Shown piece by piece: positions 1 through 64,000 of a DNA stretch of 64,000 nucleotides; the stretch's first letter is position 1; each line of letters begins with the position of its first letter. The notes beneath the pieces are model-generated. The model had not been told where the DNA came from. It saw only the letters and a list, made by a program, of their open reading frames with translations, and ran no database searches. Source of the DNA: Macrostomum lignano (Eukaryota); NCBI GenBank assembly GCA_002269645.1, contig NIVC01000416.1, positions 372,001 through 436,000 on the forward strand, in the 5' to 3' direction. The position numbers and the translations under genes are program-made.

Positions 1-584
1 GTGTGTCTGCCTGTCTGTCTGTCTGTCTGTCTGTCTGTCCTGTTAAAACGCAGAGCGGGCAGCCCCCAAGCCGGGCAGGCAGTGAGCGGGCAATCCGGCA
101 GAGGTCAAGCCAGTAAATCATCAACAGGCGATGCCGCCCAGCCGCAGCGGGAGCAGTGAAATGAGTCGCCCGCAATGCTTGGCTAGCAGAAATGAAATCA
201 GGAATGATCACAGTCCGGGCTGCAGTCAACACGGCAGTCGGTTTCCATCAGGAGGGCAGCCGGATGCCCGCGCAGACCCGCACATGACCTTCACGCACGG
301 GTGCCCAATTCAAAGTCCCTGTTCTGCTCCACCTCATCTGTGATGCTGAGGCGACCTGACGGAGTTACTGCATCAGTCAGTGTGCAGGCTCTCTGACTGT
401 CTGCCTCCCTTATTTTTATTCTATCTCTGTCCGCTCTCTGCCACCTGTCTTCAGGTCAAAAATCGGAACTTAAGCTACTTAGATAAAAATATATAAGAAA
501 ATATGACACTCTCATGGAATAGGAAAGATCAAGAAAGACTGCTGGTCTGTAATAGCGATAAGGGCGGTCATTAGGAAGATGCGA

Positions 585-1125
585 GAATGTCAGGAAAGGT
601 GACATGATGTCAGAAGAGGTGATAGGTGTCAGGAAAGGTGACAAGATGTCAGAAGAGGTGATGGGTGCCAGGAAAGGTGACAAGATGTCAGAAGAGGTGA
701 TGGGTGTCAGGAAAGGTGACAAGATGTCAGAAGAGGTGATGGGTGTCAGGAAAGGTGACAAGATGTCAGAAGAGGTGATGGGTGTCAGGAAAGGTGACAA
801 GACGTCAGAAGAGGTGATGGGTGCCAGGAAAGGTGACAAGATGTCAGAAGAGGTGATGGGTGTCAGGAAAGGTGACAAGATGTCAGAAGAGGTGATGGGT
901 GCCAGGAAAGGTGACAAGATGTCAGAAGAGGTGATGGGTGCCAGGAAAGGTGACAAGATGTCAGAAGAGGTGATGGGTGTCAGGAAAGGTGACAAGATGT
1001 CAGAAGAGGTGATGGGTGCCAGGAAAGGTGACAAGATGTCAGAAAAGGTGGTGGGTGTCAGGAAAGGTGACAAGATGTCAGAAGAGGTGATGGGTGTCAG
1101 GAATGGTGATGGGTGTCAGGAAAGA
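585..1125. repeat. 39-bp minisatellite (copine intron 8)
   Basis: GTCAGGAAAGGTGACAAGATGTCAGAAGAGGTGATGGGT tandem. Confidence 0.95.
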
Positions 1126-1236
1126 TAAGAATGGTTTAGTGAAGGGTGTCAGAAAATGCCAAACTAGTTGTAGGCTTCCAAGAATCGATAGAGTTATTCT
1201 GACAATATTTCCACGTCGTCGGAACGGGCAGCTCAC

Positions 1237-11313
<10,077 letters not shown>

Positions 11314-13309
11314 CGTCCTGGCTGCTGCTGCTGCTGCTGTTGTTGCTGATAATGGCGTCTTTCTGTAAAGGCTGCTGCCGCGCGGCACTTTATTATCAAT
11401 TAAAGACAAATTCGGTGACTGAGACACCGAACGGGCTGAACGCTGGGAACGGCGCATTCTTTGATAGAACAAAGAGACAGTCGCCTAACTTAGATAGTAA
11501 GTGCCTAAAACTACAAACAACTTGTTTCAAGAGAAAAACAAAAGCCTAATTCACTACCGATCAATTTCTTGAATCAGTCTGCTATTCTTTTATATACGAA
11601 TTAAAAACAACTTAAACTAAAACTAGTTGGAATGAAATGAAAAAAAGAATTGGAACACCAAACTAGCTTGTCGTTGGCCAGTTAGTAGCACAAGTGCATA
11701 GCAGCAAGTCTGTCTGTTGACGGTTTTAAAAAAGCACGAAAAAATGAGAGAGTAAGGGAAGCTGAGAAACTAGAAGCTTTAGGGGGATCTGATCCCGCTA
11801 ACAACAGGCCCTCCAGTCGCTGACGCAGGCCTGGCGGAAGGGCAAGGGAGCAGGCCGCTAAACCAGAAATATATTTATCCGCCCCACCTCATCTCCCATC
11901 TACCGGCTCAAATGACTTGCGATGCAGGGGAGAAGTTTTAGGATGGGAGGAGGGGACTTCTTGGGATTTGGGGGGGAATTCTAGGCTTGCTTGGATGAGA
12001 GAGAGGAAAGAGGCCGCCCGAAAGAACTAGCAGTGTGATTGGGCTTGACGTCTAATCCAATGGTTTATAAGCCTGACTTTGGTCTCATGGCTCACTCTCA
12101 CTTGCCGGCTGCGCATTTCCTGTCTCTCTGGATACCCAGACCAGAGACCAGTAGTCGCCTGCTGGTCGGCCGTCGCAATATCCCAATTATTTATCAACTA
12201 CACTTATCCCGTTCTCAATTCTAGCTGCCTGTTATTCCTCTTACAGTCTTTACTGTCCACAGGTCGCCCGCATGTCTTTGAACAATTGCATTGATGCGGC
12301 GCCGTTCCGCAGCTCAAAAATCATACGAATATATAGCACAGCAATCATTCCATCCCGCTTCCACCGGCCCTACCTAATGGCTGCCTCTACAGCTGATCCA
12401 GACCAACCGTGCTCCATAAATGATAATGCTATATGCGGCATCACAATCTTTTTTACTGAGGTAGCTTCGTATTAGAAGGCGTGGCCAAGACGGATAAGTA
12501 CAATTCAAGATGACGAGCAGAGAAGGACGTGACAAGCGGGAAATGCACGGGCCATCCGTTCCGTATTTTCAATATTAATTATTTAAAGTTAAGAGCGTGG
12601 AATGGAATGGCATTGGACATAAACAGCTTGAGCCTACGTTGGACAAACCGAAAGAGACGAGAATCGAAGACACTGCAGTCCTGATCTTTCAAGCAATCCG
12701 TCAAGCTTTCTCTAAACTTGACTTGCCCCAGCTCTGCTAGTTCTATTGACTTTCACTTTCAAAGCAAGGAGGGCAGGAATGAGGCGGACTGCACTGGCCC
12801 CTGCTGTTTGCGGATGACTCGAATTAGACAACGGAGGCACAAGCTGGAGACATGGCTTATCCAGGGCAGACAAAACTTCGTTTCAAAAGCAAATTGGGCC
12901 AAGGTTTTCTGCACAAAAATGGAAAATACGGAAAAAGCAAAACTTTCGATGCAAACGAAAAACCTAAAATAACAGAATGAAAATGCCCAAGATAAAGTAA
13001 TTACCTCATAAACTATCGTTAAGAGCAAAAACTGTCCCTACAATATTGCTTTTCTAGCTAGTCTGTGCCCTTTCTGCGTTTCTAGACCAATACTTGGACA
13101 AAAATTGCGAACAGGCGAACAAATTCTAAATACGAAGCCTATAATCAAGCCAAGAAATAAAGTTTAAAGATTATGGTAGATATACAAAAAAACGAATAAA
13201 GCGAACCACCTAAGTAGCCTACTTTCAGTAGAAATACGAACGTTTGTTAAGAGTTTTTTTAAATGCATAAGCTAGCATGTTGTGGAGTATATTCACGCCT
13301 GTTGGCTTG

Positions 13310-13816
13310 TCACTGCTGCCACTGCTGGCGTCGACGGCGACCGCCAGACGGCTTCTCGCGCAGCCGCGGCACAAACGTCAGCTGGCACCTGTTTGACAGG
13401 CCGCAGTCGCTCAAAGTGGCTCGATCGTCTAGCAGTTTTTTACTGCCCAGGGCAAGAGCGAATCGGCGCCATACCTGGCGCCAGCTTACTGACCGGTAGG
13501 GACCACCGAGGCGGCGAATTAGGTGTTTGCTTTCTAAAGCGACCACACGCTTCAACTCGGCAATGGTGGCCTCGGGCTCCACAAAACAGTCGAGGCTATG
13601 CGAGTCGCCTCGATTGACGCGAATTAGCCAGCAGCGGCCGAGCTGCCTCTGCAGCAATCGGTCAGATTTGAAGGCGGCGTAGCGCCAGGACTCTGTGCCG
13701 ATGGCGAAGTTCTCTATGTCCGTTAGTTGACTGGCAGATCGCTGAGACGAACGGCCGACAGCTGAAGAAATCGGAGTGGGAAAATGATTTAAGATGACGA
13801 GACATTTGGCCATCAC
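13310..13816 (-). CDS. SNRNP25: U11/U12 snRNP 25 kDa protein (ubiquitin-like fold), intronless
   Basis: ATIAELKRVV...SVSWRQVWRRFAL...KKLLDDRATLSDCGLSNRCQLTFVPRLREK parallels SNRNP25 ATVLDLKKAI...ISWSYVWRTYHL...EKLTEDRKKLRDYGIRNRDEVSFIKKLRQK. The start codon is uncertain. Confidence 0.85.
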   Translation of the reverse strand: MMAKCLVILNHFPTPISSAVGRSSQRSASQLTDIENFAIGTESWRYAAFKSDRLLQRQLGRCWLIRVNRGDSHSLDCFVEPEATIAELKRVVALESKHLIRRLGGPYRSVSWRQVWRRFALALGSKKLLDDRATLSDCGLSNRCQLTFVPRLREKPSGGRRRRQQWQQ

Positions 13817-14339
13817 ATTTTAGAATGAAACTGTGAATAATCACTATGAGCTTTATTAGGACGTCGATCTCGCTATTTTAAAGGAAACAGATCCCTATCA
13901 ACCTAGAAACGTCTTATTATTAATGCACTGAAAGTAGCTAACTATATTCTCGCCGAAATGCACTTGGCAAACATTTTTTTCTTCACTAAGAACATACTAT
14001 CTACGAGTGTAACTTCGTACGATATATGAGGTATGTAGCTTTTATTTGTTATTTTTTAAAACTTTAGTAGTTCTAGAATCTTTTTTCGGTTCTGAGTCAA
14101 GGTTCCCTAGAAGTTTTAGGCATACATTCAAAATCTGGGCTTAAAGAAGCAATTTAGCAATGTCTTTTAATACCCATGTATATTGCATATTACATAACAG
14201 TATGAATACCAAGCCATTTTTCGCTCGTGGAGTTACCCAGGTGTGGGGAATTCCCCCGAAAATTTTTTGCTGCTCCGAAACAGAACAACGCAGGCAGAAA
14301 CCAGCAACACCAGCTCCACTGGAACGGTTGCACCGACTA

Positions 14340-14935
14340 CAGGCAGACCCGCTCTGCAATGACTAGCCTGAACAGGGAAGTCTCTGAATATTTGACCTCA
14401 CTTAACAGAATCGAAATCAGGGAGATGTGCATGGTTTTAATAGATGGATTCTTCCAGAGACATATCTCGTTGCAAACGTTGCTCCTCCACTTTTCTTTTT
14501 TGTGGCATAGGAGAGGAGACCGCGGAGCATCACGTCACGTTCTGCCCTTACTTTAATAAGGTGCGACACAAGCACCTCGGCCACTTCCAGCGGATGGACA
14601 AGCTGACCACCCCGGACAACATCCGAGATACCGGCCGGATGAGGGTTTCCGATGCCTCTTCTGCGAACCTGCTGACTACTGGCGGGGCTGGGCGCATCCC
14701 CAAGGTTAAGCCTTGGTTTACTTTACCTTGGGGTTGCGATAGGTTCCTCGCAACCTGATCGCGGCGTGGCGCCCCCAAGTAAGTAACGCAGGCAGAAACT
14801 CGAGAAATTCAGGTTGTCCATAGACACCTCTTGTCACATGCTGAAGGTCCAGAAGCTCCGCCTGGGTGAGGGCCAGTGACCAACGAAGTCAGAGCTGATG
14901 GGGTTTATCAAAAACACTCGCGCTTTTGAAAAAAT
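14340..14935 (+). mobile_element. Degenerate non-LTR retrotransposon (LINE) 3' fragment
   Basis: Broken frames give [27 protein letters not shown] (the C-terminal cysteine knuckle typical of LINE ORF2), preceded by [22 protein letters not shown]; stops and frameshifts present. Confidence 0.45.
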
Positions 14936-17624
14936 CCGACCTTCTGGCAGAATTTTTTAATATTTCGACGGTACGGAGTGGTGGCGAATTGTTTCTTGTT
15001 TGAGAGAGTGCATAAAAAATTGCTTCGGCGCAGAAAAAACTTGTGACGGGGGAACTCTCCTTTGGTTCTACTGCTAAACTATTATTTAATTCTTTACAAA
15101 AGCGTGCAATACTACTCGAAGAAAATTAATGAGAGTAGTAAGTCTTGCACACAGATTAAGCTTCAGTTAAGCTGATAACGGTAACAGTAAGAATTTTTCA
15201 GGCAACAATAACATTAACAAGTAGAAACTCACAATAGCACACCTGCTAGGTTTTAAGCGCGTCATTACACCTGCTCTACACAACAGCGATACCAATGGCA
15301 ATTCATGCCTCTTCAATACAGCTACGCATGATTGCTAACACAATACACACAATATGCTGTAGAAAGTAGTGCGCAGCAAGCAAACACTTCGAATGCCACC
15401 AAGGAACAAAATTGACTTATTTTCTCTCACACTCCCTCAGATCGCTCTTTAGCTGAGTCTAGCGCCTGAATAAACACAAGAAGAAAAGTGCCTTTCCATA
15501 TTATTCCCCTTCTCCGAACAGCCTGTTTACATTTTATGCCTGGAGCCTAACAGAATTCTTCCTTCCTGCCTGCACTAAACCAGTGAGAACACTTTTTTAA
15601 CTTCTAATGCTAGGCCATATGAGAAGCACAAATACATTTGAGTCGCCCACTGCGTTTTGATATCACTTATCCGTGCTGAGGTTGTTAGCTTAGCTGCTGG
15701 TGGGCAGTGTATTTTTATTTTATCCAGTCAGCACACACGCAAGGGACTGGAGACGCCACGCGGAAGAAGTCGGGAAATGAAACCAGCAATTTTTATGCAT
15801 TTCAAAAACCGAAAAGTCACGTTGCGCGCGCAGCTTCACGAGCAGCTCACTCTAAGCAATTTTATATCCGAGCTTGTAATTTAGACAGAGAACATTTTCT
15901 GCGCCTTGCTCGTGTTTAAATAGCGGAAAATCGTTTTAGCAGATGCACTAATTGATTCAGAGAGCCTTCCGGATTCATGTCAATAGAGACGAACAAAATA
16001 ACGAATCGGCAAAATCTGGTGAGTAAAGAGAGGTTGTGCTCGCACTGATATTTGATTCAAAGGCTAAACCTCCAACTAATCCTCCTTGAAAATACCCTTA
16101 CTTAAAGGATTTTAGCGGCAAAGACAGACAGAAGATGCTGTACAGCATCCTAATCTTCTTCGTGCATCTCAGGTCTTCTACCTTCTATTTATTACCCGAT
16201 TCTCTTTATCTCAAATACACTTTGCCTTCTAATCGCTATCTGGATAATCTTCTCTACTAACCTTTGTACGCCTAATCTATTTCTAATAATTTTCACCTAT
16301 AAAACGAATTACCGTTGAACTTCAACAAAAGTGCGATTCACTTTAAACAACGTCAACATTTGATTTGTTATAAGAAACTGCATTAAACAAAACGCCAATT
16401 ATTGACATTCGAAAGAAAATTTTTGAGTTAAAAGTGTACACTGGACTGGAGAATTTCACGTTACCAAACATTGCCTAAATTGATAACGGGATTTTTTCCA
16501 AGTTCGCCCAGACGGTATTTAATCAAGCACAAGATATGATCTAAACAACAGATTCTATATACACCTAGACGGGTAATAACTTCAGCCGCAGTGCGAAAAC
16601 CCCGGGTTTTGACCATAGACTGTAGCTTAGCAGCAGCAGCCAGTGTCTATGGCCCTAACCCGGGGTTCTTCGGGGTCTCGGAGACGGCCGCTAAATACAT
16701 TAGCGAATGCTGGAGTGACTCATAAAGTTGCGCTAGCTGTTTGAATTGCTTTGGCAAGATTTTGTCATCAAAATCGCCAACACTCACATGTATGCAACAT
16801 CGACTAGCAGCTAAAAGCCAAATATTCTTCTTGACTATAAAACTACTTCCTGAAATTTTTTTGTGTAAGAATATTAAAAAAATCAAAAGACTTTTAATCA
16901 CTGTTTTACTGACAGAAAATTCCAATTATCTATCTATTTTGAGAAACTAAATTATCCTATCTTTCACCTTCAAGGTAGACAGACCGTCTCTTACTCTACG
17001 GACGCGATCAAATCGATCTCAATTATTTGAAATCCTGTATAGTTTAATAGACAGCAGCTAGCAGAAATGCTCACAAACTGCATTTGTATGCACAGCAAAG
17101 CTAAGCGCGGATGTTGCTCAGAACAGACAGACCAGCCGCGTTCCAATATGCAAATGGACTAATAATATTATTGCTCAGTCAGGCTTAGGCTGGCAGGAAA
17201 GCACCGCCAGCCTCCTGAAACTGCAGAAAGCGAAATCGTGTCTCCATTGACGGCAACAGCGTGGCGGCTTCTCAGGGGCCACGAGAAATCATAAATTTTA
17301 TTTATTTTAGCCTGATGCGCGCGAATCGGCTGGAATAAAAACTGCTACACTGTGAACCGGGCTCCCATTTGGGCTGGCTTTAGTGTTGAAATAAATAACA
17401 TCTGACTGCGATCCCTATGTGAGGAAGATACGGCATTATACCAGCGCATATAATTGTTCAATACCGCTTTTATAGCACTAACCAATGCGTAGCGACTGTG
17501 GCGCCAGGAAACTGCTTGCAAACACAATTCGCTCCTGCTGCTAAGCACAACCCATGGTAATTTTAACGCAATTGAACAAGCCCTCCACTTTTTCCCATTC
17601 TTCCCTGTACCTTTCCCTTTCTCA

Positions 17625-18820
17625 ATCTGCCGCTCCTGCTGTCAGGTCCTCAATCTGCCACTCCTGCTTCTGTCAGTTCTTCAATCTGCCACTCCTGCTG
17701 TCAGTTCCTCAATCTGCCACACCTGCTGTCAGTTCCTCAATCTGCCACTCCTGCTGTCAGTTCCTCAATCTGCCACTCCTGCTGTCAGTTCCTTAATCTG
17801 CCACTCCTGCTGCTGTCAGTTCCTCAATCTGCCACTCCTGCTGCTGTCAGTTCCTCAATCTGCCACTCCTGCTGCTGTCAGTTCCTCAATCTGCCACTCC
17901 TGCTGCTGTCAGTTCCTCAATCTGCCACTCCTGCTGCTGTCAGGTCCTCAATCTGCCACTCCTGCTGCTGTCAGTTCCTCAATCTGCCACTCCTGCTGTC
18001 AGTTCCTCAATCTGCCGCTCCTGCTGCTGTCAGTTCCTCAAACTGCCACTCCTGCTGTCAGTTCCTCAATCTGCCACTCCTGCTGCTGTCAGTTCCTCAA
18101 TCTGCCACTCCTGCTGTCAGTTCCTCAATCTGCCGCTCCTGCTGTCAGTTCCTCAATCTGCCGCTCCTGCTGCTGTCAGTTCCTCAATCTGCCACTCCTG
18201 CTGTCAGTTCCTCAATCTGCCACTCCTGCTGTCAGTTCCTCAATCTGCCGCTCCTGCTGCTGTCAGTTCCTCAATCTGCCACTCCTGCTGCTGTCAGTTC
18301 CTCAATCTGCCACTCCTGCTGTCAGTTCCTCAATCTGCCACTCCTGCTGTCAGTTCCTCAATCTGCCGCTCCTACTGCTGTCAGTTCCTCAAACTGCCAC
18401 TCCTGCTGTCAGTTCCTCAATCTGCCACTCCTGCTGCTGTCAGTTTTTCAATCTGCCACTCCTGCTGCTGTCAGTTTTTCAATCTGCCACTCCTGCTGCT
18501 GTCAGTTCCTCAATCTGCCACTCCTGCTGCTGTCAGTTCCTCAATCTGCCACTCCTGCTGTCAGTTCCTCAATCTGCCGCTCCTGCTCCTGTCAGTCCCT
18601 CAATCTGCCGCTCCTGCTGCTGTCAGTTCCTCAATCTGCCGCTCCTGCTGCTGTCAGTTTTTCAATCTGCCGCTCCTGCTGCTGTCAGTTCCTCAATCTG
18701 CCGCTCCTGCTGCTGTCAGTTCCTCAATCTGCCACTCCTGCTGTCAGTTCCTCAATCTGCCACTCCTGCTTCTGTCAGTTACTCAATCTGCCACTCCTGC
18801 TGTCAGTTCCTCAAACTGCC
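17625..18820. repeat. 28/31-bp minisatellite
   Basis: CTCAATCTGCCACTCCTG(CTG)CTGTCAGTTC tandem. Confidence 0.95.
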
Positions 18821-19465
18821 ACTGGACCTTTCTCATGAGCATGAGCTGCAAAACCAAAAATCATAAGCAAAAATACACAAAAATTCAGTGTTCCAGCGCA
18901 CTTGCTTTCCCAAAGCAGAAAAAGTGGCAATTGTTTGCCACTGGTCACGCCATTGCACTGGGAGAGAGAGAGTTGAGAAATCGAGACAAAAACAGTCTCG
19001 GCCTCCGCCAGACTTGCCCTATACACGCACAAACTCTGCAGTGACACAATACCATTGTAAACCCCTTCCCCGTTCTGTCTCTAATCCTAATAGAGAATTT
19101 GGGAATTAGTTCGGCTAATTCTATCCCAACCCCAAGTATAATAAACTACGATCAATAGTCAGCGCAGCACGTGAGCAGGAGGTGAAACAGCGCAGCGGTA
19201 GGTCGATCGAGTTACTGTAGCGTGCTAAAATTTTGCACTGAGAGTCGGCTTGTGAAAGTTTTCAACTGCGTTTATGGCTTACAGATTTCTAAGGCTCCTT
19301 CTACCCATTGCTACACGTATGGTGAGCGTGCGGGTGATTTCGTCATAAACATTCCAGGAATGTTTGTATACTTCTCCAAACGTATGAGATTACCCTGATC
19401 AAATCCAACTATATCTTTTAGCTTCCTATTTTGTTTATTTCTGCAAAGTTCGTTTCACCATTCAC

Positions 19466-19802
19466 CAGGGATCAGCAAACCTTTTTTTACCTGAGGGGCT
19501 ATATAGAGAAGGGGCCTGAGGAGGGGAGAGATGAGAGGGAATAAAGGAGAAGAGCGGAGACGAGAGAGGAGAGATGAAATAGAAGACGAAAGATGAGAGG
19601 AGAAAGGAGGAAGGAGGAAGAAGAGAGGATAGGAGAGGTGAGGAGAAAAGAGAGATACGAAATAAGACAGAGAAAAGAGCACTGAAGAGAGATATAAAAA
19701 TTGAGCGGATTGCTATTGAAAAGTTTCAAAGAACCCGGAGGGCCGGATAGAGAGGCTTCGCGGGCCTCATGTGGTCCGCGGGCCGGATTTAGCCGACTTG
19801 TG
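19466..19802 (+). mobile_element. Degenerate hAT-type MITE
   Basis: Left end CAGGGATCAGCAAACC; right part GGGCCGGAT...GCGGGCC...CCGCGGGCCGGATTTAGCCGAC is typical of hAT subterminal sequence; the right TIR is decayed. Confidence 0.4.
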
Positions 19803-19899
19803 CCATAGACTAAGAACTAAAATCACCAGTTTGTCTGTGTGTACGTTATCTCTGCCACGCCAGACTGCTGACTGCCTAATGGCCAGATGTGCAACCGAC

Positions 19900-20129
19900 A
19901 GCTCAGCTGCAGCTATTGCGCAGCGCATCTGAAGGCTGCGTACGGCTGTTCAAAGACTGGGGGATGGTCGTCGCTACAAACACCCTCAATTACCCCAGCT
20001 AACGCTGGCACCCATTTTACAGCTTGGTAACTGAGGCAAGGACACAAATAGTTCCGCGTGGGTCGACAATCGAACCCCCAACCTTCCAGTCGTGAGTCCG
20101 ACGCTTTAACCACTAAAGCTACAACCTCT
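19900..20129 (-). mobile_element. tRNA-derived SINE, copy 1
   Basis: Minus-strand head with A-box TAGCTTTAGTGG (20110-20121) and B-box GGTTCGATT (20068-20076), followed by CCAAGCTGTAAAATGGGTGCCAG body; a related copy lies at 48486-48706. Confidence 0.7.
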
Positions 20130-21379
20130 TTCGACAGCTATGAAACTTTCCAATCGATTTTTTAACTACCCATGCTGACAGATAAACAGCAAAGACAGAC
20201 TTCAGAAGGAGTCACACTTAATTCTAATCGAAAATCCTACGATTTATTGCCGCATAAGAGTATACGCAATGTCATTCTGACTGACAGAGAAATTGCTTAA
20301 GCAATAATCCTCTTTGCTGTAGCTTTTACGATCTGGGTTCGAAATTTTGTCTATGTTGGCCACCCCGAAGGGGGGCACATGATTGCTAGTCCTATATACT
20401 AAAGTGATTTGTTTTTATCCAGGTGGTCCAAGACTAAGCTCACGCATTAAGAAAACGCCAATTACGCTATATAGTACAGGTATGCAGACAGACACCGGCC
20501 AGTTAGGTACTGTGCCAATAATGCTACAAGCAGAGAAACACAGATAGGAGAAAAAAGTTTAGCAAGAGAAACTGATTGAGTAGTGAAAGAGGATCAGCAG
20601 AAGGATAGAGTAGGATCAGTAGGAGAGGCACGAAGGGACAGCTGGCTACAGAAGGAAAAAACTTGCGTGCTTCGCAGACGCGCGAGTCGAGTGGAACTAA
20701 GTTCAGAAAAAGAGAACAGACTGGCAGGCAGAAACCGATACAGAATTCTTGTCCCGAAATCTGAGCTCTGCTTTGCATCGGATGGATATAGATGGTTTAT
20801 TCTAAGTTCCGATTTTTTTGTTCGTTTTGTTAGCCCCATTAAAAGTATCAAATGTCCAGGAGATAAATGCGAGAGTAGGGCAGGTGAATGATAGAGAAGT
20901 TGGAGAGATTTTGCAAGACAATAATTTTTTAACCATTGGAAATGTGACGATATGAGGCAATCATACGCGATGATTGAGGATAAATAGGATTTTTTAGGAT
21001 ACGGAAGCTCGAGGATTAGGAAGATCAGGTAAAGTGAATTTACCTGAAGTCACTAATCCAGGATTAAGACACGCACCTACGGGAGGAGGTCAAAGGCAAA
21101 AAAGAAGAGGGCAGGTGAGATACTGCTGCCAGAGCTGAAGACAAAAAAAGAAAGACAGAGGAGACTTAAAAGCAGAAGGCAATCCAGAGAGGCTAAAAAA
21201 CGAATTAGGAAGGGAAGGAAAGGGAGAGTCAGACTGAGCGATCGAGATTGAGAGATGATATGCAAATGAGGAGTTGGAAAGGGCTGATCTAAAGCAGATG
21301 CTTATTAAAGCTGCCTTAGAAATACTGGCGCAGGATGCAGGAAAGCCACAGTTACAGGGTAAAATATCTCTGCTTAGCG

Positions 21380-21473
<94 letters not shown>

Positions 21474-21474
21474 C

Positions 21475-21549
<75 letters not shown>

Positions 21550-21550
21550 C

Positions 21551-21594
<44 letters not shown>

Positions 21595-21595
21595 G

Positions 21596-21646
<51 letters not shown>

Positions 21647-21688
21647 TAGTAACTAACTACGGCTCGTAACTAACTAATTAACTAACAG

Positions 21689-21729
<41 letters not shown>

Positions 21730-21779
21730 ATAACTAACTAACTAACTGACTAACTAACTAACTAACTAACTAACTAACC

Positions 21780-21811
<32 letters not shown>

Positions 21812-21870
21812 TAGTAACTAACTACGGCTCGTAACTAACTAATTAACTAACAGACTAACTAACTAACTAA
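21380..21870. repeat. (AACT)n microsatellite
   Basis: direct reading. Confidence 0.96.
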
Positions 21871-22108
21871 AAACAAGAGCCGTGGGCGCAGCCGCGGGAG
21901 AAGACTCACCAGGAGCTGCATCGGCCGATGCGGCAACGGATGGAGGCTGCTGGGTGTCCATCAAATCGACGAATGCATCCCGCAGATCTTCTAGCTGAGT
22001 AGAGCATTTAATTAGCCGGGCTACCTGTTCCGAGAGCTCGACGAGATCAGATAGCAGCTGCTCCTCGGCAGCGCAGGACTCCGTGCTGGCAGTCTGGAAG
22101 TCTGGCAT
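21863..22108 (-). CDS. Hypothetical small coiled-coil protein or first exon (81 aa)
   Basis: GC-rich, non-repetitive ORF with host-like codon use between two microsatellites (MPDFQTASTESCAAEEQLLSDLVELSEQVARLIKCSTQLEDLRDAFVDLMD...); family not recognised. Confidence 0.4.
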   Translation of the reverse strand: MPDFQTASTESCAAEEQLLSDLVELSEQVARLIKCSTQLEDLRDAFVDLMDTQQPPSVAASADAAPGESSPAAAPTALVFS

Positions 22109-22309
22109 GCTAGAGGCGGAAGTCTGTGGGAAGGGTTTTGATGAGAGATAACAAAACTGATTAATTAGCTGTTTTTTAATTCAGCAGCGAAATGCAGCTT
22201 GGAACGGGGATTTTTACCTGTTTAGTAGACTTCGGAAATTAATATTGATGGGGCAAGAGCTCAATTTAAAATTGACTTGGACATTCGACTGAAGCTAGAG
22301 CCATCTCCG

Positions 22310-22720
<411 letters not shown>

Positions 22721-23464
22721 GTCTATTTGACCAGCCTCCTGTCTATCTGTCAGCATGTGTCCGCATACCTGTATGCAAAGCTAAATTTGATCAATCTACT
22801 TATTTATCCACAAGTTTTTCTGTCAGCAGCTTACCTGTCTGTCTGCCAGTATTCACTCTCACAGCTACCCGGTTCCAAGCAAGCAAGCAAGCGTTAAACT
22901 TAGCCAACTATAAGCAGCTAATCCCAGCGCCAAGAGAGGCATAACATAACGGCAGGGAACGGGGAAGAGGGATATCTGGGACAGAGGGGACAACTGTGAG
23001 AGCGCCGTGGTTGGCCAGTTTCTCACAGGGACAGCCAGAAGGCTGTACAATAACCAAGCCGCGAAGGATAAAGTTCGCTAGCTGAAAGGCATAAAATATT
23101 TCAGCACCCCTGTGCGTGTCTGCAGTCGCCTGTCATGAATAATAGCATTAGGCTCGGCCGGAGCACAGCTTAAACCTATTATCGAAATAATAATTGGCTT
23201 GCATTACTGCAAAATTTACCCAAAATTTCAATTCTATACGCAACGCTTTGCACGCAATAGAAAAATTATTCTTTTTTCTATTTCGATGAAGAACTTTCGT
23301 TGCCGAGGCGAGGCGGGAAGTTTTTGACAAGCAGTAAATGCTGAACTTACTTCCCAAGTTAATTTATCACTCATCAGGAGCTGACTGCCTGGGGTAGGGT
23401 TCTGGTGAAACACAAAACATGCTTGTGTACTTTGTTAACACTGAAGCTCGTTGCAGAGTGCGGA

Positions 23465-24060
23465 ACACTCCCATATCTCATCTCTCCTATCTCACTATCT
23501 ATTTCACTCTCCCATATCTCATCTCCCAGATCTCTATTCATCTCACCCACTCATATCTCATCTCTCCAATCTCTCTATCTATCTCACTCTCTTATGTCCC
23601 CAATCTCTCTATCCATCTCTCTCCTATATCTCATCTCCCCAATCTCTCTATCCATCTCACTCTCCCATCTCTCATCTCCCCAATCTCTCTATCCATCTCA
23701 CTCTCCCATCTCTTATCTCCCCAATCTCTCTATCCATCTCACTCTCCCACATCTCATTTCCCCCAAATCTCTCTATCCATCTCACTCTCCCATCTCTTAT
23801 CTCCCCAATCTCTCTATCCATCTCACTCTCCCACATCTCATTTCCCCCAAATCTCTCTATCCATCTCACTCTCCCATCTCTTATCTCCCCAATCTCTCTA
23901 TCCATCTCACTCTCCCATGTCCCCAATCTCTCTATCCATCTCTCTCCTATATCTCATCTCCCCAATCTCTCTATCCATCTCACTCTCCCATCTCTCATAT
24001 CCCCAATCTCTCTATCCATCTCACTGTCCCATCTCTCATCTCCCCACCTTTCCATCTATT
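23465..24060. repeat. About 41-bp pyrimidine-rich minisatellite
   Basis: CCAATCTCTCTATCCATCTCACTCTCCCATCTCTCATCTCC tandem. Confidence 0.9.
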
Positions 24061-24299
24061 TCACTCTCATTTCAATTTGGATGACCAAGTAAATCTCTCC
24101 GCTAATACAACCTAATCTAATCTTCTATACAGGCCATCGTGTCCATCGCTTGTCTCCAAGCATATTGCCTGCATCCTGACTTTCATGCATTAAGCATCAA
24201 CACCTAATCAGTGACCCTAACACAGTATTGAATTCAAAACACTGCCTTATGCGTGGGTTACTATCACAGTAAGTGAGCATGAAAGACAAGTGTGTTTTG

Positions 24300-24364
<65 letters not shown>

Positions 24365-24769
24365 AGAGAAGCACCGGGCCCTAGGCAACGAATCGCATGG
24401 ATGAGTTTTCATTATGGATGACTATAACTAGCACAGTGATTAGCAATATGATTGATGGAACCCGGCTTCACACAGGCCGCACAAGCACCAAAGACACACG
24501 AGCCAAATGGAACTGCTCTAGCCTAGCTAAAAGATAGAGAGAGAGATGGATTGAGAGACAGACAGTCTGCAATCTTTATGGGGTACAGAATTGTTTATGG
24601 GGAGGGGTGCCGGAAGAAGTTCGCACTTTAAACTCAAACAGCAGAATTCCTCAATAGCTAATTGGCCAAGGCAGTCTTTATTCAACTTTACTGTGCTAAA
24701 ATGCGAATAAATAAAAGTTTAATCAACTTGGGCTTCTGCTATTGCACGCTTCTAATGGTACGTGCTTTT

Positions 24770-25115
24770 CCCGGTGTGCGCTTATGCTAATGCGCGCTTG
24801 TCCGAGTGCGCGCTTATGCTTATGCGCGCTTGTCCAGTGCGCGCTTATGCCAATGCGCGCTTGTCCTAGTGCGCGCTTATGCTAATGCGCGCTTGTCCGA
24901 GTGCGCGCTTATGCTAATGCGCGCTTATGCTAATGCGCGCTTGTCCAAGTGCGCGCTTGTGCCATCGCGCGCTTGTCCCAGTGCGCGCTTATGCCATTGC
25001 GCGCTTGTCCCAGTGCGCGCTTATGCCATTGCGCGCTTGTCCCAATGCGCACTTATGCCGATGCGCGCTTCTTATGGTGCGCATTTCTAAAAGTGCGCTT
25101 GTCCCAGTGCGCGCT
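24770..25115. repeat. GCGCGC-rich array (alternating GTGCGCGCTTATGC and ATGCGCGCTTGTCC units)
   Basis: direct reading. Confidence 0.85.
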
Positions 25116-25719
25116 TACGGTACTCTGTGCCTGCGCATTGAAGCCAGCAATTTTTTTGCAACAAAATGTACAATAGTAGAGTTCAGAGCACTGCATGCAA
25201 ATGCAACGCACTTTTGATGGATTGATTTCAAGACAGACCGATAAATATGAGATCAAGCCTGTCTGTAATTCACACAGAATCCATGACTTGTCTTCTGTGT
25301 CAAAGGAAAATTCTGTTTGTGTAAAGCCTAACCAACGATTCTGTACATGCCGAGTAGGGACTTCTATCATCTTTCTCTGTGCACCATTTTATCAAGCTAG
25401 TCAATACCCAAATCCTATTTATCCGATAGCAAAAGCACTGATTGATTGTCGTGATTCTTTTTATAATAAACATTCTATGATTTCAGACATTTATTGCTTA
25501 TGTTGTCGCGAGTGCAATAGCTTGTACCGGACTTAGCTCGTATTGCGACAATAATACCGATTATATATATAATGACAAGCACCTATTGGCTGTAACATCG
25601 TCTTCTTACACTCGTAACGTAACGCGTCTTTTCTGTTGTCTGGACAGGACAAGCCTTCCTGATCCTTTTCTGTGTAGGTACTTGTCCTTCTACGGTATTC
25701 CATTTTCTATTGCCCACTC

Positions 25720-28700
25720 TACTGTCTACCCTATCTCTCCTCTATCTCTAATGTTTCCTCTATCTCCATCTATCTCTAATGTCTACTCTATCTCCCTCTC
25801 TCTCTAATGTCTACCCTATCTTCCCTCTATCTCTAATATCTACCCTATCTTCCCTCTCTCTCTAATGCCTACCCTATCTCCCTCTCTCTCTAATGTCTAC
25901 CCTATCTCCCTCTCTCTCTAATGCCTACCCTATCTCTCCTCTATCTCTAATGTCTACCCTATCTCCCTCTATCTCTAATGTCTACCCTATCTCCCTCTCT
26001 CTCTAATGCCTACCCTATCTCCCTCTATCTCTAATGTCTACCCTATCTTCCCTCTCTCTCTAATGTCTACCCTATCTCCCTCTATCTCTAATGTTAACTC
26101 TATCTCCCTCTCTCTCTCTAATGCCTACCCTATCTCTCCTCTATCTCTAATGTCTACCCTATCTCCCTCTATCTCTAATGTCTACCCTATCTCCCTCTCT
26201 CTCTAATGCCTACCCTATCTCCCTCTATCTCTAATGTCTACCCTATCTTCCCTCTCTCTCTAATGTCTACCCTATCTCCCTCTATCTCTAATGTTAACTC
26301 TATCTCCCTCTATCTCTAATGCCTACCCTATCTCCCTCTCTCTCTAATGTCTACCCTATCTCCCTCTCTCTCTAATGCCTACCCTATCTCCCTCTCTCTC
26401 TAATGTCTACCCTATCTCCCTCTATCTCTAATGTTAACCCTATCTCCCTCTATCTCTAATGCCTACCCTATCTCCCTCTATCTCTAATGTTAACTCTATC
26501 TCCCTCTATCTCTAATGTCTACCCTATCTCCCTCTATCTCTAATGTCTACCCTATGTCCCTCTATCTCTAATGTCTACCCTATCTCCCTCTCTCTCTAAT
26601 GTCTACCCTATCTCCCTCTATCACTAATGTCTACTCTATCTCCCTCTATCTCTAATGCCTACCCTATCTCCCTCTATCTCTAATGTCTACCCTATGTCCC
26701 TCTATCTCTAATGTCTACCCTATCTCCCTCTATCTCTAATGTCTACCCTATCTCCCTCTATCTCTAATGTCTACCCTATCTCCCTCTCTCTCTAATGTCT
26801 ACCCTATCTTCCCTCTATCTCTAATGTCTACTCTATCTCCCTCTATCTCTAATGCCTACCCTATCTCCCTCTATCTCTAATGTTAACTCTATCTCCCTCT
26901 ATCTCTAATGTCTACCCTATCTCCCTCTATCTCTAATGTCTACCCTATCTCCCTCTATCTCTAATGTCTACCCTATCTCCATCTATCTCTAATGTCTACC
27001 CTATCTCCTCCTCTCTCTAATGTCTACCCTATCTCCCCCTCTCTCTAATGTCTACCCTATCTCCCCCTCTCTCTAATGTCTACCCTATCTTTCCCCTCTC
27101 TCTAATGTCTACCCTATCTCTCCTCTATCTCTAATGTCTACCCTATCTCTCCTCTATCTCTAATGTCTACCCTATCTCCATCTATCTCTAATGTCTACCC
27201 TATCTCCCTCTATCTCTAATGTCTACCCTATCTCCCTCTATCTCTAATGTCTACCCTATCTCCCTCTATCTCTAATGTCTACCCTATCTCCCTCTATCTC
27301 TAATGTCTACCCTATCTCCCCTCTCTCTACTGTCTACCCTATCTTCCCTCTATCTCTAATGTCTACCCTATCTCCCTCTATCTCTAATGTCTACTCTATC
27401 TCCCTCTATCTCTAATGTCTACCCTATCTCCCTCTATCTCTTATGTCTACCCTATCTCCCTCTATCTCTAATGTCTACCCTATCTCCCTCTATCTCTAAT
27501 GTCTACCCTATCTCCCTCTATCTCTAATGTCTACCCTATCTTTCCTCTATCTCTAATGTCTACTCTATCTCCCTCTATCTCTACTGTCTACCCTATCTCC
27601 CTCTATCTCTAATGTCTACCCTATCTCCCTCTATCTCTAATGTCTACCCTATCTCCCTCTATCTCTAATGTCTACCCTATCTCCCTCTATCTCTAATGTC
27701 TACCCTATCTCCCTCTATCTCTAATGTCTACCCTATCTCCCTCTATCTCTAATGTCTACCCTATCTTCCCTCTATCTCTAATGTCTACCCTATCTCCCTC
27801 TATCTCTAATGTCTACCCTATCTCCCTCTCTCTCTAATGTCTACCCTATCTCCCTCTATCTCTAATGTCTACCCTATCTCCCTCTCTCTCTAATGTCTAC
27901 CCTATCTTCCCTCTATCTCTAATGTCTACCCTATCTCCCTCTCTCTCTAATGTCTACCCTATCTCCCTCTATCTCTAATATCTACCCTATCTCCCTCTAT
28001 CTCTAATGTCTACCATATCTCCCTCTATCTCTAATGTCTACCCTATCTTCCCTCTATCTCTAATGTCTACCCTATCTCCCTCTATCTCTAATGTCTACCC
28101 TATCTCCCTCTATCTCTAATGTCTACCCTATCTCCCTCTATCTCTAATGTCTACCCTATCTCCCTCTCTCTCTAATGTCTACCCTATCTCCCTCTATCTC
28201 TAATATCTACCCTATCTCCCTCTATCTCTAATGTCTACCCTATCTCCCTCTATCTCTAATGTCTACCCTATCTTCCCTCTATCTCTAATGTCTACCCTAT
28301 CTCCCTCTATCTCTAATATCTACCCTATCTCCCTCTATCTCTAATGTCTACCCTATCTCCCCCTATCTCTAATGTCTACCCTATCTCCCTCTATCTCTAA
28401 TGTCTACCCTATCTCCCCCTATCTCTAATGTCTACCCTATCTCCCTCTATCTCTAATGTCTACCCTATCTCCCTCTATCTCTAATGTCTACCCTATCTCC
28501 CTCTATCTCTAATGTCTACCCTATCTCCCTCTATCTCTAATGTCTACCCTATCTCCCTCTATCTCTAATGTCTACCCTATCTCCCCCTATCTCTAATGTC
28601 TACCCTATCTCCCTCTATCTCTAATGTCTACCCTATCTCCCCCTATCTCTAATGTCTACCCTATCTCCCTCTATCTCTAATGTCTACCCTATCTCCCTCT

Positions 28701-28985
28701 ATCTCTAATGTCTACCCTATCTCCCTCTATCTCTAATGTCTACCCTATCTCCATCTATCTCTAATGTCTACCCTATCTCCCCTCTCTCTACTGTCTACCC
28801 TATCTCCCTCTATCTCTAATGTCTACCCTATCTCCCTCTATCTCTAATGTCTACCCTATCTCCCCTCTCTCTACTGTCTACCCTATCTCCCTCTATCTCT
28901 AATGTCTACCCTATCTCCATCTATCTCTAATGTCTACCCTATCTCCCCTCTCTCTACTGTCTACCCTATCTCCCCCATCTCTCCT
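25720..28985. repeat. 28-bp satellite, about 3.2 kb
   Basis: TCTAATGTCTACCCTATCTCCCTCTATC tandem. Confidence 0.97.
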
Positions 28986-29739
28986 TTTCTCTCCTCCAAC
29001 TTTAAGCCAAGACATACAAACAGGTTATATAACGATCCTTATATCGAACTAGAAACGTCAGGTGCAAATGCGTTAACCTTTACAGCTACCCTTAGCAGAA
29101 AGCCCCCAGAAATTAGGGGTATCTTCTAGCCCAACTCGAACAACTTAATCTCCTATTCTTCTGGATTTTCATCTGAGATCTGAGAATTCTAGAGTAAGGC
29201 CCAGCAGTCAGATAGGCAACTCTTAGGCAAACAAAAATGCGAGCATGCACATGTATCCCAGAGACAAATCTGTGACACAATTTTATTATTATTAAACCTG
29301 GCCAGAGTGCTAATCAAATAATTCACAGCCTGTTTGCGCTCAAACAGAATAGCTTTATTACAGGAGCTGACCAGATGCGCACACTTCTCGGTAATAAATT
29401 AATCCGATCATGCCAGACTTAGACAAGGGGGGAGAGGAAGCGCAGAGAGACGGGAGGCTGCCGGATTGTTATTTGCTTTAATTAAGGTGCCACGTCAGAC
29501 CAGCTGCTTATCCGACTCTTGTAAAATGAGTGGCTGAGGCCGGAGCGACCAGCTTCCGCCACGCAGACAGACAGGGGGCAGGAGAGACTGCAGAGATGCA
29601 GGGAGCGGGATGGGGCCGCTCGGGTGCTAAAACATGTACAGGGCGGCAGTGAGGGAGGGGAGTGACTGGGATCAGGACAGAGTGGCAGATAGACGGGGAA
29701 AGTGGGAGATGTGAGAGGGGCAGTGTGAGAATGATTTTT

Positions 29740-30775
<1,036 letters not shown>

Positions 30776-31299
30776 TAGAAGCAGAAAAAATATATACATG
30801 TAAGGTAAGGGAAGGTTCTATTATTAATAAATTATAGCATACTTACGAATGCATACTAGCCGAAGTCATATGGGCTCGAGCTTGGCTAAAGAGCAGCAGT
30901 TCTAAGAAAACATTTGGCTAAATACGCAAATCAAATCGAAGATGGAAGGGACAGAGGGGCTCTGAGACAGCAGAAGTCAGGCCCTAATGGACTGCAGCCG
31001 GGCTAGAAAATTGGGCCAACAAATCCCGGGAAAAATTCGATTGAATCGACAATTGGAGCACACAGTGGCTGATGCTCAGAGCTGATTTGCGCTGCCGGGA
31101 GCATTTGCCGGTAATGCTGACTAGCCATGCCTGCCACTGTTCGCGTTGCAGCTGCTGTGCTTAGAATTAGATGCTGCACCGGCTGGTAGTTTATTGCACT
31201 GCTAGAGATCCTCATGACCCTATTCACTCTTCTCCTTTCTACCCACCCTTCCCCTATGTACCCTCACTTCCACTCTCTAACTCCCTTTCCCTCTCTACC

Positions 31300-32725
31300 C
31301 TCACTTCCCTCTCTACCGACTCTTCTCTCTCTACCGACTCTTCTCTCTCTACCGACTCTTCTCTCTCTACACACTCTTCTTCTCTCTACCGACTCTTCTC
31401 TCTCTACCGACTCTTCTCTCTCTACCCACTCTTCTTCTCTCTACCCACTCTTCTCCTCTCTACCCACTCTTCTTCTCTCTACCCACTCTTCTTCTCTCTA
31501 CCCACTCTTCTTCTCTCTACCCACTCTTCTTCTCTCTACCCACTCTTCCCCTCTCTACACACTCTTCCCCTCTCTACCCACTCTTCCCCTCTCTACCCAC
31601 TCTTCTCCTCTGTACCCACTCTTCTTCTCTCTACCCACTCTTCCCCTCTCTACCCACTCTTCTTCTCTCTACCGACTCTTCTTCTCTCTACCCACTCTTC
31701 TTCTCTCTACCGACTCTTCTTCTCTCTACCCACTCTTCTTCTCTCTACCCACTCTTCTCCTCTCTACCCACTCTTCTCCTCTCTACCCACTCTTCTTCTC
31801 TCTACCCACTCTTCTTCTCTCTACCCACTCTTCCCCTCTCTACCCACTCTTCCCCTCTCTACCCACTCTTCTCCTCTGTACCCACTCTTCTTCTCTCTAC
31901 CCACTCTTCCCCTCTCTACCCACTCTTCTTCTCTCTACCGACTCTTCTTCTCTCTACCCACTCTTCTTCTCTCTACCGACTCTTCTTCTCTCTACCCACT
32001 CTTCTTCTCTCTACCCACTCTTCTCCTCTCTACCCACTCTTCTCCTCTCTACCCACTCTTCTTCTCTCTACCCACTCTTCTTCTCTCTACCCACTCTTCT
32101 TCTCTCTACCCACTCTTCTCCTCTCTACCCACTCTTCTTCTCTCTACCCACTCTTCCCCTACCCACTCTTCTTCTCTCTACCCACTCTTCTTCTCTCTAC
32201 CGACTCTTCTCTCTCTACCCACTCTTCTCCTCTCTACCCACTCTTCTCCTCTCTACCCACTCTTCCCCTACCCACTCTTCTTCTCTCTACCCACTCTTCT
32301 TCTCTCTACCCACTCTTCTTCTCTCTACCCACTCTTCTCCTCTCTACCCACTCTTCTCCTCTCTACCCACTCTTCCCCTACCCACTCTTCTTCTCTCTAC
32401 CCACTCTTCACCTCTCTACCCACTCTTCTCCTCTCTACCCACTCTTCTCCTCTCTACCCACTCTTCCCCTACCCACTCTTCTTCTCTCTACCCACTCTTC
32501 CCCTCTCTACCCACTCTTCCCCTCTGTACCCACTCTTTCCCTCTCTACCCACTCTTCCCCTCTCTACCCACTCTTCTTCTCTCTACCCACTCTTCCCCTC
32601 TCTACCCACTCTTCCCCTCTCTACCCACTATTCTTCTCTCTACCCACTCTTCCCCTCTCTACCCCCTCTTCTTCTCTACACCCACTCTTCTTCTCTCTAC
32701 CCACTCTTCACCTCTCTACCCACTT
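31300..32725. repeat. 19-20-bp pyrimidine-rich minisatellite
   Basis: TCTCTACCCACTCTTC(T/C)TC tandem. Confidence 0.95.
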
Positions 32726-33179
32726 TTTTCTTGAGTTCCCCCTCCGCGTCTTAGCTATGACCGTCCATGCACATGTCTATTCGCAGAAATAACGTCCCTA
32801 GTACTCGTAAAACTCCGACAGCCGAAATTCCACTCTGTCTGAAAGCTTCCTAAAGACGGACAGATGGGAATGAATGGCAGCTGGTCACATCGATGGAGGG
32901 ACGTTAGAAAGTCCAAACTAACAGACAGAAATACATGTACATAGATTTAGCCTATTGTAAGGAATTATCTAGATTTTGGCGAGCTGCCACTCCATTTCTA
33001 ACTTTGACAAAATCGCTGCTAGTCTTCGCACTTACTTTGTACTTCCCACCTTTATGAGCGTAAATACATTGGACCCCCACCCCCAAGACCGCAGCCACTA
33101 AATATCACACCTTTGTCAGCCTGTAAGTAAAATTCGAATCTCACAATCTACTTTTCTAGCTTGATTAAATCTTACATCT

Positions 33180-33625
33180 TAGGAATCTCATATCCTCCGA
33201 ATCTCAACCTTTGAATCTCATTCACCCTCTGAATCTCTCACCCTTTGAATCTCTCACCCTCTGAATCTCTCACCCTTTGAATCTCTCACCCTCTGAATCT
33301 CATCCTCTGAATCTCTCACCCTCTGAATCTCATCCTCTGAATCTCACCCTCTGAATCTCTCACCCTCTGAATCTCTCACCCTCTGAATCTCTCACCCTCT
33401 GAATCTCACCCTCCGAATCTCTCACCCTCTGAATCTCACCCTCCGAATCTCTCGCCCTCTGAATCTCACCCTCTGAATCTCACCCTCCGAATATCTCACC
33501 CTCTGAATCTCTCACCCTCTGAATCTCACCCTCTGAATCTCTAACCCCGAATCTTACCCTTTGAATCTCATTCACCCTTCAAATCTCACCATTCGAATCT
33601 CACCCATCGAATCTCACCCTTTGTA
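33180..33625. repeat. 14-16-bp minisatellite
   Basis: CTCTGAATCT(CT)CACC tandem. Confidence 0.9.
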
Positions 33626-34000
33626 TCTCACACCCTCCGAATCCGAATCCGAACCCGACTCTCCCTTTCTCTTCGTCTCCCTCCAAACACCTCGCGCTTT
33701 TCTTGCAATCCTCCTGACCTATTTTTTTTCCTGCGCGTCACTTCTATCTTCATCATTAGTTTAACCTTAGACTTTTTAAATGCCCCTCTCATATTCTCGA
33801 AAAGCAGGGATATATTACTTAGTGGAAAATTGATACCGCTCTTAACCGACCACTCAAGATTTTCAATCGAGCCTGTTCCGCGTTGACTGCAATTAGGCAG
33901 CTCACAGGCCATTATTGGAATTCGGAACTTGAGTAGGGTAAATATTATATTACTAAACAGTATAATTTTTAATGATTCTATTCTTTATGAATTCCATTAG

Positions 34001-34134
34001 AGAGATGACGCGTCCCTTGCCATCAAATTCATTACAGGATCGTCAATAAGAGACAGTGAGGTCGAACTCCTACTTAAATTATCGGAGGGTCCCCATGAAG
34101 AAGTTTTAGCGCTGGCAGGAGGCAGAAAGACTAA
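34001..34134 (+). CDS. Candidate protein-kinase exon (subdomains II-IV); other exons not found
   Basis: ttccattag|...|gtaagg flanks; translates RDDASLAIKFITGSSIRDSEVELLLKLSEGPHEEVLALAGGRKT, fitting VAIK...E..LL..L..HPNIV.L.G. Confidence 0.4.
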
Positions 34135-34745
34135 GTAAGGGCGATTCTGGATGAGTAGGGTGATTTTGGATGAGTAAGGGCGATTCTGGATGAGTAAGGG
34201 CGATTCTGGATGAGTAAGGGTGATTTTGGATGAGTAAGGGCGATTCAGGATGAGTAAGGGCGATTCTGGATGAGTAAGGGCAGTTCTGGATGAGTAAGGG
34301 CAGTTCTGGATGAGTAAGGGCAATTCTGGATGAGTAAGGGCGATTCTGGATGAGTAAGGGCAATTCTGGATGAGTAAGGGCGATTCTGGATGAGTAAGGG
34401 CAATTCTGGATGAGTAAGGGCGATTCTGGATGAGTAAGGGCAGTTCTGGATGAGTAAGGGCAATTCTGGATGAGTAAGGGCGATTCTGGATGAGTAAGGG
34501 CAATTTTGGATGAGTAAGGGCGATTCTGGATGAGTAAGGGCAGTTCTGGATGAGAAAGGGTGATTTTGGATGAGTAAGGGCGATTCTGGATGAGTAAGGG
34601 CGATTCTGGATGAGTAAGGGCAATTTTGGATGAGTAAGGGCGATTCTGGATGAGTAAGGGCGATTCTGGATGAGTAAGGGCGATTCTGGATGAGTAAGGG
34701 CGATTCTGGATGAGTAAGGGAGATGCTTGATGGGTAAAGGCGATC
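34130..34745. repeat. 20-bp minisatellite
   Basis: GGCGATTCTGGATGAGTAAG tandem. Confidence 0.95.
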
Positions 34746-35154
34746 CTTTGGTGGTAAAAATACTAATCACACTAATTTTTGAAGGGTTGAGAGCCATTTT
34801 CAAAACTATTTTTTCATCATATGTTTGTTTTAGTGTAATTCAATTAATTCAGTAATTCTGAATTTTAGGCTACAGCCATCACAAATATTTACAATTCAAT
34901 TGTACAGAAAATGCCATTAAAATATACGAGGCCAGTTTATCCTAACTCTGCAACTTTTGTTATACTATAATGCATCCGTTATGGGCCAAACAGTCTGCAC
35001 TAATTGATTAAATCTGTCAATCACGATTGCCTTTTTTACGTTTATACAATACTGCCCCACATATATCATTATGAAGTTGTAGTGGCCGTATAAGTCTGTT
35101 GGTGAAATGCAGGTCACACACATTTTGCTGCTGAGGGAGTGGGTAGATACCAAG

Positions 35155-35665
35155 TCTACCTGCTTAGTGAGGTTAGAAATTTACTGTTTTATTGGGGCTG
35201 AAGTCCACCAATTTACTGGGGGTAGAAGCCTAGTGATTTGCTAAGGGTAGAAGTCTATCGATTTACTGGGGGGGGGGGGGTAGAAGTCTAACAGTTTACT
35301 GAGGGTAGAAGTCTATCTATTTATTGAGGCTAGAAGTCTGCCGATTTGCTGAGGGTTGAAGTCTAGTGGATCATTGGGGGGGGGGGTAGAAGTCTACCGA
35401 TTTACTGATGTTGACTAAGAATAGAAGTCTACCAGTTTACTGGGGGTAGAAGTCTAGTGGTTTATTGGGGGTCAAAATCCGGTCAATCTATTTATTGAGG
35501 CTAGAAGTCTGCCGATTTGCTGAGGGTTGAAGTCTAGTGGATCATTGGGGGAGGGGGGGTAGAAGTCTACCGATTTACTGATGTTGACTAAGAATAGAAG
35601 TCTACCAGTTTACTGGGGGTAGAAGTCTAGTGGTTTATTGGGGGTCAAAATGTACCGGATTTACA
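35155..35665. repeat. Diverged about 24-bp satellite with a higher-order duplication
   Basis: TAGAAGTCTA..GATTTACTG(G)n units; block at about 35320-35470 repeated at about 35490-35650. Confidence 0.8.
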
Positions 35666-36174
35666 AAGGGCGAGTCTACTCGCTTACTAAAGATGTTGAT
35701 AGGCTAGAATCCTGACTAATCACATGTCTAAATAGTAAATTTCAAACAATCCTTTGCCGACTTACCAACAAAGTGGAAGCAGTCGCAGTCAAACAGCAGT
35801 CTGAGCTAAATTTGGAGGGCCTTAAAAGTACAGTTCCGGATAGGCAAGCAAATCAAAGCATTAAAACCGTTTTGCTTCCAGTGCTAGAGAGACCTGGAAT
35901 CGAACAGAATTGCTTGTTTTATCTCATCATCTCACTAATCACATGAAACCAAACAAACTGGTAGTGAAACGTATAGTTTTGAAGAATTCAAGCACAATCA
36001 AGCAATTTCCTTTCAAAACCCGTATATACTATTTGTATTACTTAAAGTAGTATTGTGAATTTAGATTGTCAATCGAATTTTCGGGTAAAGCAGAATAAGA
36101 ATTTTCTGAACAACTTTATTTCTAATAAAGATTATAGTGATAGAACTATTTATACTGACCGTTAGTGAGAGTTA

Positions 36175-36970
36175 GACGGAATTCCCCAGTGACAATTTTG
36201 TGAGAGGAAGAGGGAATTCCCACGGGGGACGATTCGTAAGAACCAAAGAGAATTCCCAGAGTGACGGTTTGTGAGAACCAGAGGAAATCCCCTATAGTGA
36301 CGATTTGTGAGAACCAGAGGGAATTCCCAGAATGACGATTTGTGAGAACCAGAAGGAATTCCCCAGTTATCAGTATTTCACTAGAGGGAATTTCCCAGAG
36401 TGACGATTTGTGAGAACCTGAGGGAATTTCTCCAGAGTGACGATTTGTGAGAACTAGAGGGAATTCCCCAGTGTGACGATTTGTGAGAACCTGAGGGAAT
36501 TCCCCAGAGTGACGATTTGTGAGAACTAGAGGGAATTCCCCAGTGTGACGATTTGTGAGAACCTGAGGGAATTCCCCAGAGTGACGATTTGTGAGAACTA
36601 GAGGGAATTCCCCAGAGTGACGATTTGTGAGAACCAGAAGGAATTCCCCAGTTATTAGTACTTCACTAGAGGGAATTTCCCAGAGTGACGATTTGTGAGA
36701 ACTAGAGGGAATTCCCCAGAGTGACGATTTGTGAGAACCTGAGGGAATTCCCCAGAGTGACGATTTGTGACAACTAGAGGGAATTCCCCAGAGTGACGAT
36801 TTGTGAGAACCAGAGGAAATCCCCTATAGTGACGATTTGTGAGAACCAGAAGGAATTCCCCAGTTATTAGTACTTCACTAGAGGGAATTTCCCAGAGTGA
36901 CGATTTGTGAGAACTAGAGGGAATTCCCCAGAGTGACGATTTGTGAGAACCTGAGGGAATTCCCCAGAGA
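36175..36970. repeat. 36-bp minisatellite containing GGGAATTCCC
   Basis: GAGTGACGATTTGTGAGAACTAGAGGGAATTCCCCA tandem. Confidence 0.93.
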
Positions 36971-38084
36971 AATGACTTTTGAGTCAGGAAATTTACGACT
37001 TTACAAAGAGGTGGAAGCAAATAGAATTCCCCAAGGGTAGAAACAGCACAGGATGAAAAATAAACTTTTTAAAAGAAAATATACACAAGAACTCACAATA
37101 AAAATTATTGTTTCATGCCATAATTAGATGATTGCCGTTTAAAAAAGAATTTTCCAGATCAGACCGCGTGTTTACCAACTATATATTGTTAATTTAAACA
37201 TTCATTTTTGTCGATTAAACTTGACAAAAAGTTGATATGCACAAAAACAAATATTTTTAATCATATTGACAAAGATTTTGGGGTAATTAGTTTCCGTAAA
37301 AGTCAGGGTATTGTAAATGTACTAATTTCTGTAAATTTACCAAGATGGAATGAAATTAAGTCTCATATTATAAACCCTATGTACTACTAAAATAAATGAA
37401 ACATTCTAGTAAAAATAAAACGATAGAACCTATTTAACCCGTTACCCAAGCAGTTTTAAATACCAATCTAATTATATAATTAGAAGCGAACATTGATACT
37501 TTACTGAGTAGTATGTACTGACTATCCAACCAATAAAATACCATCGCTAGTTAACGGAACCAGCAGATAGATAGCAGTCAGTTTCTTAGGCCACGGAAAT
37601 GTTTTATTGAGGAGAAAAAAATACATCAAACAGCTAATGCTTGAAAACGAATAATAAACAAATAAGTTCAGGAATACGTGACAGACACTACAATGTGGAA
37701 AGCCAGCCTTGAATATTGATGAGTACAATTGGAATCCTTGAATTATAATTGGCATTGATGATCAGGACTCAAGTTAATAAATACGGGTACAAAGCAAAAA
37801 AACCGAATTACAAGACACTGCTCGAATAAAGCAATTATTGTCTGTTCGTAACAATTCGGAATTACATTTCAATTATTGACTTCTTAATTAATTTAAAACT
37901 GCTAACAGCCAATCTGATTATGCTATCAGAAAAAAAACTTTCATGCGCAATAAGGATTTTCATCTACTCTTTAAGAAACACACGTGTACTAAAAATATTT
38001 TGACGAGTTTGCTTCCATATTTTTGACGAGGTTCTGCTGCTCAGCCAAATGGATTTCCCTTGTCGACCCTAGAAATAATGTACA

Positions 38085-38675
38085 CTATACGATAGAGGGA
38101 TTTCCCTGCCCCTAGACAGAATGTACACTAGGAGATAGAGGGATTTCCCTGCCCCTAGACAGAATGTACACTAGGAGATAGAGGGATTTCCCTGCCCCTA
38201 GGCAGAATGTACACTAGGAGATAGAGGGATTTCCCTGCCCCTAGACAGAATGTACACTAGGAGATAGAGGGATTTCCCTGCCCCTAGACAGAATGTACAC
38301 TAGGAGATAGAGGGATTTCCCTGCCCCTAGGCAGAATGTACACTAGGAGATAGAGGGATTTCCCTGCCCCTAGACAGAATGTACACTAGGAGATAGAGGG
38401 ATTTCCCTGCCCCTAGACAGAATGTACACTAGGAGATAGAGGGATTTCCCTGCCCCTAGACAGAATGTACACTAGGGGATAGAGGGATTTCCCTGCCCCT
38501 AGATAGAATCTACACTAGGCGATAGAGAGGGGTTTCCCTGCCCCTAGACAGAATGTACACTAGGGGATAGAGGGATTTCCCTGCCCCTAGACAGAATCTA
38601 CACTAGGCGATAGAGAGGGGTTTCCCTGCCCCTAGACAGAATGTACACTAGGGGATAGAAGGATTTCCCAGCTTT
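38085..38675. repeat. 43-bp minisatellite containing GGGATTTCCC
   Basis: GATAGAGGGATTTCCCTGCCCCTAGACAGAATGTACACTAGGA tandem. Confidence 0.95.
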
Positions 38676-39251
38676 TTAGATAGAATGCAGAACAATGGAT
38701 AGGAAGGGATTAGTCTGTCCCTAGGCAGAATGTACATTATAAGTATAAGATAAGATATATCTACTAGGAGTTTTGATCAAGCGGTGAATAATATCGGGTA
38801 ATTTTAGACTATCCCAACACGTTACAGCAATAAATTTAGCATTAATATATAATTGTAATATACTTTGAATTTAAACATTTGGATTCGGTTTACAATGCTA
38901 GCGAGACAAGATACAATCTAAATTTGAACACCAATTCTAGCCTAACAACTTCACAATGTCCAGCTATATTTAGAAACTTTATCAGCATTGTACTACTGCC
39001 CCCCCTCGTATGAATCTTAGCAAATGTGAATAGCAATCACTCTAATACTCAAAAAGACCCTACAAGCGTAACTGGCAATAAAAACATGCTCATTAACACA
39101 ACACAATAGCGGGAATATAGCATTTATTAACAGTAGATTATCTAGATAAATATATTATCATCATAAAACACAAGAGTAGCGTAAATCCGACACGCGCAAA
39201 CACACAATAAAGTCAACCAAATCCGACACGACGCCGCCGACCACCAGCCCG

Positions 39252-41991
39252 CTAGGCATTTCGCGAGGCGGCAGCTGCAGCCGCTTTGCTGCCAATAACG
39301 CTGCTCAGCTCCTCCTGTACTAGCCTCTGCGCCTCTCTGGTGTTCTTCGGCACAGAGGTGCGCATTGTCTCCACAATGCCGTTTAGGCCGTCAAAGTACA
39401 CCTGGATCATCTGCTGGCGCATGGAGGTCTCGGTTTCCTAGAAAGAGAAACAACAAATCAGATTAGGGCGACGGTAAAGTGTATTTTTATTTTTTATAAA
39501 TTAAAAACGAAACTGGGTGAACAACTAGCATGTGAAGTATAAAATATCTATATCAATATAAAATACTTTTATCTCTCAATCTAGAATACCCTAATCTCTA
39601 AATCTAGAATGATCCGATTACCCAATCTAGAATACCCTAATCTCTAAATCTAGAATGATCCGATTACCCAATCTAGAATACCCTAATCTCTAAATCTAGA
39701 ATGATCCGATTACCCAATCTAGAATACCCTAATCTCTAAATCTAGAATGATCCGATTACCCAATCTATAATACCCCAATCTCCTGACCAAGAATACCCCA
39801 GCAATTCAATCTAGAATACCCCATTCTCCTGACCAAGAATACCCCAGTACTTCAAATCTAGAATACCCTAATTTCCTAACCAAGAATACGCCAGCATTTC
39901 AATCTAGAATACCCCAATCTCCTAACCAAGAATACCCCAGTATTTCAATCTAGAATACCCCAATCTCCTAACCAAGAATACCCCAGTATTTCAAACTAGA
40001 ATACCCCAATCTCCTAACCAAGAATACCCCAGTATTTCAAACTAGAATACCCCAATCTCCTAACCAAGAATACCCCAGTATTTCAAACTAGAATATCCTA
40101 ATCTAACCAAGAATACGCCAGCATTTCAACCTAGAATACCACCCCAGACTCACCTCAATCATTCGGCCAATAGTGAAGATATGAGCCTGCATATCGGCCA
40201 CAGTGGCCTCCTTCTCCACCTGGCGGGTGAGACTGCCGCCAATGTCGAACTCGCCAGCGGCCGTGTCGGCAGTCCGCACCCACAGCATGGTAGTGGCGGT
40301 CAGTTTGTATTTGGCACTGCGGCCGCCAATTTTGTGAGCCACCTCCACAACATGAATAGAATCCCATTGGCCGCGTGTTCTAGCGGCGTCGCCGATCTTT
40401 TTAATTAGCACCACTCCGGCGAAGCCGTTGTCCATGTCCCACAGGTAGGCAGACGAGATGCCGCCGCCAAAGTACAAATCCTGGTATTGCTCCATCGCCG
40501 AATTCAAATCGATTTCAAGCGAACGGAGTCGATCTGATGGCACTGTGCCGTCCTCTAGCGGCGGGTCGTATCTGGGAGATATAGTTGATCAAGTTGATAT
40601 ATGCATTGATCGTGTATGCGAACATTGATAGCGCCCTGTCAAGGCTGCTTGCCAGGCATTTCGGTATCCCAACTTGCTCTTTGGAGATTTTGGTGGCAAG
40701 TAGTATCGATTGGTGGCAAGTATTGGTGGCAAGTACAATAAGTGTTTCTTATTGTATTTTTTTCAAAAGGGGATTCCTATGAACAGTTTTTCAATGCGAT
40801 ACCTCAATACTTAAGCCTTGTGGGCCTATTTCTTTATGAAGACGCATTTTTTACGCAGTGTTTGCTAGCAAAACTTTTGACAATGTAAATTTTAGAGCCT
40901 GTGAAGCTTTGAACTTGTGAAGATTCGAGATTTTTTGACAATTCCAACTTGTGAAGTTTCGAGATTGTGATAAATCGAGCTTGTGAAGTTGCGAGATTGT
41001 GAAGTTTTGAGGTTGTGAAGTTTTGAGATTGTGAAGATTAGAGATTGTGAAGTTTTGAGATTGTGAAGTTTTGAGATTGTGAAGATTAGAGATTGTGAAG
41101 TTTCGAGCTTGTGAAGAATCGAGCTTGTGAACAATCGAGCTTGTGATAAATCGAGCTTGTGAAGAATCGAGCTTGTGAAGAGTCGAGCTTGTGAAGAATC
41201 GAGCTTGTGAAGAGTCGAGCTTGTGAAGAATCGAGCTTGTGAACAATCCAACTTGTGAACAATCGAGCTTGTGAAGAGTCGAGCTTGTGAAGAGTCGAGC
41301 TTGTGAACAATCGAGCTTGTGAAGAATCGAGCTTGTGAAGAATCGAGCTTGTGAAGAGTCGAGCTTGTGAAGAGTCGAGCTTGTGAAGAGTCGAGCTTGT
41401 GAACAATTGAGCTTGTGAAGAATCGAGCTTGTGAAGAATCGAGCTTGTGAAGAATCGAGCTTGTGAAGAATCGAGCTTGTGAAGAGTCGAGCTTGTGAAG
41501 AGTCGAGCTTGTGAAGAGGCGAGCTTGTGAACAATCGAGCTTGTGAAGAGTCGAGCTTGTGAAGAGTCGAGCTTGTGAAGAGTCGAGCTTGTGAAGAATC
41601 GAGCTTGTGAAGAGTCGAGCTTGTGAAGAATCCAGCTTGTGAAGAATCGAGCTTGTGAACAATCGAACTTGTGAAAGATTCGTGTCTGACTTGTATGCAT
41701 CCGTGATTCCGTGTGCACAGATTTTCAGTTAGAAAACTAGCTAAAGCCTCACTTGTTACTCCAAGGCGACCTGTAGCTGTCAGCATCCCGATTGTAATCG
41801 CATAGCAAATAGTCTTTGTTGCAGGACGAATCTCTGGCAACTTTGAGCGGCTGATCAACAGAGCAGAGCAGATTCTCTGTCAGGTCCGGCACCAGGTCGA
41901 TCAGGTGAGCCAGATTGGCTTCGACCTCCTGTGGCGGCAGGCGGCGCATCATGTCCAGCGCGCAGTTTAGTCGGCGATCTCCGGCGTCCAT
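39252..41991 (-). CDS. CAPZB: F-actin capping protein beta subunit, 3 exons, 280 aa
   Basis: Exons 41753-41991, 40154-40571, 39252-39437 (GT-AG, phases match). Motifs [69 protein letters not shown]. Confidence 0.95.
39575..40140. repeat. Two related 46-bp minisatellites (CAPZB intron 2)
   Basis: CCAATCTAGAATACCCTAATCTCTAAATCTAGAATGATCCGATTAC then TCTAGAATACCCCAATCTCCTAACCAAGAATACCCCAGTATTTCAA. Confidence 0.9.
40885..41680. repeat. 16-bp minisatellite (CAPZB intron 1)
   Basis: TCGAGCTTGTGAAGA(G/A) tandem. Confidence 0.95.
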
Positions 41992-42306
41992 TGTGCTGCT
42001 TGCTTGCCAGATGGCTTAGCTAATTAGCTAGCAGAAAATTTTAATTAGCTCGCTTGATAAGAAACTAATGATAGTGAATAAATGTGATATTTAATTTAAT
42101 TGGTTTGTCACTAATTGAGGCTCAAACAAACTGGCAAACAACTCCAATTCAGCTTTATTTCAAATTATGCAGATAAGCCTACCTTTCATATCAAAGTAAA
42201 CATACCTTTTGTTTCAGGTAAGTTGCATTTTGATCAAAAAGTAAGTTGTACAGCTGGGTGAAATTTCGAAGTTGGGCATGTATAGTATGTGCATAGACCA
42301 TACATG

Positions 42307-42776
42307 TGCAACCTTAGGAATCACCTAGCCATTTCTATTGGCAACTCACACACACACACACACACATGTAAGCATACATGCGCAACAGTCGGCCGAGTCG
42401 GCCGATCCGGCCGACCGATTTGGCGGCCAACCAAGGAAGTCGCAAAAATGCCAACCCGAAAAAACACAGAGTAGTAGTACTAAGTAGCTGACGAGGCATT
42501 TTGGCTTTATAAGACAGTCATAGTTACTCCTGCCGTTTACCCAAAGTTGCGTTAATTTTGCTTTCGGGTTTTTTTACATGTAAGTCGCATTTTTGGCCAA
42601 AAACTACGTCGCATTTTTGTTAAAACTAAGTCGCATGGCCGACCGAAATTTGGAGGTTGCGCATGTATGCATGTAAGTTGCTATTGGCTAAGAGCAGTCA
42701 CGTGACTACTATTCTGTCCAATAGCAACTTAGATGTGTGTTGCCATTAGAGAAATGGCCAGGTAAATCCCTAGGTA
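42307..42776. mobile_element. Palindromic MITE interrupted by a second insertion
   Basis: Arms match the uninterrupted copy at 45379-45525; centre AGTCACGTGACT. Confidence 0.7.
42373..42669. mobile_element. hAT-type MITE, 297 bp, 14-bp TIRs, 8-bp TSD
   Basis: TIR CATACATGCGCAAC (42373-42386) and GTTGCGCATGTATG (42656-42669); direct repeat CATGTAAG at 42365-42372 and 42670-42677. Confidence 0.85.
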
Positions 42777-45378
42777 GTGCCCCAATATGGTATAGACTAA
42801 GCCTAGAAAAATAGGTAAAACTAGAAACCAATGAGAGGGGGGTAGATTAGGGCACAATATCTAGAATAACTAAATAGGCCACTCAGCACATTTGTATATA
42901 AACTACTTTCACTTTAGTAGTAAATTAGACAAGCATTTTAATGCATTTTTAAAGCCAATGCTTGTTTATTGGCTCTTATTCCTAGCCTACACCCCACCCA
43001 CACACCAAAATATTAAACATGTATACCCAAAGCCCAAAATCACTTTTTACTATAGATTAGGTCACAATAAAGATAATTTGCTTATTGATATACTATGTAG
43101 ACACTTTGTTAAGGCTATAGGGGGATTATAAATCTGAAAGGCATTATAGACAAAAAGGTAATTAGAAGTTAGTTTCAGTCTATACTTACCATTATATATG
43201 TTGGCATTTTGGTTCTTTGCATCTATGATTTGATAAACTCAAAATTTAAGTTTTGAGGTTTTTTTCTTTTGGCCTTAGCCTTTTTCTTTTTTTTATATTT
43301 TTTATTGTTAATCTCTCTCTAATTATAGCCGAAGGTCTCTTTAATTGTCTTAAATCATAATACTTGCTTATTGTTTGTTATGTGGCATCTAATGAATACA
43401 AAATCCTGAGTTTTGCCAATCCTAGGATTCATGGAAGTGGGATATCCTATACTTTGAAAATCCTAGGATTCTTGGGATCAGGATATCTGGGACTTTGCTA
43501 ATCCTAGGATCCCAACAAATTAGGAAAAATTTGATAATAAGGTTTCTAATTTTTTGGTGCAATTTTAGTTTATGAAGCCATTCAATACGATTTCAAAGGG
43601 CTTTCAATGATAAAAGTTTAACAGAATAAAATAATTTGCAAATAAGAAACTGACAGTAAGCTCTGAATTGGAGTGTGATAGATAGGCTGACATATTAGAT
43701 ATGCTTTTTTACATGCCAGTATCAGCTCAGGAAAATCCCAATTGATTGTCATATAACCTGGGGAACAATAGCTCACAGAGCTATGGCCCAAGGTATTGAT
43801 ACCAGGTTAGAAGGGGATTAGACCTCACCTTCCCAGGGGCACCCGCGCTAGATAGAGAATTGGTAGCTTTGGTTGTGGTCCAATAGCAAGGTCCTAACTC
43901 TCAACTGTTCTAATCCCAACTATAGCCAAGGAGTTTTGAAGGTAGGGACTATTAAAAATAGTTCTACCACCAACCCTATTCTGGGTATCTAAAAGGGTGT
44001 GCCTTGATAGTGCTAAGAATGAGGTCTTTTGCATAGGTTGCAAGGTTGAGACTTGAGACCCCTGACTTTAGCTAGGTTTGAGATAGAGGAAGAGTTCAAA
44101 TGAACAATGATTTGACTCCTATCTAGTAAGCTATAGCAGTGATAGAAACAATGAAGAATTGGCTTCAATTGCTTTAGGCTCTGTTCACAGGTTTTTGAAT
44201 ATTAATTACATTGGTCTGCGAGTAACATATGTATACAGCTGCATATACATTGTTACACCTAAAATCTCCTTATACAATCTGCCAACAGCTTCAGTTTTGT
44301 ATATATCATTGCAGCCTTAGGCTTCTTACTAGCTTGCATGCTTGCAAGATTATTAATCAAAGCAAGACAAATGAGTAATAATTTTCAACTGACAAAGCTT
44401 AGCTGCAGATACTACTTGAGAATGAATGATTAAATTATTGCAAAACAGGATTGAGATCCTAATGGTCAATCTCAGGACTTGGGTCTAAACCACAGATTTT
44501 GGGATCCTAAGATCCTAGGATTGTATTCCCTAGTAGCATCTCCAGTTCTCTTTCTCTATATTAACTAGGGCTTTTTATGATTGAAGTATATTTAAAATAG
44601 CAATGTCCTAGTTTTGACACTAGAGTCTAAATAAACAAGCTAAAACAAATTTATTAATGTATATTTAAGGTCTTAAGGTCGCAAAATAGCATTACCCAAC
44701 ATAATAATAGATGGCTTCTAGTTAATTCATCTATTGAAAACTGCAAAGTAAACAAAATGCCTTTTTCTTTTAAGACTATTTATCTATTAGGAAATAAGGA
44801 TAGAGAAAAGAGTGGGGTAGGATAGAGAATAGGATAAGGAGCATTTAAACAATGTCTTTGTTAATATTGTTGAAAATACTATGGGTTGCATCATTTTAAC
44901 AAACTATTCTATAATATATATTATATCTATAGAAAGAATAACAAACTTGACTTTTAGAAACTAATAGTAGAATGAAAACTATTGAAAATTTTCTAAAGAT
45001 TAAAAATATCAATAGATTGTCTTTCTTATTCAACAATTTTCAGATGTAAAACATATGTCATTTCAAATCTAAAGTTATCGCATACTGTGTCTCCCCCTTT
45101 TTAAATTCTTATCTTTATTTTCTAATAGAAAGAGAAAACTTTGTCTGCTCAGCAGATAAAATAACCGGTATTTTACTAAGGTAAAATTTATCCCAAAAAC
45201 AAATAATGTAGTTTGCATAAAAAGTAAAAATATTAAATGTGTGTATATAGAACTTTATTAAAATACAAAATAAATAAGGTATGGCTATGAGAGCTTTAGT
45301 AAATTAATATTGGTGCAAATATTACCATTGCTATATTTAATTAATAATGTCTCTGCAACTATGGCTATTATACATGTG

Positions 45379-45525
45379 TAACCTTCAGAATCACTTGGCC
45401 ACTTCTATTGGCAACCCACACATATATGTTGCTATTGGCTAAGAGTAGTCACGTGACTACTATTCCATCCAATAGCAACTTACATATGTGTTGCCAATAG
45501 AAATTGCCAGGTGAATCCCTAGGTT
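45379..45525. mobile_element. Palindromic (fold-back) MITE, uninterrupted copy
   Basis: About 145-bp imperfect palindrome ...CTATTGGCAAC...GTTGCTATTGG...AGTAGTCACGTGACTACT...CCAATAGCAAC...GTTGCCAATAG... Confidence 0.7.
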
Positions 45526-47674
45526 AGGCCCAAGCATGATGGCTATGCTTTTTAGGCAAAAAATTGACTGTTTTATATACTTTCTATATTGTTTGGATTG
45601 TTGATTTGTTTGGATCAAAAAAATATAGATAGTGATTGACAAACATGTGGTCATGCTGGGAAGCCACTGGTTGGGAAATGCAAGTTATAGGCTTATGCCT
45701 ACTAGCTATTGCCTGTTAGTCAAAATGTCCTAGCAACATATACTAGCTATTGCTAGGCCTAAATAATTGGCAGCACTGACTTAGCAGAGCTTAAGTACTT
45801 TCAATAAACTTGTTTTCATTCATTTGTAAAAAATCTTATGTCAAAATAACTTTATGTGTAGAACTAGAGGCCTAGGTAAGGGCCTAGGGAATAGGAAATT
45901 TAAAATTGAAAATTTAGAAAAATTTCCATTTTCTAAGATTTGAACAATTCTTATAAGAGTACTTATGACTATGTCCCTAAGCTGATGAACTAAAAATTTA
46001 AGGTATTAAGCAATACATCCCATTCCCAGGTTGGATTTTTTTACACAAGTGAGAAAATGGTACATGACTAAGATGGCCATAGCTTTAAATGTCTAAATCA
46101 AGAATGATAAGCCTATGACCTATGTTTATATATTTTAATTATTTCCTATTAATAGTACTTTGAATTAGACATAGATCTTCAAGTCTTAAAGAGATAGATG
46201 TTACAATGGAATGGAATTATATTATATTATATAGGCCTAATCATTCCCATTGGCTTCAGCTTTTATTAAGCCTATATCCTAGCCTTAGATATTTATCCTA
46301 GTGGGTCCATTGAGCAATGTGGAAAAGCAGAAAAATCAGAAATTGGTAAAAAGGGTAGCATTTTTTATTAGGAAAAACACTAAAAATGGAAGTTTTCATG
46401 GAATAAAGATGGAAAGGTTTAAAAGATTACAAAAATTTAAAGTTTTACTTCAAATTGACAAATAAATGTTTTTATCAGAGAATTGGTCAACATTGACAAA
46501 AGTTATATATATTTAACCAAAACAAAGTTGTTAATTTTACTGTTTTAATAGCTTAGGGGGTCCAAAAATGCTATAATCAGCTTCTCAAAGTGGGAAAAAT
46601 GCAAAAAAACATGAAAAAATAGTTTAACAAATGATTCAAGAAGAAAAGAATGCCAATTGATTAAATATGTTACATAATAATTAACATAATAATAGTAGAA
46701 AGAGAGAAGATATAATAGAGATTCAATGTTGTGGGTGGCCATCTTGGTTAGGCCTAGTCTTATACTGAATAAATAGGCCTAGGGCCTACCTAGGACTTAG
46801 GAGTTGCACTTTTGTGACTTGGTCTTCTATCTAGCAAAGATGGTCTATAGCAGTATAGGCCTACCTTGCAAAAATATAGGGGCCTACTCAAAATCATAAA
46901 TATTATATAGGCCTATAGCCACATGCCTAGGCTTCAATAACAGCAATAGAATTTTATAAAAATAGAAGTCAGATTAGACATTTTTATAAGCCCTGTATAT
47001 TCTAGAATTTAAAATAATTCTAATAGTTCCTGCATTGTAAAATTTTAGGCCGGTAGAGGGATTGATCTTAAAATAAAGACAGATTTTAAAACTTACGAAC
47101 GTGAAATTGTGACAGGTAAAAATTAACTGGACATACTACATAATCATAAACGATAAACCCAGTTACAACCATAAGCCATTTAGGGAATAGCATGAGATCA
47201 GAAAAGCGGAATTCACAGGTAATCAAAAAATGAATCACAATTTAGTCTATAATCATTTTTTACAGAATAGTAAATGAATTCTCTGTGATTTATTATAGTC
47301 CTTACTTTTTCCTCTAATCTTTAAATGCGTATAAAATATATTCTACTTGTTATAGGCCTACCTCAAATCGAACGGGAGCCCACTGGAAACATTTTCAAAT
47401 TTTAATTTTACTGGAAATATAATTAACGACTAAACTTTTAAGAATGACCGACATTAGCTGAGGCTCTGGGCCAGAAAAAAATGCTTAATAAATGGTGGCT
47501 ATAAATGACAATTTTAGATGATTAGACTAAATACAACCAACAACCCCACACGGCCCACAGTTCAAACAGATACAGGAATAACGGGGTGAAAGCTAATTTT
47601 ACTTGTAAAGTTGAGTGTTTCAACAACACAAAATTGATTTTCGCGCCACTTTTACATTGTTAGATAGTAAGAGT

Positions 47675-47748
47675 GCTGCGGGCCAGACTTCGTGGCCAGA
47701 TCTGGCCTGCCTGCAGCCTTCCTATAGGCCAGAGTTTGCCAACCCCTG
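47675..47748 (+). mobile_element. hAT-type right-end fragment
   Basis: GCGGGCCAGA...GGCCAGAGTTTGCCAACCCCTG; the matching left end was not located. Confidence 0.35.
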
Positions 47749-48485
47749 GTTTATAATGCTAAACTGCATGCTTAGCCTAACTTAACATTTTAACAATTAC
47801 ACTATGTAAATGTTAATTTAAGATATAGCCCATATATGTCTGTACATGATTCAGATGATTCTTTAAGTGTTGTGCTTTGTATTACGCTCTAACATATTAT
47901 TAAATCATGACAGAATGGCCATATGACATTGTCAAAAGGTCCAAACAATAAAATAGCCACATTAGAATTGATAAACAAAGCCTAATCATAGTATATGTAG
48001 GATTTTTGTTTGCATAGGCCTAGCAATTTTTGGCCATATAACCTAAATATAGGCCCTAAGCCTACCCAAATAACTTTTACTATACCTTTCCTAGCTAAGT
48101 TTTTTGTATCATTAGCAATTAGCATGCCATGACATGTCAAAATTAAAAAATGGCATAATGATTTTAATGCTGTTATGCCAAAATGACATGACAATTTTTT
48201 GCCATTATGCCATTGCTAAATTGCCAATGCTGAATTTCCAATTCCAAATTTCAATTTCGCTTTTAAATTTGTTCAAATATTACCTTGTTTGTTGTGATAG
48301 TTTCATGATGTTACAATCAATGGCAAGTTGCATTTCATCATTATACATTTTATACTAATGGCATGTTGAAATTAAAAATGGCATAACAATTTTGATTCCT
48401 TTATACTAAATGGCATAACAATTTTGATGAAAAAAACTCAGTGTCCTAGTCTAATAAACTGATGTGAAACCAATAGCTCTGTTGA

Positions 48486-48706
48486 ACCTGAAGGCTATTG
48501 ATTGTTCAGACCAAAACCTGGAGGTTACCACATGCACCCTTGATTTCCCCAGCCAATGCTGGCACCCATTTCACAGCTAGATATAACTAAAGAAATGCAG
48601 AATTAAGTGTCTTCTCAAGGATGCAAATTGTTCCAAGTGGGTCAAGAATCAAACTACTGACCTTTCAATTGTGAGTCAAATGCTCCAACCACTAGGCTAC
48701 AAACCC
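48486..48706 (-). mobile_element. tRNA-derived SINE, copy 2 (more diverged)
   Basis: Shares GCTGGCACCCATTT.ACAGCT, the CTGAAGGCT tail region and the A-box region (AACCACTAGGCTACAA) with the copy at 19900-20129. Confidence 0.6.
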
Positions 48707-48874
48707 TTATATACATGTAGATAGACAGATAGATATAAAAGTTCAACATGTCATGTTTATAGTACAATGCTATACAAAATACTAATCTATATTTGGGATA
48801 TTTGGCAACTGCATGGGAAATTAGTTTGTCTAACTGTCCCTTCTGAAACCCAAAAACTCCCCCTGGCTTGATGA

Positions 48875-50469
<1,595 letters not shown>

Positions 50470-50474
50470 ATCAT

Positions 50475-51345
50475 CATAGAGGGTAGCGGTGATTTTTAAA
50501 ACAATCATAGAAGGTAGCGGTGATTCTAGAAAGACCATAGAGAGTAGCGGTGATTCTAGAATCGTCATAAAGGGTGACGGTGATTTTAAAATGATCACAG
50601 AGGGTAGAGGTGATTCTAGTATGATCATAGAGGGTAGCAGTGAAATTCTAGAATGATCACAGAGGGTAGAGGTGATTCGGGTATGATAATAGAGGGTAGC
50701 AGTGATTCTAGAATGCTCATAGAGAGTGGTGATTCTGGTGTGATCATAGAACGTAGCGGTGATTCTGGTATGATCATAGAACGTAGCGGTGATTCTGGTA
50801 TGATCATAGATGGTAGCGGTGATTCTGGTATGATCATAGAGGGTAGCAATGATTCTAGAATGATCATAGAGAGTCTGGTGATTCTGGTATGATCATAGAG
50901 GGTAGAGGTGATTCTGGTATGATCATAGAGGGTAGAGGTGATTCTGGTATGATCATAGAGGGTAGCTGTAAGTCTATAATGATTATAGAGGGTAGAGGTG
51001 ATTCTGGTATGATCAGAGGGTAGCAGTGATTCTAGAATGATCATAGAGAGTCTGGTGATTCTGGTGTGATCATAGAAGGTAGATGTGATTCTAGAATGAT
51101 CATAGAGGGTAGTGGTGATTCTAGAATGATCATAGAGGATCTGGTGATTCTGGTATAATCATAGAGGTTAGAGGTGATTCTGGTATGATCATAGAGGGTA
51201 GAGGTGATTCTGGTATGATCACAGAGGGTAGCAGTGATTCTATAATGATTATAGAGGGTAGAGGTGATTCGGGTATGATCATAGAGTAGAGGGTAGCGGT
51301 GATTCTGGTATGATTTTAGATGGTAGTGGTGTTTCTAGAACCATC
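50475..51345. repeat. 30-bp minisatellite directly after the GOLPH3 stop codon
   Basis: GTGATTCTGGTATGATCATAGAGGGTAGAG tandem, diverged. Confidence 0.92.
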
Positions 51346-51997
51346 ATAGAGGCCAGAGGGCATTGGTCATTAGTTGATGAGCTATATTTACATATACTTC
51401 TATTTCAATAGTAATCCAGGAAGTTATTTGTAAACAATGTTTCTTCTGGTCACGCAACAGGTTGCATAGTGTTTTCGTCTTATGTATAAATACAATCTAT
51501 TTTAATTGTTTGAGTTGTCCTTTAATAATAAGATCGTGTATCTTCTGCGAGTTTTGATTGGTTATTAATCTGTAAATACAAGCGTACAGTCTAATTATGT
51601 ATGAGCAATATTAATAATCATTTGTTTAAATAAGCTCTCAAATTGGTTTGGATGGCTATATTTGAACTCTCCGATCCCTGTACATAATTTACATAGAAAT
51701 TATTGTCAGATGTTAAATCAATTGGTTGGCTCCTTTTTTCTGGTAATTTGGTATTAAACTATCATATTTTGGTGCATTGCTATAATGTTATCTTGTTATT
51801 TTTAAAGAAAATATGGTGTTTTGTTTTTATGTACTTCTACTGTTCTTACGAAATTATAATTTTCTAATCAGTTTTAATTTGTAGCAAACAAATACAACAA
51901 ATCAGAGAGTTTATTAACAATAATTTCTGCGCTTTCTGGAATATAAAAAGTAAAGACTTAGCTTTTAGAGTCCGCGTTTTTTTCAGTAATAATAATT

Positions 51998-52338
51998 CTG
52001 TGTGTCAGTGCCGCTAAACTGTGTGTCAGTGCTGCTAAACTGTGTCAGTGCTGCTAAACTGTGTGTCAGTGCTGCTAAACTGTGTGTCAGTGCCGCTAAA
52101 CTGTGTGTCAGTGCCGCTAAACTGTGTGTCAGTGCCGCTAAACTGTGTCAGTGCTGCTAAACTGTGTGTCAGTGCCGCTAAACTGTGTGTCAGTGCCGCT
52201 AAACTGTGTGTCAGTGCCGCTAAACTGTGTCAGTGCTGCTAAACTGTGTGTCAGTGCCGCTAAACTGTGTGTCAGTGCCGCTAAACTGTGTGTCAGTGCC
52301 GCTAAACTGTGTGTCAGTGCCGCTAAACTGTGTGTCAG
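51998..52338. repeat. 21-bp minisatellite
   Basis: GTGTGTCAGTGC(C/T)GCTAAACT tandem. Confidence 0.95.
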
Positions 52339-53608
52339 TTCCAAATTATATTTCTTCATACAATCCCAAGTTTTATTAATCCAGTTATTCCTAAACTGAC
52401 ATTGTCTAGGTAGGTAAAATGCTCTCGAGAAAAAAGCTAAAAAATTCTTTAATACAACGTACATTATATGTAGGGATCGACCAGTATTCAACCTTTATTG
52501 TACAGTAATTTCCTTCGTAATCATGCGATCTATACGTGCATACCGGCTGATGCGATGCCTATTTTTGGAGCCACCGAGCTGGGGAGCTAAACCACGGAAA
52601 TGCCACGGCCTCGCCGAGTAGCTGGGTAGCTAAACCACGGAAATACCACGGCATCGCCGCGGAAGAACATTCAAACAAGCATCTAATCTATACTGTTTAA
52701 CAAGTGGCAATTCCATGGGAAATCACAGGGCTGGCCGTGTGATGGCCTTCTGCCAGTATATTTCTTTGATTAATCTTGAATTAAATACAAGTATTTTCTC
52801 CTTCAAGTACGTGCTATATTGATCTAAAATAGTGTATTCTTCATTGTTGTCCTAATTCGCGGTTTTTTGGTAAGTTGATTATCTAATACCTTTTTTATAC
52901 TGTATCCTTGCTTAGGGCCAGTCTAATTTAGTACCGGATTAAGAACCTTCACTTCAATGGTAAAATTCGCACAGTTACTGCCATTTGAGCTTTATGTACG
53001 AATAATAATAATTAAGGCCGTACCCGTATAGTACGAGCTATATGGGCGTATTTATTAGATTTTTCAAGGTAAAATACTCAAAACTCTCATTCACGTTTTC
53101 CTACTGTATGTCAGCTGTCGAGGAAATTCCCACTTAAGTGTGCACTGGGCTTTGTACATGCTATCCCGTTTCTCCCGCGGTAATTCCGTGGCTATGCCGG
53201 CCCGGCCGGCCGCGGCTAATCTGTGGGAATTCCCCGAGAAAAATTGGCTTAAACAAATCGGTTCTTAAAATAAAGTGGTAGCATGACTCACCCTCCCATC
53301 TCATCTTTCAGTTTCCGACCTTTTACCTCTCACTTTCTAAGCTCACTTATCACTCATCCTAGAATCTCACTTTTCAGCTGAATTCAAGCTGTTCCGATCA
53401 ACATGCAATTCGGAAGTTGTCTACTGACGCTGTTTCTGATATTACATGCAATTGTCCGAGGGTAAGCTAATGAGCATTGACTACTGATTTACTTGAGTAG
53501 TAAGTAACATATGCGCATCGTAATTTACTGTTTGAAAACTTAATTCTATCACACAGAACCTCTGCCGGTATGCACTTTTGCCTGCCAAAAACAACTACCA
53601 CTATTGGC

Positions 53609-55036
53609 ATGAAAATGGACGCACTTCATCAAGACAGCGTCACTCTAGTTGCTAGGCCAGATACTTCATCGCCCGCTGCACTTTATGAGTCGTCGAATTT
53701 CAACTGCAGCTGGAATTTACTAGCCAAACCCTGTTCCCGGAACAGTGAGCGGCAGTTGATCCTGATTGGGGATCCATCGAGTAAAGACGGCAATATGAAT
53801 GCGAGCCCAATGCGGTACCGGCTGAGTGAGTCCGAGTTTGCAGTGTACCCTGGCCTGATTCACGGAGTCACTCTGGGCGCCAAGTGAGTGCTGAAATATG
53901 CGGACTTAATAATGATAATAATACTAACGACCTTCATTTGATTCTTGACTTTTGAGCTCTCTATAAATCCTTAATAAAACGCAGGAAGTGTAATTGGAAG
54001 GGTCGCAACCGTAAGGAGCGCAAATTCTTGGTGTCTTGGTAGGCGCCCCTGTCTCTTGGTGGGCGCCCCTGTCTCTTGGTGGGCGCCCCTGTCTCTTGGT
54101 GGGCGCCCCTGTCTCTTGGTGGGCGCCCCTGACTCTTGGTGGGCGCCCCTGTCTCTTGGTGGGCGCCCCTGTCTCTTGGTGGGCGCCCCTGTCTCTTGAT
54201 GGGCGCCCCTGTCTTTTGGTGGGCGCCCCTGTCTCTTGGTAGGCGCCCCTGTCTCTTGGTGGGCGCCCCTGTCTCTTGGTGAGCGCCAATGTCTCTTGGT
54301 GGGCGCCCCTGTCTCTTGGTGGGCGCCCCTGTCTCTTGGTGGGCGCCACTGTCTCTTGGTGGGCGCCACTGTCTCTTGGTAGGCGCCCCTGTCTCTTGGT
54401 GGACGCCACACGAGCAATTTATTTGAACGTCAATCGCGCAAATCCTCATTGTTGTATTACAACCTGTACCGCTTCTCCCACACCCTGCAGCAGCTGCATC
54501 ATCAAGGTGTCGGCCCCCATAACCTCCCAGCATCCTGCCACCCCGGAGCCGCCCAGTCTCACAGCGGTGCTGCTTCATCCCGAGATCTGTGCCAGGGACT
54601 TTCTCCAGTTCAAGGGCGGCTGCTACACAGCCAGTCGAATCCGTCAGAGCTTCAAGGACTTCTCGAGCAGCATCCTGGGCTCTGCTCAGTTGGCCAGCTT
54701 CTCCAGCAAGGCTGAGATCAGCAGCTTCATCGAAGCGAGTGAGTCCACTCGAGACGAGATTGAGTATTGAGATTGAGTATACATTAGAGGAATTCAAGTA
54801 ACAGCATTAACTACATTCACTTGAGACGTCAATTAAGTATAAAAAATACTTGCTATTATCCCAGACCTGGTCCGAGCGCGGGTTCATCCGTACAGACCGC
54901 CTCTGGACCTGACACAGCCGACTCGAATCGCCGTGTTTTACAGACCCTCCGATCACAGCGTGCTTTCGCCTGCTTGGAATGAGACTCACTGCTCGCTGGA
55001 GCCAGTTGCTGAGCTGCAGAGCCTGGCAGATCATCT
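53609..55036 (+). CDS. Unidentified multi-exon host gene (3 linked exons, open 3' end)
   Basis: Exons 53609-53883, 54491-54738, 54865-55036; all donors gtgagt, phases 2/1/2 join in one frame (...YPGLIHGVTLGAN SCIIKVSAPI...SSFIEAN LVRARVHPYRPPLDLTQPTRIAVFYRPSD...). Start codon and family uncertain. Confidence 0.7.
54030..54402. repeat. 20-bp minisatellite (intron 1 of the unidentified gene)
   Basis: GTCTCTTGGTGGGCGCCCCT tandem. Confidence 0.95.
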
Positions 55037-55069
55037 GTGAGTATTTGGGATTCTATCTTTTGATAGTTG

Positions 55070-55290
55070 TTTGTGTGTCTTCTACCTGACTTGTTTGTGT
55101 GTCTTCTACCTGACTTGTTTGTGTGTCTTCTACCTGACTAGTTTGTGTGTTCTACCTGACTTGTTTGTGTGTCTTCTACCTGACTTGTTTGTGTGTCTTC
55201 TACCTGACTTGCTTGTGTGTCTTCTACCTGACTTGCTTGTGTGTCTTCTACCTGACTTGTTTGTGTGTCTTCTACCTGACTTGTTTGTGT
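55070..55290. repeat. 24-bp minisatellite (intron 3 of the unidentified gene)
   Basis: GTGTGTCTTCTACCTGACTTGTTT tandem. Confidence 0.93.
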
Positions 55291-55639
55291 GTCTTCTACT
55301 ATCTACTTCTACTATCTACTTCTACTATCTACTATCTAAAACTATCGAACATTCTTATATATGTTCGATATATAAGAACTACATATCGTGCAGATTGTTG
55401 TTGATTTTGGAGGTGAGGTGGGTGTCAGAGCCAATGCAAATTCAACGCCTATCTAAATACATTAGACCGATTCTAATTGGTCCAGAGTCATTATGTGAGA
55501 CATTTATGCTCTCATGTAAAATCTATACATGTAATCAGTGTACACTGTATCGTACAGAAGCGACGACCAGTACAATATAGTACGCATAATTAGCGCTTCA
55601 CCGTTGTTGTACGTAGAAACGCGCGCGCCCCCATCCCCA

Positions 55640-55900
55640 CACAATGCAGCATTGGTGTACGCAGAATTAACTGTCCATATTAACTGTCCATATACCAAAA
55701 ATTGGCAGAATTAGAGCGCCCACCCACCCCATAACTGTCCATATTATTACTTGTCCATATTTACTGTCCATCCCAAAATTGGTGTACGCGCAGAATTGTA
55801 GCGTCCGCCCACCCCATAACTGTCCATATTATTACTTGTCCATATTTACTGTCCATATATACACCCAAAATTGGTGTACGCACAGAATTGTCTGTGACCC
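55640..55900. repeat. Subterminal repeat array, probably within the Polinton TIR
   Basis: About 8 copies of TGTCCAT(AT), several AAAATTGG(TGTACGC), and a duplicated block starting CCCACCCCATAACTGTCCATATTATTAC. Confidence 0.65.
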
Positions 55901-56213
55901 CCACAAAATTGGCGGTCCCACGCGGAGGCATGATGAGTCAGTCAGCCAGTAAATCGCCGCTGTCCACCCCTCTGCCCTGCGCTGGCCGCTATAGCTACCT
56001 GCAGCAGTGTTACGCAACAACCCGGTCGAGCCACAATGCTAACTTTATAGCCAGACACGTCATCAAGGTCTGAAAACACAAACTTCTATGCATGAAATAT
56101 TCTCGTTTAACAAGATGCCAAACCAACTTTGTTCGGACAGCAAACTATAAATAAGAAAATTTGGATTCTCGGCCGTTTATCTAAATTCACCAAGTTCAAT
56201 TAACAACCCAATC

Positions 56214-56410
56214 ATGTGGAAAACGCAGTGTTTGACAAGCAATTTTTGGTTGCCAAAGCACAAGAGGATCAGACCGACAAAGCATGAACTGCCAAGAACT
56301 TTGAGCAAGGATTTCAACACACCTCCAACGCCAGCACCGAAAATAGGTACAAATCTCTTTTTTTTTCTGGAATCCTCGATAACGACAACACCGTAAAAAG
56401 CTCGTTAACA
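56214..56410 (+). pseudogene. Internally deleted copy of the adjacent Polinton accessory gene
   Basis: NFWLPKHKRIRPTKHELPRTLSKDFNTPPTPAP matches NFWLPKHKRNRPPKLELPATWSKDFSTPPTPAP at about 56930-57030; frameshifted. Confidence 0.6.
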
Positions 56411-56458
56411 TGTAATTAAAACAAAAACTTATTGAGACTCTCGGGTATATAAGCACCA
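56411..56458 (+). promoter_or_regulatory. Duplicated promoter block with TATA box, copy 1
   Basis: 48 bp identical to 57101-57148; TATATAAG at 56446-56453, upstream of ATG 56574. Confidence 0.65.
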
Positions 56459-56573
56459 ACCCGGGGCACCAAGCACCCGTACCTGCAAATTTTTCTCGGA
56501 TTCTCGGCAGTTTTTCAAGCTCGAATAACATCCCCACCACTAGTGCGAACAACGCAGCAGTGCTTGACAAGAA

Positions 56574-57107
56574 ATGAGCTGGATTTCCAGAGACTACCCC
56601 CTATTATCGAACGAGGAAAAAGACGAATACGAGGCCTTGAAAAAATCTGCTGACTGGTTGTGCATTTGCCACAGCAAACCGATTTCCGAGCGATTAGTCA
56701 CCTTCAATGCCAAGGTCGAGGAAATTGATCAAGGCCCCTACGACAGCCAAGACTACGCAGCAGCCAGGATAAATGAGCAACTACGGGACAAAATGAGATT
56801 CAAAGCTGATTTAGCACGAATGGAAGATTACTGGCTCCGATACTAAGTGAAGAGCATCGCCAAAAAATACGTTTTCGGAACCATCAAGATCTGTATAATC
56901 CGTCGTGGGAGGAGCAACAAAAGATTTGGAATTTTTGGCTGCCAAAGCACAAGAGGAACAGGCCGCCAAAGCTTGAACTACCAGCAACTTGGAGCAAGGA
57001 TTTCAGCACACCTCCAACGCCAGCACCCGAAAATAGGAACAAAAGGTTCATTTTTTCCGGAATCCTCGATAACGACAACTCTGTAAAAAGCTCGTTATCG
57101 TGTAATT
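56574..57107 (+). CDS. Polinton accessory protein of unknown function, probably split by a frameshift
   Basis: ORF 56574-56846 (90 aa); an overlapping ATG-less open frame 56810-57107 continues SEEHRQKIRFRNHQDLYNPSWEEQQKIWNFWLPK...SSLSC*. Confidence 0.55.
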
Positions 57108-57148
57108 AAAACAAAAACTTATTGAGACTCTCGGGTATATAAGCACCA
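57101..57148 (+). promoter_or_regulatory. Duplicated promoter block with TATA box, copy 2
   Basis: TATATAAG at 57136-57143, 69 bp upstream of ATG 57205. Confidence 0.65.
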
Positions 57149-57204
57149 GCCCGGAGCATCTGCAAGCGCCCGTACCTGCAAATTTTTCTAAACAGACAAG
57201 AGAC

Positions 57205-57915
57205 ATGGAGACAGTGCAAGACTTCAACTGCGTCAAGCGAGAGCTGCTGGCACTCAAACCGCGAGGTCCGAGCTTCAACGGGGTTGAAACGTTTGACATT
57301 GAATATGACGAACAGGGACCTCTCTACTTGGCCAATGCGGTCCCTGTTTTGATCGTCAAGGGCGTGCGTACTGACAACGAAGGTCGCGAATTCATCATCA
57401 TTGCACAAAAACACATTGAAAGCTGCATACCCTACACTTTCAACACTGTGGCGGAGCACCTTTCCAGCGAAAGTCTAGCTCTGCTGGGCTACAACCCAGC
57501 GTTTGGAGGTGACAGTGCAGCGTTTGGGCTGGCTCACGACTTTAAAATGTACGACCAAAACGGACTGCCTGTAGAGGATTACAAAAACAAGAGCGGCTAC
57601 TACAGGATTCTGTTTACTCTCGACACGGCCGTGATTCGAGACGCTGTTTTGACCGCAATGCCAAAAATTCAACAGCTACAGTTTGTCGAAGAAGCCAAAC
57701 AGGCATTCGATCGTTGCTATTGGACGCCACCTCCAAAAATCAAGGTAGGCGCCAAGAAAGTAAGCAAGAAAGCAAAGAAACCACCAAAGCTTGTCAAGGA
57801 GAAGCAGCCAAAGGTGCCTAAAAATCAGGCCAGAAAGCGACAGCATCAATCGAAACTAGTAGCAGCCAACGAATCAAAGAAGCGGTCGAAAGCCCCAAGA
57901 AGGATACGAAAGTAA
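57205..57915 (+). CDS. Putative OB-fold ssDNA-binding protein with Lys/Arg-rich C-terminal tail
   Basis: Intact 236-aa ORF; FKMYDQNGLPV...GYYRILFTLDTAVI...MPKIQQLQFVE resembles the C-terminal strands of T7 gp2.5-like/NCLDV SSBs (by eye). Confidence 0.55.
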   Translation: METVQDFNCVKRELLALKPRGPSFNGVETFDIEYDEQGPLYLANAVPVLIVKGVRTDNEGREFIIIAQKHIESCIPYTFNTVAEHLSSESLALLGYNPAFGGDSAAFGLAHDFKMYDQNGLPVEDYKNKSGYYRILFTLDTAVIRDAVLTAMPKIQQLQFVEEAKQAFDRCYWTPPPKIKVGAKKVSKKAKKPPKLVKEKQPKVPKNQARKRQHQSKLVAANESKKRSKAPRRIRK

Positions 57916-58413
57916 AAACTGCCGAAAAATCTACTTGCAGAACGTCGAGTGTGTGAACCGAGTGTTTTGCGCGAAATGGAGCCGCATGCCTGACTTGGAC
58001 TGGGCGAGCGCACGGACATTTCGCAGACCAAGAGCTCTTATCAATTTGCGAATAGGAAATGTACAATCAACTTTTTTCAGCGTTCTTTGTCTGCAATTGT
58101 ATTCGGTTGTCGCTCCATCAACCAAGTTTTGCGTCTTTTTCCTCAATGTAAACCAATTTCTGTTGTTGTTACCACTAGTACTTACCGCGCTGAAGTAGAC
58201 AGATGGCCAAACTTTTTCCAAATTGCATACTCCGGGTCCCGCTGGGTGAAGTGGGAGTGTGAAGTTTTCAATGGAATAGTAATAAAGTCTCCATTTCGCA
58301 ATGCTAAATGTTTATTATGCGGAAAGAATGGCCGCCTTGTTTTCCTTGGAATACGAAACTTTAAAGAGCTCTGTCAAATGTACGATCATGTGACTAGCGT
58401 TTTGCATGTCTAA
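57916..58413 (+). pseudogene. Divergent TATA-binding protein (TBP)-like gene with one in-frame TGA at 57991-57993
   Basis: Two TBP repeats: [18 protein letters not shown]...[25 protein letters not shown] and [53 protein letters not shown], compared with TBP [52 protein letters not shown]. Confidence 0.7.
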
Positions 58414-58553
58414 TCCATGTAGCTGTTGCGTAACTTTACTGCTTTACCACTGTACCGAATTTGTATGTACGTACAAGCTGCTATGAAATTGTCTATAAAT
58501 ATATTGTGCATAAATTGCAGTGCACTGCAACCAACATCTTTTTGCTAAACAAA

Positions 58554-58910
58554 ATGACAAACGGAATCTCCAGACTATGTTCTTGTCGCGGCGAGCTCGC
58601 AGAGCTCGCCAAAGCCCGTCCCGCTCTTCGGCGGGCCATTATTCGAGGTGCAGGCAAGGAACTGATTCATTGTCTCTGTGAATTGAGTCACAACGTGCTC
58701 CGGGGAAATATCGATCTTTCTCCGAAACAGTATCTGCGATTAAAGCGATACAGAAGATCGTTGCGTGAATTGGCAGACACAAAATTGTCTATAAATAGGA
58801 AGAAGAATATGCTTCTCTCGAATCCTCAAGTCGGTGGTTTTCTACCCATACTTGCATCTGTTGCTGCACCGCTAATATCAAGCCTGTTTGGCGGACTACT
58901 TGGTCGCTAA
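58554..58910 (+). CDS. Adintovirus GasderminX-like virion protein with C-terminal amphipathic helix
   Basis: LIHCLCELSHNVLRGNIDLSPKQYLRLKRYRRSLRELA...QVGGFLPILASVAAPLISSLFG is the conserved Polinton pattern; ATG 58554 follows TATAAATA at 58494. Confidence 0.8.
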   Translation: MTNGISRLCSCRGELAELAKARPALRRAIIRGAGKELIHCLCELSHNVLRGNIDLSPKQYLRLKRYRRSLRELADTKLSINRKKNMLLSNPQVGGFLPILASVAAPLISSLFGGLLGR

Positions 58911-58911
58911 A

Positions 58912-59562
58912 ATGAATAAATACGTTGTTGTACCAGAAGAAGAATTTAATAGACTAAGTCAAGGCGCACCCCGAGAAATTGCATCCAAAACAGAATATGA
59001 AAAACTCATTGAATACAACACTCAACTCCAAAATAAACTAAGTCAGATCAAGCAAAAGAAGAGTAATCGTTTTCCTGAACGACAACAACGTGTTTGGGAC
59101 ATGCTGACAGAAAGATACCCAAATTTGGAGTACAACAAGTCGTGGGAAATTGTATTTGATGGAAAAACCTGGCCAGGAAGCAATATTTTCGATCTATTGA
59201 AGGAGATTACATCGAATGAAAGGCGCGACCGCCCAAGCCCAAAATATAGTACCGCTTTTTGGGCCCTGGCCGAAGAGGCAGATATTGCAAAAGCTCTACT
59301 AGGACGACGCCAACAAGAAGAAGTCAGTGTGAAAAAAGAAGTCGGCACGGATCCGGATCGAGACGATTTTTTAGTCGAGCAAGCAATTGGAACTAATGAT
59401 TTCTACAACGACTTCCACAAAGACCAAGCCAGTGGCCTGAATGAAATTAAAAAATATGAAGATCGTGGCAGCAATGCCTACAGGCATGCTTCATACCAAC
59501 TTCGCGAACCAAAGAGGCGGCAGAAACCAGCAGTAAAATACGAGACGTTAAAAAAACTATAA
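58912..59562 (+). CDS. Conserved Polinton protein (GSNIxDL motif)
   Basis: 216 aa from ATG 58912; WEIVFDGKTWPGSNIFDLL matches the motif of the gene that usually follows the GasderminX-like gene. Confidence 0.7.
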   Translation: MNKYVVVPEEEFNRLSQGAPREIASKTEYEKLIEYNTQLQNKLSQIKQKKSNRFPERQQRVWDMLTERYPNLEYNKSWEIVFDGKTWPGSNIFDLLKEITSNERRDRPSPKYSTAFWALAEEADIAKALLGRRQQEEVSVKKEVGTDPDRDDFLVEQAIGTNDFYNDFHKDQASGLNEIKKYEDRGSNAYRHASYQLREPKRRQKPAVKYETLKKL

Positions 59563-59602
59563 ATAGAAATCATTTTCATGATTTATAATCTGTTTTTGGA
59601 TC

Positions 59603-59869
59603 ATGGGTGCCGCAGCTGTAACTTCAAAGCTTTGCTCAGACAAACCGTCTGTGGAGTTCAAGTGTAATTACTCATGCTGTGCATCGAATCTAGTTGCGAA
59701 TGAGGGTGAAAACCGCTCTTCGGAGAGTGTACGAACAGGGGGACGCCGCTTTTACAAATGCTGCCCGTGTATATCAGGAGGCCAAACGGCTGGTCCCCTC
59801 CCTGACGAGACGCCAAACAGACGAATGGCTGAAGACCCAATCGAGCTACACCCGGCACAAGAGGGTTAA
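59603..59869 (+). CDS. Possible small Cys-rich (MG...C...CxxSCC) protein overlapping the integrase start
   Basis: ATG 45 bp after TATAAATA at 59558; MGAAAVTSKLCSDKPSVEFKCNYSCC. Confidence 0.4.
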   Translation: MGAAAVTSKLCSDKPSVEFKCNYSCCASNLVANEGENRSSESVRTGGRRFYKCCPCISGGQTAGPLPDETPNRRMAEDPIELHPAQEG

Positions 59870-60767
59870 AAGAAAATTCCAAACCGGAAAAGTAATGTCA
59901 GGAGGCTTCATGGAAACTGTGCAAGCGGATTTGATGGACATGTCACGATACGAACAATGGAATGATGGTCATCGATATATTCTAGTTGCAATTGACGTGC
60001 TTAGTAAATTGGCTTTTTGTCAGTCAATAAAATTGAAAAGCGACACTCCAAAGGCTTTTGAAAGCATGATCAAAGACTTCCCCATTAAGCCTTTATATCT
60101 ACACGTTGATCGAGGTACCGAGTTTTATAACAATCGCATGCAGAACTTACTGAAAGCCCATAATATCAAAATGTACAGTACAAACTCTGTATACAAGGCA
60201 AATATGGCTGAAAGGCTGATTAGGACTCTCCGAAAACGTTTAGCTCGCTACTTTGAGCATAAAAACACGTGGCGTTGGATCGACTATTTGCCAATATTGG
60301 TTAAAAGTTACAACAACACAGTACACTCTACTATTGATATGAAACCTTCGAGTGTCGGTCTGCACAATCAAAAAGAATTGTGGGAAAAGCTCTACAAGGA
60401 TCCTGAATATGATGAACCAGTTTACCAAAAAGGGGACTTTGTCAGAATTTCAAAATCTCGTCGAGCCTTTGACAAGGAAGCATACGATATGTACAGCGAA
60501 GAAGTTTACGTTGTGTCTCAAGTATGCCCGGGACCGCCTCATTTTTATCGCATTTCCGACCTATCTGGAGAACAAATCGAGGGTCGATTCTACTATAATG
60601 AACTTTCAAAGACGGTTCGACCGGACCGCTTTGTTATAGACAAAATTCTGCGTCGCAATGTCATCATCAATGGTGTCGCTCATCATTTCGTTAGTTGGCG
60701 CGGCTATCCCGAGTCGTTCAATGCATTTGTACCAGTTGAGGAAGTTATAAATATAAGACAAGGATGA
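59700..60767 (+). CDS. Retroviral-type (rve) integrase with C-terminal chromodomain
   Basis: DDE motifs VQADLMDM, IDVLSK, LHVDRGTEF, KANMAERLIRTLR; chromodomain FVIDKIL...HFVSWRGYPESFNAFVP. First ATG is at 59700; the ORF track starts at TTG 59694. Confidence 0.95.
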   Translation: MRVKTALRRVYEQGDAAFTNAARVYQEAKRLVPSLTRRQTDEWLKTQSSYTRHKRVKRKFQTGKVMSGGFMETVQADLMDMSRYEQWNDGHRYILVAIDVLSKLAFCQSIKLKSDTPKAFESMIKDFPIKPLYLHVDRGTEFYNNRMQNLLKAHNIKMYSTNSVYKANMAERLIRTLRKRLARYFEHKNTWRWIDYLPILVKSYNNTVHSTIDMKPSSVGLHNQKELWEKLYKDPEYDEPVYQKGDFVRISKSRRAFDKEAYDMYSEEVYVVSQVCPGPPHFYRISDLSGEQIEGRFYYNELSKTVRPDRFVIDKILRRNVIINGVAHHFVSWRGYPESFNAFVPVEEVINIRQG

Positions 60768-60801
60768 ACACACATACACTCGAAACGTGTAGTATATTAC
60801 A

Positions 60802-61955
60802 ATGCATCTATTCCTACCTAGCAATGCGTGCGTTGAGCACTATCCTGAGAATAATTCGGCACATTATAGCATTAATTTGCCCGACACCCTCCACTTTCCG
60901 AATCATGAAGTCTGCATCGAACGGATCTACTTTTGTAAAGAATTCAAAACCGTCCCCGATAATCGAATGGTTGATGTCCTGACCAACGCTCCGAGGATGA
61001 AGTGATTGACATTGAGGTGAGAGAAAAACCCGCCTCCACGTATAAACAGTTTGCGTCGGTTTCTCTCGCCGCGGGGCTATCAACAGCCAACGAAGTGGTT
61101 GATGCAATCATCGCCGATCTAAAATATGAGCAAGACGATAATGCGATGATTTGCATTGAGCGTTCACAGGAAGGCCAAATTTCAATTGTGAACAAATCAT
61201 GGTATGGTGCGAACATTAGGCTGTCCAGTAATGTGCGTAGCATGTTTAAAAAGGTTGATGACGCTGGAAATAAATCAAATATCGAAGTAACGACTTTTTT
61301 ATTAAACCCAAGAAATTCGTTAGTATTCGCTATAGAATTGGAGTCCTCCTCCTCCATAGAGAGTCCGATGACTCTAACGTTTGAAAAGAGTGTCTGGCCT
61401 TCTAGAACGTCACTGCGGATTGCTAAAGGATTCTACCGCACGCCTGACGAGCTCTTAAATTATGTTAATGGAGCGCTTTGGAGCGTCGTTTCAAAGCTCC
61501 CAATAAGTCCAGCGACGAGAGTGGATGCATTCCACTACAACCCTTTTCTGAACCGGTGTGAGTACAAACCCATTGAAAACATTTTATTCGACATTGGAGA
61601 GCTTGCTGCCATTCTCGGCTTTCGCGAAGATGTTTTCAATGAAACTCCAAAGACCGCTAAACGACCAATCGATTTAACAAATGGTGTACAAACTATGTAC
61701 ATCTATTCAAATATTGTCGACTCTGCCATTGTTGGAGACGTCAAAGTCCCCCTGCTTGGGGCAATTCCTTTGAATGAAAAGGTATACGGCGAACGAGAGT
61801 ACTACGAGTTTGTCAATCCATCCTACTTACCGTTGGTGAAACACCCATTCAAAACCATTGAGGTGCAAATCTGTGACGATATGGGCAAGTTAATGGATCG
61901 GATTCTTCGAGGCAAAACTGTTTTATCGATCAACATTCGTGAAATTAAGCTATAA
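60802..61955 (+). pseudogene. Minor capsid protein (penton), split by a frameshift at about 60975-61002
   Basis: N-terminus MHLFLPSNACVEHYPENNSAHYSINLP (60802-61005) and C-terminus DLTNGVQTMYIYSNIVDSAIVGDVKVPLL...TIEVQICDDMG (61002-61955) are the two conserved ends of one penton but lie in different frames. Confidence 0.85.
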
Positions 61956-61998
61956 ATAAAGAAGTTTTCACGAATAAAGGTAGCAACTGATCGACAAT

Positions 61999-62367
61999 AT
62001 GCCTTCAATCTTGATCGGAGGAGCTTTACCGGTATTTTCCGGTGCACAGCGCGGCAACGGCCTGTTTGGCAGCATTGCCCGATTTGCCCTGCCAATTTTA
62101 AAGAGTTTTGGCAAAAATATTCTTCGCCACGGAACACGAGCCCTAGCTACAACAGTTAGCGACACACTCGATCAAGGCGGGAACTTGAAAGAAGCGGCAT
62201 TGCGTAACTCTGTCCAGGCAGCTAAAGATGCTTTCAAGGACACAGTCGCACAACGAGGTAGCGGCAGACAAAGACGAAGAAAGATGACTAACAAAAAAAC
62301 GAGAAAAAGACTGCAGCATTCTGATATTTTCGACTCTATAAATAAAAAAACCCGTGCCAATAACTGA
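61999..62367 (+). CDS. Basic core protein (pVII-like / 'Cupiennin'-type Polinton protein)
   Basis: QRGNGLFGSIARFALPILK...QRGSGRQRRRK...SDIF pattern; 122 aa. Confidence 0.8.
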   Translation: MPSILIGGALPVFSGAQRGNGLFGSIARFALPILKSFGKNILRHGTRALATTVSDTLDQGGNLKEAALRNSVQAAKDAFKDTVAQRGSGRQRRRKMTNKKTRKRLQHSDIFDSINKKTRANN

Positions 62368-62410
62368 TCTGTCTATTAGAGCACCACACTAAGCCGCTGT
62401 TGAATGAAAA

Positions 62411-63694
62411 ATGACTGAGTGCCTGTGTACAAAGTCGGAATTCGAGCTTTTTGCTCCTCGCGCACACCAAATTGCTGCAATTAGCGCCACCACTGAAGAA
62501 GTTCACCCTGTTGCCAGTGTTGAAAATGCCAGCGTGGTCGAATTTAGGATTGTTGGTGGTGAGACGTTTATCGATCTTAACGACATTGACCTCGAGATTA
62601 AGGCCCGCGTTAAGCAGTCTAATGGTACAAATCTTGCTGCTGATTCGAATGTTGCGCCGGTCAATTACGTCCTTGAAAGCATGTTTAAAAACGTCACGTT
62701 GACAATCAACGGGACACACGTAGAGTCGAGCAATAACAACCACGCTTACAAGGCCTATATTCTCACGTGTTTGAATTACGGACACGATTCAAAAACTAAT
62801 CAACTGAGAATGATGGGCTACGCAAAGGACGCTGGAGGTCAAATGGCTGTGGTTGGAAATCCTGGCTTTGTAGCCCGCAAGGCGATGGCGGCAAACTCAC
62901 GCACCTTTCACCTTTATGGACCTCTTAGTTTAGACTTTTTTGTTACCAACGACCGAATGCTACTGCCATACACTGATATGGTAATTACGCTGACCATGCA
63001 CAATTCCGGCTTCGTTCTGGAAAACCACGCGGACGGGGTTGATGCGCGGCTAGTACTCGAGAGTGCCAAACTACATGTGCGCCGCGTCAAGGCAAACCCC
63101 CAATTGGCATTGGAGATTGAAGAACAACTAGGCAAACAGAATGCAATCTATCCGATTGAGCGACTTGTTGTGCACAATACTTCAGTGGCTGGCGGTGTTC
63201 GGGACATGTCAATCAATAATATATTTCCTGAACAAAAGCCTAAACTAGTGGTTGTTGGCATGGTGAACAGCGGCGCATACAACGGTGTGGCTACACATAA
63301 CCCGTTTAATTTTGAACCGTTTGGTGCCGACAGTGTCGCTCTGTATAAGGACGGAGTCAGTCTGTGTGGACAACCGTTTACTCCTCGATTCGGTGTTCAT
63401 AACTATGCTCGCGAGTATGCCATGCTACTAAAAAGCCTAGGAAAGATGAATCGGGACCTGGATATTGACGTATCATATTCCGACTATGGAGCTGGCTACT
63501 GCTTCTTCGCCTGGAATCTCATGCCCGACATGGAGCTGGGCGGGCATAGCATGCCTCGCGAGCGAGGGAATCTGACGCTACAAATAAAGTTTTCTGCTGC
63601 CTTGGCCGCAGGAATCAACGTGTTGGTGTTTGGCTACTTTGACAATACTGTGCAAATCACTCGCGGTCATCAGGTTATTCTAGACTGCGTGTAG
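62411..63694 (+). CDS. Major capsid protein (double jelly-roll, hexon-like)
   Basis: Intact 427 aa; CTKSEFELF, FIDLNDIDL, NNHAYKAYILTCLNYG, PFNFEPF, YGAGYCFFAWNLMPD, GNLTLQIKFSAAL. Confidence 0.93.
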   Translation: MTECLCTKSEFELFAPRAHQIAAISATTEEVHPVASVENASVVEFRIVGGETFIDLNDIDLEIKARVKQSNGTNLAADSNVAPVNYVLESMFKNVTLTINGTHVESSNNNHAYKAYILTCLNYGHDSKTNQLRMMGYAKDAGGQMAVVGNPGFVARKAMAANSRTFHLYGPLSLDFFVTNDRMLLPYTDMVITLTMHNSGFVLENHADGVDARLVLESAKLHVRRVKANPQLALEIEEQLGKQNAIYPIERLVVHNTSVAGGVRDMSINNIFPEQKPKLVVVGMVNSGAYNGVATHNPFNFEPFGADSVALYKDGVSLCGQPFTPRFGVHNYAREYAMLLKSLGKMNRDLDIDVSYSDYGAGYCFFAWNLMPDMELGGHSMPRERGNLTLQIKFSAALAAGINVLVFGYFDNTVQITRGHQVILDCV

Positions 63695-63744
63695 AAACAA
63701 ACATCTCTTTTTTATTCTCGAATAACGACCATATTCATGCCGAT

Positions 63745-64000
63745 ATGAATAGTCTAGATATATTAGAACGTCTAATACTACCTGTCCCTGTTTGAGTAAC
63801 ACCAGTTGACAGGATTCCGCAGCCTGTTTATCCTGCTGCATACGTGATTAACTTTGACACTGGCAATCTACCAGGCACTCACTGGGCTTTAATTTGTCTT
63901 CATGCCGATGAGAGCGTGACATTTTTTGACCCCTTGTGTATCGATCCTGTGCCAGATTTATTAAAGTTGTGGATCACAAAGTATGTCCCTGTGGAGGTGG
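63745..64000 (+). pseudogene. Adenain-like cysteine protease, 5' part, with in-frame TGA at 63793-63795
   Basis: MNSLDILERLILPVPV*VTPVDRIPQPVYPAAYVINFDTGNLPGTHWALICLHADESVTFFDPL; catalytic His (GTHW) and FFDP present; runs off the window. Confidence 0.85.

Follow-up and report, generated by a model that had tools for sequence, protein, structure and literature searches.

A putative TATA-like late promoter word and a TBP-fold gene in a Polinton-like provirus of Macrostomum lignano

The window analysed (64,000 nucleotides of a Macrostomum lignano contig) carries a Polinton-like provirus of 10,219 bp with an integrase, a capsid module and a TBP-fold gene. All features given below with coordinates lie on the + strand. 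The left terminal inverted repeat (55378..55962, 587 bp) is 98.6% identical to the right repeat, which is located downstream of the window end together with the ATPase gene and a variant box, TACAAATA. A target-site duplication is absent at this copy; a 6 bp duplication flanks copies C1070 and C181. No match to protein-primed DNA polymerase B was found between the repeats of the three copies checked (two from family A, that of the window, and one from the sister family B, which is ~70% identical), and inspection of the ORFs revealed no large frame in the element. The terminal sequence starts with ACTAC in families A and B and with AGTAGT in clade D. Polymerase-only elements of 9 kb, integrated separately, have ends that match those of the window's element.

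The RVE integrase (59700..60767) was assigned using PF00665 (34.5 bits against a cut-off of 32.6), with a weak chromodomain match. Downstream lie a putative minor capsid gene (60802-61955; this copy has a frameshift), a gene for a putative major capsid protein of 427 aa (62411..63694) with 27-33% identity to its counterpart in polymerase-bearing Polintons of the same genome, and the 5' part of a putative protease gene (63747..64000). Taken together, the putative capsid, protease and ATPase proteins are 25-36% identical to the matching genes of those elements. Pfam, PHROG and PDB searches gave no capsid match for the putative capsid proteins, family and fold searches with the putative major capsid protein were without match and a Pfam A32 profile search of the genome found nothing. 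One query sequence proved to be a LINE insertion and was set aside. The capsid, protease and ATPase labels are our own assumption from general background, in the case of the capsid also from synteny.

At the left end, a gene of no assigned function (56574..57097) is split into two frames here and forms a single 171-aa ORF in family B. It is followed by TATATAAG (57136..57143), a putative early promoter located 69 nt before the ATG of a 236-aa ORF (57205..57915) and kept in family B. The 236-aa ORF is conserved as far as Ile-Lys-Val at residues 179-181, invariant in 7/7 homologues, where conservation stops and a splice donor is predicted (57745). Searches of the PDB, Pfam and PHROG gave no match to it, and its profile showed no significant similarity to those of the upstream ORFs of clade C. 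An ssDNA-binding identity, which had been an impression only, was dropped (model pLDDT 45, searches null). The preliminary description placed TATATAAG before two genes, and both boxes are present. Their independence fails: the box at 56446 lies in a duplicate of roughly 260 bp (56241..56496; 88-90% identity to 56930-57189) and is the copy of that at 57136, and family B has only one. The early promoter class of the window's element is thus one promoter, not two, although TATATAAG recurs ahead of left-end genes in several lineages. The same duplicate carries most of the spurious ORF at 56214; this ATG, previously listed as a gene start, lies at the edge of the duplicate, and the ORF resembles the 3' end of the 56574 gene.

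The TBP-like exon (57941..58413) starts at a predicted splice acceptor, has no box upstream and is frameshifted here; many other copies keep all 142 aa in an open frame. The model (pLDDT 83), biased by the inclusion of host TBP in the folding alignment, has a two-repeat saddle fold; at E<=0.001, 44/44 Foldseek matches belong to the TBP block, and all matches listed are TBP. The protein itself (P0001) has no Pfam TBP match; the PF00352 cut-off is passed by its homologue P0002 (64% identical) and by P0005 from clade C, for which a homologue search gave none. Homologues P0002, P0003 and P0006-P0011 were available as protein only, without DNA context. A further candidate, P0004, was discarded as a repetitive false match. 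Identity to the canonical TBP encoded by the host genome is ~20%, and several positions that we take to be DNA contacts are altered lineage-specifically. Glu-x-Phe is invariant in the second stirrup. TBP bends DNA using intercalating Phe residues; of the four, located by reference to the host TBP row, the third alone is invariant, and families A and B have other residues at the first and fourth, so that DNA binding by the TBP-like protein is uncertain. The A/B protein is the most diverged of the set, with no Pfam match and changed Phe positions.

Splicing is predicted to link this exon to the TATATAAG-driven gene, with a candidate joint 57745 -> 57941. In clade C the upstream ORF has its sole phase-0 GT[AG]AG at an invariant motif in 5/5 copies, and the acceptor is in frame in 4/5, the candidate in C3758 being out of frame. 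A homologue fusing the upstream ORF to the TBP-like domain was absent among six database matches, all of which are unspliced gene calls. Among 24 listed runs, 14 were guessed to be RNA and contain the stretch, all as contigs; the four contig sets that were aligned span the element with no joint at the predicted intron, and contigs cannot show transcript starts. Trans-splicing or a frameshift was considered as the source of the start of the TBP-like protein; given the conserved cis donors, cis-splicing is the simpler of these possibilities. The clade D TBP-like gene starts at an ATG of its own with the late word upstream, an arrangement that does not fit a purely early TBP-like gene.

Seven copies of TATAAATA had been described on the coding strand of the element (56146, 58494, 58790, 59558, 60746, 61951 and 62337), with distances of 68, 60, 122, 45, 56, 48 and 74 nt to the following ATG; positions and spacings were confirmed. 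Box 1 (56146..56153) is an orphan: the window's family has lost a Fic gene, and the box sits where the end of that gene remains; in family B the Fic gene is still present and the counterpart of box 1 contains its stop codon. Box 2 (58494..58501) precedes a 118-aa ORF (start 58554), within which box 3 (58790..58797) lies ahead of a 216-aa ORF (start 58912). Box 4 (59558..59565) covers the stop of the latter and precedes an 88-aa ORF (start 59603) and the integrase; it is not directly ahead of the integrase, which sits behind the 88-aa ORF. Box 5 (60746..60753) is located within the integrase 3' end, ahead of the putative minor capsid gene, box 6 (61951..61958) over the stop of that gene, ahead of a 122-aa ORF (start 61999), and box 7 (62337..62344) within this ORF, ahead of the putative major capsid gene. 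The finer details also held: a C directly before 6/7 boxes, a common AAATTGTC context ahead of both 58494 and 58790 (lost in family B), stop codons within the boxes at 59558 and 61951, and AATAAA overlaps at 61955 and 62341. The wording that a box precedes almost every gene was too strong, the exact box being the nearest upstream element for 6/12 genes. It is not directly ahead of the 56574 gene, the 57205 gene, the TBP-like exon, the protease or the ATPase. For the ATPase, TACAAATA, just outside the window and 49 nt before the Met common to family B, is a probable eighth box and is retained in family B too.

Over the whole window TATAAATA was matched 10 times against 2.8 expected. The 9048 bases that separate the terminal repeats contain seven matches on the + strand and none on the - strand. 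The proposed enrichment check was run with shuffled synonymous codons and shuffled non-coding dinucleotides (2000 replicates); the null mean was 0.21, the maximum was 3 and 0/2000 replicates reached seven. All seven TATAAATA boxes, and TATATAAG, match the cellular consensus TATA(T/A)A(A/T)(A/G) (PMC2396422; cited here, like the papers below, from its available part), so that host TBP could read TATAAATA; TACAAATA and the words of clades C and D fall outside it. Non-start ATGs downstream of the boxes number 17 per 836 nt at +9..27, 11 per 440 nt at +28..37 and 3 per 1601 nt from +38 to the start codon, in an indirect test covering 44/53 boxes that excludes in-frame ATGs by construction, with six starts set by hand and two boxes (first ATG at +10 and +22) dropped. 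The depletion boundary near +37 fits transcription starting downstream of the box and not inside it. No initiator consensus stands out at +25..35. We consider it very probable that the boxes are promoters of some kind. A reading of CTATAAATAR as a MEF2 site was rejected, since C precedes only 4/7 boxes in family B and the words of clades C and D are incompatible with it.

Twelve cassettes from one host genome were compared (A, B, five of clade C and five of clade D). Family B keeps 6/6 cassette boxes, against 608 identical 8-mers out of 6388 in the A/B alignment; at box 4 the word is kept though the homologous frame reads through it differently. TATAAATA occurs six times in each of the A and B cassettes and zero times on the coding strand of the other ten. 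TATAAG[CT]A (representative TATAAGCA) occurs 3-5 times per cassette in 5/5 of clade C, and [CT]TTAAGAA (representative CTTAAGAA) seven times per cassette in 5/5 of clade D. All three words fit NNTAANNA in register. A TBP-like gene is present in each of the three lineages with a private word (A/B, C and D), and a TBP-like tree of 12 rows groups by lineage. Clades E (one copy) and F (three partial copies) have no detected TBP-like gene and no common word 40-60 nt upstream; each clade F element contains 1-4 + strand copies of TATAAATA in AT-rich DNA, and at the 15 starts inspected no copy lies 40-60 nt ahead. The coupling of word and gene had been declared refutable by equal motif density in Polintons lacking a TBP-like gene; the two such lineages here have no such word, and the coupling was not refuted. 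Within the limits of three TBP-positive and two TBP-negative lineages of a single genome, in which relatives share traits, the comparison supports two promoter classes and a link to the TBP-like gene; what does not stand is the basing of the early class on two boxes. The pairing of an own TBP-like protein with a private word suggests that these elements may carry their own late-gene switch. Related loci outside the host were not found among viral and metagenome contigs.

The labels 'early' and 'late' are drawn from gene type, not timing. In the proposed switch, the boxes would be TATA-position core promoters of the virion and integration genes used by host RNA polymerase II. An early transcript would begin at TATATAAG (57136) via host TBP; unspliced, it would yield the 236-aa protein, and the spliced form would add the TBP-like domain. 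The resulting TBP mimic would bind the lineage word (here TATAAATA, with its variant TACAAATA) and activate the capsid, integrase and packaging genes, late transcripts starting ~28-38 nt past the first T of the word. Promoter activity, timing, splicing and binding are what we infer from the sequence comparisons. That the late promoters are read by an element-encoded TBP mimic appears to us moderately probable.

In another account host TBP reads the boxes as ordinary TATA boxes, and the TBP-like protein is a decoy for NC2, Mot1 or TAF1, acts in shutting off the host or in replication, or is confined in its reading to the non-canonical words that other lineages have. The match of both TATAAATA and TATATAAG to the cellular consensus (PMC2396422), the canonical host TBP and the divergence of the A/B protein (no Pfam match, altered Phe) all speak for it. 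However, host TBP tolerates many sequences and a single exact 8-mer is used 6-7 times; retention of TACAAATA before the ATPase in both families is left unexplained, sister lineages in the same host place out-of-consensus words at equivalent sites, and TBP-less lineages use no word. We regard this account as unlikely. Much less credible still is a virophage-like account, in which each lineage would have its own large DNA virus as helper and the words would be late promoters of those viruses. TAAG is present in the words of clades C and D and TAAAT in the window's word, sequences that resemble baculovirus and poxvirus late starts, and the element lacks a polymerase; mavirus-like types in one host also differ in motif, which was taken as matching different giant viruses (PMC8547959). 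Yet non-start ATGs are tolerated to +37 and scarce beyond, which speaks against transcription beginning within the word, splice sites of the spliceosomal type imply Pol II in the nucleus, the words go together with the TBP-like gene of the element itself, and the polymerase-only elements with matching ends would be a nearer helper.

We give scarcely any credence to the word serving chiefly to mark 3' ends or stop codons (TAA together with AATAAA), or to its arising as a side effect of Ile-Asn codons. Stop codons do fall in 2/7 boxes and AATAAA overlaps in 2/7 (4/7 in family B), and three boxes read as ATA AAT codons, but 0/2000 codon-preserving replicates reached the observed count, the C and D words at equivalent places are unable to form AATAAA, and the AATAAA at 62341 precedes the stop of the gene to be ended. 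Moreover, A occupies positions 9 and 10 after the word in 30/46 boxes across lineages, so the AATAAA overlap may be incidental. At 61951 the word may have a dual promoter and 3'-end role.

The favoured reading, an element-encoded TBP mimic acting at late promoters, resembles herpesvirus late transcription in its workings only and not by membership. KSHV ORF24 is a TBP mimic, and the late promoters of beta- and gamma-herpesviruses carry TATTWAA (PMC12529657). Both have a viral TBP-fold protein, place a short TATA-like word ahead of virion genes and a conventional TATA ahead of early genes, and use host Pol II, the last inferred for the Polinton element. A Pol II-binding N-terminal domain is a further feature of the herpesviral late pre-initiation complex. 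ORF24 is one of six viral activators (PMC12529657), whereas the 10 kb element has a single small TBP core, to which splicing probably joins an unrelated N-terminal domain; the window element's word is also canonical, and the departure from canonical TATA holds for clades C and D. With cellular TBP and TATA (PF00352) the system shares the predicted two-repeat saddle fold and a word that fits TATAWAWR. Virophages as well as Polinton-like viruses (PLVs) have promoter motifs in common with a giant virus (mavirus TCTA, PMC8547959; PgVV, 10.1101/2022.07.28.501842) and, as here, the upstream motifs of endogenous Polinton-like elements within one host differ by type, but there the reader is that of the helper virus; here each TBP-positive lineage has its own candidate reader and Pol II-like geometry.

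As in Polintons, Mavericks and adintoviruses (PMC8502044, PMC8097293), the element has an RVE integrase, terminal inverted repeats and, in other copies, 6 bp duplications, and its putative capsid, protease and ATPase genes are homologous to those of polymerase-bearing Polintons of the same genome. Unlike them, it is without pPolB and is ~10 kb long rather than ~17 kb. Its ends read ACTAC against AGTAGT, and the vertebrate Maverick end motif, (AGT)2 or (AG)3, is not found; vertebrate Mavericks are reported to be intronless (PMC8502044, PMC8097293), whereas this element has a predicted intron and a TBP-like gene. In the available text of PMC8502044 and the preprint, TBP occurs only in figure legends on non-animal datasets and promoters are not mentioned. 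No report of Polintons pairing their own TBP-like gene with a promoter word was found in the literature searched. A two-segment Polinton is suggested by the matching ends of the polymerase-only elements. A wider proposal, which we hold only tentatively, is that animal Polintons have a minimal herpesvirus-like early-to-late switch with a spliced TBP mimic, a lineage-private word and no cross-activation, and that the window's family (integrase, capsid and switch) is one half of a two-segment Polinton to which the 9 kb elements would give the DNA polymerase.

The timing of Polinton virion genes is unexplained in the literature searched, and animal Maverick virions were unobserved as of PMC8097293 in its available part. 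If the proposed reading is true, a switch of one protein and one word would give access to the timing of particle formation by these elements, and TBP mimicry would reach integrating elements of 10-20 kb, beyond the large herpesviruses and cytoplasmic DNA viruses. A single genome offers, in its three natural pairs of protein and word and its two controls, a system for studying how the DNA specificity of a TBP fold changes.

Seven exact copies of TATAAATA, the putative late-gene box word of the window's element, were found at 56146, 58494, 58790, 59558, 60746, 61951 and 62337, every one on the coding strand, where the preliminary description had placed them. The region between the terminal repeats was shuffled with proteins, codon usage and non-coding dinucleotides preserved; the null mean was 0.21 copies and seven were reached in 0 of 2000 rounds, confirming the enrichment. 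The spacing of 45–122 bp to the ATGs named there, the stop codons within the boxes at 59558 and 61951 and the AATAAA overlap at 61951 and 62337 were all confirmed in the sequence. The claim that a box precedes almost every gene does not hold as worded, the exact word heading six of 12 genes. The ATG at 56214 had been read as a gene start; the ORF there is a duplicated fragment, and the box at 56146, at the remnant end of what was a Fic gene, is therefore an orphan. Two boxes of TATATAAG, the putative early, left-end word, had been assigned to separate genes and are one promoter and its duplicate copy. A Fic-domain gene (PF02661) and a 117-aa ORF are present in the sister family B (L018, 5918–6697, minus strand) and were lost from family A, that of the window's element.

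The late cassette (virion and integration genes) is 70% identical between families A and B, with an exact match in 608 of 6388 aligned 8-mers. The boxes are identical in six of six cases, though their flanks match at just 24–47 of 60 positions, and a variant box, TACAAATA, is retained in both families about 49 nt upstream of the ATPase gene. At 59558 (box 4) the homologous frame in B crosses the word in a different phase, so that by our reading of the A/B alignment the stop codon does not account for the word. The first ATG downstream of box 4 belongs not to the integrase but to a Cys-rich 88-aa ORF (59603–59869) with a Met-Gly start, which overlaps the 5′ end of the integrase gene and shares 63% identity with its family B counterpart.

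The gene start lies 40–166 nt past the first T of the word at 44 of 53 boxes, nine boxes having been dropped from the set and six starts placed by hand. Non-start ATGs occur at 2.0–2.5 per 100 nt through +37 and at 0.19 per 100 nt after it (background 1.86); the test is partly circular, as it leaves out in-frame ATGs and also two boxes whose starts are at +10 and +22, and the drop exceeds what this circularity explains. A putative transcription start near +30 fits the ATG pattern better than one within the word.

Other Polinton lineages were found by searching the genome with capsid, TBP and polymerase queries. Clades C and D, both with a polymerase and a TBP-like gene, carry TATAAG[CT]A and [CT]TTAAGAA, respectively, upstream of their virion genes. 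Among the 12 cassettes compared, TATAAATA occurs on the coding strand six times in A, six times in B and not at all in the ten others; the lineage words are almost exclusive, the D word alone having stray off-diagonal counts, two in all. The three words have T3, A4, A5 and A8 in common. TATATAAG stands upstream of the left-end gene in A, B, seven of nine D copies and two of six C copies, this gene being PC4-like in the D copies. No TBP-like gene was matched in clade E (one copy, among at least 117 integrase matches) or clade F (three partial copies), and their AT-rich leaders have no common word. The preliminary description had proposed that the same motif in Polintons lacking a TBP-like gene would speak against a link between the two; across these five lineages of one genome the link is not refuted. 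The leaders of E (L081, L079) and F (L097–L098) are very A/T-rich, with A-runs that end directly at the ATG. Such leaders are reminiscent of cytoplasmic DNA virus promoters.

The window's element spans 55378 to 1.6 kb past the window end (10 219 bp, 587-bp inverted repeats) and encodes an RVE integrase. Its putative minor capsid, major capsid, protease and ATPase genes have homologues in polymerase-bearing Polintons of the same genome; the capsid labels are our assumption, in part from synteny, and no family-level match was found for the putative capsid proteins. DNA polymerase is absent between the terminal repeats in three of three copies tested, so that a defining Polinton feature is missing, though the element works like a Polinton. 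A capsid-gene DNA search gave at least 41 matches: at least 28 at 96–100% (family A), at least ten at 79% (family B) and at least three, from two intermediate copies, at 91–95%. Capsid-protein scores are identical in twelve family B copies (L003–L005 and L016–L018 among the loci). The sequences suggest that family B spread very recently, despite having no polymerase.

At the window's copy a target-site duplication is absent (55372–55377), and an 843-bp host stretch on its left (about 54461–55299) recurs at 97% about 1.7 kb to its right; a rearrangement or an assembly join is possible. Short tandem repeat arrays lie at 54040–54410 and 55075–55340, the latter stopping about 40 bp short of the left end. 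A two-exon host gene (48890–50469), which we take to resemble GOLPH3, lies 5 kb to the left.

The TBP-like gene (exon 57941–58413, plus strand) is frameshifted in the window's copy and open in many others. A Pfam search with its protein, P0001, gave no match; a 64%-identical homologue exceeds the Pfam TBP cut-off. The predicted structure (pLDDT 83, from an alignment that contained the host TBP) has TBP structures as its Foldseek matches at E ≤ 0.001. No ATG was found for the frame in family B. Conservation of the upstream 236-aa ORF (57205–57915, plus strand) stops at Ile-Lys-Val, invariant in seven of seven homologues, where the A and B DNA reads as a splice donor (57745), with a predicted in-phase acceptor at 57941. 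Clade C independently has the same layout, with one phase-0 donor in five of five upstream ORFs and a pyrimidine-rich acceptor, in frame in four of five. From these sites we infer a spliced fusion of the N-terminal part of the 236-aa ORF and the TBP-like exon, expressed from the TATATAAG promoter; the joint 57745–57941 was not seen in four contig sets, which may be DNA. The Pfam TBP profile has 150 matches in the genome, among them the host TBP and a TBP-related gene of 397 aa; all ten multi-copy match groups sampled lie in Polintons of clade D, with one of the ten represented by a fragment. In clade C copies C362, C273 and C1391 (L055, L040 and L042) the TBP-like frame runs on into a further domain, presumably nucleoside-kinase-like, which is a separate ORF in other clade C copies.

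Three elements, 9.0, 9.5 and 15.1 kb long, the longest of which holds a LINE insertion, match the polymerase (L087–L092; C173, C1945 and C558 in the host genome) and gave no match to any integrase, capsid or TBP query. Their ends were compared with window positions 55378–55427: over 32 nt, C1945 agrees with A at 24–29 positions and C558 with B at 27, and comparison of the A/B/polymerase-only group with clades D and E gives no more than 13. TATAAATA occurs 0, 0 and 1 times in the three polymerase-only elements. The simplest reading of these sequences is that the polymerase-only elements and families A and B would be mutually dependent; a two-segment Polinton is possible.

The words, their placement, conservation and privacy to lineages, the TBP fold and the splice-like sites belong to the sequences themselves, and the TATAAATA boxes are a conserved, real promoter-like system with a putative TBP-like reader. 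An early TATATAAG transcript would be driven by the host TBP, and the spliced TBP mimic would then turn on the late word using host Pol II, a scheme modelled on the herpesviral arrangement as described in part of PMC12529657. It is rather unlikely that the host TBP is the sole reader of the boxes; in its favour, TATAAATA is a canonical TATA box by the portion of PMC2396422 available, which is the main weakness of the mimic model and specific to the window's element, whose TBP-like protein has also lost some Phe positions. A reader supplied by a helper virus, as argued for mavirus-like elements in the available text of PMC8547959, is very unlikely here; a motif common to element and helper is described in the accessible part of 10.1101/2022.07.28.501842.

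Among the papers listed by literature searches, none was found to report promoter words of Polintons, a TBP switch in these elements or a Polinton in segments. A term search of the text available for PMC11296320, 10.1101/2023.08.22.554363, PMC11161782, 10.64898/2026.10.13.758929, PMC11131425, PMC9952930 and 10.64898/2026.06.19.733378 gave no TATA or promoter passage. The accessible text of PMC8097293 has no TATA, names promoters for host genes only and describes the genes as intronless. In the available text of PMC8502044 and 10.1101/697771, TBP is named solely in legends to figures of the section on non-animal data; TBP genes of animal elements could be labelled in the supplementary maps of adintoviruses. 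The box/TBP-like system, with its proposed spliced mimic and late word, would be a variant, itself new, of a known viral strategy.

Follow-up and report, generated by a model that had tools for sequence, protein, structure and literature searches.

Positions 57916–58413 of the DNA analysed here (the window, a 64 000 nt stretch of Macrostomum lignano contig NIVC01000416.1) raise the question of whether a mobile element in an animal genome encodes its own TATA-binding protein (TBP) and, if so, how such a gene might be started and used. A preliminary description had read a divergent TBP from this frame, interrupted by a nonsense mutation, within a Polinton-type element. At this locus we find a copy, broken by a frame change, of a functional gene from a multicopy, PolB-less Polinton-like element. 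The divergent viral TBP is real, was mis-modelled in the preliminary description, and sits inside a wider picture of four lineages.

The window holds a frame-broken copy of a conserved gene

The quoted translation of 57916–58413 was letter-for-letter right, with a single TGA at 57991–57993, and both TBP repeats had been aligned along it. Compared with a TBP alignment, with X at the TGA, this frame matched over residues 111–164 only (hhalign probability 50, E 1.6e-4), and its first 25 codons gave no match to TBP (probability 0.1). The C-terminal alignment (WECEVFNG..., NGRLVFLG...) was therefore upheld, and the N-terminal one was not.

A genome search with the part of the frame beyond the TGA returned 107 matches, which were pieces, not copies. 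In the best sisters the match began no earlier than residue 21 and lay in open frames of 183–198 codons. The 19 best-scoring loci were taken as the sister set; 15 of them are open from the equivalent of 57941 to the C-terminal stop, and the other four are broken elsewhere. In the open sisters, the first lobe (…LQNVECVN…ALINLRIG) corresponds to window frame 2 (57863–58198) and runs unbroken into KCTINFF, so that the break in the window copy is a frame change at approximately 58056–58058 and not the TGA. The TGA itself is present in all 19 best-scoring sisters, 15 of them open, which identifies it as an off-frame triplet and disposes of the CGA>TGA lesion that had been proposed. The expectation that sister copies would be open proved right for most of them, though in another N-terminal frame. 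The TBP-like domain thus lies in two parts on the + strand, the first at 57941–58056 in window frame 2, continuous with the rest in the 15 open sisters, and the remainder at 58057–58413 in window frame 1, which carries an invariant E-x-E and the EVF motif.

In the sister TBP frame, dN/dS between two subfamilies was 0.07, with synonymous sites near saturation, whilst the earlier frame over the same N-terminal DNA gave 1.49 and contained stops. Judged from these substitution rates, the TBP gene is under purifying selection, its first part included. The break near 58057 was absent from contigs of runs X1 and X17, and in run X11 the TBP stretch was uncovered past 57976. The break may be an assembly error or the mark of a decayed copy, which look alike at 58057 because run contigs pool all copies. 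Single-base length differences between the window and run contigs were observed at 56558, 56824, 57892, 58056, 60990 and 61975; these may likewise be assembly errors or decay of the window copy.

The encoded protein is predicted to be a compact TBP saddle

Sequence searches of Pfam and the PDB with the earlier frame, pieces of the window and the family-1 frame gave no match. Subfamily 2, which is 77% identical to family 1, passed the cut-off of the Pfam TBP model PF00352 (23.1 against 22.9). Five outside relatives of the TBP frame were found at 38–67% identity, none in viral contigs or metagenome contigs; P0003 passed the same cut-off (24.6), and P0004 and P0006–8 scored below it. A search for the context of the relatives yielded three giant-virus-like loci, two of which were taken as tree outgroups. 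A four-sequence family profile matched 35 PDB sequences, all of them TBP. No longer or fused TBP form scored in what was a weak search, and the ESM Atlas held no usable match for the TBP frame or for ORF2, the gene upstream.

The structure of a natural, unbroken sister frame was modelled from an alignment of seven family sequences that included no cellular TBP. The model had a pLDDT of 79, and Foldseek recovered the TBP saddle fold (best E 7e-10, TMq up to 0.79); among the PDB matches listed with E≤0.001, all were TBP or TBP complexes (44 counted). VIA gave Z 14.3 and rmsd 3.3 over 158 residues covering both lobes, the next non-TBP reaching Z 7.2. In BFVD, the model matched viral TBPs (best E 1e-8; B263R homologue 4e-5). 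With these structural matches and those of the profiles, the claim that the element encodes a divergent TBP-fold protein was borne out: on the model, the protein is a two-lobed TBP saddle, compact and divergent.

Four intercalating Phe and two central Asn have established roles in TBP. With the alignment anchored on host TBP, two intercalating Phe were absent, the first Asn aligned and the second was Thr. Two intercalating Phe had been described as apparently kept; that of EVF aligned with the host C-lobe Phe in all seven family rows, and that of INFF, invariant in the four rows of alignment A3, was placed one column off the host Phe by MAFFT and is uncertain. Since two Phe are lost, one is uncertain and Asn has become Thr, DNA binding may be altered or lost. 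The C-lobe E-x-E was invariant (13/13 rows), with D-x-E in a fourth lineage (6/6 rows); in TBP these positions contact TFIIB (PMC7221094). The kept acidic pair would be consistent with recruitment of the host Pol II machinery.

Cellular TBPs (PF00352; eukaryotic TBP/TRF2 and archaeal TBP) share with the element protein the two-lobed saddle over 158 residues, the E-x-E, the C-lobe Phe and the first Asn. Unlike them, the element TBP resides in a mobile element and appears to be joined by splicing to a second gene; it is 15–20% identical to them, has a shorter first lobe, and shows the Phe losses and the Asn-to-Thr change described above. The viral TBP fold is shared with the TBP-like proteins that large dsDNA viruses (NCLDV) encode, among them ASFV B263R and poxvirus homologues (PMC7221094). 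Most of these viruses encode a TFIIB as well, and their TBPs have diverged at the two acidic positions (PMC7221094), whereas the element TBP keeps both acids and the element showed neither a TFIIB nor a polymerase gene. The TBP mimic of beta/gamma-herpesviruses (KSHV ORF24; PMC12529657) is alike in outline, a viral TBP associated with host Pol II and TA-rich late promoters. ORF24 is large and binds Pol II directly, in a model incompatible with TFIIB binding (PMC12529657), whereas the element protein appears from its sequence to be a minimal domain in which the TFIIB contact residues are retained.

The gene belongs to a PolB-less Polinton-like element

The unit that hosts the gene is Polinton-like, approximately 10.2 kb long and without PolB. 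Its left terminal inverted repeat (TIR) lies at 55378–55962 (587 bp, 98.6% identical between arms), and sisters L031 and L032 start at the same point. The right TIR lies outside the window (L021:2011–2596, ~65011–65596 in window numbering). No 6-bp target-site duplication was seen at the BLAST-called ends of the window copy, where the flanks differ. One tandem repeat flanks the element on both sides (window 55060–55300 and L021:4899–5611).

All genes of the element are on one strand (+). A tandem duplication with a period of ~690 nt (56241–57189) contains a small ORF starting at 56574, which is broken in the window copy, is 170 aa long in L031 and L032, and had no family match above cut-off. 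Subfamily 2 has a Fic-domain gene (L039:1103–1906, Pfam 52.9 bits) in place of this family-1 duplication. ORF2 follows, its conserved 180-codon part (57205–57744) ending ...YWTPPPKIK at a candidate splice donor. Beyond the TBP domain are two small genes at 58554–58910 and 58912–59562, which we take to be the PZ and PW genes typical of Polintons; the PZ-like protein matched (E 5e-9) an ORF in C460, an element of the third lineage, and had no Pfam match above cut-off. A retroviral-type integrase with a weak chromodomain occupies 59700–60767 (Pfam rve 34.5 bits, cut-off 32.6; Chromo E 0.055).

The virion block comprises a putative minor capsid gene at 60802–61955 (broken), a core-like gene at 61999–62367, a presumed major capsid gene at 62411–63694 and, at 63745–64000, a gene broken near its start that we take to encode a maturation protease, with what is presumably a packaging ATPase and then the right TIR beyond the window. 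The capsid and core ORFs had no library match, so these labels rest on position and motifs. The major capsid candidate matched ORFs in the TBP-bearing C2126 (E 4e-44) and the PolB-bearing C2285 (1e-10), and the virion-block ORFs match ORFs of other TBP-bearing elements, C2285 included. Starting at the left TIR, two sisters are colinear with the window element as far as the minor capsid gene.

Polintons/Mavericks and adintoviruses (PMC8502044) likewise have TIRs, an rve integrase with chromodomain and a virion gene block, but the window element has no PolB ORF between its TIRs. The Polinton-type assignment thus held for the long TIRs and the retroviral-type integrase, both features of autonomous Polintons, and failed for PolB; because the protein-primed PolB is absent, we class the element as PolB-less Polinton-like and not as an autonomous Polinton. 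The genome contains 119 PolB matches, and the element probably relies on the PolB-bearing elements found there. No ORF was long enough for an RNA polymerase subunit (longest ~430 aa), and the element ORFs gave no Pfam match to TFIIB, in a library that also missed the family-1 TBP. In Starrett et al. 2021, TBP appears as a figure label (PMC8502044); beyond this label we found no analysis of a Polinton TBP in the open-access literature covered.

Four element-borne TBP lineages

A Pfam TBP search of the genome gave 150 scored matches from 330 candidates. Twelve of these rows correspond to host TBP and to a gene that we take to be TRF2-like. Among the remaining matches, stretches around 17 contigs were surveyed, and we observed four element-borne TBP lineages in the genome, two of which pair with distinct upstream boxes (TATAAATA and TTAAGAA).

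One lineage adjoins PolB, which was Pfam-checked in L053 and located by coordinates on seven contigs. Its PolB-bearing Polintons (L053:2327–2896, L057:5902–6465 and relatives) carry a clear TBP with a Pfam score of 83 bits and its own ATG. A PC4-like gene of this lineage (L052:4872–5531, Pfam 31.8 bits) lies behind a canonical TATA box and a GC box. The third lineage (L071:4388–4981 and L090/L091; Pfam 70 bits) has its own ATG behind TATAAAAG, and its TBP adjoins integrase, capsid-like, ATPase and PC4-like genes. By eye, a retrotransposon integrase-like fragment lies inside one such element (L071:2637–3642). The fourth lineage (L083:4242–4856; L096–L125) was missed by Pfam, has strong splice signals and lies beside PolB in C2285; its profile placed TBPs first against the PDB (35/37 rows, best E 3e-9). 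No TBP-like frame was present at PolB loci C2506, C173, C2757 and C491, four of the seven regions scanned, some of them incomplete, and TBP is therefore not found in every PolB element.

A tree of 20 rows was built, with four rows dropped from and five added to an earlier tree. The window lineage and the fourth lineage fell on one side of a branch with 99/99 support, and host TBP, TRF2 and two giant-virus TBPs grouped together (99/99), apart from all element TBPs, in a tree with long branches and few outgroups (the two NCLDV rows, with no archaeal or other-eukaryote TBP). A clade of the window lineage with host TBP was rejected (p-AU 5.6e-8), ruling out the recent host TBP retrocopy that had been considered as an alternative; on this phylogeny, the window-lineage TBP is not a recent host derivative. 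The idea that the element is a Polinton–NCLDV intermediate was not supported, as no RNA polymerase gene was seen in it, PolB is absent, and the two giant-virus TBPs group with host TBP. Database entries for one TBP lineage are labelled as host proteins, and surveys of flatworm TBP paralogues may for this reason count viral genes.

Candidate splice signals at the start of the TBP gene

At 35 of the 36 loci listed, no in-frame Met lies between the TBP acceptor and the stop that precedes it, and the remaining locus is an in-frame fusion; in subfamily 2 the first Met occurs only near the end of the domain. ORF2 is 74% identical between the subfamilies, with DNA homology ending at 57749; it had no Pfam, NCBIfam or Atlas match, and its predicted fold was poor (pLDDT 31). 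Both subfamilies have AAG/GTAGG where ORF2 homology ends and TTGCAG/AAC where TBP starts (the slash marks the splice point), both in phase 0. These ends delimit a candidate alternative intron at 57745–57940 (+). Its length is 196–200 nt in one subfamily against 66–67 nt in the second and follows no constant frame; if retained, the intron supplies ORF2 with its basic tail and stop codon.

The ends of the candidate intron are kept though synonymous sites are near saturation between the subfamilies. The acceptor of the window lineage has nearly no pyrimidine tract, however, its TTG-CAG also codes for the TBP motif L-Q, and the donor GTAGG deviates from the Macrostomum donor motif GT[G/A]AG (PMC8629364). 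Taken alone, the conserved ends in the window's lineage make a weak case.

The signals are stronger in the sister (fourth) lineage, which was surveyed in six subfamilies, five of them 35–41% identical to the query. Directly before the domain, 28 of 30 loci have a pyrimidine tract with a phase-0 YAG, the other two being one base off; one subfamily has an in-frame TAG stop as its acceptor, and another an in-frame Met inside the tract. A phase-0 GT[AG]AG donor follows P-x-x-K-x-L in the upstream gene at all seven loci examined, a context that echoes ...PPPKIK/GTAGG in the window lineage. Homology between ORF2 and the upstream gene of the sister lineage was unsupported (probabilities 1.8 and 0.4). 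The fourth lineage's upstream gene appears to be two-exon itself, with an acidic tail (L083:4242–4856; L096–L125). Judged by its splice signals, the layout of an upstream-gene donor and a TBP-exon acceptor is settled for the sister lineage, and alternative cis-splicing is likely in both lineages.

No spliced joint 57744/57941 was present among contigs from three runs that were tentatively taken for RNA; these contigs cross the interval unspliced, drop rare forms and may be DNA. A search for a processed copy with the exon junction gave two exact 16-mer matches, both in unrelated DNA.

Distinct boxes precede element genes in two lineages

A TATATAAG box at 57136–57143 (+), 69 nt before the ORF2 ATG, is the sole TATA-type box from 56454 to the TBP exon, with none between it and that exon. 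A TATAAATA box precedes the gene after TBP (58494–58501, +), and further copies occur at 56146, 58790, 59558, 60746, 61951 and 62337, all on the sense strand and 48–142 nt ahead of gene starts. In the element, 7 copies were observed against 0.20 expected, with 0 antisense, and five copies were present in the examined part of subfamily 2. The top 7-mer of the element is ATAAATA.

TTAAGAA was enriched in two PolB-bearing subfamilies with another TBP (9 against 0.89 expected and 8 against 0.82), and over four related regions of the PolB-bearing lineage in all it occurred 9, 8, 5 and 6 times against 0.3–0.9 expected. In this lineage TTAAGAA, as YTTAAGAA, precedes most structural genes and TBP. Neither TATAAATA nor TTAAGAA has sense-strand copies in the lineage of the other, and each box is the top 7-mer of its own element; after correction the enrichment is borderline (P 0.016–0.073). 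There was no clear box in the fourth lineage and no consistent motif in the third. TATAAATA is a canonical TATA box, legible to host TBP as well, and the box alone would therefore not require the viral TBP. The TAAG of the second box recalls baculovirus late promoters.

A model for the function of the element TBP

The best reading of these data is that the element TBP is a viral factor for promoter recognition that acts together with host TFIIB and Pol II. We propose, at slightly better than even confidence, that TBP is produced by alternative cis-splicing from ORF2, binds the element's own boxes and recruits host TFIIB and Pol II. The TBP exon, which lacks both a promoter box and a start codon, would be reached from the donor inside ORF2, the likely first exon of the TBP-bearing mRNA. 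The unspliced message would yield ORF2 with its basic tail, and the spliced message, as suggested by the splice signals conserved in the window and sister lineages, an ORF2–TBP fusion of ~337 residues. The protein would most likely bind the sense-strand TA-rich boxes ahead of the integrase and virion genes. TBP and TFIIB are a textbook pair, and the kept E-x-E stirrup would most likely recruit host TFIIB and Pol II. By analogy, TBP might act as an early-to-late switch, as the beta/gamma-herpesvirus mimic does by another route.

It is unlikely, in our estimation, that the protein is instead a decoy or repressor which titrates host TFIIB or modulates host genes, leaving host TBP to read TATAAATA. 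The loss of two Phe and one Asn beside an unchanging E-x-E, and the canonical boxes of the window's lineage, would fit such a role, but in the PolB-bearing lineage aromatic residues are retained at three aligned positions and the paired box is non-canonical, and purifying selection extends across the whole domain.

The main rival to cis-splicing is trans-splicing, in which a host leader ending in AUG would be joined to the acceptor and TBP made alone, without ORF2; we regard it as quite unlikely. The genome contains 30 exact copies of the leader end with its donor (…TGCATG/GTAAG) against 0 for the control, the phase-0 acceptor fits the motif [T/C]TNCAG (PMC8629364), and leader-supplied AUGs are known in flatworms (PMC9851317). 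However, trans-splicing is favoured by an unpaired acceptor (PMC8629364), whereas here conserved in-phase donors lie upstream in the window and sister lineages. No loose end at 57941 occurred among the contig ends listed, and the product would miss the residues ahead of the Asn of the first strand. The leader copies (L072, L073 and 28 other places) are spread over eight contigs, many ~11 kb apart.

A role in replication or packaging, with the ORF2-fused TBP binding AT-rich termini or single-stranded DNA and taking no part in transcription, seems very unlikely. The absence of PolB from the element speaks for it, as does a possible resemblance, judged by eye, of ORF2 and the sister lineage's upstream gene to OB-fold single-strand binding proteins; the upstream exon of the sister lineage found no Pfam or PDB support for this idea. 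PolB-bearing elements also carry TBP, in two lineages with its own ATG, and the TFIIB contact pair is kept, both of which argue against it.

We consider it very unlikely that TBP is translated without splicing, from a non-AUG start (TTG) or by ribosomal frameshifting from ORF2. One subfamily-2 copy (L025) has ORF2 and TBP in a single frame, relative P0006 was called from the position of that Leu, and unspliced contigs exist. Against this, the ORF2–TBP frame relation varies among copies (interval mod 3 = 0, 1 or 2), which disfavours a programmed frameshift, and in the sister lineage the acceptor can itself be a stop codon. Finally, the fold, profiles, selection and tree already refute the view that the frame is a retrocopy of host TBP, whether dead or recent, or resembles TBP by chance. 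The lack of sequence matches to window pieces and the family-1 frame might be cited for this view, and the 17% identity to host TBP opposes it.

Implications for animal Polinton-like viruses

Our reading of the element TBP as a promoter-recognition factor suggests that these elements steer the host transcription machinery onto their own genes. More broadly, and only tentatively, animal Polinton-like viruses could run a late programme of their own, with a TBP in each lineage matched to its box (TATAAATA or TTAAGAA), docking to TFIIB, and a splice switch in one old branch. A splice-controlled TBP fusion, if true, would explain why ORF callers miss such genes. The several natural TBP/box pairs present in one animal host permit swap tests on reporters, and an element-borne TBP with lineage-matched boxes would offer a concrete and testable answer to the question of how Polintons time and activate their capsid genes in an animal genome.
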